Of a stretch of 64,000 nt of DNA, positions 1 to 64,000 are shown one piece after another. The stretch is taken from positions 298,158,001-298,222,000 of the forward strand of contig OZ024743.1 in assembly GCA_964016885.1 (NCBI GenBank). Reading direction: 5' to 3'. The notes under the pieces were generated by a model. It worked only from the letters and a program-made list of their open reading frames with translations, was not told the origin of the DNA and made no database searches. The DNA is from Eledone cirrhosa. Taxonomy: Eukaryota. The translations under genes and the position numbers were made by a program. Within the stretch, counting starts at the first letter, position 1, and the number at the start of each line of letters is the position of its first letter.

Positions 1-305
1 CTTTGAGCATACCTATGATCAAACTCATTCCAACCATTACCAATGTATATTTTGAGGGTATCTAAGACTACTTTATCAAATATGGCCTTCCCTTTTTTAA
101 GATGTTAGGTTTTTATTAAAAGGGGGTTTTGCTATTTTTATCCAGTCAAGTAACTACAGAAGCTCCTTTGTTGGTTTTTTCATTTAAGTAAATGTGTGAA
201 GTGTATGAACAATACAGCATTTGGTTTAGAGTCTTTGGTTCTATATCATTGAAAAGGGCTGATGTTTCCATAACTAATGCTTTAACTTTTGTGTATTTCA
301 TGTAG

Positions 306-483
306 ACCAATCCAAAACGTTTGGCAAAAGAGCTGCCAAAATTTATCAAGACTATCAAACCAGAAGATCGCCTACTGCTAGTTGGAATATCTAATAGCCC
401 ATATGAAGGAGATATGAAACCAATGTCCAATCTCTACCAGAAGATTATTCTAATCCCAAGACCTGACTACACATCTCGTTACT
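306..483 (+). CDS. IQCA1: IQCA1/DRC11 (IQ and AAA domain protein) internal coding exon
   Basis: Pyrimidine tract plus tag acceptor at 304-305, donor GTGAG at 484. Translates TNPKRLAKELPKFIKTIKPEDRLLLVGISNSPYEGDMKPMSNLYQKIILIPRPDYTSRY, resembling the DRC11 AAA C-terminal region. Ends in phase 1, matching the next exon. Confidence 0.88.
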
Positions 484-1527
484 GTGAGCAAGAAATATAT
501 AGCTTTCTTTCCTTCTTTCTTTCTTTCTTTCTTTCTTTCTTTTTTTCTTTCGTCGCACCCTCATTTACTTCTGCTCTTGTTATTCCTCTCCTCTTACTTT
601 TGCTTATCTTTGGTTTTCCTTCATTTAGGGTTGATAAAACAAAGTACCAGCTAAAGATAGTAGATTGGTAGAAATATGAGAACATTGTTTAAGATGTTTT
701 ATGTTATTTATTCTTGTGTGGTAAACTTGACTCATCAGTTGGTTTGATGCCCTACCCACTCTTGTTCCTTGCATGTCCTTAGCAGAGTCCATTCTGTTGC
801 TAGCATTTGGATCAAGTCTCTAGTTTGATGATAAGTTCCTCCCTTCCTCTCACAAGTTCCAGAAGCTCTGATGGAATAAAAGCTCTTGTGTGCTGACCTT
901 CTACCCATGACTAAAGTAATAAAAAGAAAAAATAAAGTTTTCTTTCTCTTCACCTCCTTCTTAAACTTCTCCAGAGGCAACCTGGTGCATTCGGTGACTT
1001 ACCCAGGCTTTGCTGCTCATTAGGACAAAGAGGGCAAACTGTTCAAATATCGGTCACTTTCCAATAGGATAGTGTGGTCAAACATGTAGCAGTGGAGAAT
1101 CCTGGTGTTCTTGATCCCTCTACCACCACCCTACTCAAGCCCCATGATTTGGAATGGCTATTTCAACACATCTCCTTCACCATCCTTTGAGGCAATATTT
1201 TCTTCATTCTGTCTGCTGGGATAATGAGACGGCCTGCACATAGGGCTTCCACACACAAGAGAATGCTTCCTCACACAATCTGGACCCGCATCACTGGGGT
1301 AATGATCTTAGGGGCTCTTTAGAAGAAAAGTGCCTTCTCTTCTGCCTAATACTATAAAACATTTTATATATATTCTTCTTACTACGACCCCCACCAATAA
1401 TGTCAACATCATTAATCTAGTCGTCATAATTATCATCATCATCATTGATATCATCACTGTCACCATCCCCACCATCTTAATCATCAACTGTCATCATCAT
1501 CTACATGCACTTTTCTGCTGTTTTGTT

Positions 1528-1615
1528 ACCACCACCACCACCACCACCACCACCACCACCACAACAACAACAACAACACCACCACCAACAACAACAACAA
1601 CAACAACAACAACAA
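1528..1615. repeat. (ACC)n(ACA)n compound microsatellite
   Basis: Direct trinucleotide runs; source of the poly-T/poly-V ORFs. Confidence 0.95.
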
Positions 1616-3479
1616 GGTTGGCAGTGACTTCAAAGTATTGCTGGTGACTGGCTTCATTAGTGTGCCAAAGCCAGTCACGATGAGACTTCAAAGTCATTGT
1701 CAACCGTTTCATTGTAAAAATAATTTTATACTCTACTTAAATGTATTAAATATTTTTTCAGTTAATATTTGATTGTTTTTATGTATGATTGTAAATAAAA
1801 TGCATACATAACACAATATATATATACATATAGTATACACATATATATATATATATATATATATACACATTGTGCCTCAGCATGGCTTCAGTCCAATGAC
1901 TAAAACCAGTAAAAGAATTTATGAAGCATCATTAATTCATCATCATCAACATCATTATCATTTAACGATGATTTTCCACACTTGCATGGGTTACACGGGT
2001 CGTCATGTTATGAAACACGTCGGGCCAGGAGGTCGTGAGACCGCATCTTGCTTATACTGACCTGTATTTTGGCTTGGTTTCTACAACTGGATACCCATCC
2101 TAATATCATTGAACATACACTTTTCATACTTGCAAGGTTTCTTTTTAGCATCGTTCTTCTAATTCTCACTGTATCTTTCACTAATATGTTTATTTTTCTT
2201 TCTTATGTAAGTTTCAGTATTGTTTGCTCATGGTCATTCTTCGTACCTTATGCATTATATTGTATTTCTTATTTTTTTGTTTATATGTGGATTTATGGCA
2301 CACATCTCACAATTGTTTTTACAAATATCACTGTCACTGTCTATCTGATAGATTTTGTTTCTTTCTATGACTTTAATATTGTAGGAATATTTTCTTAAAT
2401 TTCTTAGTTAATTTACAATTGAATGCGGGATCTACAAACATAACATTAACAAATTTTTATCATACTATGTACTGGTCATGGTTGACTCTTTCATCATCAT
2501 CCTCATTGTCTTTTTAATGCTCACTTTCCCTGTTAGCAAAGGTTGGATGGGTCTATGCAGACCAAGTCAGTATTGAAGTGGGGCTGCTGATCTCCCAGAC
2601 AGGCCAGGGATCTGTATCTTGCTTCTGTACAGTTTCATGTTCTACTGAGTGCACAAGGAGAGGTTGTTATGTCTTTGACACAACTGTCTTCCCAACCTTT
2701 TATTTGGCAAACTTTCTATGGCTGGATGCCCTTCCTAATATTTCAAAATTTGTTTCAGTATACAAGACATATTACCATTTGTATCATTTTAAAACTTTTT
2801 ATGTTGTCTTTATACAAATCTAGACCTATCTAACTATATAACTGGAATTGCTACTCTTGTGGTTGGTACATTTATGAGGTCTGTCATTAGAATGTTTAAT
2901 TTGGCAGTTTCTAACACAGCAGTGCCTTTTCTGATCATAGTGTGTTTGCCATGAATTTTCTGTTGTATATATAGCAGGTATATATAGCAGGTGTGATCTG
3001 CTGATAGCTACATTTTGTAACCATAATTCAACATCCAGTACAGGTAATCTCCTATTGTGGTGTCTATAGAGCTAGTCAATAATGGATTTCATATTAGCAT
3101 AAATGGAATTTGTTATGTGCATGTTCTTCAGCTGCTTGGCTATTAAGTTAGGGAGTCATAATAATGGCATGGTTCCTCTCATCAGCATATTGAAAGTACA
3201 GTGCTATATTAATATTTAGTGGCAACTAATATTTGTCATATTTGTCAATACCAACACACCATAAATAGTCATTTACCAAACAAGCACAGTACAACTCTGA
3301 AATCTTGATAATACCTTTATGAAATGTATAAATATCATAATGTTTCTTTCTCTTGCTCATACAGTTGTAGCCATTTTTCCTTGTAAAAAGAAAGCAATGT
3401 TTCCTCCATGAAATTGCTTGCAAGTTCTAATTCATGGTTGAAAGCCCTTATTTCACTTTCATTTTCTAATGCTTTCATG

Positions 3480-4560
3480 GGTCAGATGAGCTTTATTGTC
3501 TTCCTTTGTCATTGACTCTGTGAGGTTAAGCATCCTGAGATCATCCTGAACTCTTACCATCCCTGCCCAGGTTTTGCTAGATCTTATTCTATTGCAGCTT
3601 TCTTTCAATAGAATCTCTTGGTTCTTCTCCACCCAATGATCATCATCCATATGTATCTCACATCCATACCAGCACACTCTTCTCTTTTACACACTGTACC
3701 TGAGTCCTCTTATAACTAGCTTTTATCCCCACTCATTTATGCTTTGACATTCATACATATTAGTTTCACAGACCCATCAGATCATGCTTACTTCATTTCT
3801 TTTTAGCCTTCAAATTCCCTCTGCATTCACTGCCCATGTTCACATGCATGTATCATGCCTTTCGTTCATGGAGAGAAACCTTTTGTTATCATCAGAGGTA
3901 TTAGTTTCCTGTCGTTATTATAGCTAGTCTGCTTTCAGATTAACCTCCTACACTACTAAGTAGGTCTCCTAGGTAACTGAAGTTATCAACTACTTCTATG
4001 GTACCTTCCTGGAATTGGGAAAGGTTTATTTCTCTGTGGCTCTTACTTACTAACTACTCCTATACATTTGCCACATACAAAGTCTACCTTTTCTGTTAGC
4101 CTGCTTGCTATCCCACTACATCTCTAATGTAGTTATAATTTATATATACATCATCTCTAGTTCTTATCTTCTTCTTTTCTGTACATTGATCATAGTCACC
4201 TCCCATAGCATTAGCATACAGAAATTCCTAAGGATAGCTAGTTTTAAACTCCTCTGTTACAGCCAGGAGAACTATAATAAACAGGAATGGGCTCAGGACT
4301 GAGTCCTAAAGAACACCTACTTGCACATTGAATTCCTCACTAAAGACATTACCTACTCTCACTTGACTGTTAGCACAGCTCTCAAAAGCCACTAATCTAC
4401 ACCAAGTTTCCTTAAGGACCACCCGATAACAGATTATGATACTCTACCAAAGGTCTTCTCCAGATTAACAAAAGCTAGATATAGTGGTTTACATCTAATT
4501 TGACTTTTTCCATAATTAGTTGAATTAATAATCTTTCTGTTACTTTCATGCCCCTGTAGT
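3480..4560 (-). mobile_element. Highly decayed RTE LINE fragment
   Basis: Reverse strand resembles the RT/C-terminal region of the RTE copies at 16.2 and 49.9 kb (e.g. KTW..VRVQDDLRMLNLTE), with many stops. Confidence 0.65.
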
Positions 4561-4620
4561 TTCTCTTTTATAGAGCATTATTCCACTATCTTGTACACTA
4601 TAAAACAAGTCCATTATTTA

Positions 4621-4699
4621 TTACGGGGTCGATAAAATAAAGTACCAGTAATGCACTGGATAATTGCTGGCCTTGTGCCTAAAGTAGAAACAATTATTT
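4621..4699 (+). mobile_element. tRNA-SINE family A (Meta-domain-like), 3' fragment
   Basis: ggggtcgataaaataaagtaccag...ggccttgtgcctaaagtagaaacaattatt matches the full copies at 30243 and 35594. Confidence 0.85.
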
Positions 4700-5010
4700 A
4701 TCATGTATACTAATGTATCAATTGCATTGATTTCTTCTGAAATATAGGACTTATCTACTGAACCTACAAAGCCACAATTGAAAATATATGGCATAGTGTA
4801 AATGTTGCATGTAAAATGAAGGTGTGATGTATCTACCAGTGTGACATGTATATGAGTATATATGGTAGTTTTAATTTTTATTTAAAATTATTTTCATTTC
4901 ACTTTAATATGAAAATGCTCATTGGGTATGTATGCAGTTTATAGAATCCATTTGCCTTTCCTAATCAGGTAATTTATACCAATAAATGAATTCACTATTT
5001 TAACTTTTAG

Positions 5011-5249
5011 TAATCTGGAAGAAGCTTATTCCAGCCTATGGTGCCTCTCTAACAAATAACTTTGATTTGACATCCCTTGCCAAAGTTACTGATGGCTTCA
5101 CTCCAGGAGACTTTGTTGCAATCCTCTCTACAGTTCTTACTGACAACAGAAGACAATCACTGAACAAAAGACCGTTGCAGGCCATTGAGCTTCTCACACC
5201 ATTGGCAACTATTGACCCTATCTATAAAGAACAAGAGATGGTATTTAAG
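5011..5249 (+). CDS. IQCA1: IQCA1/DRC11 penultimate coding exon
   Basis: ttttag acceptor and GTAAAG donor. The phase-1 join gives (L)IWKKLIPAYGASLTNNFDLTSLAKVTDGFTPGDFV...LTDNRRQSLNKRPLQAIELLTPLATIDPIYKEQEMVFK. Confidence 0.88.
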
Positions 5250-5529
5250 GTAAAGTTTACAGTTACATTTCTGTTTTTCCATATCATTATGACTGATGGA
5301 TTGGCAAGTTGAATTTATAAGGACATGCATTTCAGCATTAGTTTCCATCTAAAATGTGTATCTCCCTGGTTGTTGTAAAATACATCTAAAAGGTATTAAA
5401 ACATTGGATAAAATGCTTTGCAGTATTTGTTCTGGCTCTTTGCACTCTGGGTTCAAATCTTAACAGGATTAACTTTGCCTTTTATCCTTTCAAGATCAAT
5501 AAATAAATAAAGTACCTGTTCAGAGGGAT

Positions 5530-5995
5530 CACTATCATCATCCTTTTTATGTCCATTTTACTGTGCTCACATGGGTTGGATGGGTCCATTTCAGCACAGC
5601 ATCTCTCTACTCATTGTGTTCCTTCACCATCTCCTCTCTGAGTCCCAGCAATTTGAGATCAGCTCTCACCACCTCCACTCAGATAATTCTTGGTCTACCT
5701 CTATTGCGGCATCCTTCCACTGGGATTTCCTGGCACTTCTTCACCCAGCAATCATTTTCCATGTGCATCACATGTCCATACTAACAGTTTTCTCTCTTGC
5801 ACACCATTTCGGATTCCTCTTAAATCCAATTTCTCCCTCAGTTCATCCAAACTCTGCCTTTCTCTCTCATTTACATTACACATCCAATGTAGCATGGTAG
5901 CTTCATTTCTCTCCAGCCTATGCATGTCCTTTGCAGTCAGTGCCCATGTTTCACTACCATACAACATCGCATTGTTAAAACTTTGTAGCATCTAT
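5530..5995 (-). mobile_element. RTE LINE 3' fragment
   Basis: AMLYGSETWALTAKDMHRLERNEATMLHWMC on the - strand, ending in a (GAT)n tail. Confidence 0.85.
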
Positions 5996-6878
5996 TCCAG
6001 CTCTGTACATTCATAGTTCAAATTTTGTCTCTCTTGTGCTTGGAAAATGGTAACATGAGAGGACTGGGATCCCTCTATCATTAGAACACCCCAAAAGCCT
6101 ATGAGCTACAATCTGATAGGAGGCTGGCTATACCAGTAAAGATATGAACAACATTAAAATGTTAGCAATCCATATAATAAGTTCTAAGTGTTATTATTGC
6201 ACATTGGTGGAATCTGTGCCAATTACTTCGATATCAAACAATAAATTGAAATACACCTTCCAGTGTATTATTTTTGTGTGATACACAAATTTCACTACAT
6301 TCAAATATGAAATGACAGCTAAGATAGTCTTGTTACTATGGGAACATACTGCAACATTGCTTTTCTATTACAAGTTTATTTGTACATATTTTCTAGTTTT
6401 CCTTGTCTATTTCCTTTTTATTCCAAATATAACAACATTCATGTCAGTGATACACACTTTTAAGTGAAGATGATATATCCTGCATTAGTTTTTATGATGA
6501 GCATCCAGTTTTTTCAGTCAACTGAATTGCTTACTCATTAAAATAATATGTAATATGTAAGTAGCTGTGAGTTATACGAACATGCAGGCCTTTAATATAA
6601 TTCACATGCCAAATCAATGTGACATAATATGTGATAAGATAGATCTTTTGAATTACATGTAAAATCAGTTGACATAAGATCCCATACAGTGGGATTGAAT
6701 ATGGAACATTATGATTGTAAAGTAAACTTCTTAGTCATACTTGCATCCACATCATTTTAAGCATGCTGCTTGATATACACCAAACTATCATACTACACTA
6801 TGTATTTCGGATTATATATATATACATATATATATCTGTTTTGCGAGGTTTTTGATATGAAATCGTGTGTCGAAACAA

Positions 6879-7483
6879 ATATTGATATACTTGGGGAGGG
6901 TCATATTGTTGTAATAATATTGCCAGAAATAATAACAGAACGCACTCACTGTTTTGTTGGTTTTCGCTTCTGTATCTTTTATATCTCCATAGTTAAATCA
7001 TTTGGTCCTCAATGTTTATCATTGACTGACCAATGGTAAAAAATACAGATATAAATACATATATATATAGTCTAACAAAGTTCTTTCGTTGCACATCTGC
7101 AACATCATCAGTGGTACTATTATATTTCCTCCTGTTGTATTGTATGTCTACACCATTTTTATTTTATCAGATAAACAAATAAAATAAAAACAGATAAAAT
7201 AAAAATGGCATAGACATACAATACAACAGGAGGAAACATGATAATAGTACCACTGATGATGTTGCACATGTGCAATAAAAGAACTTTGTTAGACTATATA
7301 TATGTATTTATATCTGTATTTTTGACCATTGGTCAGTCAATGATAAACATTGAGGACCAAATGATTTAACTATGGAGATATAAAAGATACAGAAGCGAAA
7401 ACCAACCAAACAGTGAGTGTGTTCTGTTATTATTTCTGGCAATATTATTACAACAATATGACCCTCCCCAAGTATATCAATAT
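6879..7483. mobile_element. Palindromic solo Penelope pLTR pair (~290 bp inverted arms) in the last IQCA1 intron
   Basis: 6879-7168 is the reverse complement of 7193-7483. The arm is near-identical to 20310-20590, the 3' end of the Penelope element at 20.3-23.0 kb. Confidence 0.9.
7073..7116 (-). ncRNA. Minimal type-I hammerhead ribozyme motif
   Basis: UACCA-CUGAUGA-U-GUUGCA(GAUG)UGCAAC-GAAAG(AA)CUU-UGUUA. The mirror copy at 7248-7291 has CGAAA changed to TAAAA. Confidence 0.7.
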
Positions 7484-7605
7484 ATATATATCAAGAGATG
7501 GTAACATGAATGGACCTGTTATTTTTCTCTAAAAAAATCTTTTTCCACATTTCCGGCCTGCTCGTTTCCTCAACCTTTCTATTTCTGTTTTAATTTTTCA
7601 TTCTT

Positions 7606-7641
7606 TCTTCTGATGAAGGACTAGTGTCTGAAACGTTAAGA
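7606..7641 (+). ncRNA. Minimal type-I hammerhead ribozyme motif
   Basis: UCUU-CUGAUGA-A-GGAC(UAGU)GUCU-GAAAC-GUU-AAGA, with palindromic stem III AACGUU. Confidence 0.75.
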
Positions 7642-7715
7642 CCCTCTTCCTGCTATTTCAAGCGTTAAACTAATATATTTCTTTTGTGTTGTTATTTTTG
7701 TTATTTCTGTTTACC

Positions 7716-7762
<47 letters not shown>

Positions 7763-7764
<2 letters not shown>

Positions 7765-7956
7765 CGAGGGGTCTGAAAATTTCTTGGCTTTAAGGGTTTT
7801 GTGAAAGGGTAGAGATGTTATCTTTACAGGGGAGGTAGGACTGCTGCAATAAGTGTGTGACTCTGAGAGGGGAATATGTTGAAGAAAATCATAATTAACT
7901 GATCCTCCTGTATTTTCTTTTATCCAAAGCTAGGAACTTTTCAGCACCCCCTTGTA
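7763..7956 (+). mobile_element. Non-autonomous Tc1/mariner element (MITE-like)
   Basis: Imperfect TIRs tacgaggggtctgaaaatttcttggcttt / aaagctaggaacttttcagcacccccttgta within (TA)n. Internal remnant CNKCVTLRGEYVEE resembles a mariner transposase C-terminus. Confidence 0.85.
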
Positions 7957-8925
7957 TATATATATGTGAAAATAGTAGTGGCCAGTATGGTTGTAAGAGA
8001 AGTTGTCTAACTTTGCATACAATAATAAAGTAGTACAACCGTAAATGGCTGAGCTGCATGGCGTGAGGTCATTATGTTCATGGATGGAGCTGGGGAGTAG
8101 TGAGGACAGAGTAAATGTTAGGAAACATTCACCACCAACGATGTCACAGTCACAGCACTGGGTGCCACATGAAATCAGAAGAGTGCGCAAGAAAATTAAG
8201 CACACATGGATGTGAGCACAGGAATGTGTATCGGTAGTGTGTGTGGGCAGGTGCACATACTTGTGCACACATCCAAAAGTGTAGAGTGGATGGTTATGTG
8301 TGTGCAGAAGTAGATGTGTGTGGAGTGCTATGTAAATACGGATGTTGTAAATGTGGGTGTGTATTGTGTGGTGGCTGGAGTTGTGTGTGTGTGTATTTGT
8401 GCATGTATTTGTGTATGAGAGCAAGGGTAAAGAGAGGTTAAAAGAACTGTGATGGGGAATTGAGTCCATACAGAAAAGAGGTTCCAAGGCAGAAAATTAA
8501 TTTCTGCTTGGTCCTGGTGTGAGTAGCTGTGGATCTATGGTGTAAAAGGAGGCCAGAGACAGTGAGGTGTTGAGTAAAGTGGTTGGGGAATGGAAGTGAC
8601 GAGCAACAGGAGTGTCTTTACCTAGTCGTATATATGTGTAACTGTTAACTTAACTTTGATAACTTTGATAGTTATGTGATATATGTTTAGTCAATTTTTT
8701 GAATTAGTAGGCATAATGATTTTCCCTGGTGCCATTGAAAGAAGGCTGAGTTTTTAGAGTGCTGGACTAACTGTAATACAGTTTCTAGGATTATGCAATC
8801 TTGGTTCCAATTCATATCCCACCAAAACTGATGTTGCCTTTCACACATCAGAATACCAGTAATACATTGTAACTCATTAAAAAATGTTTCTTTTCTATTT
8901 TCTATCACATTTTTCATCGAAACAG

Positions 8926-9045
8926 GAATGGTATGCTAAGACACCACTTGGTAAGAAGAGATTGAAAGCAGCTAAACTAGAACAGGAGGGTGCCAGTGGC
9001 AAAGATAAGAAAGATAAGGGAAAGGGAAAGAAAAAGAAGAAATAA
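8926..9045 (+). CDS. IQCA1: IQCA1/DRC11 terminal coding exon
   Basis: acag acceptor, phase 0. EWYAKTPLGKKRLKAAKLEQEGASGKDKKDKGKGKKKKK*. WYAKTPLGKKR plus a Lys-rich tail is the recognisable DRC11 C-terminus. Missed by the ORF track. Confidence 0.88.
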   Translation, partial: EWYAKTPLGKKRLKAAKLEQEGASGKDKKDKGKGKKKKK

Positions 9046-9065
9046 TTGATTATGTTTTTGATGAA

Positions 9066-9071
9066 AATAAA
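9066..9071 (+). promoter_or_regulatory. Candidate polyadenylation signal of IQCA1
   Basis: AATAAA 21 nt after the stop codon; AT-rich context, so could be chance. Confidence 0.45.
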
Positions 9072-9260
9072 TATATGAATATATATATCTATCTATATAT
9101 ATATATATATACATACATACATACACGCATATATATATATATATATATAAATATATATATCAAACGTTAAGCTATATAATTAAAAAGAAAAACATCTGTG
9201 TGACGACTTATAATTGTAAACTTCAAATATATACAAAAATGTATTCAAACTGAATGTTTA

Positions 9261-9300
<40 letters not shown>

Positions 9301-9301
<1 letters not shown>

Positions 9302-9450
9302 GGAACCAGTAGCACCCCGACGGCTGAGCTCAAGCCGTTTCGACGGCTAATTCTGGACTAAATGAAAATTTACCCACTCTACTACCCCAAGTATTGAGTA
9401 CTTTGGTGCGTTATGGTCCACCTGGTTCCTTACCACATTTCCTTCGTTAT
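9301..9450 (+). mobile_element. Penelope-type terminal fragment (family shared with 13543-13830 and 33135-33222)
   Basis: tacccactctactaccccaagtattgagtactttggtg recurs at 13754 (+) and 33180-33220 (-), each next to (TA)n. Confidence 0.65.
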
Positions 9451-9462
9451 ATATATATATAT

Positions 9463-9797
9463 ATATAAGATCAAAAGATGGTTAAAAGAGTTCCATGTAT
9501 TTTATTATGCGCATTTCAAAAACAAATATCATCATGAGATGACATTTGCGTTTTCGTCAGATAAAATAGGGAGACATGATATGAAGGTTAAAAAACACTT
9601 GTGAATAGTGCAGTTTTAAATCAACATATGATATGTTGATTTAAAACTGCACTATTCACAAGTGTTTTTTAACCTTCATATCATGTCTCCCTATTTTATC
9701 TTACGAAAACGCAAATGTCATCTCATGATTATATTTGTTTTTGAAATGCGCATAATAAAATACATGGAACTCTTTTAACCATCTTTTGATCTTATAT
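9463..9797. repeat. Near-perfect palindrome, 167 bp arms with 1-nt spacer, hammerhead-bearing
   Basis: ...caacatat|g|atatgttg... centred on 9630. A single arm recurs at 32413-32579. Confidence 0.95.
9500..9566 (-). ncRNA. Type-I hammerhead ribozyme motif
   Basis: UUUUAU-CUGACGA-long stem II (CAAAUGUCAUC/GAUGAUAUUUG)-GAAAU(GCGC)AUA-AUAAAA. The mirror copy at 9694-9760 has core CUUACGA. Confidence 0.75.
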
Positions 9798-9904
9798 TAT
9801 TTATACTCCAGTCCTACAAACTGTAGAGTGCTACTTATCCAATATCTGCATTGCTTTATTGTACTACAATAAAACTCACCTCCTACATATTTTTCATTTC
9901 ATTT

Positions 9905-10233
9905 CATTTCATTTTACGTCCGCTTTTTCCCTGCTTGCAAGGGTGGGACGGGAACTGATTCTGGCTTGATTTCTACAGCTGGATGCCCTTCCTAACACCA
10001 ACCTCATTTACAGTGAGTGCTGGGTGCTTTTTTGCCGTGGCACCTCCACGACCACTTTGCAGTGGAATGATAGGGACCCCAGTCCCTATCATCTCATTTC
10101 TACAGCTGAGTAAACTGGAGCAATGTGAAATAAAGTGTCTTGCTCAAGTACACAACACATCACCTGGTCTGAGAATTGAATTTACAACCTTTCGATTGCA
10201 AGACCAATGCTCTAACCACTAAGCCATATGCCT
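9905..10233 (-). mobile_element. tRNA/CORE-type SINE family B with RTE-like 3' tail
   Basis: Reverse strand has an A box (tggcttagtgg), a B-box-like motif, a CORE-like ttgagcaagacactt segment, and a tail shared with the RTE 3' UTR. Copies at 48582, 49375, 51900, 52825. Confidence 0.85.
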
Positions 10234-10908
10234 CCATATATATACATGGTAAAACATTGTTTCATGTTTATTTATTTATTTATTTACTGTAATATATCAA
10301 GTGATAATTATATAAGTAGGATAAAAAAAAACAATAACATTATATGTGAATATAGCTGGAGCCTGTGCATAGTCATTGTACCTGTTAGAAATAGCAGCCA
10401 AATTATAATCTACTATCTTAAAGATGCCTGCTTTTCTATAGTTGCATGGGCTGGAAGCGACATTTTGAGGTAGTTTTTTTCTACAAACAGTTGTTCTTCC
10501 TGATGCTAAGCTATACTTTATAGTAAGTATGGTTTATACCACTGACATTTGCTGGATTGTTAATTTGTAGGATGCATTATTTATGGGAGGACATAAACAA
10601 ACATCATTTGCTTTTAAGCAGTCTTGATATGAAGAGATTCCAGGTGATTGACACACACACATACACACACCCACCCATACAAACAAACACCCAGCCAACA
10701 TACACATATAAGCATAGATACATATATGTATGATGAGCTTCTTTACAATTTCCATCTACCAAATTCACTCCCAACGTATTGGTTCACCCAAGACTGTAGT
10801 AGAACGTACATGACTTAATTTAAAACCATTTGATTCCAGAACAAACTCTTAACTACATAGCCAGGCTTGCATCCTCTCACTCTGTTTGTCTGTTCCTCTC
10901 TCCCTCCC

Positions 10909-10956
<48 letters not shown>

Positions 10957-11747
10957 GAAGAAATTATGGAATAAAGTTTATCGAATAGAATGGACACAGC
11001 TTTGGTCATTTCCTCACTAACTCAATAATTTGATTAAGTCTGAATTATTAAAATTTGAACCTATCTGATTAGAGTGTACACTTAAACATTAATCAGTGAG
11101 GAAGACGACTTTGTGTGGGTAGGAAATTTGAGTTACCTGGACTGATGCACCAGTTTCTATGATTCCGATCTGCCAGTGGTGATCCAAATGGAGCCACCAT
11201 GTGCAGAAATTAGGTAATGTTACTATACATTATGTAATTAGTCAGGAACTGCATCGTCAGTGGGGGGTTTGCCTCCCTGCACTTGAAAGTTCTGTATGGC
11301 TAGCTGGTACACCAGGTTGGTGGACGCAAGTGATACAGTAGTAATCCTCAAACTTTCTGATACATGACGGCACATCAAAGGGGAGGTAAGGCAGGCTTGA
11401 CCAATTTGCAGAGAACACATTGGCATTGATTCAAATTGAAAATAAATGGCCTTACCAGAAGCACTCTACCAGGGTGTTTTTGTAGAGAAAACAAAGACAG
11501 AGTAGCAAAAATAAACAAATTGAACTAGAATAAACAAAGTGAGAGAGTTCAACTTAGAATTTAAATACAGGTTAGTCTTCTGGGAGTTAGACATAATTAT
11601 GAAATAAAGCTTATCGAATATAATGGACACAGCTTCGGTTGTTTCCTCACTTACTCAATAATTTAATTAAGTCAGAATTATTAATATATATATACATATA
11701 TATAAATGAATAAAAATAACCAGGATTAAATGACATATCATTTAATT

Positions 11748-11813
11748 GATTTACAAATGTTTCAATCAATACAACAGAAAATAAATTTCTGCTGCATTGA
11801 TTTCTTCAGAATC
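11748..11813 (-). ncRNA. Type-I hammerhead ribozyme motif with long stem II
   Basis: GAUU-CUGAAGA-AAUCAAUGCAGCAGAAA...UUUCUGUUGUAUUGAUU-GAAAC(AUUU)GUA-AAUC. Confidence 0.75.
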
Positions 11814-12150
11814 TATTAAACAACATAAATAACATAAATATTTAGCAAACGCATATCCGAATATCTCAGTTCAGAAAACGAATTTAAAACACAGTTGGGA
11901 AAACATTAAAACTTTATAATATATATTTATATATATACATCATCATCATCAGCATTGTTTAACGTCTATCTTCCACGCTAGCATGAGTTAGATGGGAATT
12001 GTCCCACTTAAGGCAAGATTGGATAGGTGACTATGTCTTGCTTATATACATCTGTATCTGGCAGGTTTTCTACAGTTGGATGTCCTTCCTAACACCAACT
12101 ATATGTACAGTGTGGACATAATATATAATTAATTACAACAGTAATTATAT

Positions 12151-12193
12151 ACAGGTACTTGAGTTTCGTTGGGTTATGTCTCATTCAGCCTGT
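12151..12193 (-). ncRNA. Degenerate hammerhead ribozyme motif
   Basis: ACAGG-CUGAAUGA-[collapsed stem II]-GAAAC(UCAA)GUA-CCUGU. Stem I is perfect; the core has an extra base. Confidence 0.55.
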
Positions 12194-12325
12194 TATAAAA
12201 ACAAAGATGGCATCTGGTGGTTGAATGTAATTTCTTTTGTGAACATTATTTGAGAGTTATTCAAAGGCAGATAATTTCAAAAATAGTTATAAATAGCTAT
12301 AAATAACCAAAAAATATAATATATA

Positions 12326-12886
12326 TCATCATCATCATCATCATCACCGTTTTACGTCCGTTCTTCCATGCTAGCATGGGTTAGACGGGTTGTCCTGTTG
12401 TGGGCAGTGTCTGGTCGGCTGACCATGCCTTGCTCATACAGGAACTGATCTGGCTTGATTTCTACAGCTGGATGCCCTTCCTAACACCAACCTCATTTAC
12501 AGTGAGTGCTGGGTGCTTTTTCGTGGCGCCTACACGTCCACTTTACAGTGTGGGCTGGGTGCTTTTTTGCCGTGGCACCTCCACGACCACCTTGCGGTGG
12601 GGGGAGTGGGGGCATATTGTTTATATGCTTCAGCATGTACCCATGGGAGGTCGGGTACCCTGTATTACTGCGTGACGCCAGAAGTCACGGTCGTGTGTCA
12701 TTGTCTTTGAGAGGTGTAGTTGGGTAAGGTCGGCTTTTATCACCTCATCCCAAGTCATCTTGGGTCTCCCCACTCCGCGGTTTCCATCAACTTCTAGTGC
12801 TCTGCACCTTTTTATGCAGCTGTCATCCTTCATACGCATCACATGTGATAAAAGCCGACCTTACCCAACTACACCTCTCAAAGACA
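12326..12886 (-). mobile_element. 5'-truncated RTE LINE with a short fold-back at its 5' junction
   Basis: VMRMKDDSCIKRCRALEVDGNRGVGRPKMTW, 3' UTR and (GAT)n tail. 12845-12886 is the reverse complement of 12702-12743. Confidence 0.9.
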
Positions 12887-13542
12887 TCAATATCATCTTT
12901 ATAGATGCTTAGTATTACAGGCAAGGAAACTAGTAGGGTGAGCGAGATTACATTCGTTGCTACTACTATCATCACCACTACATGATAGGGGAGAGGAGGA
13001 GAAGTTAGACATTTTCAGACTTTGTCTTGCTAAATCATTGATATCCACCGTAAGTGGTGTGAGGTGGGAGCTTAACCCCACCTCCGCCCCAGTGTTAGAG
13101 CCAGGTAGAAATGATACAGGGGCTGGCCTACTTAATGTCAACAAGCTAAGTGGTGGCCCCTTATATCGAAAAAACTTTTATGTTGTTTGTTTAAATATCA
13201 CTGATGAACACGGGCTGATAAATTGGGCTGGAATCACATTACCTAATCATCAACGCCAGCAAATTATATATAATGGCTAAATAAATAAACTTTTTATCAA
13301 CTACATATAGCCTTTGCTTTATTTACTATTCTGTTATATATATATAAGTGTGTAAAATCTTGACCATGGCGCCAAGCACTTTTGGCTGAACACACAAGCT
13401 GAAACCGTTTGGTGCCATGGTTGGGATTTTACACATCTCTGTAACAAATCCACATTTCCCCATGTATCAAGTACTCACATGATTAGTGGTCTCCTCAGTG
13501 TCAACACTGCAGACTCTATTAATATATATATATATATATATA

Positions 13543-13824
13543 TATGAAAAATTCGGGATCCTACGGTTGAGCTCCTGTCATTTCAACAGCTAGATCTGAA
13601 CTAAATGGCCAGTGTTCTGGCAGCAGGAATAGCTGACGTCATCAGGGAGCGACATCAGCTATTCCTGCCGCCAGAACACTGGTGATTCAGTTCAGATCTA
13701 GCTGCTGAAATGGCAGAAGCTCGATCGTTGGGGTGGTCCTGAATTTTTCATATTACCCACTCTACTAGCCCAAGTATCGAGTACTCTGGTGAGTAATGGT
13801 CTAACTGGTTTTTACTGCATCCAT

Positions 13825-13830
<6 letters not shown>
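13543..13830. mobile_element. Palindromic Penelope-type pLTR unit (~95 bp arms)
   Basis: 13543-13640 pairs with 13651-13752, flanked by (TA)n. The - strand has GCUCC-CUGAUGA...GAAAUGACA-GGAGC (hammerhead-like, non-canonical cleavage site). Confidence 0.75.
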
Positions 13831-13875
<45 letters not shown>

Positions 13876-13926
13876 AAGAGTGAAGAATAACATGTTCAAC
13901 TGTACAAAAGAGGGTTTTATTTACAG

Positions 13927-14025
13927 TATTAACAATTGTTTCATTGATTAGGGTGTCTAAAAATTGCTAATCACTTGCGTCACTCAATTTTAAATACATG
14001 CATGTCTAATCAAATTATCAGAATA
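13927..14025 (-). ncRNA. Hammerhead-like motif in the pLTR of the Naiad-like element
   Basis: UAUU-CUGAUAA-UUUGAUUAG...CUAAUCAAU-GAAAC(AAUU)GUU-AAUA. The C3/A8 mismatch suggests decay. Confidence 0.6.
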
Positions 14026-14089
14026 ACTGATTAGAATTATACACGGCGTTTGTAATATACTAGGAAAATTCAAATCACATCAGTAATAA

Positions 14090-14290
14090 AGAAAGAAAAA
14101 AGAAAAAGAGAGAGAAAAAGAAAAAAGAAAAAAGAAAAAAGAAAAAAGAAAAAAGAAAAAAGAAAAAAAGAAAAAAGAAAAAAAGAAAAAAGAAAAAAGA
14201 AAAAAGAAAAAAGAAAAAAGAAAAAAGAAAAAAGAAAAAAGAAAAAAGAAAAAATAAAAAAGAAAAAAGAAAAAAAGGAAAAAAAAAATA
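14090..14290. repeat. (GAAAAAA)n purine heptamer tract
   Basis: Directly visible; source of the poly-F ORFs. Confidence 0.95.
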
Positions 14291-14691
14291 ATAAATAAAT
14301 AATAATGAATAAGTTAGAATGAAGATGATAAAAAATAGGTAAAAAATAAGTGTGAAAAAAGTGAACATAATATGATCGTTGAAAATAGTTGTGGTGGTGG
14401 TGGTGGTTAAAATTATAGTGGTGTGTACGTATAAAGATGTGATGGTATAAATATGAAAATATTAAATATATACACATATGTATTGGTTAAATTACAGAGG
14501 GTTATATTATGAAGAAATAATACAGTGATAAATAAAGGATAAATTACTAAATTGAAAGTTATGTGAGAGGTGAAGAGAACATGATAGGATATAATGGAAG
14601 AGGTGAAATAGTTTTAGGGAAAGAGAGTGAAAGAAAGAAAGGTGAGGAGGTTATGATATTGATTCAGTGATTAGTTGATCTATTGACAGTT

Positions 14692-14872
14692 AATAATTGT
14701 TTCTACTTTTGGCACAAGGCCAGTAATTACCCAGTACATTACTGGTACTTTATTTTATAGACCCCGTAAGGATGAAAATCAAAGTTAACCTCGACGGGAT
14801 TTGAACTCAGTCCGTAAAGGGATATAACTGTGCTGGAAAGCATGGCGTCCGACCCTCTACTGATACTGCCAA
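14692..14872 (-). mobile_element. tRNA-SINE family A
   Basis: Reverse strand: ggcagtatcagtagagggtcggacgcc...gagttcaaatcc (B box)...cttacggggtctataaaataaagtaccag...(ATT)n. Confidence 0.9.
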
Positions 14873-16200
14873 TAGTTAATAATAATGGGTTATAGACTCT
14901 AAGTGGTTCAGTTTGAATTATGGGATTATTGGATCGAATCATGTTGGTTTGAAATTTGCGAATTTAGTAGCTGCTTTATGCCTACAGAAAATTGACCTTT
15001 TTATTTTGCTGTTAAGCAACATTTTGTCATACTTTAAAATTGCAAAGTCCGCAGTGGACATTCCATTTCTGTAGGCCTTTGCCCCCGATAATTTCGACCA
15101 GCTAATCCTGTATTCTTGGTTTGAATCCTTAAGCTCCCAGATTTTATTGGCGAGCATTGTTGTGTTCATTAGTTACAGTTCTTTATAGAATGTCTGTGAA
15201 CGTACCATCTTTTTTTGAACTCCCCAGCCGTAGAACCTATGTAGTGCCATGCTTAGTTGCCTGAATTTATAGTACACAGGTACACTATATTTGAATCCAG
15301 GCATCTATTTTGTAGTGGGCACTTATCCGGTAAGTGAGAGTTACATTTTGAGGCCTTTCTGTGTGCCGGTTCTTCGATGCGGTTTTGTATGTTGTTAAAT
15401 ATGGGCTGAGATTTGGGTTTGTTGATGTTTTGTTGTGATGCGTTTTGACGTATGTGTGGTTGTGATGTTATGTGTTTGTGTTTTGTATTTGGTGTTATGG
15501 TGTTTGTTTCTAGGTTATTTTCATTAGAGATTCTTCTATAGTTAATTTTATGTATGTGTGATTCTATGTTGGCTGCAGTAGAGTAAGACAGTTTGATAGT
15601 TTTTCTATTAAAGATTTTATGGTATTTATGAAGTTTAGGGAAGTGCTTGTCAATTAGTTTAGAGAATGTAGAAGGTAGTTTGGTTTTTATAGAGGAGTTA
15701 AATATTGGATGGGACCATAAGTATTTCCTATCTCTGGATTTTCTATAGTTCCTAGGGGGTCCTTATATTAGTATTCGGTTCAGTTATTTCTGGTGCTCGT
15801 TGTCTATTTCCATGTTTAATCCTATATTTGCTATTTCTATAGGTGTGGGTGGTGTTATTGTTGTTAGGTGTGTTGTTGTTGTCTGTATCTGGTATATATT
15901 TGAGCCTCTACTTGTGGTCTGCCTTAAGTAAAGCTATGTTGTAGTAGTTCGCGTGTTCATTAAAAATCTCTGGGTTAGAAGATAAGCGTGAAATTCTAAA
16001 GGATACACTATGTGCTATGGAGTTAATTATGGAGCGAGGGTAGTTTGAGGTATAACTAATGTATGCTAGATTTTCGTTATTTTTATGGAAGATCTCTATT
16101 AGTCCTGTGTTTAGGTTGAGTGATACATCTAAGAAGTTAGCTGTTTTAGAATTAAGTTCGAAAGTGATGCCTAGGCCTAGTTTATTGAAGAAGATATATA

Positions 16201-17502
16201 TGACTATAGCAAGGAATTTAGCATACAGGTCGGTGTCCACCAGGGCTCTGTTCTTAGCCCTCTCCCGTTCCTCATAGTTTTGCAGGCAATAACAGAGGAG
16301 TTTAAGACCGGATGCCCATGGGAACTCCTGTATGCAGATGACCTCGCACTTATAGCTGAATCTATGGTAGAACTAGAGAAGAAATTCCAAACATGGAAGC
16401 AGGGACTAGAAAGAAAGGGTCTCAAAGTCAACCTGACAAAGACTAAGCTCCTTGTAAGTAGACGAGAAAACAGAACCCAGATCCCCTCAGGGAAATGGCC
16501 TTGCTCAGTATGTAGGAAAGGTGTAGGTAGGAACTCCATCCTCTGCCCCAAATGCAAACAATGGGTACACAAGAGATGTAGTGGGATCTCAGGAAGCTTA
16601 ACTAAGAATGTAGGCTTCATATGTAGCGCTGCGCTGGGACAGCAAGCAGCAAACAGCCACAGGAAGCAAGCACCACCAAACTCTGGGAAGGCTCTGTAGA
16701 AACAGTAGACAGCTTCTGCTACCTAGGTGACGGAATTAGCAGCGGAGGTGGATGTTCGGAAAGTACAATAACTAGGGTAAGAATGGGATGGAAGAAGTTC
16801 AGGGAGCTACTGCCACTGCTAGCTGCAAAAGGCTTTTCCCTCAAAATGAAAGGCAGACTGTATGATGCATGTATACTTAGGCGCTGTCTGTAGAAGACTT
16901 GCGTAGATTAGAAAGAAACGAAGCCTGCATGCTCCGATGGATGTGTAATAGTAATATACGCGAACGGCAAAGCATAAACGAATTGAGAGAGAGACTGAGC
17001 ATAAGAGGAATCAAATGCTGTGTGCAGAGTACTAGAAGTCGATGGGAGCCGTGGAGTGGGGAGACCCAAGAAGACTTGGGATGAGGTGATAAAAGCCGAC
17101 CTCACCCAATTACACCTCTCAAAGGCGATGACACACGACCGTGACCTCTCGCGTCACACAGTAATACAGAAGACCCTACCCCCCAGGGGTTCAAGCCAAA
17201 GCTGAAGCATATAGAACATATGCCCCCACCCACTCCCACTGCAAAGTTGTCGTGGAGGTGCCACGGCAAAAAAGCACCTAGCCCACACTATAAAGTGGAC
17301 GTGTAGGCGCCACGGAATAAGCACCCAGCACTCACTGTAAATGAGGTTGGTGTTAGGAAGGGTATCCAGCTGTAGAAATCAAACCAGAATCAGTTCCCGC
17401 ATGAGCAAGATAAGGTCAGCTGACCGGACACTGCCCACAACAAGACAACCCGTCTAACTCACGCTGGCGTGAAAGAACGGACGTAAAACGGTGATGATGA
17501 TG
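16201..17502 (+). mobile_element. 5'-truncated RTE LINE
   Basis: GVHQGSVLSP, ELLYADDLALIA, PCSVCRKGVGRNSILCPKCKQWVHKRCSG, GRPKKTW, 3' UTR and (GAT)n. Frameshifted. Confidence 0.95.
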
Positions 17503-17520
17503 ATATATATACATATATAG

Positions 17521-18070
17521 CTGTGGAGTGGGGAGACTCAGGAAGATTTGCGATGAGGTGATAAAAGCTGACCTTGCCCAATTGCATTTCTCAAAGTCGA
17601 TGACACAGGACCAAGATCTCTGGCTCTACTCAGTAATACAAAAGACACGACGTCTCACGGGCTCAGCTGAAGCTGAAGCATTCATATATTGTGCACCACC
17701 CCACCCCGCCTACTCCCATACATATCCCATGAGGACAAGCTGAAGTATTCATCTAGTGAAGCCTCCAGCCCACACTGTAAAGTATTCGTGATGGCGACAC
17801 GGCAAAAAGTGCCCAGCCCACACTGTAAAGTGTTCATGTAGGTGTCACGACAAAAAGCATCTAGTCCACACTGAAACACGACAAAAAACACCAAGTACTC
17901 ATTGTAAATAAGGTTGAGGCTAAGAAAGGAATCCACTTGTAGAAACCAAGCCAAAATTGGTTCTATATGAACTAGACATGGTCACCTCTCCTGGCATTGC
18001 TTACAACAGGATAACTCGTCTAACCCATGCCAGCGTGAAAAAATGTACGTTAAACAGTGATGATGATGAT
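17521..18070 (+). mobile_element. RTE LINE 3' end (second subfamily)
   Basis: Homologous to 17050-17500 and 48170-48570; (GAT)n tail. Confidence 0.85.
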
Positions 18071-18129
18071 ATAAATATATAAGTATATAAATATATATCA
18101 ATTAAAATAATTTTAAAAGCTATACAATG

Positions 18130-18455
18130 CATTAGAAAATCAAAGGTGCCAAGATAACAATAGAATGTTACCTTAGCAAATTTAATTATCCCAAATATTT
18201 CCGGGTTTAAAAACCCATTATCAAGGGAGTAACCATGTGAAGGTCTTAAAGGATCGTTCAGCGATGTGTTGTTAGGAAGGCAGAGACCTTCATAGGGATA
18301 TTCCCTTCATAATTGGTTTTTAAACCCGGAAATATTTGGGATAAGTGAATTTGCTAAGGTAAGATTCTATTATTTTCTAATACATTTTAAATTATTCAAA
18401 TTTATATTTCCTATTCAACAATGCTTCAAGCAAGCTGCAACACTCTGTTATAAAT
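18130..18455. mobile_element. Palindromic Penelope-type pLTR unit
   Basis: Arms at ~18159-18246 and 18284-18371. The tail 18400-18455 recurs inverted at 48966-49025. Confidence 0.75.
18189..18228 (-). ncRNA. Minimal hammerhead motif, U3-A8 variant
   Basis: UCCC-UUGAUAA-U-GGGUUU(UU)AAACCC-G-GAAAUAUUU-GGGA. The mirror copy at 18302-18341 has UUCAUAA. Confidence 0.6.
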
Positions 18456-18469
18456 ATATATATAATATC

Positions 18470-19110
18470 ATCATCATTTTGCATTTGCTTGTTCCATGTT
18501 TGCATGGGTTGGAGTTTCTTTCAGCACCGCATCTCTTCAATTGTCATGTCCCTTTGTCATCTCCTGTGTGAGCTTCATCGATTTGAGATCAGCAATCACC
18601 ACTTCTGCCCAGGTCTTCCTCAACTGCATCACCTTTTCCCTTCTAGCAATTAATGAGTATACTGCGGCATCAGTCATTAGATATGATCCCATCCTGTATT
18701 ACCTAATGGTCTTTATGGATAACTAGTTCAGCACCTACTTTCTCAGATGCTTTCAGCATCTCTGCAACTATATCTGATGATGGTCCATTGGCTTTACCGA
18801 TTTTTCATCTCCTTGATTGTTTCTTTGATCCAATAACTGTCAATTTTGATAGCTGGTCCCTCTGCTGGGTCAGTTGGGAGTAGTCTCTCTTCCTCCCACT
18901 CATTTTCCACATTCACCACCCTCACACAGTAGCATTTCCAGGCCTCTTTCTTTTGAGTATTAGTGATGCTAAGTGCACTGGTGTCGTTTTAAACAAACTT
19001 TTCTCCAACAATATTCTGATTCACACTGACACATTGGCAAACCTCCTTCTTTTAGTCTCTTTTCATGCTATGTATACTTTTTATCTAGTTTCTCATACTA
19101 GTCTCCGCTA
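18470..19110 (-). mobile_element. Rearranged, decayed RTE LINE fragments
   Basis: 3' end similar to 5530-5700, plus KDGKANGPSS-like pre-RT remnants on the - strand. Confidence 0.6.
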
Positions 19111-19284
19111 CCTCCATTTTTCCATTCTTTCCATCCCGTCTCCTGGTTTTAATGGCTCTGAAATGGAAAGAGGGTTATCTTGTCTAAGTGTTTACAGTCA
19201 CTGTGGTCGAGACTAACAGGCTTAAATTGACAAAGAAACATGTCTGAAAAGTCAAAAGTCTGTCTGAAGCCAGGTTCATCAAGC

Positions 19285-19520
19285 TGATACTTGTCCCGGT
19301 TTCTGTGGTGTTAAGCAACTGAGAATACAAGATTTCCCATTGAACAGGATGTCAGTCTATTGTAGGGTTAAACCCCCAACTATTGCTGGTACTCATTTTG
19401 AGCTGAGTATACTGGAGTAATGTGAAATAAAGTGTTTTGCTCAAGAACACAACACACAACACAATCCAGGAACCGAAACCATGACATTATGATCATGAGT
19501 CCAACACCTTACTACTAGAA
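19285..19520 (-). mobile_element. Diverged CORE-type SINE with a different tail
   Basis: gctgagtatactggagtaatgtgaaataaagtgttttgctcaag core shared with family B. Confidence 0.7.
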
Positions 19521-20304
19521 ACACTGTAGTCGAGGAACTAAAGATACTGGAAGTCTCAATGGTGATTGACAAAAAGGAGTTGGTCAGTCAATGCCTGGTA
19601 TTTGATCATCTACTCCTTTAGGCTGTTGGCAGTAATGTCTGGGTTTGTGGCTGAAGTAACGGGGTTGGTCATATCATCAGGGTATTTATTGTTACCACTA
19701 TTGTGACCAGCTGGCTTTAATCAGGAAACTGGCCACACCATGGCTAACAATTGTATTTACATTGATCATCAAAATCATCCCTCCCACCTATTTTTAGTAT
19801 AAATTTGGATATTTACCGAATGATATCTTTATTTTTGTTCCTGTTGATTTCACAGTCAATTGATGTGTAACAATTACAAAATACTAATTATCTAAAGTTA
19901 TTTCCTTTTCTTAATATTCCTCAGATCATTTCCCCCTCGCCCCCTCTCTTTTAATTAGATTTAGTTTCTTTGAACGTTTTTCTAAGAGGAAATCAGGAAG
20001 TTTTTTTAATCTTTCTTTTCTTCTATATCTACATTTTTGTGTCATTATCACCAACATTTTTATCCTTATGAGAATTTGTGATTCTTTGTACAATGTTTAT
20101 ATTCCAACATTGTGTTTCTGGTAAGTGGACGTAAAAACGTTGATGATGACGATGATATATGTGTGCGAATATGTATACACATATATATATATGTGCTAAA
20201 CGTAAACAAATTACAAAGCAAACGACACAGTAATATCATCATCATCATCATCATCATTTTACGTCCGCTCTTCCCTGCTTGCAAGGGTGGACGATATATA
20301 TATA

Positions 20305-23025
20305 TATATATTATACTTGGGGAGGGTCATATTGTTTTAATAATATTGCCAGAAATAATAACAGAACACACTCACTGTTTGTTTGGTTTTCGCTTCTGCA
20401 TCTTTTATATCTCCATAGTTAATTTATTTGGCAATCAATGTTTATCATTGATTGACCAACGATTAAAAATACAGATATAAATATATATATATAGCCTAAC
20501 AAAGTTCTTTCGTTGCACATCTGCAACATCATCAGTGGTACTATTATCATGTTTCCTCCTATTGTGTTGTGTTTACGCCATTTTTATTTTATTTATTTAT
20601 TTATTTTATGTCTCTGTCTCTGCGCATGCGTTTGCGTGTGTGTATGTTTGGTGTGCGTGTTCGCGTTTGGGTGTATGTATTTTGATTTTTGTATTCTATC
20701 TTTGTTTATTAGTGTGTGTTTATATGTGTTTGTTGTTATTGTACTTGTGTATATATTTATTTATTTATTTATTTATATTTCTCTTAAGTCAATATTGTTT
20801 GTTTGGGTATGGTTGTTGTTGTTATTCCATTCATTTTTTCGGTTTAACTTTGGCTTTCTAAGCTCTATTTCGTTCGCTTCTCTGATTTGCCTACCTGTTG
20901 GGTCATTTCTATGTTTAGATATTATTTTAATCTCTATGTTGTCTATGTTCTCGTCATGTTTTTGTCTGGCGTGTTCGTATAGTACTGAACCGTTTTTTTT
21001 TGTCGTTGTAATTCCCTCCAGTGTTGGTCTATTCCTTCTCCTATGGTTCGAGCTGTCTCACCTATGTATGTCGTTGTCATGTTTCTGCAAGTACCCTCTG
21101 TACATCTTATGCTATAGACTACATTTCTAGTTTTACAGTTTATCTGGGGGTTCACTTTACATATAACACATTTCTTATTAGTACAGTGGGTTTTCTTAAA
21201 GGGATATGTTTTGCTGATCAGGGATTTTATGGTAGTTCCTGGCTTTTCTACCACTTTACTCTTTAAGTGGGTCTTTCTTAGGGCCTTTCTACATTGGTTA
21301 GATAATTTTACCACCAGGGGTAGCATCAACGAACATGACACTCTGGTATCTCTGGTTGTCGTACCATGAGGTGGCTTTCCCTATCTTATGTTTAGTCCTA
21401 TCTAAGCTATTCCATGATTTCCTCCTGTATAATGGGCAAATTCCTTTCATGTCCATTTCTATGAGGGTCTTATTCTTATCCGTGTCTACTTTGTATACTC
21501 TGATTCTGTCTCTTTGGTTGTAGCCAGAGAATTGCATGCGGTTGATGAAGTGTTGGCTGTGTCTTTCCATTTCTGTTGGGTCGCACATGCGGGACACGTT
21601 CTTCATCACTCGTACCAAGTCTGCGATCAGAATATTAAACTTAGCACTACTGGACATTGCTGAGTTTTGAGTATCAGATATTTGGAGGCCATGGGTTTAA
21701 CATAGTGTGAGTGGAGAATTTGGGCCCGCTCGTCTATAGTGTTCATCCAGAGTTCCGTGTCTAATACAGGTAGTCTATTGTTAGGGTGTTTGGAGGGGTA
21801 GTCAACAGTTACAGTTATACTCTGGTGTATGCAGTTAGCTATGTGCTGGATGCCTTCCATTGTGCTATATTCTAAATCATGTTCGTTAGTACTCTCTTGT
21901 GGGGGTGTTCTTATTACTATATTATTATCGTCTACGTAACGAGAGTACATGACGAGGTCTATGGAGCTCTCTTCAAGGAGATCTTTGAGTCTCCTTTCCC
22001 ACCATACCATAAATAGATTGGCAACATCACCAGCTATGCTGATGCCAATGGCTGCTCCCTCATTCTGGCTGTAGATCTTTTCATTGAATTTAAACATATG
22101 GCCCTTTAGGGTAGTTTTAATACTAGCCCCTATTGCACGCGCGACCATTTTTCTCATCTGATCAGTCTTTCTGGGTGTCTGTATGGCTTTGGCCCACCCA
22201 TTCCACCTTCCCATGGGAGCCTTTTTTGCCATTGAGGTTATGGTGGGGAGTCTACCTCTTATGGGTCAACTGGGGCAGGAACGGCTAGGGTCATGGCTAT
22301 CTAGGTACTCGGTGTCATAAGTAAGTCTAAGTAGGAGGCCCAGTTCATCTGTGTCGACATCGCAGAACTCCACCTCACTCTCACTGATTATTTCCACACA
22401 TTTTTCCACAGCAAAATCAATGTTAATGGATAGGTACAGTGATACTACATCCATACTGCCTATTATGCAGTTAGATAAGTTGTTGTTTTTGTTGCACTCA
22501 ATGATTCTGCTGAGGAGGTCCTCTGTACTGTCACATTCATCTGGGCACATCTTAATTATGTAGCGTATAACCATCGAGAGGAAGTAGGAGATCCTGTAGT
22601 TGCTAGCAATATTGGCTCCGCATACAGGTCTTGTTGGTGGTCCTGTCGTTGGGTCGTCGGGTGTCTTATGGTCATACAAGGGTGGTATGTCATTGTTAGA
22701 CACCTGGAAGTTGTTGGCAGTGCGTCTGAGGATCTTCTGTCCCCCCTCATGTGTTTGTTGTGTAGTTTCGCTCGTGTTGATGATGTGGGGTTGCATAGCC
22801 TTGATATAGTTCGGCATGCTGTCTATTGACATCCTACCAGATATATCTGTGAGTAGACACACTACTTCACCATCCCTTGTGCGCTGCTTGAGGCTAACTA
22901 GGCCTTCTAAAGGTTTCCTTCCAAGTTGTTGTATTTCTGGTCTGCTTAGTCTCTTAGTATATCGGTCTACTATTTGTCTAAGTTTATTTCTAGCTATGGT
23001 GCCTCTGTTTCGTCATCTATTTGTT
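20305..23025 (-). mobile_element. Penelope-like retroelement (Neptune-like), frameshifted RT plus GIY-YIG plus 3' pLTR
   Basis: PPTRPVCGA, IGSMDVVSLY, GAAIG, YSRYVDD, LPVLD, CTNKKCVIC...CKTRNVVYSIRC...YIGETAR across frameshifted ORFs. Flanked by (TA)n. Confidence 0.95.
20497..20540 (-). ncRNA. Hammerhead motif in the 3' pLTR (same family as 7073-7116)
   Basis: Identical core and stem II; sense orientation relative to the element's ORF. Confidence 0.72.
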
Positions 23026-23052
23026 GCGGTATATATATATATATATATATAT

Positions 23053-25000
23053 AAAACGAAAAATCAGTGATGCATCTGAACTCAATTTATTGTGTTACAA
23101 TTATTTCGCTGGCGGACAGCTCGAGACACGATCATTATGTGGATCTCTGGATCTGTCGCAGGTTCGACGGACACGTCTAATGATTTCGGGGCAAATTCTT
23201 TCACTGGGGTGTTAGAGTCAAAAACTTCATCCTCTTCGCACGTCCTGTTATTGGCCGCTGGTTGTCTACGTCATCATAATTCTGATCACAGGTATCGCTC
23301 GGCTGACCATCAGCTGTCCCGTGTCTGCCACACTTCAATGAATTACTGCTGGGTTTGGTGGTTCACACGTCCACGGGCGCACACACACACACAATCACAT
23401 ACATAACGATAGTCGTACGCATAGACTCCCGCTATACACACATTTAAGGAGAAAATATAAACCTATAAACATACGCATACACAGACGCATACCTACATGC
23501 CTATATATATTAACACACACACACACGCACACAGGCGCAGACAGATGCATACGCGTATATATACCCGTACACACAAACACGTACGGACATATACATAGAC
23601 ACCCCTCTTTTTTTTCTTTATCCCCCATGCACACACACATACACACACGTATCCATATATACAGACACAGATACACACTTGCTCGCAAACGCACACACAA
23701 ATATATACACACAAACAAGCCCTTTCCCTACAGTGGGTACACACACACACTGGCTCATATACACTCTTACAAATATGCGCATATTCACATACACGCCTAC
23801 GCACGCATACAAAGATACATATATATATATATATACACAAATAGGATATACACACAAAGTCATATCAAGATACACAATGGGTCATACATGAAAGGATGCA
23901 CCCTATCATAAACATGCACATATATAAACAATATAATCATATACATAATGGACGTTCATGGTATTACAGTAAATAGTATGCACAGACCACACATAGAAAA
24001 TACGTGCAGAAAACATATATAAAAAAAAGAAGAAGGAGCGTATATGCGTATGAGATAGTACACAAGAGAAGTATGAGATACACACGTGGGTCTGTATACG
24101 GAAAATACATTAGGTGTTACAAAATGGAATACGTGGAGAGTATGGACTCTCTATTGAAAAGATACACATGAATGGGGGTGCGTGGACCGGCCATACTGGA
24201 GTATGTCACTGTGGTTGAGGTATATTGTCTTATTGGTGTAAGGCATTTGACTGAAAGTCAATGGAATCCGGGTCAACCTGTCCCGGCTGAGGCGATGTTC
24301 TTGCCTAGGGTGACGTGCAGAGTCGGGTACGCATCCTGGGTTATTTCGGCTTATCGCACGGGGAATATATAGTCATCAGGGTATGGTGTCTGATCTCTTG
24401 AACCCGTTTCGCCGCTCTGGTCGGCGTGCGCTCCGCCGCATGCCTTTAGCCTGGGCTGCGCGGTGGATTCCATACGGAGAGTGTGCACCTTCTCTGGTGT
24501 CTGCACGTCATGATTATTTTCGATTTCAGGTTGACCGCATTATCCTTCAGTCTGACTTTCTCCATGGCCTCGGATAGGCATAGCCTACACTTTCTATTTC
24601 CAGCCGAGTATGCATTCGCGTGCCGAACGATACTCCAGTTAAGGGCATACGGGGTGCCTTTGTCTTTCAAGTTCCATACCAGGTCCGCCAGCCTAGTAGA
24701 GTGCCTCTTACTCCGGTCCTTGAAAGAGTTCGTGTGGTTATACAACCACGATTTAAAGGTCGTGGATATTGCGCCGATGTAGGTGCGCTTTATATTGTGC
24801 GTGCTAACCACACATTTATATACCAGGCCCTTCGTTAGGCATCTTCCTTGCAGGGGGCACTGTGTTCCCGCTCTGCAGTTGCACGTTCTGTCGTTATGTT
24901 GTTCATTTCGGATGCCTGGCCTATGATCTTCTACGGCCCTCTCCCGAATCAAACGGATGCCTGGCCTATGATCTTCTACGGCCCTCTCCCGAATCAAAGG
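23053..25000 (-). mobile_element. 5'-truncated Penelope-like element (Naiad-like GIY-YIG) with a long CA/TG-rich 3' region
   Basis: TCNCRAGTQCPLQGRCLTKGLVYKC...YIGAISTTFKSWLYNH...VWNLKD...KCRLCLSE...CRH. The terminus 23053-23370 is homologous to 33865-34200. Confidence 0.88.
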
Positions 25001-25317
25001 GTGTTGTTCTGCCGACACGGTGGGACTGGAAAGACAAAGGCACCCGTAACGACTTCTATTTGACCCTGTCCAAAGCATCAATTGTTTTGCTATTTTTAGA
25101 AATGATGAAAATAGCATTTTCTAGGGTTTTTATAAAAAATCTTCAGTAATCATCAACATCAACATCACTTTTATTATTATTATTATTGTTGTTGTTGTTG
25201 TTGTTGTTGTTAGTGGTGGTAGTCGACATGGTCGTAGGTGTAGTCATAGTAGAAGTAATACCCCTAAGCATTATTATTGTTCATTTAGCTTGGGTTGGAA
25301 TTTATCAATAAAATTCT

Positions 25318-25468
<151 letters not shown>

Positions 25469-25469
25469 T

Positions 25470-28400
25470 TATTCTGGTTTTATAATTTCACAAATTTTTA
25501 CCAATAGAGAGAGAGTCGGTTTCTAACATAGACACAAGACTCTCTCATTGGAATTTACACAACATCAACTAGGTAGATTATGTATGCATGCATGTGTAGA
25601 TCTGGATGTTATTGTATGTGTCGATGTGGATGTTTTGAGTTGTATGTGTGCATGCGTATATGATTTGTATCTGTACATGTGTATATGCAGTTATTAGATG
25701 CAACATTTTTGGAATGTTTTACATATTTTTACTGTTCCATTAATGGATTGTACTTGTAATTTCCTAACTAGTTGTGTTTTTTCTGTTCCCGTGAAGCCTA
25801 GCTTCTCAAGATTTGTATTGAGGCAGTTACTAACATATCCCAGTGCCCCAATAATCACAGGCATAAATTTGAAGGTGTAATCAGGGTGGAGTATCTGCAG
25901 ATTTCTCATCAGTTCTGCATAAATACTCTCCTTTTCGCTAATCTTTGATATTATATTGGCATCCGCTGGGCATGCTTTCTTTCCCCTGCCCCCACTACTG
26001 TGCATGCTTTCTTTTCCCTGTCCCATATCATAATTGTTTCTACTCTTTGGCACAAGGCCAGCAATTATCGCAGTACATTACTGGTACTTTATTTTATCGA
26101 TCCGTAAGGATGAATGGTCTGTTATGCCTGTATTTTATTGGGGTTTTACTGGAACATTCCACCAGTACTCTTTCACATCATGTATATGGCTTCCACATTG
26201 CTGTAGCTTTTAATGTGTTTATTATCGAGGCTATCTTCTCTACGGATTGCATTGTACAGTGTTTTGGCCACTACATCATGCCTCATAGGTAGATAGTACC
26301 GCGATGACATCTTTGGACAGCTGCTGATGACATGGGTGACATCTTCGATGTTAATTCTGCAGAGTCTGCAGAGTCTGCACTTGTTATCACATCTAGGTGT
26401 TTTGCCTGCATCCCTATCTCTTTTGTAAATAAGGTATTTTGTGTTAATTTCCTCTTCTTGGATTGCAAAAGCGTATCCTTCAAAGTGGGAGCCAATATAG
26501 CGGTTGTTGTTCCAAGATAGACTACTTTCCTTATCTATATTACTCTCACTCTGGAGCTTCATGTCAACATATCCATTCATGATTTTTTGCTGATAAGCAT
26601 GCAGTCTTTCATCCATGGATTCACTGCGATATGGCTGAGCGACTTCCCTGGGTGTGAGTTTTTGATAATCACACAGGGAATATCTCTCGAGGAGTTCCTT
26701 CCCAACTCTCATGACCTTATCTGTTTCATGCAAATAGACTCGCTCGAGAAACGGGCTCCTACGCTTCGAGGTTCGTAGATGTTGTCGGAGAGATATGATG
26801 CGACAGTCAAATGCTGTCTGGACTGATGTTAGGCCTCTGCCTCCCTGCTTACGTTTCAAGTAAAGGCGGTCTATGTCACTGTTGATGTGGAAGTTTCCGG
26901 TGTTGTTTTGTATTTTTCGAGTTTTAATATCAACTGCTCGGATTTCGTCTATCGTCCAAATGAGTATTCCAAACGTTGGTGTTAGGACAGGCACAGCAAA
27001 CACATTGTGAGCCATTGTTTTGTTTTGCGCAGAGAGTTCTGATGACCAAATCTTTCTTAATCGGGTGTAGTATTCCCTGATTACGCGTTCCTTATTACAG
27101 ATACCATTATAGGATATGTTCTCATCTATCCCCAGGTATCTGTAGCAGTCCTAATCAGATATCGGGGAAACAGTTAGGCCATTGATGACAATGTTGCTAG
27201 ATTGCGTTGTTGTTTTTCCCCGCTTTACAGTCATGTATGAGCATTTATCTTGGCCAAACTCCATTCCTATATCCTTTGAGAACGTTGTAACCAGGTCAAG
27301 ATTTTTCATCCCATCCATGTTCTAGACATAGAGTTTCAGATCACCCACAAATAAATTATGGGTTAGGTTCGTATTTCTGTCCTCCTGTGAGCCAATGATG
27401 TATCCTTCACATTTCTTGAGCAGAAAGGACAAGGGGTTTAATGACAGGATAAATAATATCACAGCGAGACTGTCTCCCTGAAATATACCCCTGCAATATT
27501 TTATTTTATCAGTGAAAACAGAGTCCTCCTTCTCTGTCTTTAACCTTAGGATAGTAGCCCAAGAAGAAGACAGCTTCTCTATGGCTCTGATAATAAACTC
27601 TGGCACTTTAGCAAGTTGGAGGGCCTCTATCATCCAAGAGTGGGGAACAGAATCGAAAGCTTTCCTGTAGTCCAGCCAGACTGTAGCCATATTCCTCTTA
27701 AGTTTGTCGCCCGTCCGACATTGCAGTTTTGTTGTTCAGCACATCCCCAAACCCCTTTCTTTCCAGCTGCTTGTTCATCTGTGATGATGTTATTATTTTC
27801 ACAGTGATCTTGGAGGAATAGGTTCAGGCAGGCTGCATACATCTTATACATCAGGTTCTTGCAGCAATGGGTCGGTAGTTTTTTGCCAAGTGTGTGTCTT
27901 TGTTCTTGGGGACCAGTAATGTTTGTGCTAATGTCAACCATTCTGGTATAAGTGTATCTCCCTTAAGAACTTGTTGGTAGAGGTCAGTAAGATACCTCCG
28001 ATAGAATATCAATTTTTTGTACCAGTAGCCGACAATCATGTCTCTTCTTGGAGTTTTCCTATCACAGTCTCAAGGGTACCCTCACTTATTTCGTATGTTT
28101 TTGTTGTAGTGTTCTTTTGGATTTCTTTTAGCTACACTGCATCTTGGTTGAAATTCTTCTTTTCACCCCATATTTTTCTCCAAAAGGAATCTATGTTTTT
28201 CTGGGATGGGGCCTCAGTGACACTTATTATTTTGCCCTTCATATCTCTATAGACTGATGTTTGGTTTCGTCTGAATCTTTTATTAAGCACTTTTCTTTCA
28301 TCTACCTTCTTTAGGTATCGGCGTTTTTCGCTAACAGCTCTCAATTCTTGTTTGATGGTGATCAGCTAATATTGAAGAGTTCTGGTTCTACTGTTACCAA

Positions 28401-29630
28401 ACATCGTCTCTATTTTATTTTTTACTCTTTGTTGGTGAGGAGTGAGGTTTTTTGTGTTTGTTTGCATGTAAGGAGCATTGTCACATATCCTATGGTTTTT
28501 CGTAGGTCAGCAATCTTTTTTTCTATTTTAGTTATATATGATAGTATTTTTGGTGGTGTTTTGTTCTTGTTAATATCTCTGCTATCACCAAGATAATGCT
28601 TCACTGTTGTTGCTAAGGCATATAAACAGACGTTGATTTGCCAAATCCGTCGTAAATATTCATCCCCTATTTCGTCAAGAACACGTAATATTTCATTATT
28701 AGGTTTTTCATTAAACATTGTCGTTTTAACACGTTCAGCAAGAGAGATATTTATACATGAATTAATTTCTCTCTGGAAGATTTCGCTGAGGGAAATTTTC
28801 AATTGTTTATACTTTTGATTATTATCATTATCGATAGTATCTTCCACAATAGTCGAGGTAGCCTCGGATGGTACACGTGGTGTCAAATTTCTTCGATTAT
28901 TATTATTATTTCTTCTATTATTTCTTATTATCGATAGTGTTTTCCCCAGCATTCGAGGAAGACTTAGATGGTACACGTGGTGTCAAGTTTCTTACAGGCA
29001 TAGTTGTTTCAAAGCACTGTTCGACCTGGCTGCTAGGAAGTCTAGTAGCATGGCGACCTGTAGCACGTGTTGTTGATCCCATGTTTGTTGTGGGGGACTT
29101 ATAATTAATAATATTTATTTTATTTTTACGTTCAACAAACGTCGCTTGTTGGCGTAATTATTTCGCTGTGAAGTGATTTAGCTCTGGGTGTATTTCGCCC
29201 CAGTGTAGCTTCATTCTGTTCATATAGCCAATGGAGGGATTGTTTTTTGCCATTTTATAACAATTAAATAAATCATCATTAAGTTTGCAATTACAAGTGA
29301 AATGCGATTTATAATTTCGGTTTCTTCTGTAGCTACAACTGAATAAATTTTGTTTACCTTTCTCGTTGTTTTTCTTCGGTACCTCCTTAATATTGTTGTT
29401 GATGTTGTGTTCAGCCATGCTGTTTGTAGCAAATCCTTGTAAAATGAATTATGTATTTAGTCGGATATCTCTACGAATTCGAATAAAAGGTGTCTTGAGT
29501 AGATATAGTTAGAAGAATACCCCGTTATTCAACATGACTGGTAGTTGAGGCATTACTGTCGGAGATAGTATTCATCTTACATTTAATGAATAGTCTCCCA
29601 CACCAAAATATGCGACTGATCGCATTGACT
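25470..29630 (-). mobile_element. Near full-length decayed R4/Dong-like non-LTR element (RT, CCHC finger, restriction-like endonuclease)
   Basis: NYRPI, WLDYRKAFDSVPHSW, GIFQGDSL, HNLFVGDLKLY, GGRGL, CRLC...HVISSC...RHD, HNRP[D], PVIIGALG. No APE domain. Flanked by (GTAT)n on both sides. Confidence 0.9.
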
Positions 29631-29717
29631 GACTATGTATGTATGTATGTATGTATGTATGTATGTATGTATGTATGTATGTATGTATGTATGTATGTGT
29701 GTGTGTATGTATGTATG

Positions 29718-30235
29718 TCGGGTCACTCTTGAGTGCTACTGGTAACATGTAATCCAGTACAACCTGTCGCATGGTCGGGTCGTCGGCGACTAAACCGGCA
29801 ACGCCACCAAGTTTACTTGGTGAGGAGGGTGATTTTGGACACCCTGCAGGACAAAAATCAAAACCCGACAAAGGGCGGAAGAACTCATAAGAGCCAACGG
29901 CCATCCAAAAGTGTGTAAATATGTATATACACATGTACATATGTATATATATATGCGTGGGGACATAGAAATAGTTGGGCTGGACACCCGATCGCGCGGT
30001 TAAACCACTGGGAGTGAAGGACTCCTAGCCTTTATCAGGGCATTCTTCTAGGAGAAGGCAACTCAGGAAACTGGGATAACTCCGATATAAAACCTGCGGC
30101 TCAGTAGTTACCAATGATGTTGATCTTTTCTTCTTTTCGGGTTATAGCTACTGTCGCTCAGAGTTTGGGATTGGCTCGGTGCACAGTTTTTCCGCACTTT
30201 AAAAAATATCATCACGCACAGGCATTGCACGTTAG
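29718..30235 (+). mobile_element. RTE-like 5' UTR or non-autonomous derivative
   Basis: cttggtgaggaggg..ttggaca.cctgcaggac...ctaggagaagg.aactc is shared with the inverted copy at 37595-37760 and resembles RTE 5' UTRs. Confidence 0.55.
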
Positions 30236-30242
30236 AATTAAT

Positions 30243-30421
30243 TAATTGTTTCTACTTTAGGCACAAGGCCAGCAATTACCCAGTGCATTACTGGTACTTT
30301 ATTTTATCGACCCCGTAAGGATGAAAGGCAAAGTCAACCTCGGCGGGATTTGAACTCAGATCGTAAAGGGACGTAACTATGCTGGAAAGCATGGCGTCCG
30401 ACCCTCTACTGATACGGCCAA
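30243..30421 (-). mobile_element. tRNA-SINE family A
   Basis: Full-length copy, near-identical to 14692, 35273 and 51328. Confidence 0.9.
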
Positions 30422-30664
30422 TTGGTATATCGTGCAATGGCCATACTCGGTAATGAGGGGGAAGCCATCATCTATGTATAGATGGATGTGTGTGTGCGTG
30501 TATGTGTGTATGTGTATGTGTGTGTGGATAGATAGGGTTTTGTTGATGTATATAAAAAATGAATGCTTAAACAAGATAATTGTTTACCAGAGAATTTGAC
30601 TTGACGTTATACTTTGATTCGTATATCTCCTCTCACTGAAGTCTATATTTTTCCTAGTGCTACA

Positions 30665-30752
<88 letters not shown>

Positions 30753-31715
30753 TGTGTATATATATATATAGATAGAGAAAGAGAGAGAACCTGATATTAA
30801 CCTGTTTGTGGTTATTCGCTACGATCAGCACCACGCGTGTATCAGTGATTGGCTATAATTGTGTCCTTGTCTCCCATAGTGTAGAAGGCATGTAGAGCCT
30901 GTGGTGGTTATTAACATTGATAAGACTGAAGTTCTCTATCAACTAATCTTTGGCACGAGTTAAAAGTCGCTTAACCTGATCCTCCCACCACCAAAGAGAA
31001 ACAGTTGGTAGAGACAAGTCCCTTTATCCACTTGGAAAATGCAATCGCTAGTGATGGCAAGCTCAGTGATGAAGTAGATTGCAAGGGGAGTTGTATAGAA
31101 GAGTCTTCTACGTTGATATACAAGGAAACATTCAAACAGTAACTTGGTAATTCAATGTAATATCCTCAAAGATATTTTTTGTACACATACACACACACTG
31201 ACTCAAACACACACACACACACACGCGCGCGCGCATTCAGATGCACACACGTACGCATTGATTTCTAACTTTTGATATAACATTACCAATTCAGCAGGAA
31301 GGGAGGTAATCGATTGAATCAACTCAGTATACGCCTGATGCTTATTCTACTGACCCCGTAGTGATGAAAGAGTTAACCCAAGCGAGACTTGAACCTAGAA
31401 TGTAAAGTAACACAACTAAATAGCGCAAGAGCAACACATATACCAACGTATACATACACGTATTTTAGTATGTTTATTGATGTACTGGTGTATGTATTGA
31501 TATGTGTGTAATGGTGTGTATAGGTGAATCAATAGTGTGTTAAGCACGATTGATTCATTGGTTTTTGTGTAGTTCTGTATGGTTACTGTGGATCGGAGAT
31601 CAGTTCGATTGACACACTTGATTAAACACAGTGAGATATATTTCGTAGTTATGTTAGAGAGAGTGAGGGAGGAAGGGTGAGAGAGAGTGTGTAAGAGAGA
31701 GAGAGGGAGAGATAG

Positions 31716-31747
<32 letters not shown>

Positions 31748-31859
31748 AGTGAGTTGAATGAAAGAAGAAAATCAGGTGGCGGGTGTTCCGGAAGAAAAAT
31801 ATGGGAAATAGGAATATTTATACACAAACACACACACATATATATATGTGTGTAATATA

Positions 31860-31926
31860 CGTATGTAATATATATATGCATATATATATATGCTTATATA
31901 TATATATAAGCATATATATATAGGTG

Positions 31927-31961
<35 letters not shown>

Positions 31962-32138
31962 CTATATATATACATATATATATGCTTATATACATATGTA
32001 TGTATATATATATATGCATATATATTCATATATATATGCATATATATATATACATATGTATGTATATATATATAGGCATATATATACACATATGTATATA
32101 TATATAGGCATATATATACATATATATATAAATATATA

Positions 32139-32183
<45 letters not shown>

Positions 32184-32412
32184 GTATAAATGTATATATA
32201 TATATATATACATATATATACCATATATATGCATATATATATACATATATATATACCATATATATGCATATATATATACATATATATATACATATATATA
32301 CATATATATATATACATATGTATAAATGTATATATATATATACATATATATACCATATATATGCATATATATATACATATATATATACATATATATATAT
32401 ATATACATATAA
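31860..32412. repeat. Long degenerate (TA)n/(TACA/TATG) tract
   Basis: Direct; source of the YI-repeat ORFs. Confidence 0.95.
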
Positions 32413-33060
32413 TATAAGATCAAAAGATGGTTAAAGGAGTTCCATGTATTTTATTATGCGCATTTCAAAAACAAACATCATCATGCAATAATATTTGTGT
32501 TTTCATCAGATAAAACAGGAGAACATGATATGAAGGCTAAAAAACACTTGTGGATAGTGCAGTTTTAAATCAACATATGAAAAGTGGTTTTAGATTGATG
32601 TGTGATATTGGGAAAAATATTTTATTTAGAGAGGGGGGTTGGAAAGGATGAAAAAGGGGAGGAGATGAGAGGGAGAGATGGGTGATAGAGAGAAAGAGAT
32701 AGTTTTTATAACTGAGAGGAGATATATTGTTTTACATAGAGAGGTTGAAAACCGTTGGAAGATAATGTATAAATTAAAAGAATTTGAAAATTAACGAAGG
32801 GAGGATATGTGCGAGGAAAAAATATTTTATTTAGGGAGGGTGGTGGTGGAAAGGATGAAAAAAGGGGGAGGAGATGAGAGTGAAGGTGGAGAGGGAGAGA
32901 TGGGTGATAGAGAGAAAGAGATAGTTTTTATAACTGAGAAAAAGATATATTGTTTTACATAGAGAGGTTGAGAACCGTTGGAAGATAATGTATAAATTAA
33001 AGGAATTTGAAAATTAACGAAGGGAATTTATGTATGAAGATACATTTGTATTTGGGACCA
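32413..33060 (-). mobile_element. Penelope-type 3' region with hammerhead (32449-32515) and an internal tandem duplication
   Basis: Same arm as the 9463 palindrome, core CUGAUGA intact. 32668-32800 is repeated at 32890-33022. Confidence 0.7.
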
Positions 33061-33063
33061 AAG

Positions 33064-33134
<71 letters not shown>

Positions 33135-33864
33135 AATATATAACGAAGGAAATGTGGTAAGAAACCAGATGGACCATAATGCACCAAAGTACTCAATACT
33201 TAGGGTAGTAGAGTGGGTAATAGGAACAAGTATGACTAAAATTTCTTAGTAATATAATTGTTCTGCATCCCCTTGCATTGAACCACAAAGTTACTAAGAC
33301 AAAACTTATATATTTGCTAGCATAGGTATGCATCTGTATATATATGTTGGTAGATATACTAATTCTTTATAATTATTTCCAAATTATTTGTTGAGCAAAA
33401 ATTTGCCGAAATTACTGCTATGGTTCATGGTAGTAGTCAGGCTCCTGTCTTATTAGCACCCCACTACTCACTGATTAACCTCAGTGTCACGTGATTGATT
33501 CTTTTGAATTTGCCACCGACCAAGTAGGCAGAGATTTTTTCAATGTCCTGGAATTTAGTCCCCGCTCGCTTTTTTCCATCCACTGAATTATTTTTGTATA
33601 AGTTCCCTGTGTCCACGCATTGCCTGGGAACTTAGCTGAGAATAGATTCCCTGATGACGTAAGGATTCTCTATGGCTCCGTTCGGTCTAATTAGTTGGAG
33701 TGAAATTTTAGTAAGTAAGTTGATTTTCATAATTTTCTTATTTTACGTCTTTCATATATATATATATATATAGTTGTGTATAGTGGTAGCTATGGTGTTT
33801 CCATAGGCGGTATGCCAAAATTAGCATCGATATTCATCAGAGTAGAGTGTAGATATTATAAAGA

Positions 33865-35100
33865 AAACGAAAAATCAGTGATGCATCTTGACTTAGTTTA
33901 TTTCGTGTTACAAATGTTTCGCCGGCATGTAACTCGAGATATGGTCCTTCTATGGATCTGGCTGATTCTACTTCTGCAGGTTCTTTCAGACACGGGTGTT
34001 TCGTCCGGTGCAAATTTTATCACTGGGGTATCATAAAAAAACCACCCTCAAAAACCCTATTTCCACTCTTGTCATGCCATTGGCTGTTTTTACTCCACGT
34101 CATCACAACTTATGGTCAGTATCTGCTGCCACAAGGTTCATCAACCATTTTCCGTCCGACACATTTTAATGGAGTCATGCTGGGTTCAGTACTTCACACG
34201 TCTGCTCACACTTCAGAGTAAGCACCCACACATACTAAAATACACACACACACACACATGCAGACACATACGTATCTATGTATACACACACGTACGCCTA
34301 CATGCGCAGACACACACCGCGCCACATACATACATCGAAGTATATATACTCCCTCTCTCCTTCACTTCCACAGACCCATTCACACCCACTTGTTGATACA
34401 TATCGCCACAAGCCTTCTGACGGCTGCTTACTTCCCGCCCTAAATCATTTGGGATAAGCATATCCTACTCCAACATATACATATATACATACATACGCGC
34501 GCACATATACATACGCCCAACCTTCTATACATTTATACACATATATATCTATATACACACACTCATACACGCACATATATACACATACACATATATATAC
34601 ACATACATACATATATACACACATGTGTATACACATATATATATACACACATATACATACATACACACACACATATATGTAAATGTATACTCACACATGT
34701 CAACACATACATACAAATACACATACATACATAAACATTACCTACACACGTACATACACACACACACACACATATATATATATATTCATATGTATATATA
34801 CATATATACACACAAAAGAAAAGAGACAATTTAACATGCATACGCACGTCCACATATATACACATACAAATACCCACGCATATGCCGATATACATAGCTC
34901 TACACATGCATACGCATACGTGTTGCCACATGCATACACCTGCACGCATGCATATCTGCCTACACACACATGTGCTTCAACATATACCTATATAAACATA
35001 ACTGTAAGTGAACAGTTAAAGATACATTATGCAATAAAACAATATACCATAAAGTAACAGTAAATTACCGTAACATAAAAATATACAATGTAATATAATA
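33865..35100 (-). mobile_element. Penelope-type 3' terminus (family of 23053) with degenerate hammerhead at 33904-33994
   Basis: aaacgaaaaatcagtgatgcatct start shared with 23054; CGUGU-CUGAAAGA...GAAAC(AUUU)GUA-ACACG. Confidence 0.65.
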
Positions 35101-35272
35101 TACAATATGATATATATATATATTTCCCCCTAATATATACATATACATATATATATACACACCCACATACACACACACACACACACGTACACAGACTCAT
35201 ACATACATATACGGATATATACGGATATATATAAAGGATATGTGATAAAATAATACAACAAGAATAATAGTA

Positions 35273-35452
35273 ATAATTGTTTCTACTTTAGGCACAAGGC
35301 CAGCAATTATCCCAGTGCATTACTGGTACTTTATTTTATCGACCCCGTAAGGATGAAAGGCAAAGTTAATCTCGGCGGGATTTGAACTCAGACTGTAAAG
35401 GGACGTAACTATGCTAGAAAACATGGCGTCCAACCCTCTACCGATACTACCA
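35273..35452 (-). mobile_element. tRNA-SINE family A
   Basis: Full copy. Confidence 0.9.
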
Positions 35453-35593
35453 ATTACTACGAATGACACATCACATATTTGACTGTTCTCCTTTACACTT
35501 CGTTGAGGGAAGTCTATCTCTATTGCCTTCCTTCTCCTGTCAACATTTGCACAACTTGATTCTACGATTGTCATAAGACTTACTATCATGTGG

Positions 35594-35778
35594 ATTGGCA
35601 GTATCGGTGGAGGGTCGGACGCCATGCTTTGCAGCATAGAATTACGCCCCTTTAAGTCTGAGTTCAAATCCCGCCGAGATTAACTTTGCCTTTCATCCTT
35701 ACGGGATCGATAAAATAAAGTACCAGCAATGCACTGGGATAATTGGTGGTCTTGTGCCAAAAGTAGAAACAATTATTA
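35594..35778 (+). mobile_element. tRNA-SINE family A (head-to-head with 35273-35452)
   Basis: tggcagtatcggtggagggtcggacgcc...gagttcaaatcc... Confidence 0.9.
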
Positions 35779-35899
35779 AATATAACAGAAGCAAACAATA
35801 AAAATAACAATAACGTCGACAAGAACGGCAACGCAAATGGCAACAGCAATAAGCTGCAAATAATAATGAAACGGTCACGGTGACCCACGAGGAAATGGA

Positions 35900-37460
35900 T
35901 GAACCCAGACAAATGCTAAACAAATGGACACAGAGTCAGCCTCACTCCTCCTTCAAACGTCGTGGAACACCGACGGCTATGTACGGTACCATACCGTACA
36001 ATTAGAGTAAAGACACGCCGAGTGAACAGGGCCTCGGAGTCCCAGGTACAAAAGACTTTGAGAGCTATGTGGGTTCAAAAACCCACATCGCACGGGGGAG
36101 AAGATATAGAACCGTAGACGTGTTCTTTGCCACCCCACAGGAAACCAGAGAACACTCCATAACACCACTAAAGAGCGATGAGCTCACTCTGGTCCCAAGC
36201 TACTGCATCCAAAGACTCGTATGAGTGCGAGTCACCCAAGTTTCACCCGCAATAGCCAATCGCTGGTTGATGGCTGCTGTGCTTGCCGACATCGAGGACG
36301 ACACCAGAATCCTGGAAATCCAGAATCCACCACGCCACAAGCAACACCAACGCTTGTGGAGGGCACGCCACTCCCCAACCCGGAACTGAAGACGGATTGT
36401 GACGAGGAAGAGAGGTGGACAACCGTCAAAAACAGAAAAAAGGAAGAACTCTCTTCTTTCGCCCTAAAAAAAGAAAGCGAAACAAACAAACAAAAAAGTT
36501 AAGACATCAAAGCTTCACCATCACCAGCCCCACCACCATAAACACCAACGCCATCACCATAATCAACCCTAACACCACCTCCACCACAAACAACAACAAC
36601 TAGGCAAACAAACGCACATGTGCAAGCAAAACACACGCAAACACAAGAAAACGATAAAACTGCAACGCACTACACGGCTTTAAAGACAAAGACAAGAGTT
36701 ATTGCACTACATCCAGCACAACACCAGCATCACAGAGAAAATCTACTCAATACCCCAAAATTTCACACCACCCACACACATACAAATAACACGCATCTCC
36801 CAAAAGACATATACTGTTTTGAAAGGAAAATTTCCCAATGACATTGGAGATTTCTGTGAAACACTCCCCAGAAGGATATATAAAGACATCCTTGCGGAGA
36901 GGGCCACAACCAGTCAGAAGATCGGAGGAACCGTCCTTCTCTCACAGGGCTGAGGTAAATAGTCTTTCCCACGTTTTCCTACTCTTCTTTCAACACGAAT
37001 AGGCAGCGTAAATGCACGTGGCCTGGGATCGTCATGGAAGCAGGGTCACCTGCTCAACTACCTCAAGTCAATGAACATAGATTTGGTAGTCATCAGCGAG
37101 ACCAAAACTTCCAAGGCACAAGCCTTCGCATCCATTTTTTTGCCGGTTACAAGGTGTACGCATCTCCAAGCCGTCCAGGATTTGGAAGGGATTCGTTGTT
37201 ATTTCGGAAAGGCCTGGATCTTGTCATACGGACCATCTTTCTGGACCCAGAAGGTAAGTCGGTGGTGCTGGACATGACCAGCAGCGAGGGCTATATTTTC
37301 AGGCTAGAGGCTGTTTATGCCCCGACAGGGGCAGAACGGCCTGATTTCTTCAGGCGACTGGAGATCTTCCTAGGAAAGACCCGCTCTGTTATGTTAGTCG
37401 GCGATTGGAACGGGATATTGGATGCATGCTGGAACTGTGTGGGACTAGCGGATAGTTTTA
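35900..37460 (+). mobile_element. Decayed L1/Tx1-like non-LTR element: ORF1 remnant plus APE endonuclease
   Basis: 35960-36330 is homologous to the ORF1 at 45820-46160. RIGSVNARGL, VVISETK, AVYAP and LVGDWN are APE motifs. Confidence 0.8.
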
Positions 37461-37594
37461 CTGTCTTTGTTGAAAGACACTGTTGAACCCTGTCTCCATG
37501 TTGTTTTGTCTCATATGCATCTTTCCGGCGGCTTGTTTGTATATACACACACACACATATATTTGTATATATGTATGTATGTATGTATGTTATA

Positions 37595-37900
37595 TCAGAG
37601 TTTTCCTTCTCCTAGAATTCTGCCTTGACAAAGGCTAAGGGGTCATCTCTCCCGATGATTTAGGATGGCCATTGACTCTTCAGAGCTCCTTTGCCCTTTG
37701 ACAGGTTTTGTTTTTAGTCCTGCAGGATGTCCAAAGTGACCCTCCTCACCAAGAAACCTTGCTTTATATCTGGAGATCTCTCTTCATTTGTCGTCACATG
37801 GTACCATGGGCCCAGCACTATGTGTCAATAATTGTCACAAGTGTAGTGTTTGTACCAGAGTTTTCAAGTCGCTGGCTGGACTAAAAAGTCACACTCGTTC
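37595..37900 (-). mobile_element. RTE-like 5' UTR derivative
   Basis: Homologous to 29815-30065. Confidence 0.5.
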
Positions 37901-38005
37901 AGCGCATCGGTAGGGGTTCTCCTACATGGATATAAAGTAGTGGCCGTACTCGAAAACGAGTTGGCAGCCACCATGTATGTATATGTGCTCTTTCTCCACA
38001 TTTTA

Positions 38006-38056
<51 letters not shown>

Positions 38057-38132
38057 AGTTGGAAAGAACAAACAAAACGCAGGAATCAATTGTATACAGT
38101 TGTATTAGGTTCACGGTTGGTGGGAGTCGAGG

Positions 38133-38168
38133 TTTCGACGTTTCGGACTTAAGTCCTTCATCAGGAAA
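38133..38168 (-). ncRNA. Canonical minimal type-I hammerhead ribozyme
   Basis: UUUC-CUGAUGA-A-GGAC(UUAA)GUCC-GAAAC-GUC-GAAA. All core nucleotides present, GUC triplet. Lies in a non-coding unit (38055-38745) between (TA)n tracts. Confidence 0.85.
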
Positions 38169-38765
38169 GTTGAGAGGAACTCCGAGAGGGAGTAAGGAGG
38201 ATTGTAAGGAGGATTGTAAGGAGGGAAGTTTGCAAGTAAATATCACAAAAAGAAGGGAAAAATAAAAATAAATGTAAACAAAAAAAAGAAGTGAAAATAA
38301 AGGAAGGGTGTATAGGTCCGAGATGGCAAGGGTCTGGTAGTGTGTATAGGGGTGGGTTGAGTTGGAGAGGGGAGAGAGAAAGAGTGGGGGAGAAGCAAGA
38401 AAATCAGAGTCCGGGTGGGGATGGCGGAAGGTAGGTGTGTATATATGTGTAGATGTAAGTATGTGTGTGTATGTATGGATGTAAGTATGTGTGTGTGTGG
38501 ATGTAAGTATGAGAGTCTGAAAGGAAGCGAGTGTATGTGAATGTAGGTTCTGAAAAGACATTGTGTATCTATTGAAGTGGTGTATATGTCTGTGCGCGTA
38601 TATGTTCCTGTATGGGTATGTGTATGTGTGCATGTGGATGGAGGGGGTCGGATGTGATGAGAATGTGTCGAGTCCGGAGGAGGTGTGGGGTGAAGTGTGG
38701 GTGTATGTGTGGTTGAAAAGAAGTGAATGTGTGTGAGAGCGTATATATATATAAATATGTATATA

Positions 38766-38883
<118 letters not shown>

Positions 38884-39038
38884 GAAACACACAGATACAC
38901 GCGGACACACACATATATACATGAATGCATCCGCACCCAACTGTGAGTTAAGGGTGCCGACTTCACCGATGTTGCTCAATGAATGACTGGGACAGACCAA
39001 TTCAGTTGAACCAGACTGAACCAGTATCAGAGTTAAAA

Positions 39039-39429
39039 ATACATTATGAAGAGAGAAGAAACATTTAGATATAATTCGTAATAAAATGTATCATACCTAA
39101 ACTGCTCCTAAATTCCTCGACTACGTAGTTTCGTGGCATAAACAAAAACAATATATCAAAGATATAGAGTCCTTGCGAGGTCTGCCGACTTATCAAGAGG
39201 ATACCTCATTTTACTAGTCTCAAGAACGCGTCTACACGACGTGAGAAAGAATCCCACTAGTAAAATGAGGTATCCTCTTGATAAGTCGGCAGACCTCGCA
39301 AGGACTCTATATCTTTGATATATTGTTTTTGTTTATGCCACGAAACTACGTAGTCGAGGAATTTAGGAGCAGTTTAGGTATGATACATTTTATTACTAAT
39401 TATATCTAAATGTTTCTTCTCTCTTCATA

Positions 39430-39435
<6 letters not shown>
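39039..39435. repeat. Palindrome with 180 bp arms and 37-nt spacer, intact hammerheads on both strands
   Basis: 39039-39218 pairs with 39256-39435. Motifs at 39114-39201 (-) and 39273-39360 (+). Confidence 0.95.
39273..39360 (+). ncRNA. Type-I hammerhead ribozyme, U3-A8 core variant
   Basis: UCCUC-UUGAUAA-GUCGGCA...UGCCAC-GAAAC-UACGUA-GUC-GAGGA. Stem III ACUACGUAGU is a perfect palindrome. Confidence 0.8.
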
Positions 39436-39479
<44 letters not shown>

Positions 39480-39484
39480 ATATG

Positions 39485-39549
<65 letters not shown>

Positions 39550-39554
39550 ATGAT

Positions 39555-40969
39555 TGCACATGCAAAATGATTGCACATGCGGTAGGGGCCAGCATAAAAT
39601 TAACCCTTAAGGAACATATGTTCAAATTTAATGGTAAAACATATGCCCAAGAGGAAGGAGCAGCCATTGGTGTTAGCATTGCAGGCGACATAGCTAACTT
39701 ATTCATGGTATGGTGGGACAGTAGACTTAAACAAAATCTTAAAGAACAATTAGAAGACAGCTTAACCCTGATAATGTACTCCCGCTACGTTGATGATATA
39801 AACATCGTAGTTAAGACACCCCCACTAGAGAACAGTCAGGAACTAGAGAAAAACACAATGGAAAGCATCCAGCAAATAGCAAACTCCATCCACCAGAGCA
39901 TTAGAGTTACTATAGACTACCCAAGTAGACACCCCAACCATCGATTACCTGTACTAGACACAGAGCTCTGGTTAGATACAATTAACAACCAAAAACAAAT
40001 CCTCCATTCCCATTATGCCAAACCCATGACTTCCAAACATCTGATCCACCGAAACTCGGCCATTTCGGACCATACCAAAATCAACATACTGATTGCGGAT
40101 TTGGTACGGGTGATGAGAAATGTGTCCCGCATGTGCAACCCCGAAGAACTAGAGAGACACATACAACACTTCATCCACCGTATGCAGTTCTCTGGCTGCA
40201 ATCAGAGAGATAGAATCAGAGTGTATAGAGGAGCCAGAACCAAATGGGAAAAAATGGTAAATAATGACATAAATGGGACCTGCCCCTTGTATAGGAGCAA
40301 ATTTTGGAATAGAATAGAAAGAACTAGGAACAAGGCCAATAGAATAAACTCATGGTATGATAGCAATAAATACCAGAGTGTAATGTTCATCAATACAACC
40401 CCTAGAGGCGAACTAGCCTACAAATTTAGAAGGGCCCTAAATAAACATAAACTCAATATTAAGATAGTAGAAATACCAGGTACCTCCGTAAAAACACTTA
40501 TTAGCAAGACATACCCGTTCCAAAGACCCTCATGTATAGATAAGAAATGTATAACCTGTAAAATAAGCCCCCATATTAACTGTAAAACTAGAAATGTAGT
40601 GTATAGCATAAGATGTACTGAAGGACAATGTAGAAACAAAAATATAGTGTACATAGGTGAGACAGCTCGTAGTATAGGGGAACGAATAAATGAACACTGG
40701 CGAGACCTTCAAGATAATAAAGAATCATCTGTGCTCTACCAACATGCTAAGATAGAACACAAGGGTAAATTAGAGAACATAGAAATAAAAATAGAATCCA
40801 CACACAGAAAAGATGCAATGTTTAGGCAAATTACAGAGGCAGTAAGCATAAAAGAATTACAACCAAAATTAAATAGAAAATATGAGTGGAACAGCAACAT
40901 CACAACTTACAATTAAGGACAAAATGAAAACACACACACACATAGAACAAACAACCAACCAACAACATG

Positions 40970-41000
<31 letters not shown>

Positions 41001-41345
41001 ATAGATAAATGAACACAAACACACACAGACACGCGGATGTGGCGCATGCGCAAACTGAGCACACAACACACACACAGAAACAAAATGGCGTAGGACAGAA
41101 GAAAGGAAAGGCACAGAAACAAAGAGAGGAATCCCCAGTCACTGAAGAGGTCACAGAGTGTGTGACGAAAGGACTATGACTATATATAAACAACTATCTG
41201 GTTGTGGAACCAACCAACCAACCAGAAATTTATAAGTTTGTAGATTTGTAAATTTATAAATATATAATAAATTGAAGTGAAAGCAACTGGTGCGTGTGTT
41301 TCTTATTGGCAACATGACCCTCCCAAAGTATAACAATATATGTAT
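39555..41345 (+). mobile_element. 5'-truncated Penelope-like element (Neptune-like) with uninterrupted RT-GIY-YIG 3' ORF
   Basis: ~450 stop-free codons to 40916: GAAIG, YSRYVDD, LPVLD, CIDKKCITC, VVYSIRC..YIGETARSIGERINEH, RQITEAV, LNRK. The ORF-track N-terminus is TA repeat. Confidence 0.95.
41137..41181 (+). ncRNA. Minimal hammerhead ribozyme in the 3' pLTR
   Basis: AGUCA-CUGAAGA-G-GUCACA(GAGUG)UGUGAC-GAAAG(GA)CUA-UGACU. Confidence 0.82.
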
Positions 41346-41984
41346 ATATATATATATATGCATATATATATGTATTATAAAATATATGGAGAATAGGATT
41401 GGCTGTGTAGTTGCTAGTTAAGGTAGCTTAAAATGGAGTAAGAATAAGAAGAAAGCAAGAACGGGTGGGGGGTGGGGGGTCCTCATCAGTTGTCTACTGG
41501 GGTCTCGGATATATATATGTATGTATCTATGTATGTGTGTCAATTGAAACATCGACAGCCCATGTCCAAGATGTGTTCTTGTTACCATTTTGTGTTTTCT
41601 ATGTACATTTATGTATGTCAGTACATGTGTGTTTATATATATATGTAGGTGTGTAGCGAAGTAGATTTATTTTGGTTGTAGAGATAGAATGTATTGTAAA
41701 TGTAGCGAAAGAGGTTACCAGACTTGACTAGAAACCTATCAGAGAGCGGCTGATACTTTGACAGTTTGCTCTCTTCGGCCTGGTGAAAAGCAAACCCTGG
41801 TCTGGTAGCCGATCGCACCAGGTTGCCGCTAGAGAAGACGTTACAGCATGTGGATCCCAGATGAAGGGTCTCCTGCAGAACGAGAATATTGTCATACCAT
41901 CTGTCCTTTTGCCGTTACCTCTGTCCAGCCACGATGGCTAGAGCTGGGAAGGGAAGCCTGTTCTAATTTAGGCATAAGGCCAAA

Positions 41985-44560
41985 AATCTGCGATGTGGGC
42001 TAGCCTCCTCCTTGTAAATATGGAGTTTCAGCCACTTCGTTTTGAGAGCCTGCTCTTGCGCAGCCATTAGCATTCCTTCTGTAGCCTTTTTAAGGTCTCC
42101 TCTTTTCAACCAGTTCCATGTCTGTGGATCTCTGAATTCAGTTTTCTCAAAGAAGGTACTATGAAGGGATTTTTCATGAAGGTTGCTCTTTCTCCTTGTT
42201 GTTATTTCCTCCTTGGACATCCCTGGTCTATTGTCCTCTCCTTCGGTACAATTCTGAGCATTGGCTCCCTACTATCAGTCACGTATTTGTGTAGGTTGTT
42301 TTTCTCCATCTGAACACAGTCCGCTATGCTGATAAGATCTCTTTCACCTTCAGATCTCCTTAAGTAGAGTCTATCGACATCACTCCTCTTGTGGAACATG
42401 TTGTAGATAGGCAATAGCTTCCTAGTCTTCCTATCCATTTCTTTTTGTTCAGCAACATTCCATCTCAGAATTCCCGCACTGTACCTAATAATAGACACAG
42501 CTCGGGAATTTACTGCACTTATGGCATTCCTACTGTTCAGATCTGATTTTAATACGTTCCTTACTCTCCAAATGTATTCAGATCTTATCAATTCCTTCAT
42601 TTTTTGTTCTTGATGTCATCAGCCTCCAGAACACCTAAATATTTGTATCCTTCTTCAGTGTCAATTTCCTTTATCACCTCACCTGTTGGTACCTGGATTC
42701 CGTTGCTTCTGCTCAATTTACCCCTCTTCATCACAAGGACTCCACACTTACTAATACCAAATTGCATACATATATCATTGCTGAAAATACGGACAGTGTC
42801 AACAAGCACATCCAACTCCTTCTCACTCTTCCCAAACAGCTTAAGATCGTCCATGAAGAGGAGGTGATTGATGGTAAGCTCTCCCTTTCCCAACTTGTAT
42901 CCTGCTCTCACTTTTCGCAGTATAATGGTCAGGGGCATCAGGGCAAGGACAAACAACAGAGGGGACAGACTATCTCCCCGGAAGATACCTCTCTTGATCT
43001 TCACGCCTCCCAAGGATTCTCCAGCCGATGTTAATTCTGTTTTCCAGGACTTCATACTTTTGCCCAACAACTGTCTGATGTTATCTGCCACCTTGAAGAT
43101 CTCTAGGCTTTTGGTGATCCAAGAATGAGGCACCATGTCAAATGCCTTTTTCCTCAGACACAATGCTTGTCAACAGTTTCCACATTACGGACAGACATGT
43201 GATAGGTCTATAGTTCGTAACATTACCCTTGATTCGATCTTTCATTACCAGAACTGTGGTACCTTTTGTCAACCACTCTGGTACCTCACCTGACATCAAT
43301 CAGTCATTGAACATGGTTGTCAGTTTCGGGTGGAGGGATGTTATATTTTTAATCCAATACCCCTGTACACCATCTGGGCCTGGTGATTTCCAGTTGGTTA
43401 GTTTTTTAGCCTGCCCCTTAACAGTTTCAACTGTGATATTCAAATCAGTTTGTTGGTGTGCCTGTTCACTAATCTCCTTTTGTACTGTCTCAATCCACAC
43501 TGCCTGGTCATTATGTTTAACATCCTGCTCCCATATTCCTCTCCAGAATGTCTTAGTTTGTTCCGCCTCAGGGATCAAGTCGTTGCCTCTTGCTACAATG
43601 CGTTGCTTCAGTTCCTCTATGATAATATTTAGCTTTTTCCTCCTAGTTTTGTACTTTATTTCCAGTCTATTTTTAGTGTCCCATTCAGTAGGGACTCAAG
43701 CTTTCCAATGTCATTTCTCATTTCCTTGATTTGACCATTCAGTCGTTTCTTCCACCAAGGTTCTGATCTTTCTTGTTTGTTGTTTCCTCTCGCTTTTATG
43801 CCAAGTAATTTCCTCACCGCATTTGCTGTTGCTTTGAGGATATTGTTGCACTGGTGAAGGCTCATCGCCTCAAGGTATGGGATGATTTTGTTTATCTTAG
43901 CTGTTGTTTCATTTAACTTTTTCCTGTCTACAAATCTTAGGTCCATTTCATCTACCACTAAGTTTATGATATCAACCAAATCTTGTCCTAGCCCGTCAGC
44001 ATTCATTTACTCAATGGCCGTATCTTTGTTCCAGGTATTATTTATTTCAGCATTCAGATCATTGTCTGCTTCGGATGGTTCCTCCGTTCTCTCAACCTCT
44101 TCACCCTCATTTCCCACTGGCTCGTTTGCCTGGCATACTCCACTCTCCATTTCCAACCTAATCTCTCTGCTCAGTTCCTCCAGTTCCAGCTTGCTTATCC
44201 ACCCATTAGTTCTTATTACCCGAGCCTGCCCGGCCAATTTTTCATCTAATTTAAATAGACCAATCTCGTTTTAGATGTTATGCATCCGTTTCCTATAGCC
44301 TTTTTCCTTGGGGTTACATTGCATAACAGCTCTATTCAATTCTTTCGTCCAGTTTGTTCTGGTCCCTTTCCTTCTTCCTCCAACACCAGCAGTATTTGGA
44401 TGACAGCCAGTTCCCTGCTGCTGGATGAGAGTATGTCATATGACATCCCAGTCTCCACTTCACCGTTATTCGAACTGTTTAGGTTCGACATTTAAACACT
44501 CATATCGAGGATTGGTGAATGTATGGTTACATAACTACCGGTGATTTCATCACCCCCGGT
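41985..44560 (-). mobile_element. Second decayed R4/Dong-like non-LTR element
   Basis: [68 protein letters not shown]. Internal deletion near 43155; 3'-truncated. Confidence 0.9.
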
Positions 44561-45548
44561 GATTTTAGCGTGACACCATCACGCTGTAGACGAACATAAA
44601 TAAACAAACAAAAACAAACAAATAGATAAAAACCTAAAAAAGCAAAAACAAACACAAGTTTCATTGTTTGAATGTCTGACTTAGTTCTTCTTTCCTGTTT
44701 TTTCCCCTTTTTTGTTTGCTTTTCTCCTTTGCGTTTTTCGTTTTACAAGGCCAGTAACATCGGTTACTAGTGTTGTTGTTGTTGCTGCTGCTGCTAAGGG
44801 AAGTAGGGTTATTGTGTTCAAAACTTTTGAAACCCGTGTCCGTTGTTGTTGCGTTTGCTTCTGTCTGTGTTCTGTTCTATAATTTTTCGACTATAATTTT
44901 TTCTATAATTTTTTTCCCTTTCATCCCTACGTGGCCGACACCACAAAGCACCTGCAACACACCGGGACAATTGCTGGCCCCGTGCCAAAAGCAGAAGCAC
45001 TTATTATTATATTATAGTTTAGATTTGACATCGTTTAAACTAAACATTTTGAGAGAGTTTAGAGATATAACAACATAATTATTTTTATTATTATTATTAT
45101 TATTGGCGACCTACGTAGTAAATCGTATCATCGTGAGCTCCGCAAAGGTTTGTTATTTTCAGTTGTTTAAAATTGGCATTCATGGAATTTTTTTTATTTT
45201 TAACTGTATATAAGTGCACATACATTGTTATCTGAAAAGGACACCCAAAAAGATTGGGGCCTTGAGCCTAAAATTTAAACTTTTATAATTATCAAACAAA
45301 CATTTTTCTTTGAAAAATCATGGATGACTCAGAGTCACTCCTTCCTCACAAACTAACACCGACACCACCATTGTAAATATTACTACGTTTGCCAACACTA
45401 AAAATATAAGCAGTAGCAATATTTTAAATTTGTCTCAGGCAGATATTCATTTCCCGCCATTACCAATGACTGCAGGTGTTAAAGCCGCCACCACCACCAC
45501 CGCGACAACAGAAACAAAAGAAAAAATAAATTAACTCGTGATATCGAA

Positions 45549-46421
45549 ATGAATTCAACTAAAATGAACTCTTCCACACCGAACACCACTGACGCCACCA
45601 CCACCACAACTGAAACTAAAATTAATAATAACAAAAATAACGATAACAACAACAGCAACAATGAAATTAAGAAAACCACCCTGAGTTTTGCCAGAGTAGC
45701 AAAACAGTGCGAAGCATTTCAGGTAACTCAGGAGGAATTAGAAGAAGCCAAAAAAAATGGTAAAGAAAGATGGGTACAGGGTCAGTCTCCCCCCCCACAC
45801 ACACCTAATAAAATGGAGCATCGGCGCCTATGCACCGTGTCTTATTGAACAATTAATATAAAATTGCGCCGAGTGGAACGGGCATCCGAGTCCCAAATCC
45901 AAAAAGCTTTGGGACATGTGTGGGCAAAAAAAACCCACATCAGACGTGAGCAGAAATATGGAACCGTGGACGTGTTCTTTGAAACACCACAGGAGGCTAG
46001 AGAACACTCCATGGCCCCATTAAGAACACTCGTCCCAAGCTATTGTGGCCAGAGACTCGTAAAGATCAGGGTCACCCACGTTCCAACGCCCATCGAAATT
46101 CCCTGGCTAATAGCTGCTGTCCTCGCCGGCATCGAAACCAACACCAAGATAATCGAAATAGCGAAAGAAAAGCAGGAGAACTGGTCCGGTTCTGGGATGG
46201 AGCTCCTGATCCAAGTGGACCAAAAAAGCATTGAGGAGATCCCAGAGGTAATAGACCTCACTGACGGCAGCCACCTCACCGTAATTGTCGAGGGCAGAAG
46301 GCCTAGGTGTGTCATTTGTGGTGAAGGAACCCACCTAAGGACTTTCTGCCCTCAGGCTAAAAGGTTGAGGCCACCTCTCCTACCCACCCCAGTGACTCAA
46401 CCATCAACACCACCAGGGTAG
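45549..46421 (+). mobile_element. L1/Tx1-like ORF1 (gag-like, CCHC knuckle) remnant
   Basis: LSFARVAK...YGTVDVFFETPQEA...EGRRPRCVICGEGTHLRTFCP. One in-frame TGA at 45846. Confidence 0.75.
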
Positions 46422-46524
46422 TAAATTGATGCTAAGTAGATAAACACATACACACTGACAGGTACTCCTAATTTTCAAGATTCATTTATTCCAAACAAAC
46501 AAAGGGTTTTCATTGAGTGGCAAT

Positions 46525-47547
<1,023 letters not shown>

Positions 47548-47589
47548 TATATATATGTATATGTGAGTGTATGTATATATGTGTGTGTG

Positions 47590-48578
47590 TGTGCTCATTA
47601 TGTAGGAGAGGTGTAGGTAGAAACTCCATCCTCTGCCCCATATGCAAACTATGGGTACACAAGAGATGTAGTGGGATCTCAGGAAGTTTAGTTAAGAATG
47701 TAGGCTTTACATGTAGCAGTTGCACCAGGACAGTAAGCAGCAAACAATCACTGAAAACAAGTGACATCAAAGTCTGGGAGGACTTGGTAAAAACAATACC
47801 GAATTAGCAGCGGAGGGGGTGTTCTGAAAGAACGGGATGGAAGAAGTTGAGGGAGCTACTGCCACAGCTGGATACAAAAGACTTTTCCCTCAGAATAAAA
47901 GGTAGACTGTATGATTTGTGCATATGAACGGCAATGTTGCATGGTAGTGAGAGCTGGGCGCTGTGTGTAGAAGACTTGCGTAGATTAGAAAGGAATGAAG
48001 CTTGTATGCTCCGATGGATATGTAATAGTAATATACGCGAACAGCAAAGCATAAACAAACTGAAAGGGAAACTAGGCATAAGAGGAATCAAATGTTGTGT
48101 GCAGGAGAGGAGATTATGTTGGTATGGACATGTGATTCGTATGAAGGATGACAGCTACATAAAGTCCCAGAAAGACTTGAGATGAAGTGATAAAAGCCGA
48201 CCTTGCCCAATTGCACCTCTGAAAGGCAATGACACAGGACCAAGATCTCTGGCGTTATGAGGTAATACAGAAATCCCAACTTCCCACGGGCCCAGGCCAA
48301 GGCTGAAACATACATACAATATGCACCACTCCATCCCACCCGCCAATATACCTTTCATGAGAACAGGCCGAAACACTGTAAAGTGATCGTGATGGTGATA
48401 CGGTAAAAAACACCCAGTCCACACTGTAAAGTAGTCGTGGAGGAATCACAACAAAAAACACCCAGTACTCACTGTAAATGAGCTTGGCATTAGGAAGGGC
48501 ATCCAGCTGTAAAAACCAAGCCAAAATCAGTTCTTTATGAGCAAGACATGGTCACCTGACCTAACATTGCCAACAATA
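47590..48578 (+). mobile_element. 5'-truncated RTE LINE
   Basis: CSLCRRGVGRNSILCPICKLWVHKRCSG; LHGSESWALCVEDLRRLERNE. Confidence 0.92.
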
Positions 48579-48581
48579 GAA

Positions 48582-48965
48582 GGCACATGGCTCAGTGGTT
48601 AGAGCATTGGGTTTGCAATTGAAAGGTTGTGAGTTTAATTCTCGGACCGGGTGATGTGTTGTTTCCTTGAGCAAGACACTATATTTCACATTGCTCCAGT
48701 TTACTCAGCTGTAGAAATGAGATGATAGGACTGGGGTCCCTATCATTCCACTGCAAAGTGGTCGTGGAGGTGCCACGGCAAAAAAACAACAAAAACACCC
48801 AGCACTTACTGTAAATGAGGTTGGTGTTAGGAAGGGCATCCAGCTGTAGAAATCACGACAGAATCAGTTCCTGTATGAGAAAGACAAGCTCAGCCGACCG
48901 GACACTGCCCACAACAGGACAACCCATGCTAGCGTAGAAGAACTGACATAAAATGATGATGATGA
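48582..48965 (+). mobile_element. tRNA/CORE SINE family B with RTE tail
   Basis: ggcacatggctcagtggttagagc (A box), gagtttaattc (B-box-like), CORE-like segment, RTE-like 3' end plus (GAT)n. Confidence 0.88.
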
Positions 48966-49034
48966 AATATAACAGAGTTTTATAGCTTGCTTGAAGCATT
49001 GATGAATAGGAAACACAAATTTAAATTTTTGAAA

Positions 49035-49370
49035 ACCAAGTTGAGGGCCTTTGAACCCCAGGCTATTGCAATAGCTGCTCCTGATTCTAGATGTGGAAGA
49101 CGGGACCTTTGGTACCACACAGTGACGTCCTGTTCGAAAATTGGTCCAGCTCTCAATGCGAAAGTTTGGTCTTAGTCCCCCCAGGATTTTCCATATGTAT
49201 ATCATTGCATATCTCTCCCGTCTTCATTCCGAGGAGTAGAGTTTCAGTTCTTTTAGACTCTCCCAGTCGTTTATCTCCTTTGTGGCAACCTTCTTGGTAT
49301 AGCTTCATTGGATTGCTTCAAGCTCGATGGTTAGTTTGATACTATGGGGTGACCACAGCTGGGAGCATTC
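49035..49370 (-). mobile_element. CR1-like LINE 3' fragment
   Basis: ECSQLWSP...ELEAIQ; RERYAMIYIWKILGGLRPNF...RTGRHC...SLGFKGPQL. Confidence 0.75.
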
Positions 49371-49374
49371 ATCA

Positions 49375-49727
49375 TCGTTTCATTTTACGTCCACTTTTTC
49401 CCTGCTTGCAAGGGTGGGACGGGAACTGATTCTGGCTTGATTTCTACAGCTGGATTCCCTTCCTAACACCAACCTCATTTACAGTGAGTGCTTTTTTTCC
49501 GTGGCACCTCCACATCCACTTTACAGTGTGGGCTGGGTGCTTTTTTGCCATGGCACTTCCACGACCACTTTGCAATGGAATGATAGGGACCCCAGTCCTA
49601 TCATCTCATTTCTACAGCTGAGTAAACTGGAGCAATGTGAAATAAAGTGTCTTGCTCAAGGAAACAACACATCACCCGGTGTGAGAATTGAACTCACAAC
49701 CTTTCAATTGCAAGGCCAATGCTCTCA
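49375..49727 (-). mobile_element. SINE family B
   Basis: Near-identical to 9905-10233. Confidence 0.88.
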
Positions 49728-49821
49728 ATATGTATATATATACATATATATAAACTAATATATACTCACACACATATATATAAACTAATATATACTCACA
49801 TATATATAAACTAATATATAT

Positions 49822-49865
<44 letters not shown>

Positions 49866-49876
49866 TAACAACGAAT

Positions 49877-51320
49877 ATAGTGAAGAGTTTAGCGTAAAAG
49901 TTGTTATCAGGGCTCCGTCCTTAGCCCCCTACTATTTATTATTGCCCTTCAGGCTATAACAGAGGAGTTCAAGACCGGCTGCCCATGGGAACTCCTATAT
50001 GCAGATAATCTAACGCTCATAGCTGAATCAATGGCGGAACTAGAGAAGAAATTCCAAACATGGAAGCATGGCCTAGAATCAAAAGGCCTTAAAGTTAACT
50101 TGTCTAAGACTAAAGTTCTAGTTTGTAGGAAGGAAAATAGGGCACCGGTCCCATCTGGGAAATGGCCATGCTCAGTGTGTAGGAAAGGAGTAAGCAGAAA
50201 CTCCATTTTATGTCCCAAATGCAAAGTATGGGTGCATAAAAGATGTAGTGGGATCACAGGTAAGCTAACTAAGAATATAGATTTTATATGTGGCCAGTGC
50301 TCTGGTAAAATAAGTAGCAGCAAGTGTCCAGAGAATACTAGCTCATTCCATTGCACAGATGGTTCTATAGAAATAGTGGACAGCTTCCGTTACCTGGGTG
50401 ACAAAATCAGCAGTGGGGGAGGGTGCTCTGAAAGTACAGTAGCTAGAGTCAGAACGGGATGGAAAAAGTTCAGAGAGCTTATACCACTATTGGCCGCTAA
50501 AGGGTTCTTTCTAAAAATGAAAGGCAGGCTGTATGATGCCTGCATACGAACAGCAATATTACATGGCAGTGAGACATGGGCATTGTGTGCAGAGGATATA
50601 CGCAGACTGGAGAGAAACGAAGCTTGCATGCTCCGCTGGATGTGTAATAGTAATATACGCGAACGGCAAAGCATAAACGAACTAAGGGAGAAATTAGGAA
50701 TAAGAAGGATCAGATGTTTACTCGAGAGAAGACTACGTTGGTACGGTCATGTGATGCGCATGAAAGACGACAGCTGTATAAAAAAGTGCAGAGCAATAAA
50801 AATAGATGGTAGCCACGGAGTAGGCAGACCCAGAAAAACCTGGGACGACTTGGTAAATTCTGATCTTACACACACCTCTCCAAGACAATGTCACTGGACC
50901 GAGATCTTTGGCGCTACACAGTTATACAGAAGACCCGCCTTGCCTAAGTACAAAGCGAAACCTTCAGTCAGTAGGCACCTCTAACAAAATACACCTCATC
51001 CCACTACCCCCACCCCATCCACACCACCTCCGAAAATGTGAAATTATGTTGGTACCACAACATCCAGTCCGAAACAAATGAGGTCGTGTAGGTGTCAACA
51101 AAAAAACACAGTCCACGCTGTAATGTGGCCGTGGAGGTAACACGATAAAAACCTCCCAGTACACACTGTAAACGTGGTTGGTGTTGGGAAGGGCATCCAG
51201 CTGTAGAAAACTCGCCAGACAGTCCTGAGCAAGACAACCAATCTTTCCTCAAGTGGACAATTCCCGTCCAGACCCATGCTAGCGTGGAAAATGGACGTTA
51301 AACGATGATGATGATGATGA
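49877..51320 (+). mobile_element. 5'-truncated RTE LINE
   Basis: QGSVLSP, ELLYADNL, 317-aa open stretch with the PHD-like finger, FRYLG, GRPRKTW; (GAT)n tail. Confidence 0.95.
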
Positions 51321-51327
51321 TATAGTA

Positions 51328-51505
51328 ATAATTGTTTCTACTTTAGGCACAAGGCCAGCAATTACCCAGTATATTACTGGTACTTTATTTTATCGACCCC
51401 GTAAGGATGAAAGGCAAAGTTAACCTCGGCGGGATTTGAACTCAGACTGTAAAGGGACGTAACTATGCTAGAAAGCATGGCGTCCGACTCTACCCATACT
51501 GCCAA
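51328..51505 (-). mobile_element. tRNA-SINE family A
   Basis: Full copy directly abutting the RTE tail. Confidence 0.9.
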
Positions 51506-51899
51506 TGTGAATTGGTAATAGTAATAATAATACATATGAAGACTAAAATCCAAAGAGGGCTCGATAGGGATAAATACATATCAATTATATAAGAACCATA
51601 GAGCAAATATTTATTAAAATAACAGATTAAAGTTTAAGCAAAGAATCGGTTGCTTTCACCCTTAATGGGATCTTCTGAAACTAAAAAAAAAATCCAATCT
51701 GTGAACGCATAAGTAAATATTTCGAAAAACGTTGCAATCGAAGGAAGACAGGAAGGCGATACTTTGGTTCGTGGAGACGTAGTTTTAGGTATTTCTTCCT
51801 GCTTGGTACAGGTATGTTCTTTGTAGAAATATTCAGATGTTTCTGCACGATGAATATAAGTCAATAGAGTACTCAATCAAGGGAGCCAAATCATTCATC

Positions 51900-52232
51900 A
51901 TTCATTTCATTTTACGTCCACTTTTTCCCTGCTTGCAAGGGTGGGACGGGAACTGATTCTGGCTTGATTTCTACAGCTGGATGCCCTTCCTAACGCCAAC
52001 CTCATTTACAGTGAGTGCTGGGTGCTTTTTTTCCGTGGCACCTCCACGACCACTTTGCAGTGGAATGATATGGACCCCAATCCCTATCATCTCATTTCTG
52101 CAGCTGAGTAAACTGGAGCAATGTGAAATAAAGTGTCTTGCTCAAGGAAACAACACATCACCCGGTCTGAGAATTGAACTCACAACCGTTCGATTGCAAG
52201 GCCAATGCTCTAACCACTAAGCCATGTGCCTC
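51900..52232 (-). mobile_element. SINE family B
   Basis: Full copy with A box and B box (gagttcaattc) on the - strand. Confidence 0.9.
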
Positions 52233-52599
52233 CTAATAGTAATAATAATAAATTTGAAGACTAACATCCAAAGAGGGCTCGATAAGGATACATATATATC
52301 AAATATTTATTAAAATAACAGATTAAAGTTTAAGCAAAGAATCGGCTGCTTTCACCCTTAATGGGATCTTCTGAAACTAAAAAAAAATCAATCTGTGAAC
52401 GCAGAAGTAAATATTTCTAAGCCGACCTTTCCCAATTGCACCTCTCAAGGGCAATGACACACGACCATGACCTCTGGCGTCACCCAGTAATACAGAAGAC
52501 CCGACTTTCCACAGGAACATATAGACAATATTTGTTTTCCTTTGTTTTTTTATGTCCTATCAACTAATCCGACTTCCAAAATTCTTGCAATTGACTATT

Positions 52600-53370
52600 T
52601 TTTTAGCATATTAACAACAAATATGATTTCCACTGCAATTAAAAATGACTAGCTTTGTAAATGGTATTTCCACCCACATCCTCCCTCTTTTTTCTACAAA
52701 GCTAGTCATTTTCAACAGGTTTCAAAGTCTTCATTGATAATATGTGCAAAAATAGTTAATTGCGAATACTTTTAATGTCAGAGTGGGTGGTAAGCACACA
52801 CACAAAAAAAGCAGGAAGAAACACCAGTCCCTATCTCATTTCTACAGCTGAGTAAACTGGAGCAATGTGAAATACAGTGTCTTGCTCAAGGAAACAACAC
52901 ACCACCTGGTCTGAGAATTGAACTCACAAGCTTTCGATTGCAAGGCCAATGCTCTAACCACTAAGCCATGTCCCTCCATTACCATATTAACAACAAATAT
53001 GACTTTCACTGCAATCAAAAATGACAAGCTTTCTGAATAGTATTTCCACCCACTTTTTTTCTACAAAGCAAGTCATTTTCAACAGGTTTCAAAGTCTTCA
53101 TTGATAATATGTGCAAAAAATAGTTAATTGCGACCACTTTTAATGTCAGATTGGGTGGTAAGCACACACACAAAAAAAGACGAAAAAAAGCAGGAAAAAA
53201 ATTTTCACACTGAGTTCAATAGTATGGTGTAGTTTGTTATGTTGTGGTTTGGTGTAGTTTGGTGTAGTTATAACATGGAAACCTATCATAAATTTACCAA
53301 GGTATGGTATAATCTGGTTTGGTGTAGTGTAGGTTAGTGTGGTGTGGTGTGTTGTGTTATTATGTTGCAT
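52600..53370. repeat. Diverged satellite-related units interrupted by a SINE B fragment (52825-52975)
   Basis: aaaatgactagctttgtaaatggtatttccacccac...gggtggtaagcacac occurs twice, homologous to the 57.8-64 kb satellite. Confidence 0.85.
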
Positions 53371-53479
53371 CGTATAGCGTGATTCTCTTTAAATTAAAAT
53401 CATTAAAATGTAATGCCTATCTTCTATATCTTAAAGAGTGACCTTAAATGTGATTGCAAATGACTTTTTTCTCTGGATT

Positions 53480-56400
53480 AATGTTAGATTTAGGGTTAGT
53501 GTAAGTTTTACTGTTAATGGTAAGTTTATTGTTAGTGACGGTGTTACTGTTAGCAGTACTGTCAGTTAGTGTTACTGTAACTGTTACTCTTACAGTTACT
53601 GTTTGCGTTACTGTCTGCATCAGCGTTAGCATTTGCATAAGCGTCTATGTAAGCTTTTGTGTTAGTGTCTATGTAGACTGGTGTTAGCATCTGCGTTAGT
53701 GTTTGGATTAGCCTTAGTGTTTGCGTAAGTGTCAGCATCTATGTCAGCATTTGCGTCAGCGTCTGCATTGGTGATAGTGATTGTGTCAGCATTTCCCTTA
53801 GGGTCTGAGTCAAAATTAGTGTTAGCATTAGTGTTTGTTTCAGTGCCTACGTCTACGTCAGCTTCTGAGTCAGCATTATTATTAGGGTCCGCGTCAGCAC
53901 TTGTGTCAGCGTTTGCATCACGTGCACGTCAGCATTTGCATTAGTGTTTGAGTCAGTGTTAGCATCAGCGTTTGCATTTGTGTAGGGGTTAGCATTTGCG
54001 TCAGCATCTGCATCAGCATTCACTTTAGCATTAGCGTTTGCCACAGTGTTTCCGTTAGCGTCTGTGTCTGTAACAGTGTTTCCGTTAGCTTCTACGTCAG
54101 TGTTTACGTTAGCTTCTATGTCAGTGTTTCCGTTAGCTTCTACGTCAGCGTTTCCCACCGCGTCTGTGTCAGCGTCAGTATTTACATCTACATCAGCGTC
54201 AGCGTTTCAGTTAACGTCAGTGTTTACGTTAGCGTCTGTGTCAGCATTTACGTCAGCGTTTCCGTAACGTCTACGTCAGCGTTTTCCGTTAGCATTGGCG
54301 TTTCCATCAACCTTTCCTGTGGCGTCCGCATCACTGTAGCGTCTGCATATCCCATGTAAGCGTTAACTTCAGCATTTGCGTCACCATACACGTCAGCGCC
54401 GGCAAAACTGCCTCAACATTTGCGTCAGCGTTAGCTTGGCTTTGGCTTCAGCAATCCGCATCAGCAATTGCGTTTTGGAGATCAGCTTCGGCGGTAAGGG
54501 TAAACGCTAACTTCTACGCCTGCTTCTACGTAACTACGTCAGCGTTTTGTTAGCTTCTACGTCAGTATCCACGTTAGCTTCTACATCAGCATCTACGTTA
54601 ACATCTACGTCATCGTTTAGGTTAGCTTCTACGTCAGCGCTTACATTAGTGTCTGTGTCAGCATTTGTGTTAGCTTTTACGTCAGCCTCTGTATTTACAT
54701 CTACATCAGCGTCAGCGTTTTCATTTGCGTCTGTGTCAGCGTTTACGTTAGCGTCTGTGTCATCGTTTACGTTAGGTTCTGCGTCATCGTTTACGTTAGC
54801 GTCTGTGTCAACGTGTGTTAGCATCTGTGTCAGCGTTTATGTTAGCGTCTGCGTCTGTTTATATTAGCATCTGCGTCAGTCTTTACGTTAGCATCTGTGT
54901 CAGCATTTTCATTAGTGTTTGCATTTGCTTTAGTGTTTGCATCAGCGTGAGCATTTGTGTCAGTGTCCACGCCAGTGTTAGAGTCTGTGTAGCATTTACA
55001 TCAGCGTGTGCGTCAGAGTCTTTGTCAGCATTCGCCTTTGCACCTGCATCAGTATTCACGTTAGCAGTTGTGTCAGTTTTAGTGTTAGTGTTTACGGTAG
55101 TGTTAGTTTTAATGTTAGTGTTCGTGTTATTTTTTCCATTAGTGTTAGTGTTTTATTTTGTGTTAGTGTTTCCATTAGTGTTAGTGCTAGTCTTTGTTTT
55201 TCTGTTAATGTTAGTGTTTGTTTTAGTGTTGAGGTTAATGTTAGCTTAGTTTTCTGGTTAGTATCAGTTTTTGTGTTAGTTTTAGTGTTCAGGTTAATGT
55301 TAGTGTTTTTTTAGTGTTAGATTTTATGTTAGTGTTACTGTTAGTGCTCAGATCAGTGTTAGTGTTTGTGTACTGTTTATGGTAGTGTTGGTAGTGTTAG
55401 TTTTAGTGCTAGTGTTTAGGTTAATGTTAGTTTTAGTGTGAGTGTTCAGGTTAGTGTTAGTGTTCAAGTTATGTTAGTGTTACTGTTAGTTTTAGTGTTA
55501 AGGTTAGTGTTAGAGATTGTGTTAGTGTTTGTTTTTGTGTTAATATTTGTGTTAGTATTTCTGTTAGCATTAGTGGTTGATGTTTCCATTAGTGTTAGTG
55601 ATTGTGTTAGCGTTAGTCTTTGTTTTTTGTGTTAATGTTAGCATTAGTATTTCTGTTAGCATAGTATTTCTGTTAGCATAAGTGTTTGTGTTAGTGTTCA
55701 TGTTAATGTTAGCTTAGTTTTCAGGTTAGTGTTAGTGTTCAAGTTAATTTTAGTTTTAATGTTAGAGATTGTGTTAATATTTGTGTTAGTATCTCTGTTA
55801 GTGTTAGTTTTAGTGTAAGTGTTCAGGTTAGAGTTAGTGTTCAAGTTAATATTAGTGTTAGTTTTAGTGTTAAGGTTAGTGTTAGAGATTGTGTTAGTGT
55901 TAGTATTTGTTTTTGTGTTAATATTTGTGTTAGTATCTCTGTTAGCATTAGTATTTGATGTTTCCATTAGTGTTAGTGATTGTGTTAGCGTTAGTCTTTG
56001 TTTTTGTGTTAAGGTTAGCGTTAATGTTAGCGTTAGTATTTGTGTTAGTGTTAGCATTAGTGTTTATGTTAGTGTTCAGGTTAATGTTAGCTTAGTTTTC
56101 AGGTTAGAGTTAGTGTTCAAGTTAATGTTAGTTTTAGTGTTAGAGATTGCGTTAGTGTTTGTTTTTGTGTTAATATTTGTGTTAGTATCTCTGATAGCAT
56201 TAGTGATTGATGTTTCCATTAGTGTTAGTGATTGTGTTAGCGTGAGTCTTTGTTTTTGTGTTAATGTTAGCATTAGTATTTCTGTTAGTGTTAGCATGAG
56301 TGTTAGAGTTCAGGTTAATGTTAGCTTAGTTTTCAGGTTAGTGTTAGTGTTCAAGTTAATCTTAGTGTTAGTTTTAGTGTTAGAGATTGTGTTAGTGTTT

Positions 56401-56670
56401 GTTTTTGTGTTAGTATCTCTGTTAGTGTTAGTTTTAGTGTAAGTGTTCAGGTTAGTGTTAGTGTTTGTATTAGTGTTTACTGTAGTGTTAGTTTTAGTGC
56501 TGGTGTTCAGTTTAGTGTTTGTGTTAGTTTTCTATTTAATGTTAGTTTTCAGATTTTGTGTTTGTGTTAGTTTTCATGTTAGCGTTAAGTTCACTGTTAG
56601 AATATGTGTGAGTGCAAGTGTTAGGGTAAGTGTTATTTTTGAAGTTCGGTTTTAGCATAAAGTTAGGTTT
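53480..56670. repeat. Degenerate hexamer tract grading from GTCAGC/GTTAGC to GTTAGT
   Basis: Clear 6-bp period with a 24-bp superperiod at 54030-54820. Larger duplications at 55582/55960/56212. Confidence 0.92.
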
Positions 56671-57854
56671 TCTACTTTCCAGGAAAAAAGTTAATCCTCT
56701 CTAACTTGAGTGGTGTGATATAGTGTGGTAAAGTATAGTGTTTCATAGTCTTGTATGGTGTTGTCTATTGTTGTATAGTGTAGTATGGTATATTGTTTCA
56801 TAGCATGGTCTGATGTGAGGTCGTACAGTGTTTCGTAGTGTGGTGTTGGATAATGTGGTATGGTATAATGTTTGTCAGTGTGGTGTGGTATGCTATAGGC
56901 TGATGTAGTGTGGCTTAGTTTGATTATAATAATACAAATAATAATAACAATAATAATAGTAATAATAATTGTTCTTCTTGTTCATTTTCTTTGACTTCTT
57001 CTGTGCCTTTGACTACTTCTGTGCCTTTATCTTCTCCTCTGCCATCTAAATACCAAAAACAAAGAATGTAAAACATATGTTGCCTATCTCTCAGACTTTA
57101 CAAAGTGCTGAGGAGATAAAGTTAATTTAAAGAGCAGTGTGCTCATGCACTGTGATCCTATAATGTAGCTTAGAAGCTATTTCATAACTAAAAAACAATG
57201 TCAAACATCAACAAAAATATATACAAATATCTTTGAATGTTGAAGTTAAACCTAAATAGATTGTATCTACAGGTCATTAGGTTAAGGCTGAACTAAGATC
57301 ATATCTATAAATCATTAGCTTTAGACTGAACTGAGATCATACTTTCTTCTTCTTTTCGTCATCTTCGTTTCCCGTGTCTTCTTTGTCTTTGTTGTCATTT
57401 TCATTTTAATCGTCCGCTTCGTCGTCTTTTTCTTCTTTTCCATCTAAATATAAAAAAAAAAATGTAAACAAATATATAGCTGATCTCTCAGACTTTCACG
57501 AAACACCGAGGAGATACAGTTAATATAACGAGTGGGGAGCTCATATATATATATATGGTATAGCATGGTGTTATGAGGTCTGGTGTGGTACATGGTGTGA
57601 TGTGGTGTGGTATGATATGGTGAGGCGGGAGGGGGGGACAACAACGTTAGATTAATGTTAACAATACACATGTAGCATCCACATGTGATGAGAAGGGGGA
57701 AACAGTGTTTAACTAATTTTAACATTACATGTAGCATCCATCTACAGGTGATTAAGTTAAGACTGAGGTGTAATCATGAAAAGGTCAATTTAAAACTACA
57801 CTGAGATTCTGCTTAAAATGATGGTCAATGAAGTGTTTACTTACTCAGATCCTT

Positions 57855-60800
57855 GTAAATGGTAGGAGTAGGTGTTCTGTAATAAATTTACCATATAGTG
57901 AAGTATGCTTATGGTGAAGTATATGGTGTGGATTGGGGTAGATTATTGTGCTGTGGTGTGCTTTGTTATAAGTGAGAATTTAAATTTCCAATTTGATTTA
58001 TGTTAGAAGAAAAACTTTTCCTTCATTTTTGCATTTGCTATCAACTTCCAAGAAGATTGCAGTGGACTATGCTTTTAACAAAAAATATGACTTCCAATGC
58101 AATAAAAAATGACTAGCTTTGTAAATGGTATTTCCACCCACATCCTCCCTCTTTTTTCTACAAAGCTAGTCATTTTCATCAGGTTTCTATGTCATAACCA
58201 TTGATAATATGTGCATAAAATAGTAATTTGCGAGCACTTTTTATGTCAAATTGGGTGGTAAGCACAAAATAAAAAAATCCCGGATGAAAATTTGTCACAC
58301 CAAAATCAATATCTTGTTGTGATGTAGTATGGTGTGGTTTGGTGAAGTTTCTACGAAGATAGTCGTTTTCGACAGGTTTCCATATCATAATTATTGATGA
58401 GTGGAAAAAAAATAGTCAATTGGGAGCACCTTTAATGTCAGATTGGGTGGTAAGCACACACACAAAAAAAAAAAAAGGAAACGGGAAGAAAATGTTTCAC
58501 ACCAAGATTAATAGCTTGGTGTGATGTAGTATGGTGTAACTTGGTATGGTGTGGTTTGGTTTGGTGAAGTTATGAAATGGAAACCAATTGTAAACGATAG
58601 ATTCCCATGTCATATTTATCGATAATGTGTCGGAAAATAGTCATTTGCAAGCACCTTTGATGTTAGTTTGAGGTGGTAATCACACAAAAAAAAGCAGGTA
58701 GCAAATTTGTCACATTGATGTCTATACCATGGTGTGATGTAAATGGTAGGAGTAAGTGTGATGTAGTATGGTGTGGTTTGGTGAAGTTTCTACAAAGATA
58801 GTCATTTTCGATAGGTTTCCATGTCATAATTATTGATATGTGAAAAAAAAAGTAAATTGAGAGCACCTTTAATGTCAGATGGGGTAGTAAGCACACAGAA
58901 AAAAAAATGTTTCACACCAAGATCAATAGCTTGGTGCGATGTAGTATGGTGTAACTTGGTATGGTGTGGTTTATTTTGGTTTGGTGAAGTTATGAAATGG
59001 AAACCTATTGTAAACGATAGATTCCCATGTCATATTCATTGATAATGTGTGGTAAAATAGTCATTTGCAAGCATCTTTGATGTTAGTTTGAGGTGGTAAC
59101 CACAAAAAAAAAGCAGGTAGCAAATTTGTCACATTAATGTCCATATGATATGTAAATGGTAGGAGTAGGTGTTCTGTAATAAATTTACCATATAGTGAAG
59201 TATGGTTATGGTTATGGTGAAGTATATGGTGTGGATTGAGGTAGATTAATGTGCTGTGGTGTGCTTTGTTATAAGTGATTATTTAAATTTCCACTTTGAT
59301 TTATGTTAGAAAAAAAACTTTTCCTTCATTTTTGCACGTGTTATCAACTTCCAAGAAGCTCGCAGTGGACTATGCTTTTAGCATATTAACAAAAAATATG
59401 ACTTCCGCTGCAATAAAAAATGACTAGCTTTGTAAATGGTATTTCCACCCACATCCTCCCTCTTTTTTCTACAAAGCTAGTCATTTTCGACAGTTTTCCA
59501 TGTCATAATTATTGATAATATGTGCGAAAAATAGTCAATTGCAACACCTTTGATGTCAAATTGGGTGGTAAGCACAAAAATAAAATCCCGGATGAAAATT
59601 TGTCACACCAAAATCAATATCTTGGTGTGATGTAGTATGGTGTGGTTTGGTGAAGTTTCTACGAAGATAGTCATTTTCGACAGGTTTCCATGTCGTAATT
59701 ATTGATGAGTGGAAAAAAAATAGTCAATTGGGAGCACCTTTAATGTCAGATTGGGTGGTAAGCACACACACACACAAAAAAAAAGGAAACGGGAAGAAAA
59801 TGTTTCACACCAAGATTAATAGCTTGGTGTGATGTAGTATGGTGTAACTTGGTATGGTGTGGTTTGGTTTGGTGAAGTTATGAAATGGAAACCAATTGTA
59901 AACGATAGATTCCCATGTCATATTTATCGATAATGTGTCGGAAAATAGTCATTTGCAAGCACCTTTGATGTTAGTTTGAGGTGGTAATCACACAAAAAAA
60001 AGCAGGTAGCAAATTTGTCACATTGATGTCCATACCATGGTGTGATGTAAATGGTAGGAGTAAGTGTGATGTAGTATGGTGTGGTTTGGTGAAGTTTTTA
60101 CAAAGATAGTCATTTTCGACAGGTTTCCATGTCATAATTATTGATATGTGAAAAAAAAAGTAAATTGAGAGCGCCTTTAATGTCAGATGGGGTAGTAAGC
60201 ACACAGAAAAAAAAATGTTTCACACCAAGATCAATAGCTTGGTGCGATGTAGTATGGTGTAACTTGGTATGGTGTGGTTTATTTTGGTTTGGTGAAGTTA
60301 TGAAATGGAAACCTATTGTAAACGATAGATTCCCATGTCATATTCATTGATAATGTGTGGTAAAATAGTCATTTGCAAGCATCTTTGATGTTAGTTTGAG
60401 GTGGTAACCACAAAAAAAAAAGCAGGTAGCAAATTTGTCACATTAATGTCCATATGATATGTAAATGGTAGGAGTAGGTGTTCTGTAATAAATTTACCAT
60501 ATAGTGAAGTATGGTTATGGTTATGGTGAAGTATATGGTGTGGATTGAGGTAGATTAATGTGCTGTGGTGTGCTTTGTTATAAGTGAGGATTTAAATTTC
60601 CACTTTGATTTATGTTAGAAAAAAAACTTTTCCTTCATTTTTGCACGTGTTATCAACTTCCAAGAAGCTCGCAGTGGACTATGCTTTTAGCATATTAACA
60701 AAAAATATGACTTCCGCTGCAATAAAAAATGACTAGCTTAGTAAATGGTATTTCCACCCACATCCTCCCTCTTTTTTCTACAAAGCTAGTCATTTTCGAC

Positions 60801-63800
60801 AGTTTTCCATGTCATAATTATTAATAATATGTGCGAAAAATAGTCAATTGCAACACCTTTGATGTCAAATTGGGTGGTAAGCACAAAAAAAAAAATCCCG
60901 GATGAAAATTTGTCACACCAAAATCAATATCTTGGTGTGATGTAGTATGGTGTGGTTTGGTGAAGTTTCTACGAAGATAGTCATTTTCGACAGGTTTCCA
61001 TGTCGTAATTATTGATGAGTGGAAAAAAAATAGTCAATTGGGAGCACCTTTAATGTCAGATTGGGTGGTAAGCACACACACAAAAAAAAAAAAAGGAAAC
61101 GGGAAGAAAATGTTTCACACCAAGATTAATAGCTTGGTGTGATGTAGTATGGTGTAACTTGGTATGGTGTGGTTTGGTTTGGTGAAGTTATGAAATGGAA
61201 ACCAATTGTAAACGATAGATTCCCATGTCATATTTATCGATAATGTGTCGGAAAATAGTCATTTGCAAGCACCTTTGATGTTAGTTTGAGGTGGTAACCA
61301 CAAAAAAAAAAGCAGGTAGCAAATTTGTCACATTAATGTCCATATGATATGTAAATGGTAGGAGTAGGTGTTCTGTAATAAATTTACCATATAGTGAAGT
61401 ATGGTTATGGTTATAGTGAAGTATATGGTGTGGATTGAGGTAGATTAATGTGCTGTGGTGTGCTTTGTTATAAGTGAGGATTTAAATTTCCACTTTGATT
61501 TATGTTAGAAAAAAATCTTTTCCTTCATTTTTGCACGTGTTATCAACTTCCAAGAAGCTCGCAGTGGACTATGCTTTTAGCATATTAACAAAAAATATGA
61601 CTTCCGCTGCAATAAAAAATGACTAGCTTAGTAAATGGTATTTCCACCCACATCCTCCCTCTTTTTTCTACAAAGCTAGTCATTTTCGACAGTTTTCCAT
61701 GTTATAATTATTGATAATATGTGCGAAAAATAGTCAATTGCAACACCTTTGATGTCAAATTGGGTGGTAAGCACAAAAAAAAAATCCCGGATGAAAATTT
61801 GTCACACCAAAAAATAGTCAATACCTTTGATGTCAAATTGGGTGGTAAGCACAAAAAAAAAAATCCCGGATGAAAATTTGTCACACCAAAATCAATATCT
61901 TGGTGTGATGTAGTATGGTGTGGTTTGGTGAAGTTTCTACGAAGATAGTCATTTTCGACAGGTTTCCATGTCACAATTATTGATGAGTGGAAAAAAAATA
62001 GTCAATTGGGAGCACCTTTAAAGTCAGATTGGGTGGTAAGCACACACACAAAAAAAAAAGGAAACATGAAGAAAATGTTTCACACCAAGATTAATAGCTT
62101 GGTGTGATGTAGTATGGTGTAACTTGGTATGGTGTGGTTTGGTTTGGTGAAGTTATGAAATGGAAACCAATTGTAAACGATAGATTCCCATGTCATATTT
62201 ATCGATAATGTGTCGGAAAATAGTCATTTGCAAGCACCTTTGATGTTAGTTTGAGGTGGTAATCACACAAAAAAAGCAGGTAGCAAATTTGTCACATTGA
62301 TGTCCATACCATGGTGTGATGTAAATGGTAGGAGTAAGTGTGATGTAGTATGGTGTGGTTTGGTGAAGTTTCTACAAAGATAGTCATTTTCGACAGGTTT
62401 CCATGTCATAATTATTGATATGTGAAAAAAAAAGTAAATTGAGAGCACCTTTAATGTCAGATGGGGTAGTAAGCACACAGAAAAAAAAATGTTTCACACC
62501 AAGATCAATAGCTTAGTGCGTGGTAGTATGGTGTAACTTGGTATGGTGTGGTTTATTTTGGTTTGGTGAAGTTATGAAATGGAAACCTATTGTAAACGAT
62601 AGATTCCCATGTCATATTCATTGATAATGTGTGGTAAAATAGTCATTTGCAAGCATCTTTGATGTTAGTTTGAGGTGGTAACCACAAAAAAAAAGCAGGT
62701 AGCAAATTTGTCACATTAATGTCCATATGATATGTAAATGGTAGGAGTAGGTGTTCTGTAATAAATTTACCATATAGTGAAGTATGGTTATGGTTATGGT
62801 GAAGTATATGGTGTGGATTGAGGTAGATTAATGTGCTGTGGTGTGCTTTGTTATAAGTGAGGATTTAAATTTCCACTTTGATTTATGTTAGAAAAAAATC
62901 TTTTCCTTCATTTTTGCACGTGTTATCAACTTCCAAGAAGCTCGCAGTGGACTATGCTTTTAGCATATTAACAAAAAATATGACTTCCGCTGCAATAAAA
63001 AATGACTAGCTTAGTAAATGGTATTTCCACCCACATCCTCCCTCTTTTTTCTACAAAGCTAGTCATTTTCGACAGTTTTCCATGTTATAATTATTGATAA
63101 TATGTGCGAAAAATAGTCAATTGCAACACCTTTGATGTCAAATTGGGTGGTAAGCACAAAAATAAAATCCCGGATGAAAATTTGTCACACCAAAAAATAG
63201 TCAATACCTTTGATGTCAAATTGGGTGGTAAGCACAAAAAAAAAAATCCCAGATGAAAATTTGTCACACCAAAATCAATATCTTGGTGTGATGTAGTATG
63301 GTGTGGTTTGGTGAAGTTTCTACGAAGATAGTCATTTTCGACAGGTTTCCATGTCATAATTATTGATGAGTGGAAAAAAAATAGTCAATTGGGAGCACCT
63401 TTAAAGTCAGATTGGTTGGTAAGCACACACACAAAAAAAAAAAGGAAACATGAAGAAAATGTTTCACACCAAGATTAATAGCTTGGTGTGATGTAGTATG
63501 GTGTAACTTGGTATGGTGTGGTTTGGTTTGGTGAAGTTATGAAATGGAAACCAATTGTAAACGATAGATTCCCATGTCATATTTATCGATAATGTGTCGG
63601 AAAATAGTCATTTGCAAGCACCTTTGATGTTAGTTTGAGGTGGTAATCACACAAAAAAAAGCAGGTAGCAAATTTGTCACATTGATGTCCATACCATGGT
63701 GTGATGTAAATGGTAGGAGTAAGTGTGATGTAGTATGGTGTGGTTTGGTGAAGTTTCTACAAAGATAGTCATTTTCGACAGGTTTCCATGTCATAATTAT

Positions 63801-64000
63801 TGATATGTGAAAAAAAAAGTAAATTGAGAGCACCTTTAATGTCAGATGGGGTAGTAAGCACACAGAAAAAAAAATGTTTCACACCAAGATCAATAGCTTG
63901 GTGCGATGTAGTATGGTGTAACTTGGTATGGTGTGGTTTATTTTGGTTTGGTGAAGTTATGAAATGGAAACCTATTGTAAACGATAGATTCCCATGTCAT
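57855..64000. repeat. Higher-order tandem satellite, ~1.3 kb units built from ~200 bp diverged monomers; continues past the window end
   Basis: Marker gtaaatggtaggagtaggtgttctg at 57855, 59152, 60461, 61351, 62734. Confidence 0.95.

Follow-up and report, generated by a model that had tools for sequence, protein, structure and literature searches.

The whole stretch of DNA analyzed here (64,000 nucleotides of Eledone cirrhosa, hereafter the window) contains a short two-armed insertion of a ∼595-bp non-coding hammerhead tandem repeat, which we consider likely, with a probability of about 0.7, to have been mobilized by a Penelope-like reverse transcriptase-endonuclease via twin priming. The features of the insertion and its surroundings are collected in Table 1.

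Table 1. Features of the two-armed insertion and its surroundings; positions are those of the window
Feature	Position	Strand	Basis or detail
Whole two-armed head-to-head insertion, 561 bp	38875..39435	.	Window BLAST with the family monomer; flanked by (TA)n
Long arm, monomer 1-384; outer end at fixed site B	38875..39256	-	98.4% to reference monomer
Short arm, monomer 39-220; outer end at fixed site A	39256..39435	+	98.9% to reference monomer
One-arm-only "tail" between sites A and B, monomer 221-384	38875..39038	-	
37-nt "spacer", monomer 2-38, long arm only	39219..39255	-	Junction at 39256, 1 shared base
Left (TA)n target tract	38741..38874	.	Sequence
Right (TA)n target tract	39436..39541	.	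Sequence; possible target duplication hidden inside
Type I hammerhead, predicted	39273..39360	+	Helix I UCCUC/GAGGA; helix II with long loop hairpin
Hammerhead core UUGAUAA (U3-A8)	39278-39284	+	
Hammerhead GAAA	39342-39345	+	
Palindromic helix III	39345-39354	+	
Predicted cut	after C39355	+	
Identical hammerhead of the other arm	39114..39201	-	Core starts at 39196; predicted cut after position 39119
5'-truncated copy of a young coding Penelope-like family	39560..41339	+	CX4CX2C linker, Neptune/Nematis type

A first-pass annotation of the window had proposed a palindromic unit at 39039-39435, in which two almost identical 180-bp arms enclose a 37-nt spacer. The palindrome is real, and we measured a single mismatch in 180 positions between the arms at 39039-39218 and 39256-39435. 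Its boundaries had to be revised, as 164 bp that extend leftward to 38875 had been missed and make the insertion asymmetric. Monomer positions 385-595 are absent from this copy, which is shorter than one unit. Transcripts of this copy in either direction are predicted to form a duplex between the two arms (-352 and -373 kcal/mol), with both ribozymes buried. The long hairpin containing a ribozyme and its antisense, as annotated, is thus supported as a predicted structure of this copy but not as a device, given the buried ribozymes and the missing part of the monomer. Since it comprises less than one unit and would fold as a long hairpin, the window copy is most likely an inert dead-end or end product and not a designed ribozyme-plus-antisense device; at most it would be a source of double-stranded RNA. 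The left TA tract is adjoined by a Penelope-like terminal piece with a minimal hammerhead (38060-38740, minus strand; CUGAUGA...GAAACGU).

When the palindrome was searched in its own genome, mostly single arms were returned, often 591-595 bp apart. The amplified unit is a non-coding head-to-tail tandem monomer of 591-595 bp with one predicted hammerhead per unit, and one complete unit from locus L003 served as the reference monomer. It has a GC content of 42% and a fold z score of -7.3, and a tRNA scan found no tRNA in it. The assumption that the palindrome belongs to a family and is not a single-copy sequence is borne out by 7,681 exact genome-wide matches to a 19-nt ribozyme motif, compared with 0 for the control. 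The outer ends of insertions are fixed at two sites, site A at monomer 220 (219-221) and site B at about 385 (384-390). The site A end motif is directly followed by TA repeats 2,736 times and the site B end motif 1,088 times on the forward strand (the reverse-strand site B count is inflated by overlapping matches), which suggests a family of ∼3,000-4,000 insertions. Arms consist of up to 6 aligned pieces in our contig 1 sample, with one arm of 31, and partial tandems explain the terminal repeats of the family. An older subfamily (top 30 loci, 84-100% to L042) has the same two ends, although its second arm is decayed or odd at several loci.

To describe the ends, 48 position-ordered clusters were fetched, all among the first 100 ribozyme matches listed on contig 1. 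Two arms were present at 25 of the 48 loci; in this count a duplicated pair was entered once, and an additional old insertion in L146 was disregarded. Twenty-two of these 25 loci end at A on one side and B on the other, three (L118, L121, and L145) have one odd end, and none of the 25 ends A+A or B+B. Among the 23 single-armed loci, 11 end at A and 12 at B, one of the latter after an internal deletion. A second sample was obtained by pairing the site A and site B end-motif lists over contig 1 (0-70.85 Mb) within 10 kb. Of its 33 neighbor pairs, 31 were head-to-head, one lay between two duplicated insertions, and one was same-strand. All 31 head-to-head pairs were A+B (15 of them outside the 48-locus sample), and all carried the tail, ∼164-165 nt long, at one end only. 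The inner junctions overlap by 0-7 nt in 32 of 35 cases, and we found no tail-to-tail adjacent arms beside these 35 head-to-head junctions. (TA)n tracts flank both the window copy and the insertions of the 48-locus sample. In the largely open-access literature searched, we found neither a one-site-per-arm rule nor two-armed retrozymes.

The palindrome center differs at every locus and arises at insertion, which answers a question raised by the first-pass annotation, namely whether the same center recurs throughout the genome. Of its proposal of a "non-autonomous palindromic ribozyme retroelement," the non-autonomous ribozyme retroelement stands and the palindrome as the amplified unit falls, the unit being the ∼595-bp head-to-tail monomer. 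It is extremely improbable that the palindrome is itself amplified in the manner of a MITE or is an assembly fold-back artefact. In favor of an artefact, the junction of the window copy was spanned by none of the short-read contigs examined, yet each of the two fixed ends was seen, as a loose end joined to (TA)n, in independent short-read contigs, and an artefact would give equal ends, not A+B. Variable centers, arms of unequal length, the one mismatch, and the non-palindromic spacer speak against both versions of this idea. A MITE or DNA transposon with a fixed unit bounded by terminal inverted repeats was ruled out by the unequal ends, the variable center, and the tandem units.

The absence of an ORF from the palindrome, noted earlier, extends to the whole monomer, in which the longest ATG ORF is 75 aa. 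In the loci examined, we found no reverse transcriptase or GIY-YIG endonuclease ORF in the monomer or in line with it. The ORF-bearing master element that had been anticipated did not appear: 30 of 54 loci found with the flanks of the variant ribozyme were examined, and all were family members. Likewise, no weaker relatives of the monomer occurred in the 1.28 Mb of sequence searched; the own-genome DNA search scores the best 23-40 candidates, a depth at which a distant master could escape. These data bear on a second option of the first-pass annotation, an extremely truncated coding Penelope element with an inverted pLTR. Head-to-head pLTR-only insertions of coding families do exist in the window, as at 6828-7481, where a two-armed insertion consists purely of sequence from the terminal repeats of the family located at 20.3-23 kb and only its left arm bears a tail, of ∼55 nt. 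Hammerhead pairs on opposite strands that derive from truncated Penelope-like elements have also been published (PMC4209133). However, upstream of monomer 1 in other copies lies the previous 595-bp unit and not an ORF, and this, together with the short ORFs and the uniform membership of the 30 loci, makes the option very improbable. What survives of it is inversion of the Penelope kind; the truncated coding element does not.

The arm had also been reported not to match the pLTR of the adjacent Penelope element at 41.1 kb and to be a separate family, and we agree. The arm has no match to this pLTR; alignments of the monomer with the full neighboring element were limited to short patches of low complexity (best E 0.009), and the monomer had no real match to the 1229-aa neighbor family. 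This family has an intact 1229-aa ORF at L221:2485-6174, with an asparagine-rich N-terminal part and a CX4CX2C linker, and its top matches share 98% amino acid identity. Pfam, run on 16 frames, did not recognize any piece of a Penelope-like ORF, so the clade assignment is based on motifs. At the 11 loci examined, this coding family has two 3' ends 57 nt apart, and all 6 two-armed loci combine a short and a long end, i.e. A+B. Because the neighboring coding family follows it too, the A+B rule is a property of the Penelope-like machinery in this genome, whose footprint the retrozyme bears. The neighboring family is a candidate for the kind of helper involved and shares no sequence with the monomer.

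The U3-A8 hammerhead that had been annotated on both strands was confirmed. Both strands read UCCUC-UUGAUAA-...-GAAACUACGUAGUC-GAGGA, with the C3-G8 of the core replaced by U3-A8. Helices I and II fold as drawn in our folding computations. The earlier description of a loopless 10-nt palindromic helix III suited to dimers also holds, as ACUACGUAGU is a perfect 10-nt palindrome that forms a self-duplex of -12.9 kcal/mol and no hairpin alone. The motif thus combines a core with the 3-8 pair, helices I and II, an NUH cut site, and a palindromic helix III, as in type I, dimer-type, U3-A8 hammerheads. An Rfam scan of the window gave 0 matches at the gathering score, and the 101-nt ribozyme region alone is no more stable than shuffles (z -1.2); the hammerhead call is therefore based on the core nucleotides, the helices, and conservation. 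Over 36 distinct sequences, the helices are 93-97% paired (92.8% of cells overall), with only 2 double changes, a covariation not beyond shuffles (92 of 500 as high), and RNAalifold did not recover the hammerhead fold on its own. The UUGAnAA core is kept in 26 of 30 older-subfamily loci, and no reversion to CUGAnGA was found in 30 old or 45 young loci. We consider the ribozyme somewhat more likely than not to be active as a dimer.

U3-A8 cores, palindromic helices III, and ribozymes on both strands are already published for Penelope-like elements. Their hammerheads show weak, dimer-dependent cleavage and opposite-strand pairs, circular templates have been proposed, and the U3-A8 covariation was reported with ∼1,300 matches in Schistosoma mansoni (PMC4209133, Cervera and de la Pena 2014). 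Our family resembles these variants in its U3-A8 pair, small palindromic helix III, predicted dimer cleavage, and opposite-strand pairs (theirs 100-700 bp apart). As far as the accessible text of that study goes, it differs in its longer palindrome (10 nt), in the long hairpin in loop II, and in its host, which is a tandem non-coding unit and not the pLTR of a coding element. Other hammerhead and inverted sequences were seen alongside. A near-perfect palindrome at 9463-9797 (167-nt arms, 99%) belongs to a different family and carries a CUGACGA hammerhead with a palindromic helix III (related copy at 32404-32592), and a second tandem U3-A8 hammerhead family with a ∼320-bp unit, a palindromic helix III, and TA targets was found at L110:1-860 and L146:760-1300, being two-armed in L146. 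Inverted 188-nt arms (95%) also lie 749 nt apart at 48601-49725, with related copies at 10085, 52076, and 52833.

The relation between the two arms bears on how the inverted arm is made. For rotifer Penelope elements, the proposal was self-priming or fold-back, with either the first cDNA or an antisense template as the substrate (PMC3846280). Such a route accounts for the head-to-head geometry and for identical arms, and at 2 of 22 two-armed loci (L130 and L133) both arms start at the same base. The short arm of the window copy is nested in the long arm, as fold-back would also produce, so this copy by itself does not decide between origins. Against fold-back, neither arm lies inside the other at 13 of the 22 loci, and the arms of L115, L120, and L131 share no sequence, indicating that both arms were copied from a longer template and not from each other. 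Fold-back also leaves the constant difference between the two ends unaccounted for. The disjoint arms contradict it as a general route, which we regard as improbable, although a minority of loci may have formed this way. Opposite arms differ at 119 of 34,446 sites (0.35%), compared with 0.38% for same-strand units and 2.23% between loci, and arm lengths correlate (rho 0.51, p 0.015, n=22). The near-identity of the arms and the correlation of their lengths fit two simultaneous primings on one RNA. Gene conversion could also raise arm similarity.

We further investigated sequence changes across 66 loci and 256 units, with polarity assigned by majority and an expected A share of 0.38. Changes common to all units of a locus showed an A>G excess on the ribozyme strand, both at private sites (13 A>G versus 5 T>C, p 0.004) and at recurrent sites (14 versus 4, p 0.0008); changes confined to single units (12 versus 18) showed none. 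The simplest cause of this pre-insertion bias is A-to-I editing of the sense RNA, a known source of A>G changes, with transcription-linked DNA mutation as an alternative source. An excess on the sense strand is expected if that strand was the edited template, which counts further against fold-back. At L138 (2799-7375), 6 of the 8 rare changes common to all 6 full units are A>G and an A>G cluster in monomer 250-345 is common to all units of both arms. A private A>G double variant of this locus occurs 8 times in the genome, all in L138, where one arm has 5 of them and the other 3; the units of the locus differ at 19 columns. The most economical reading of the L138 pair is that one edited unit was copied repeatedly, as from a circle. 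An A>G variant at L150 is not private, with 53 matches in many loci.

The template need not have been a circle. It could be a linear multimer produced by read-through of a tandem source locus and used for twin priming, with long arrays produced by unequal DNA exchange and the ribozyme a passenger that need not cut. The predicted cut site is no barrier to the arms, as only 1 of their 72 5' ends comes to lie within 5 nt of it. A linear cut monomer is thereby excluded as the usual template, whereas an uncut multimer is compatible with this result. Inner arm ends accumulate in monomer 480-570 (24 of 72), near TATA-like motifs, with five at 513-518, ∼23 nt after one of these; this cluster could reflect a start site, as a linear transcript would have, a reverse transcriptase stall, or TA microhomology. 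The linear reading gains further from a two-armed B+A insertion on contig 1 at ∼193.981-194.001 Mb (L155-L157), whose long arm of 31 aligned pieces contains 4-5-unit higher-order repeats, showing that arrays also grow at the DNA level. It is in keeping, too, with ribozyme mutants that had no effect on Poseidon insertion in vitro, as stated in the accessible text of PMC11167929. It is strained by L138, where each of the 8 units, on one arm or the other, carries the locus-unique A>G pair; this requires a parent missing from the assembly or separate expansion of both arms. It is also strained by the low divergence of units within a locus relative to that between loci and the conservation of the core in old copies. 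On balance, we regard the linear multimer as unlikely, though still a serious competitor, and lean slightly toward a circular template. Two candidate lines of evidence for a circle were rejected, namely the 31-unit arm, given its higher-order repeats, and a 620-nt single loop in one assembled read set, which a DNA tandem would give likewise. The L155-L157 insertion is a retrozyme turning into satellite DNA. Satellite-like sequence also occupies 52.7-64 kb of the window, where 12/24-bp repeats (53.6-56.6 kb) are followed, from 57.8 kb on, by higher-order repeats of ∼1.3-1.4 kb.

Taken with the end rule, these data make twin priming probable. In the mechanism that we propose, a Penelope-like enzyme would cut both strands within (TA)n, and each free 3' end would pair with a few AU bases and prime cDNA synthesis on the same sense RNA, one at site A and the other at site B. 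The two cDNAs would stop at variable points and be joined through an overlap of 0-7 nt, creating a new palindrome center at each locus. With less support, the template would be a ribozyme-cut, circularized monomer that is copied for more than one turn, and cutting would be restricted to dimers by the loopless helix III. Several observations count against our main reading. The searches described above found no partner element that shares the monomer sequence, the tail of ∼165 nt compares with a published 30-40 nt, and the family ends look AU-primed, whereas the Poseidon protein is described as starting without target homology (PMC11167929).

Animal non-LTR retrozymes have been defined and tied to Penelope-like elements by distribution and pLTR similarity (PMC7229834, Cervera and de la Pena 2020; bioRxiv 10.64898/2026.07.22.740005, Li, Clavereau and Pollet 2026). 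Like those of metazoans, our family consists of non-coding, highly self-paired head-to-tail units with one type I hammerhead each and a GC content below 50%, is present in thousands of copies, and coexists with Penelope-like elements. As far as these accounts describe retrozymes, it differs in its unit length (170-400 nt in PMC7229834 and up to 972 bp in the bioRxiv study), in its U3-A8 core with a loopless 10-nt helix III, and in that about half of its insertions are two-armed with the A+B rule. In the bioRxiv study, 8 of 9 Xenopus retrozyme dimers did not cleave in vitro. We have little doubt that the family is a retrozyme or Penelope passenger, and we describe it as a non-LTR retrozyme that is a non-autonomous Penelope-like passenger.

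The architecture of the insertions has close parallels in canonical EN+ Penelope-like elements. Inverted pLTRs with a tail on one of them led to the proposal of antisense self-priming (PMC3846280), and PMC8557442 described an inverted copy, a tail that is often confined to one end, targeting of (TA)n, and tandem Chlamys elements that are non-autonomous. Our family shares with elements of the Neptune/Nematis type the head-to-head inverted, 5'-truncated arm, the often one-ended tail, partial tandems, and a hammerhead in the repeat, and it has the (TA)n target preference of Neptune, Naiad, and Hydra. Unlike them, in the published descriptions available, it lacks a reverse transcriptase or GIY-YIG ORF and has a longer tail, and it has no sequence in common with the one coding family compared in full. 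Purified Poseidon protein of Anolis carolinensis, a predicted dimer, cuts and extends both strands in vitro and has two internal start sites (PMC11167929). Our scheme likewise proposes that both target strands are cut and extended and that two internal reverse transcription start sites define the tail; it differs in assigning one start site to each arm, a link that the accessible text of PMC11167929 does not draw. The insertions also differ from those of twin priming as it is known for L1. There, a single end is fixed and the arms represent separate, non-overlapping parts of the RNA; in our family, both ends lie at fixed sites, and overlap between the arms is frequent. Our literature searches found nothing on head-to-head retrozymes or on Penelope elements with twin priming, and nothing on point for retrozymes combined with ADAR, rolling circle, and reverse transcription. 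Judged by their listing, none of the papers on octopus Penelope elements or hammerheads describes this family.

Together, these results define a new family of an already known kind, whose value is as a dataset and a substrate for the mechanism of Penelope inversion. How head-to-head inversion with a one-sided tail arises in Penelope-like elements is, by the published accounts, still an open question in the field (PMC8557442, PMC3846280), and the link between retrozymes and the Penelope enzyme has so far rested on co-occurrence and pLTR similarity (bioRxiv 10.64898/2026.07.22.740005). The thousands of young insertions of this short non-coding family allow clean statistics on the A+B rule, on non-nested arms, and on sense-strand editing scars, and the family offers a ready substrate for an in vitro test. 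We tentatively propose, at somewhat less than even odds, that the thousands of copies preserve in the genome a history of twin-primed rolling-circle reverse transcription, in which a Penelope-like dimer would give each cut end one fixed start site and both subunits would copy the same A-to-I-edited circular ribozyme RNA. If true, this reading would explain the inverted pLTRs and the one-sided tail of Penelope-like elements generally and would replace the antisense self-priming model.
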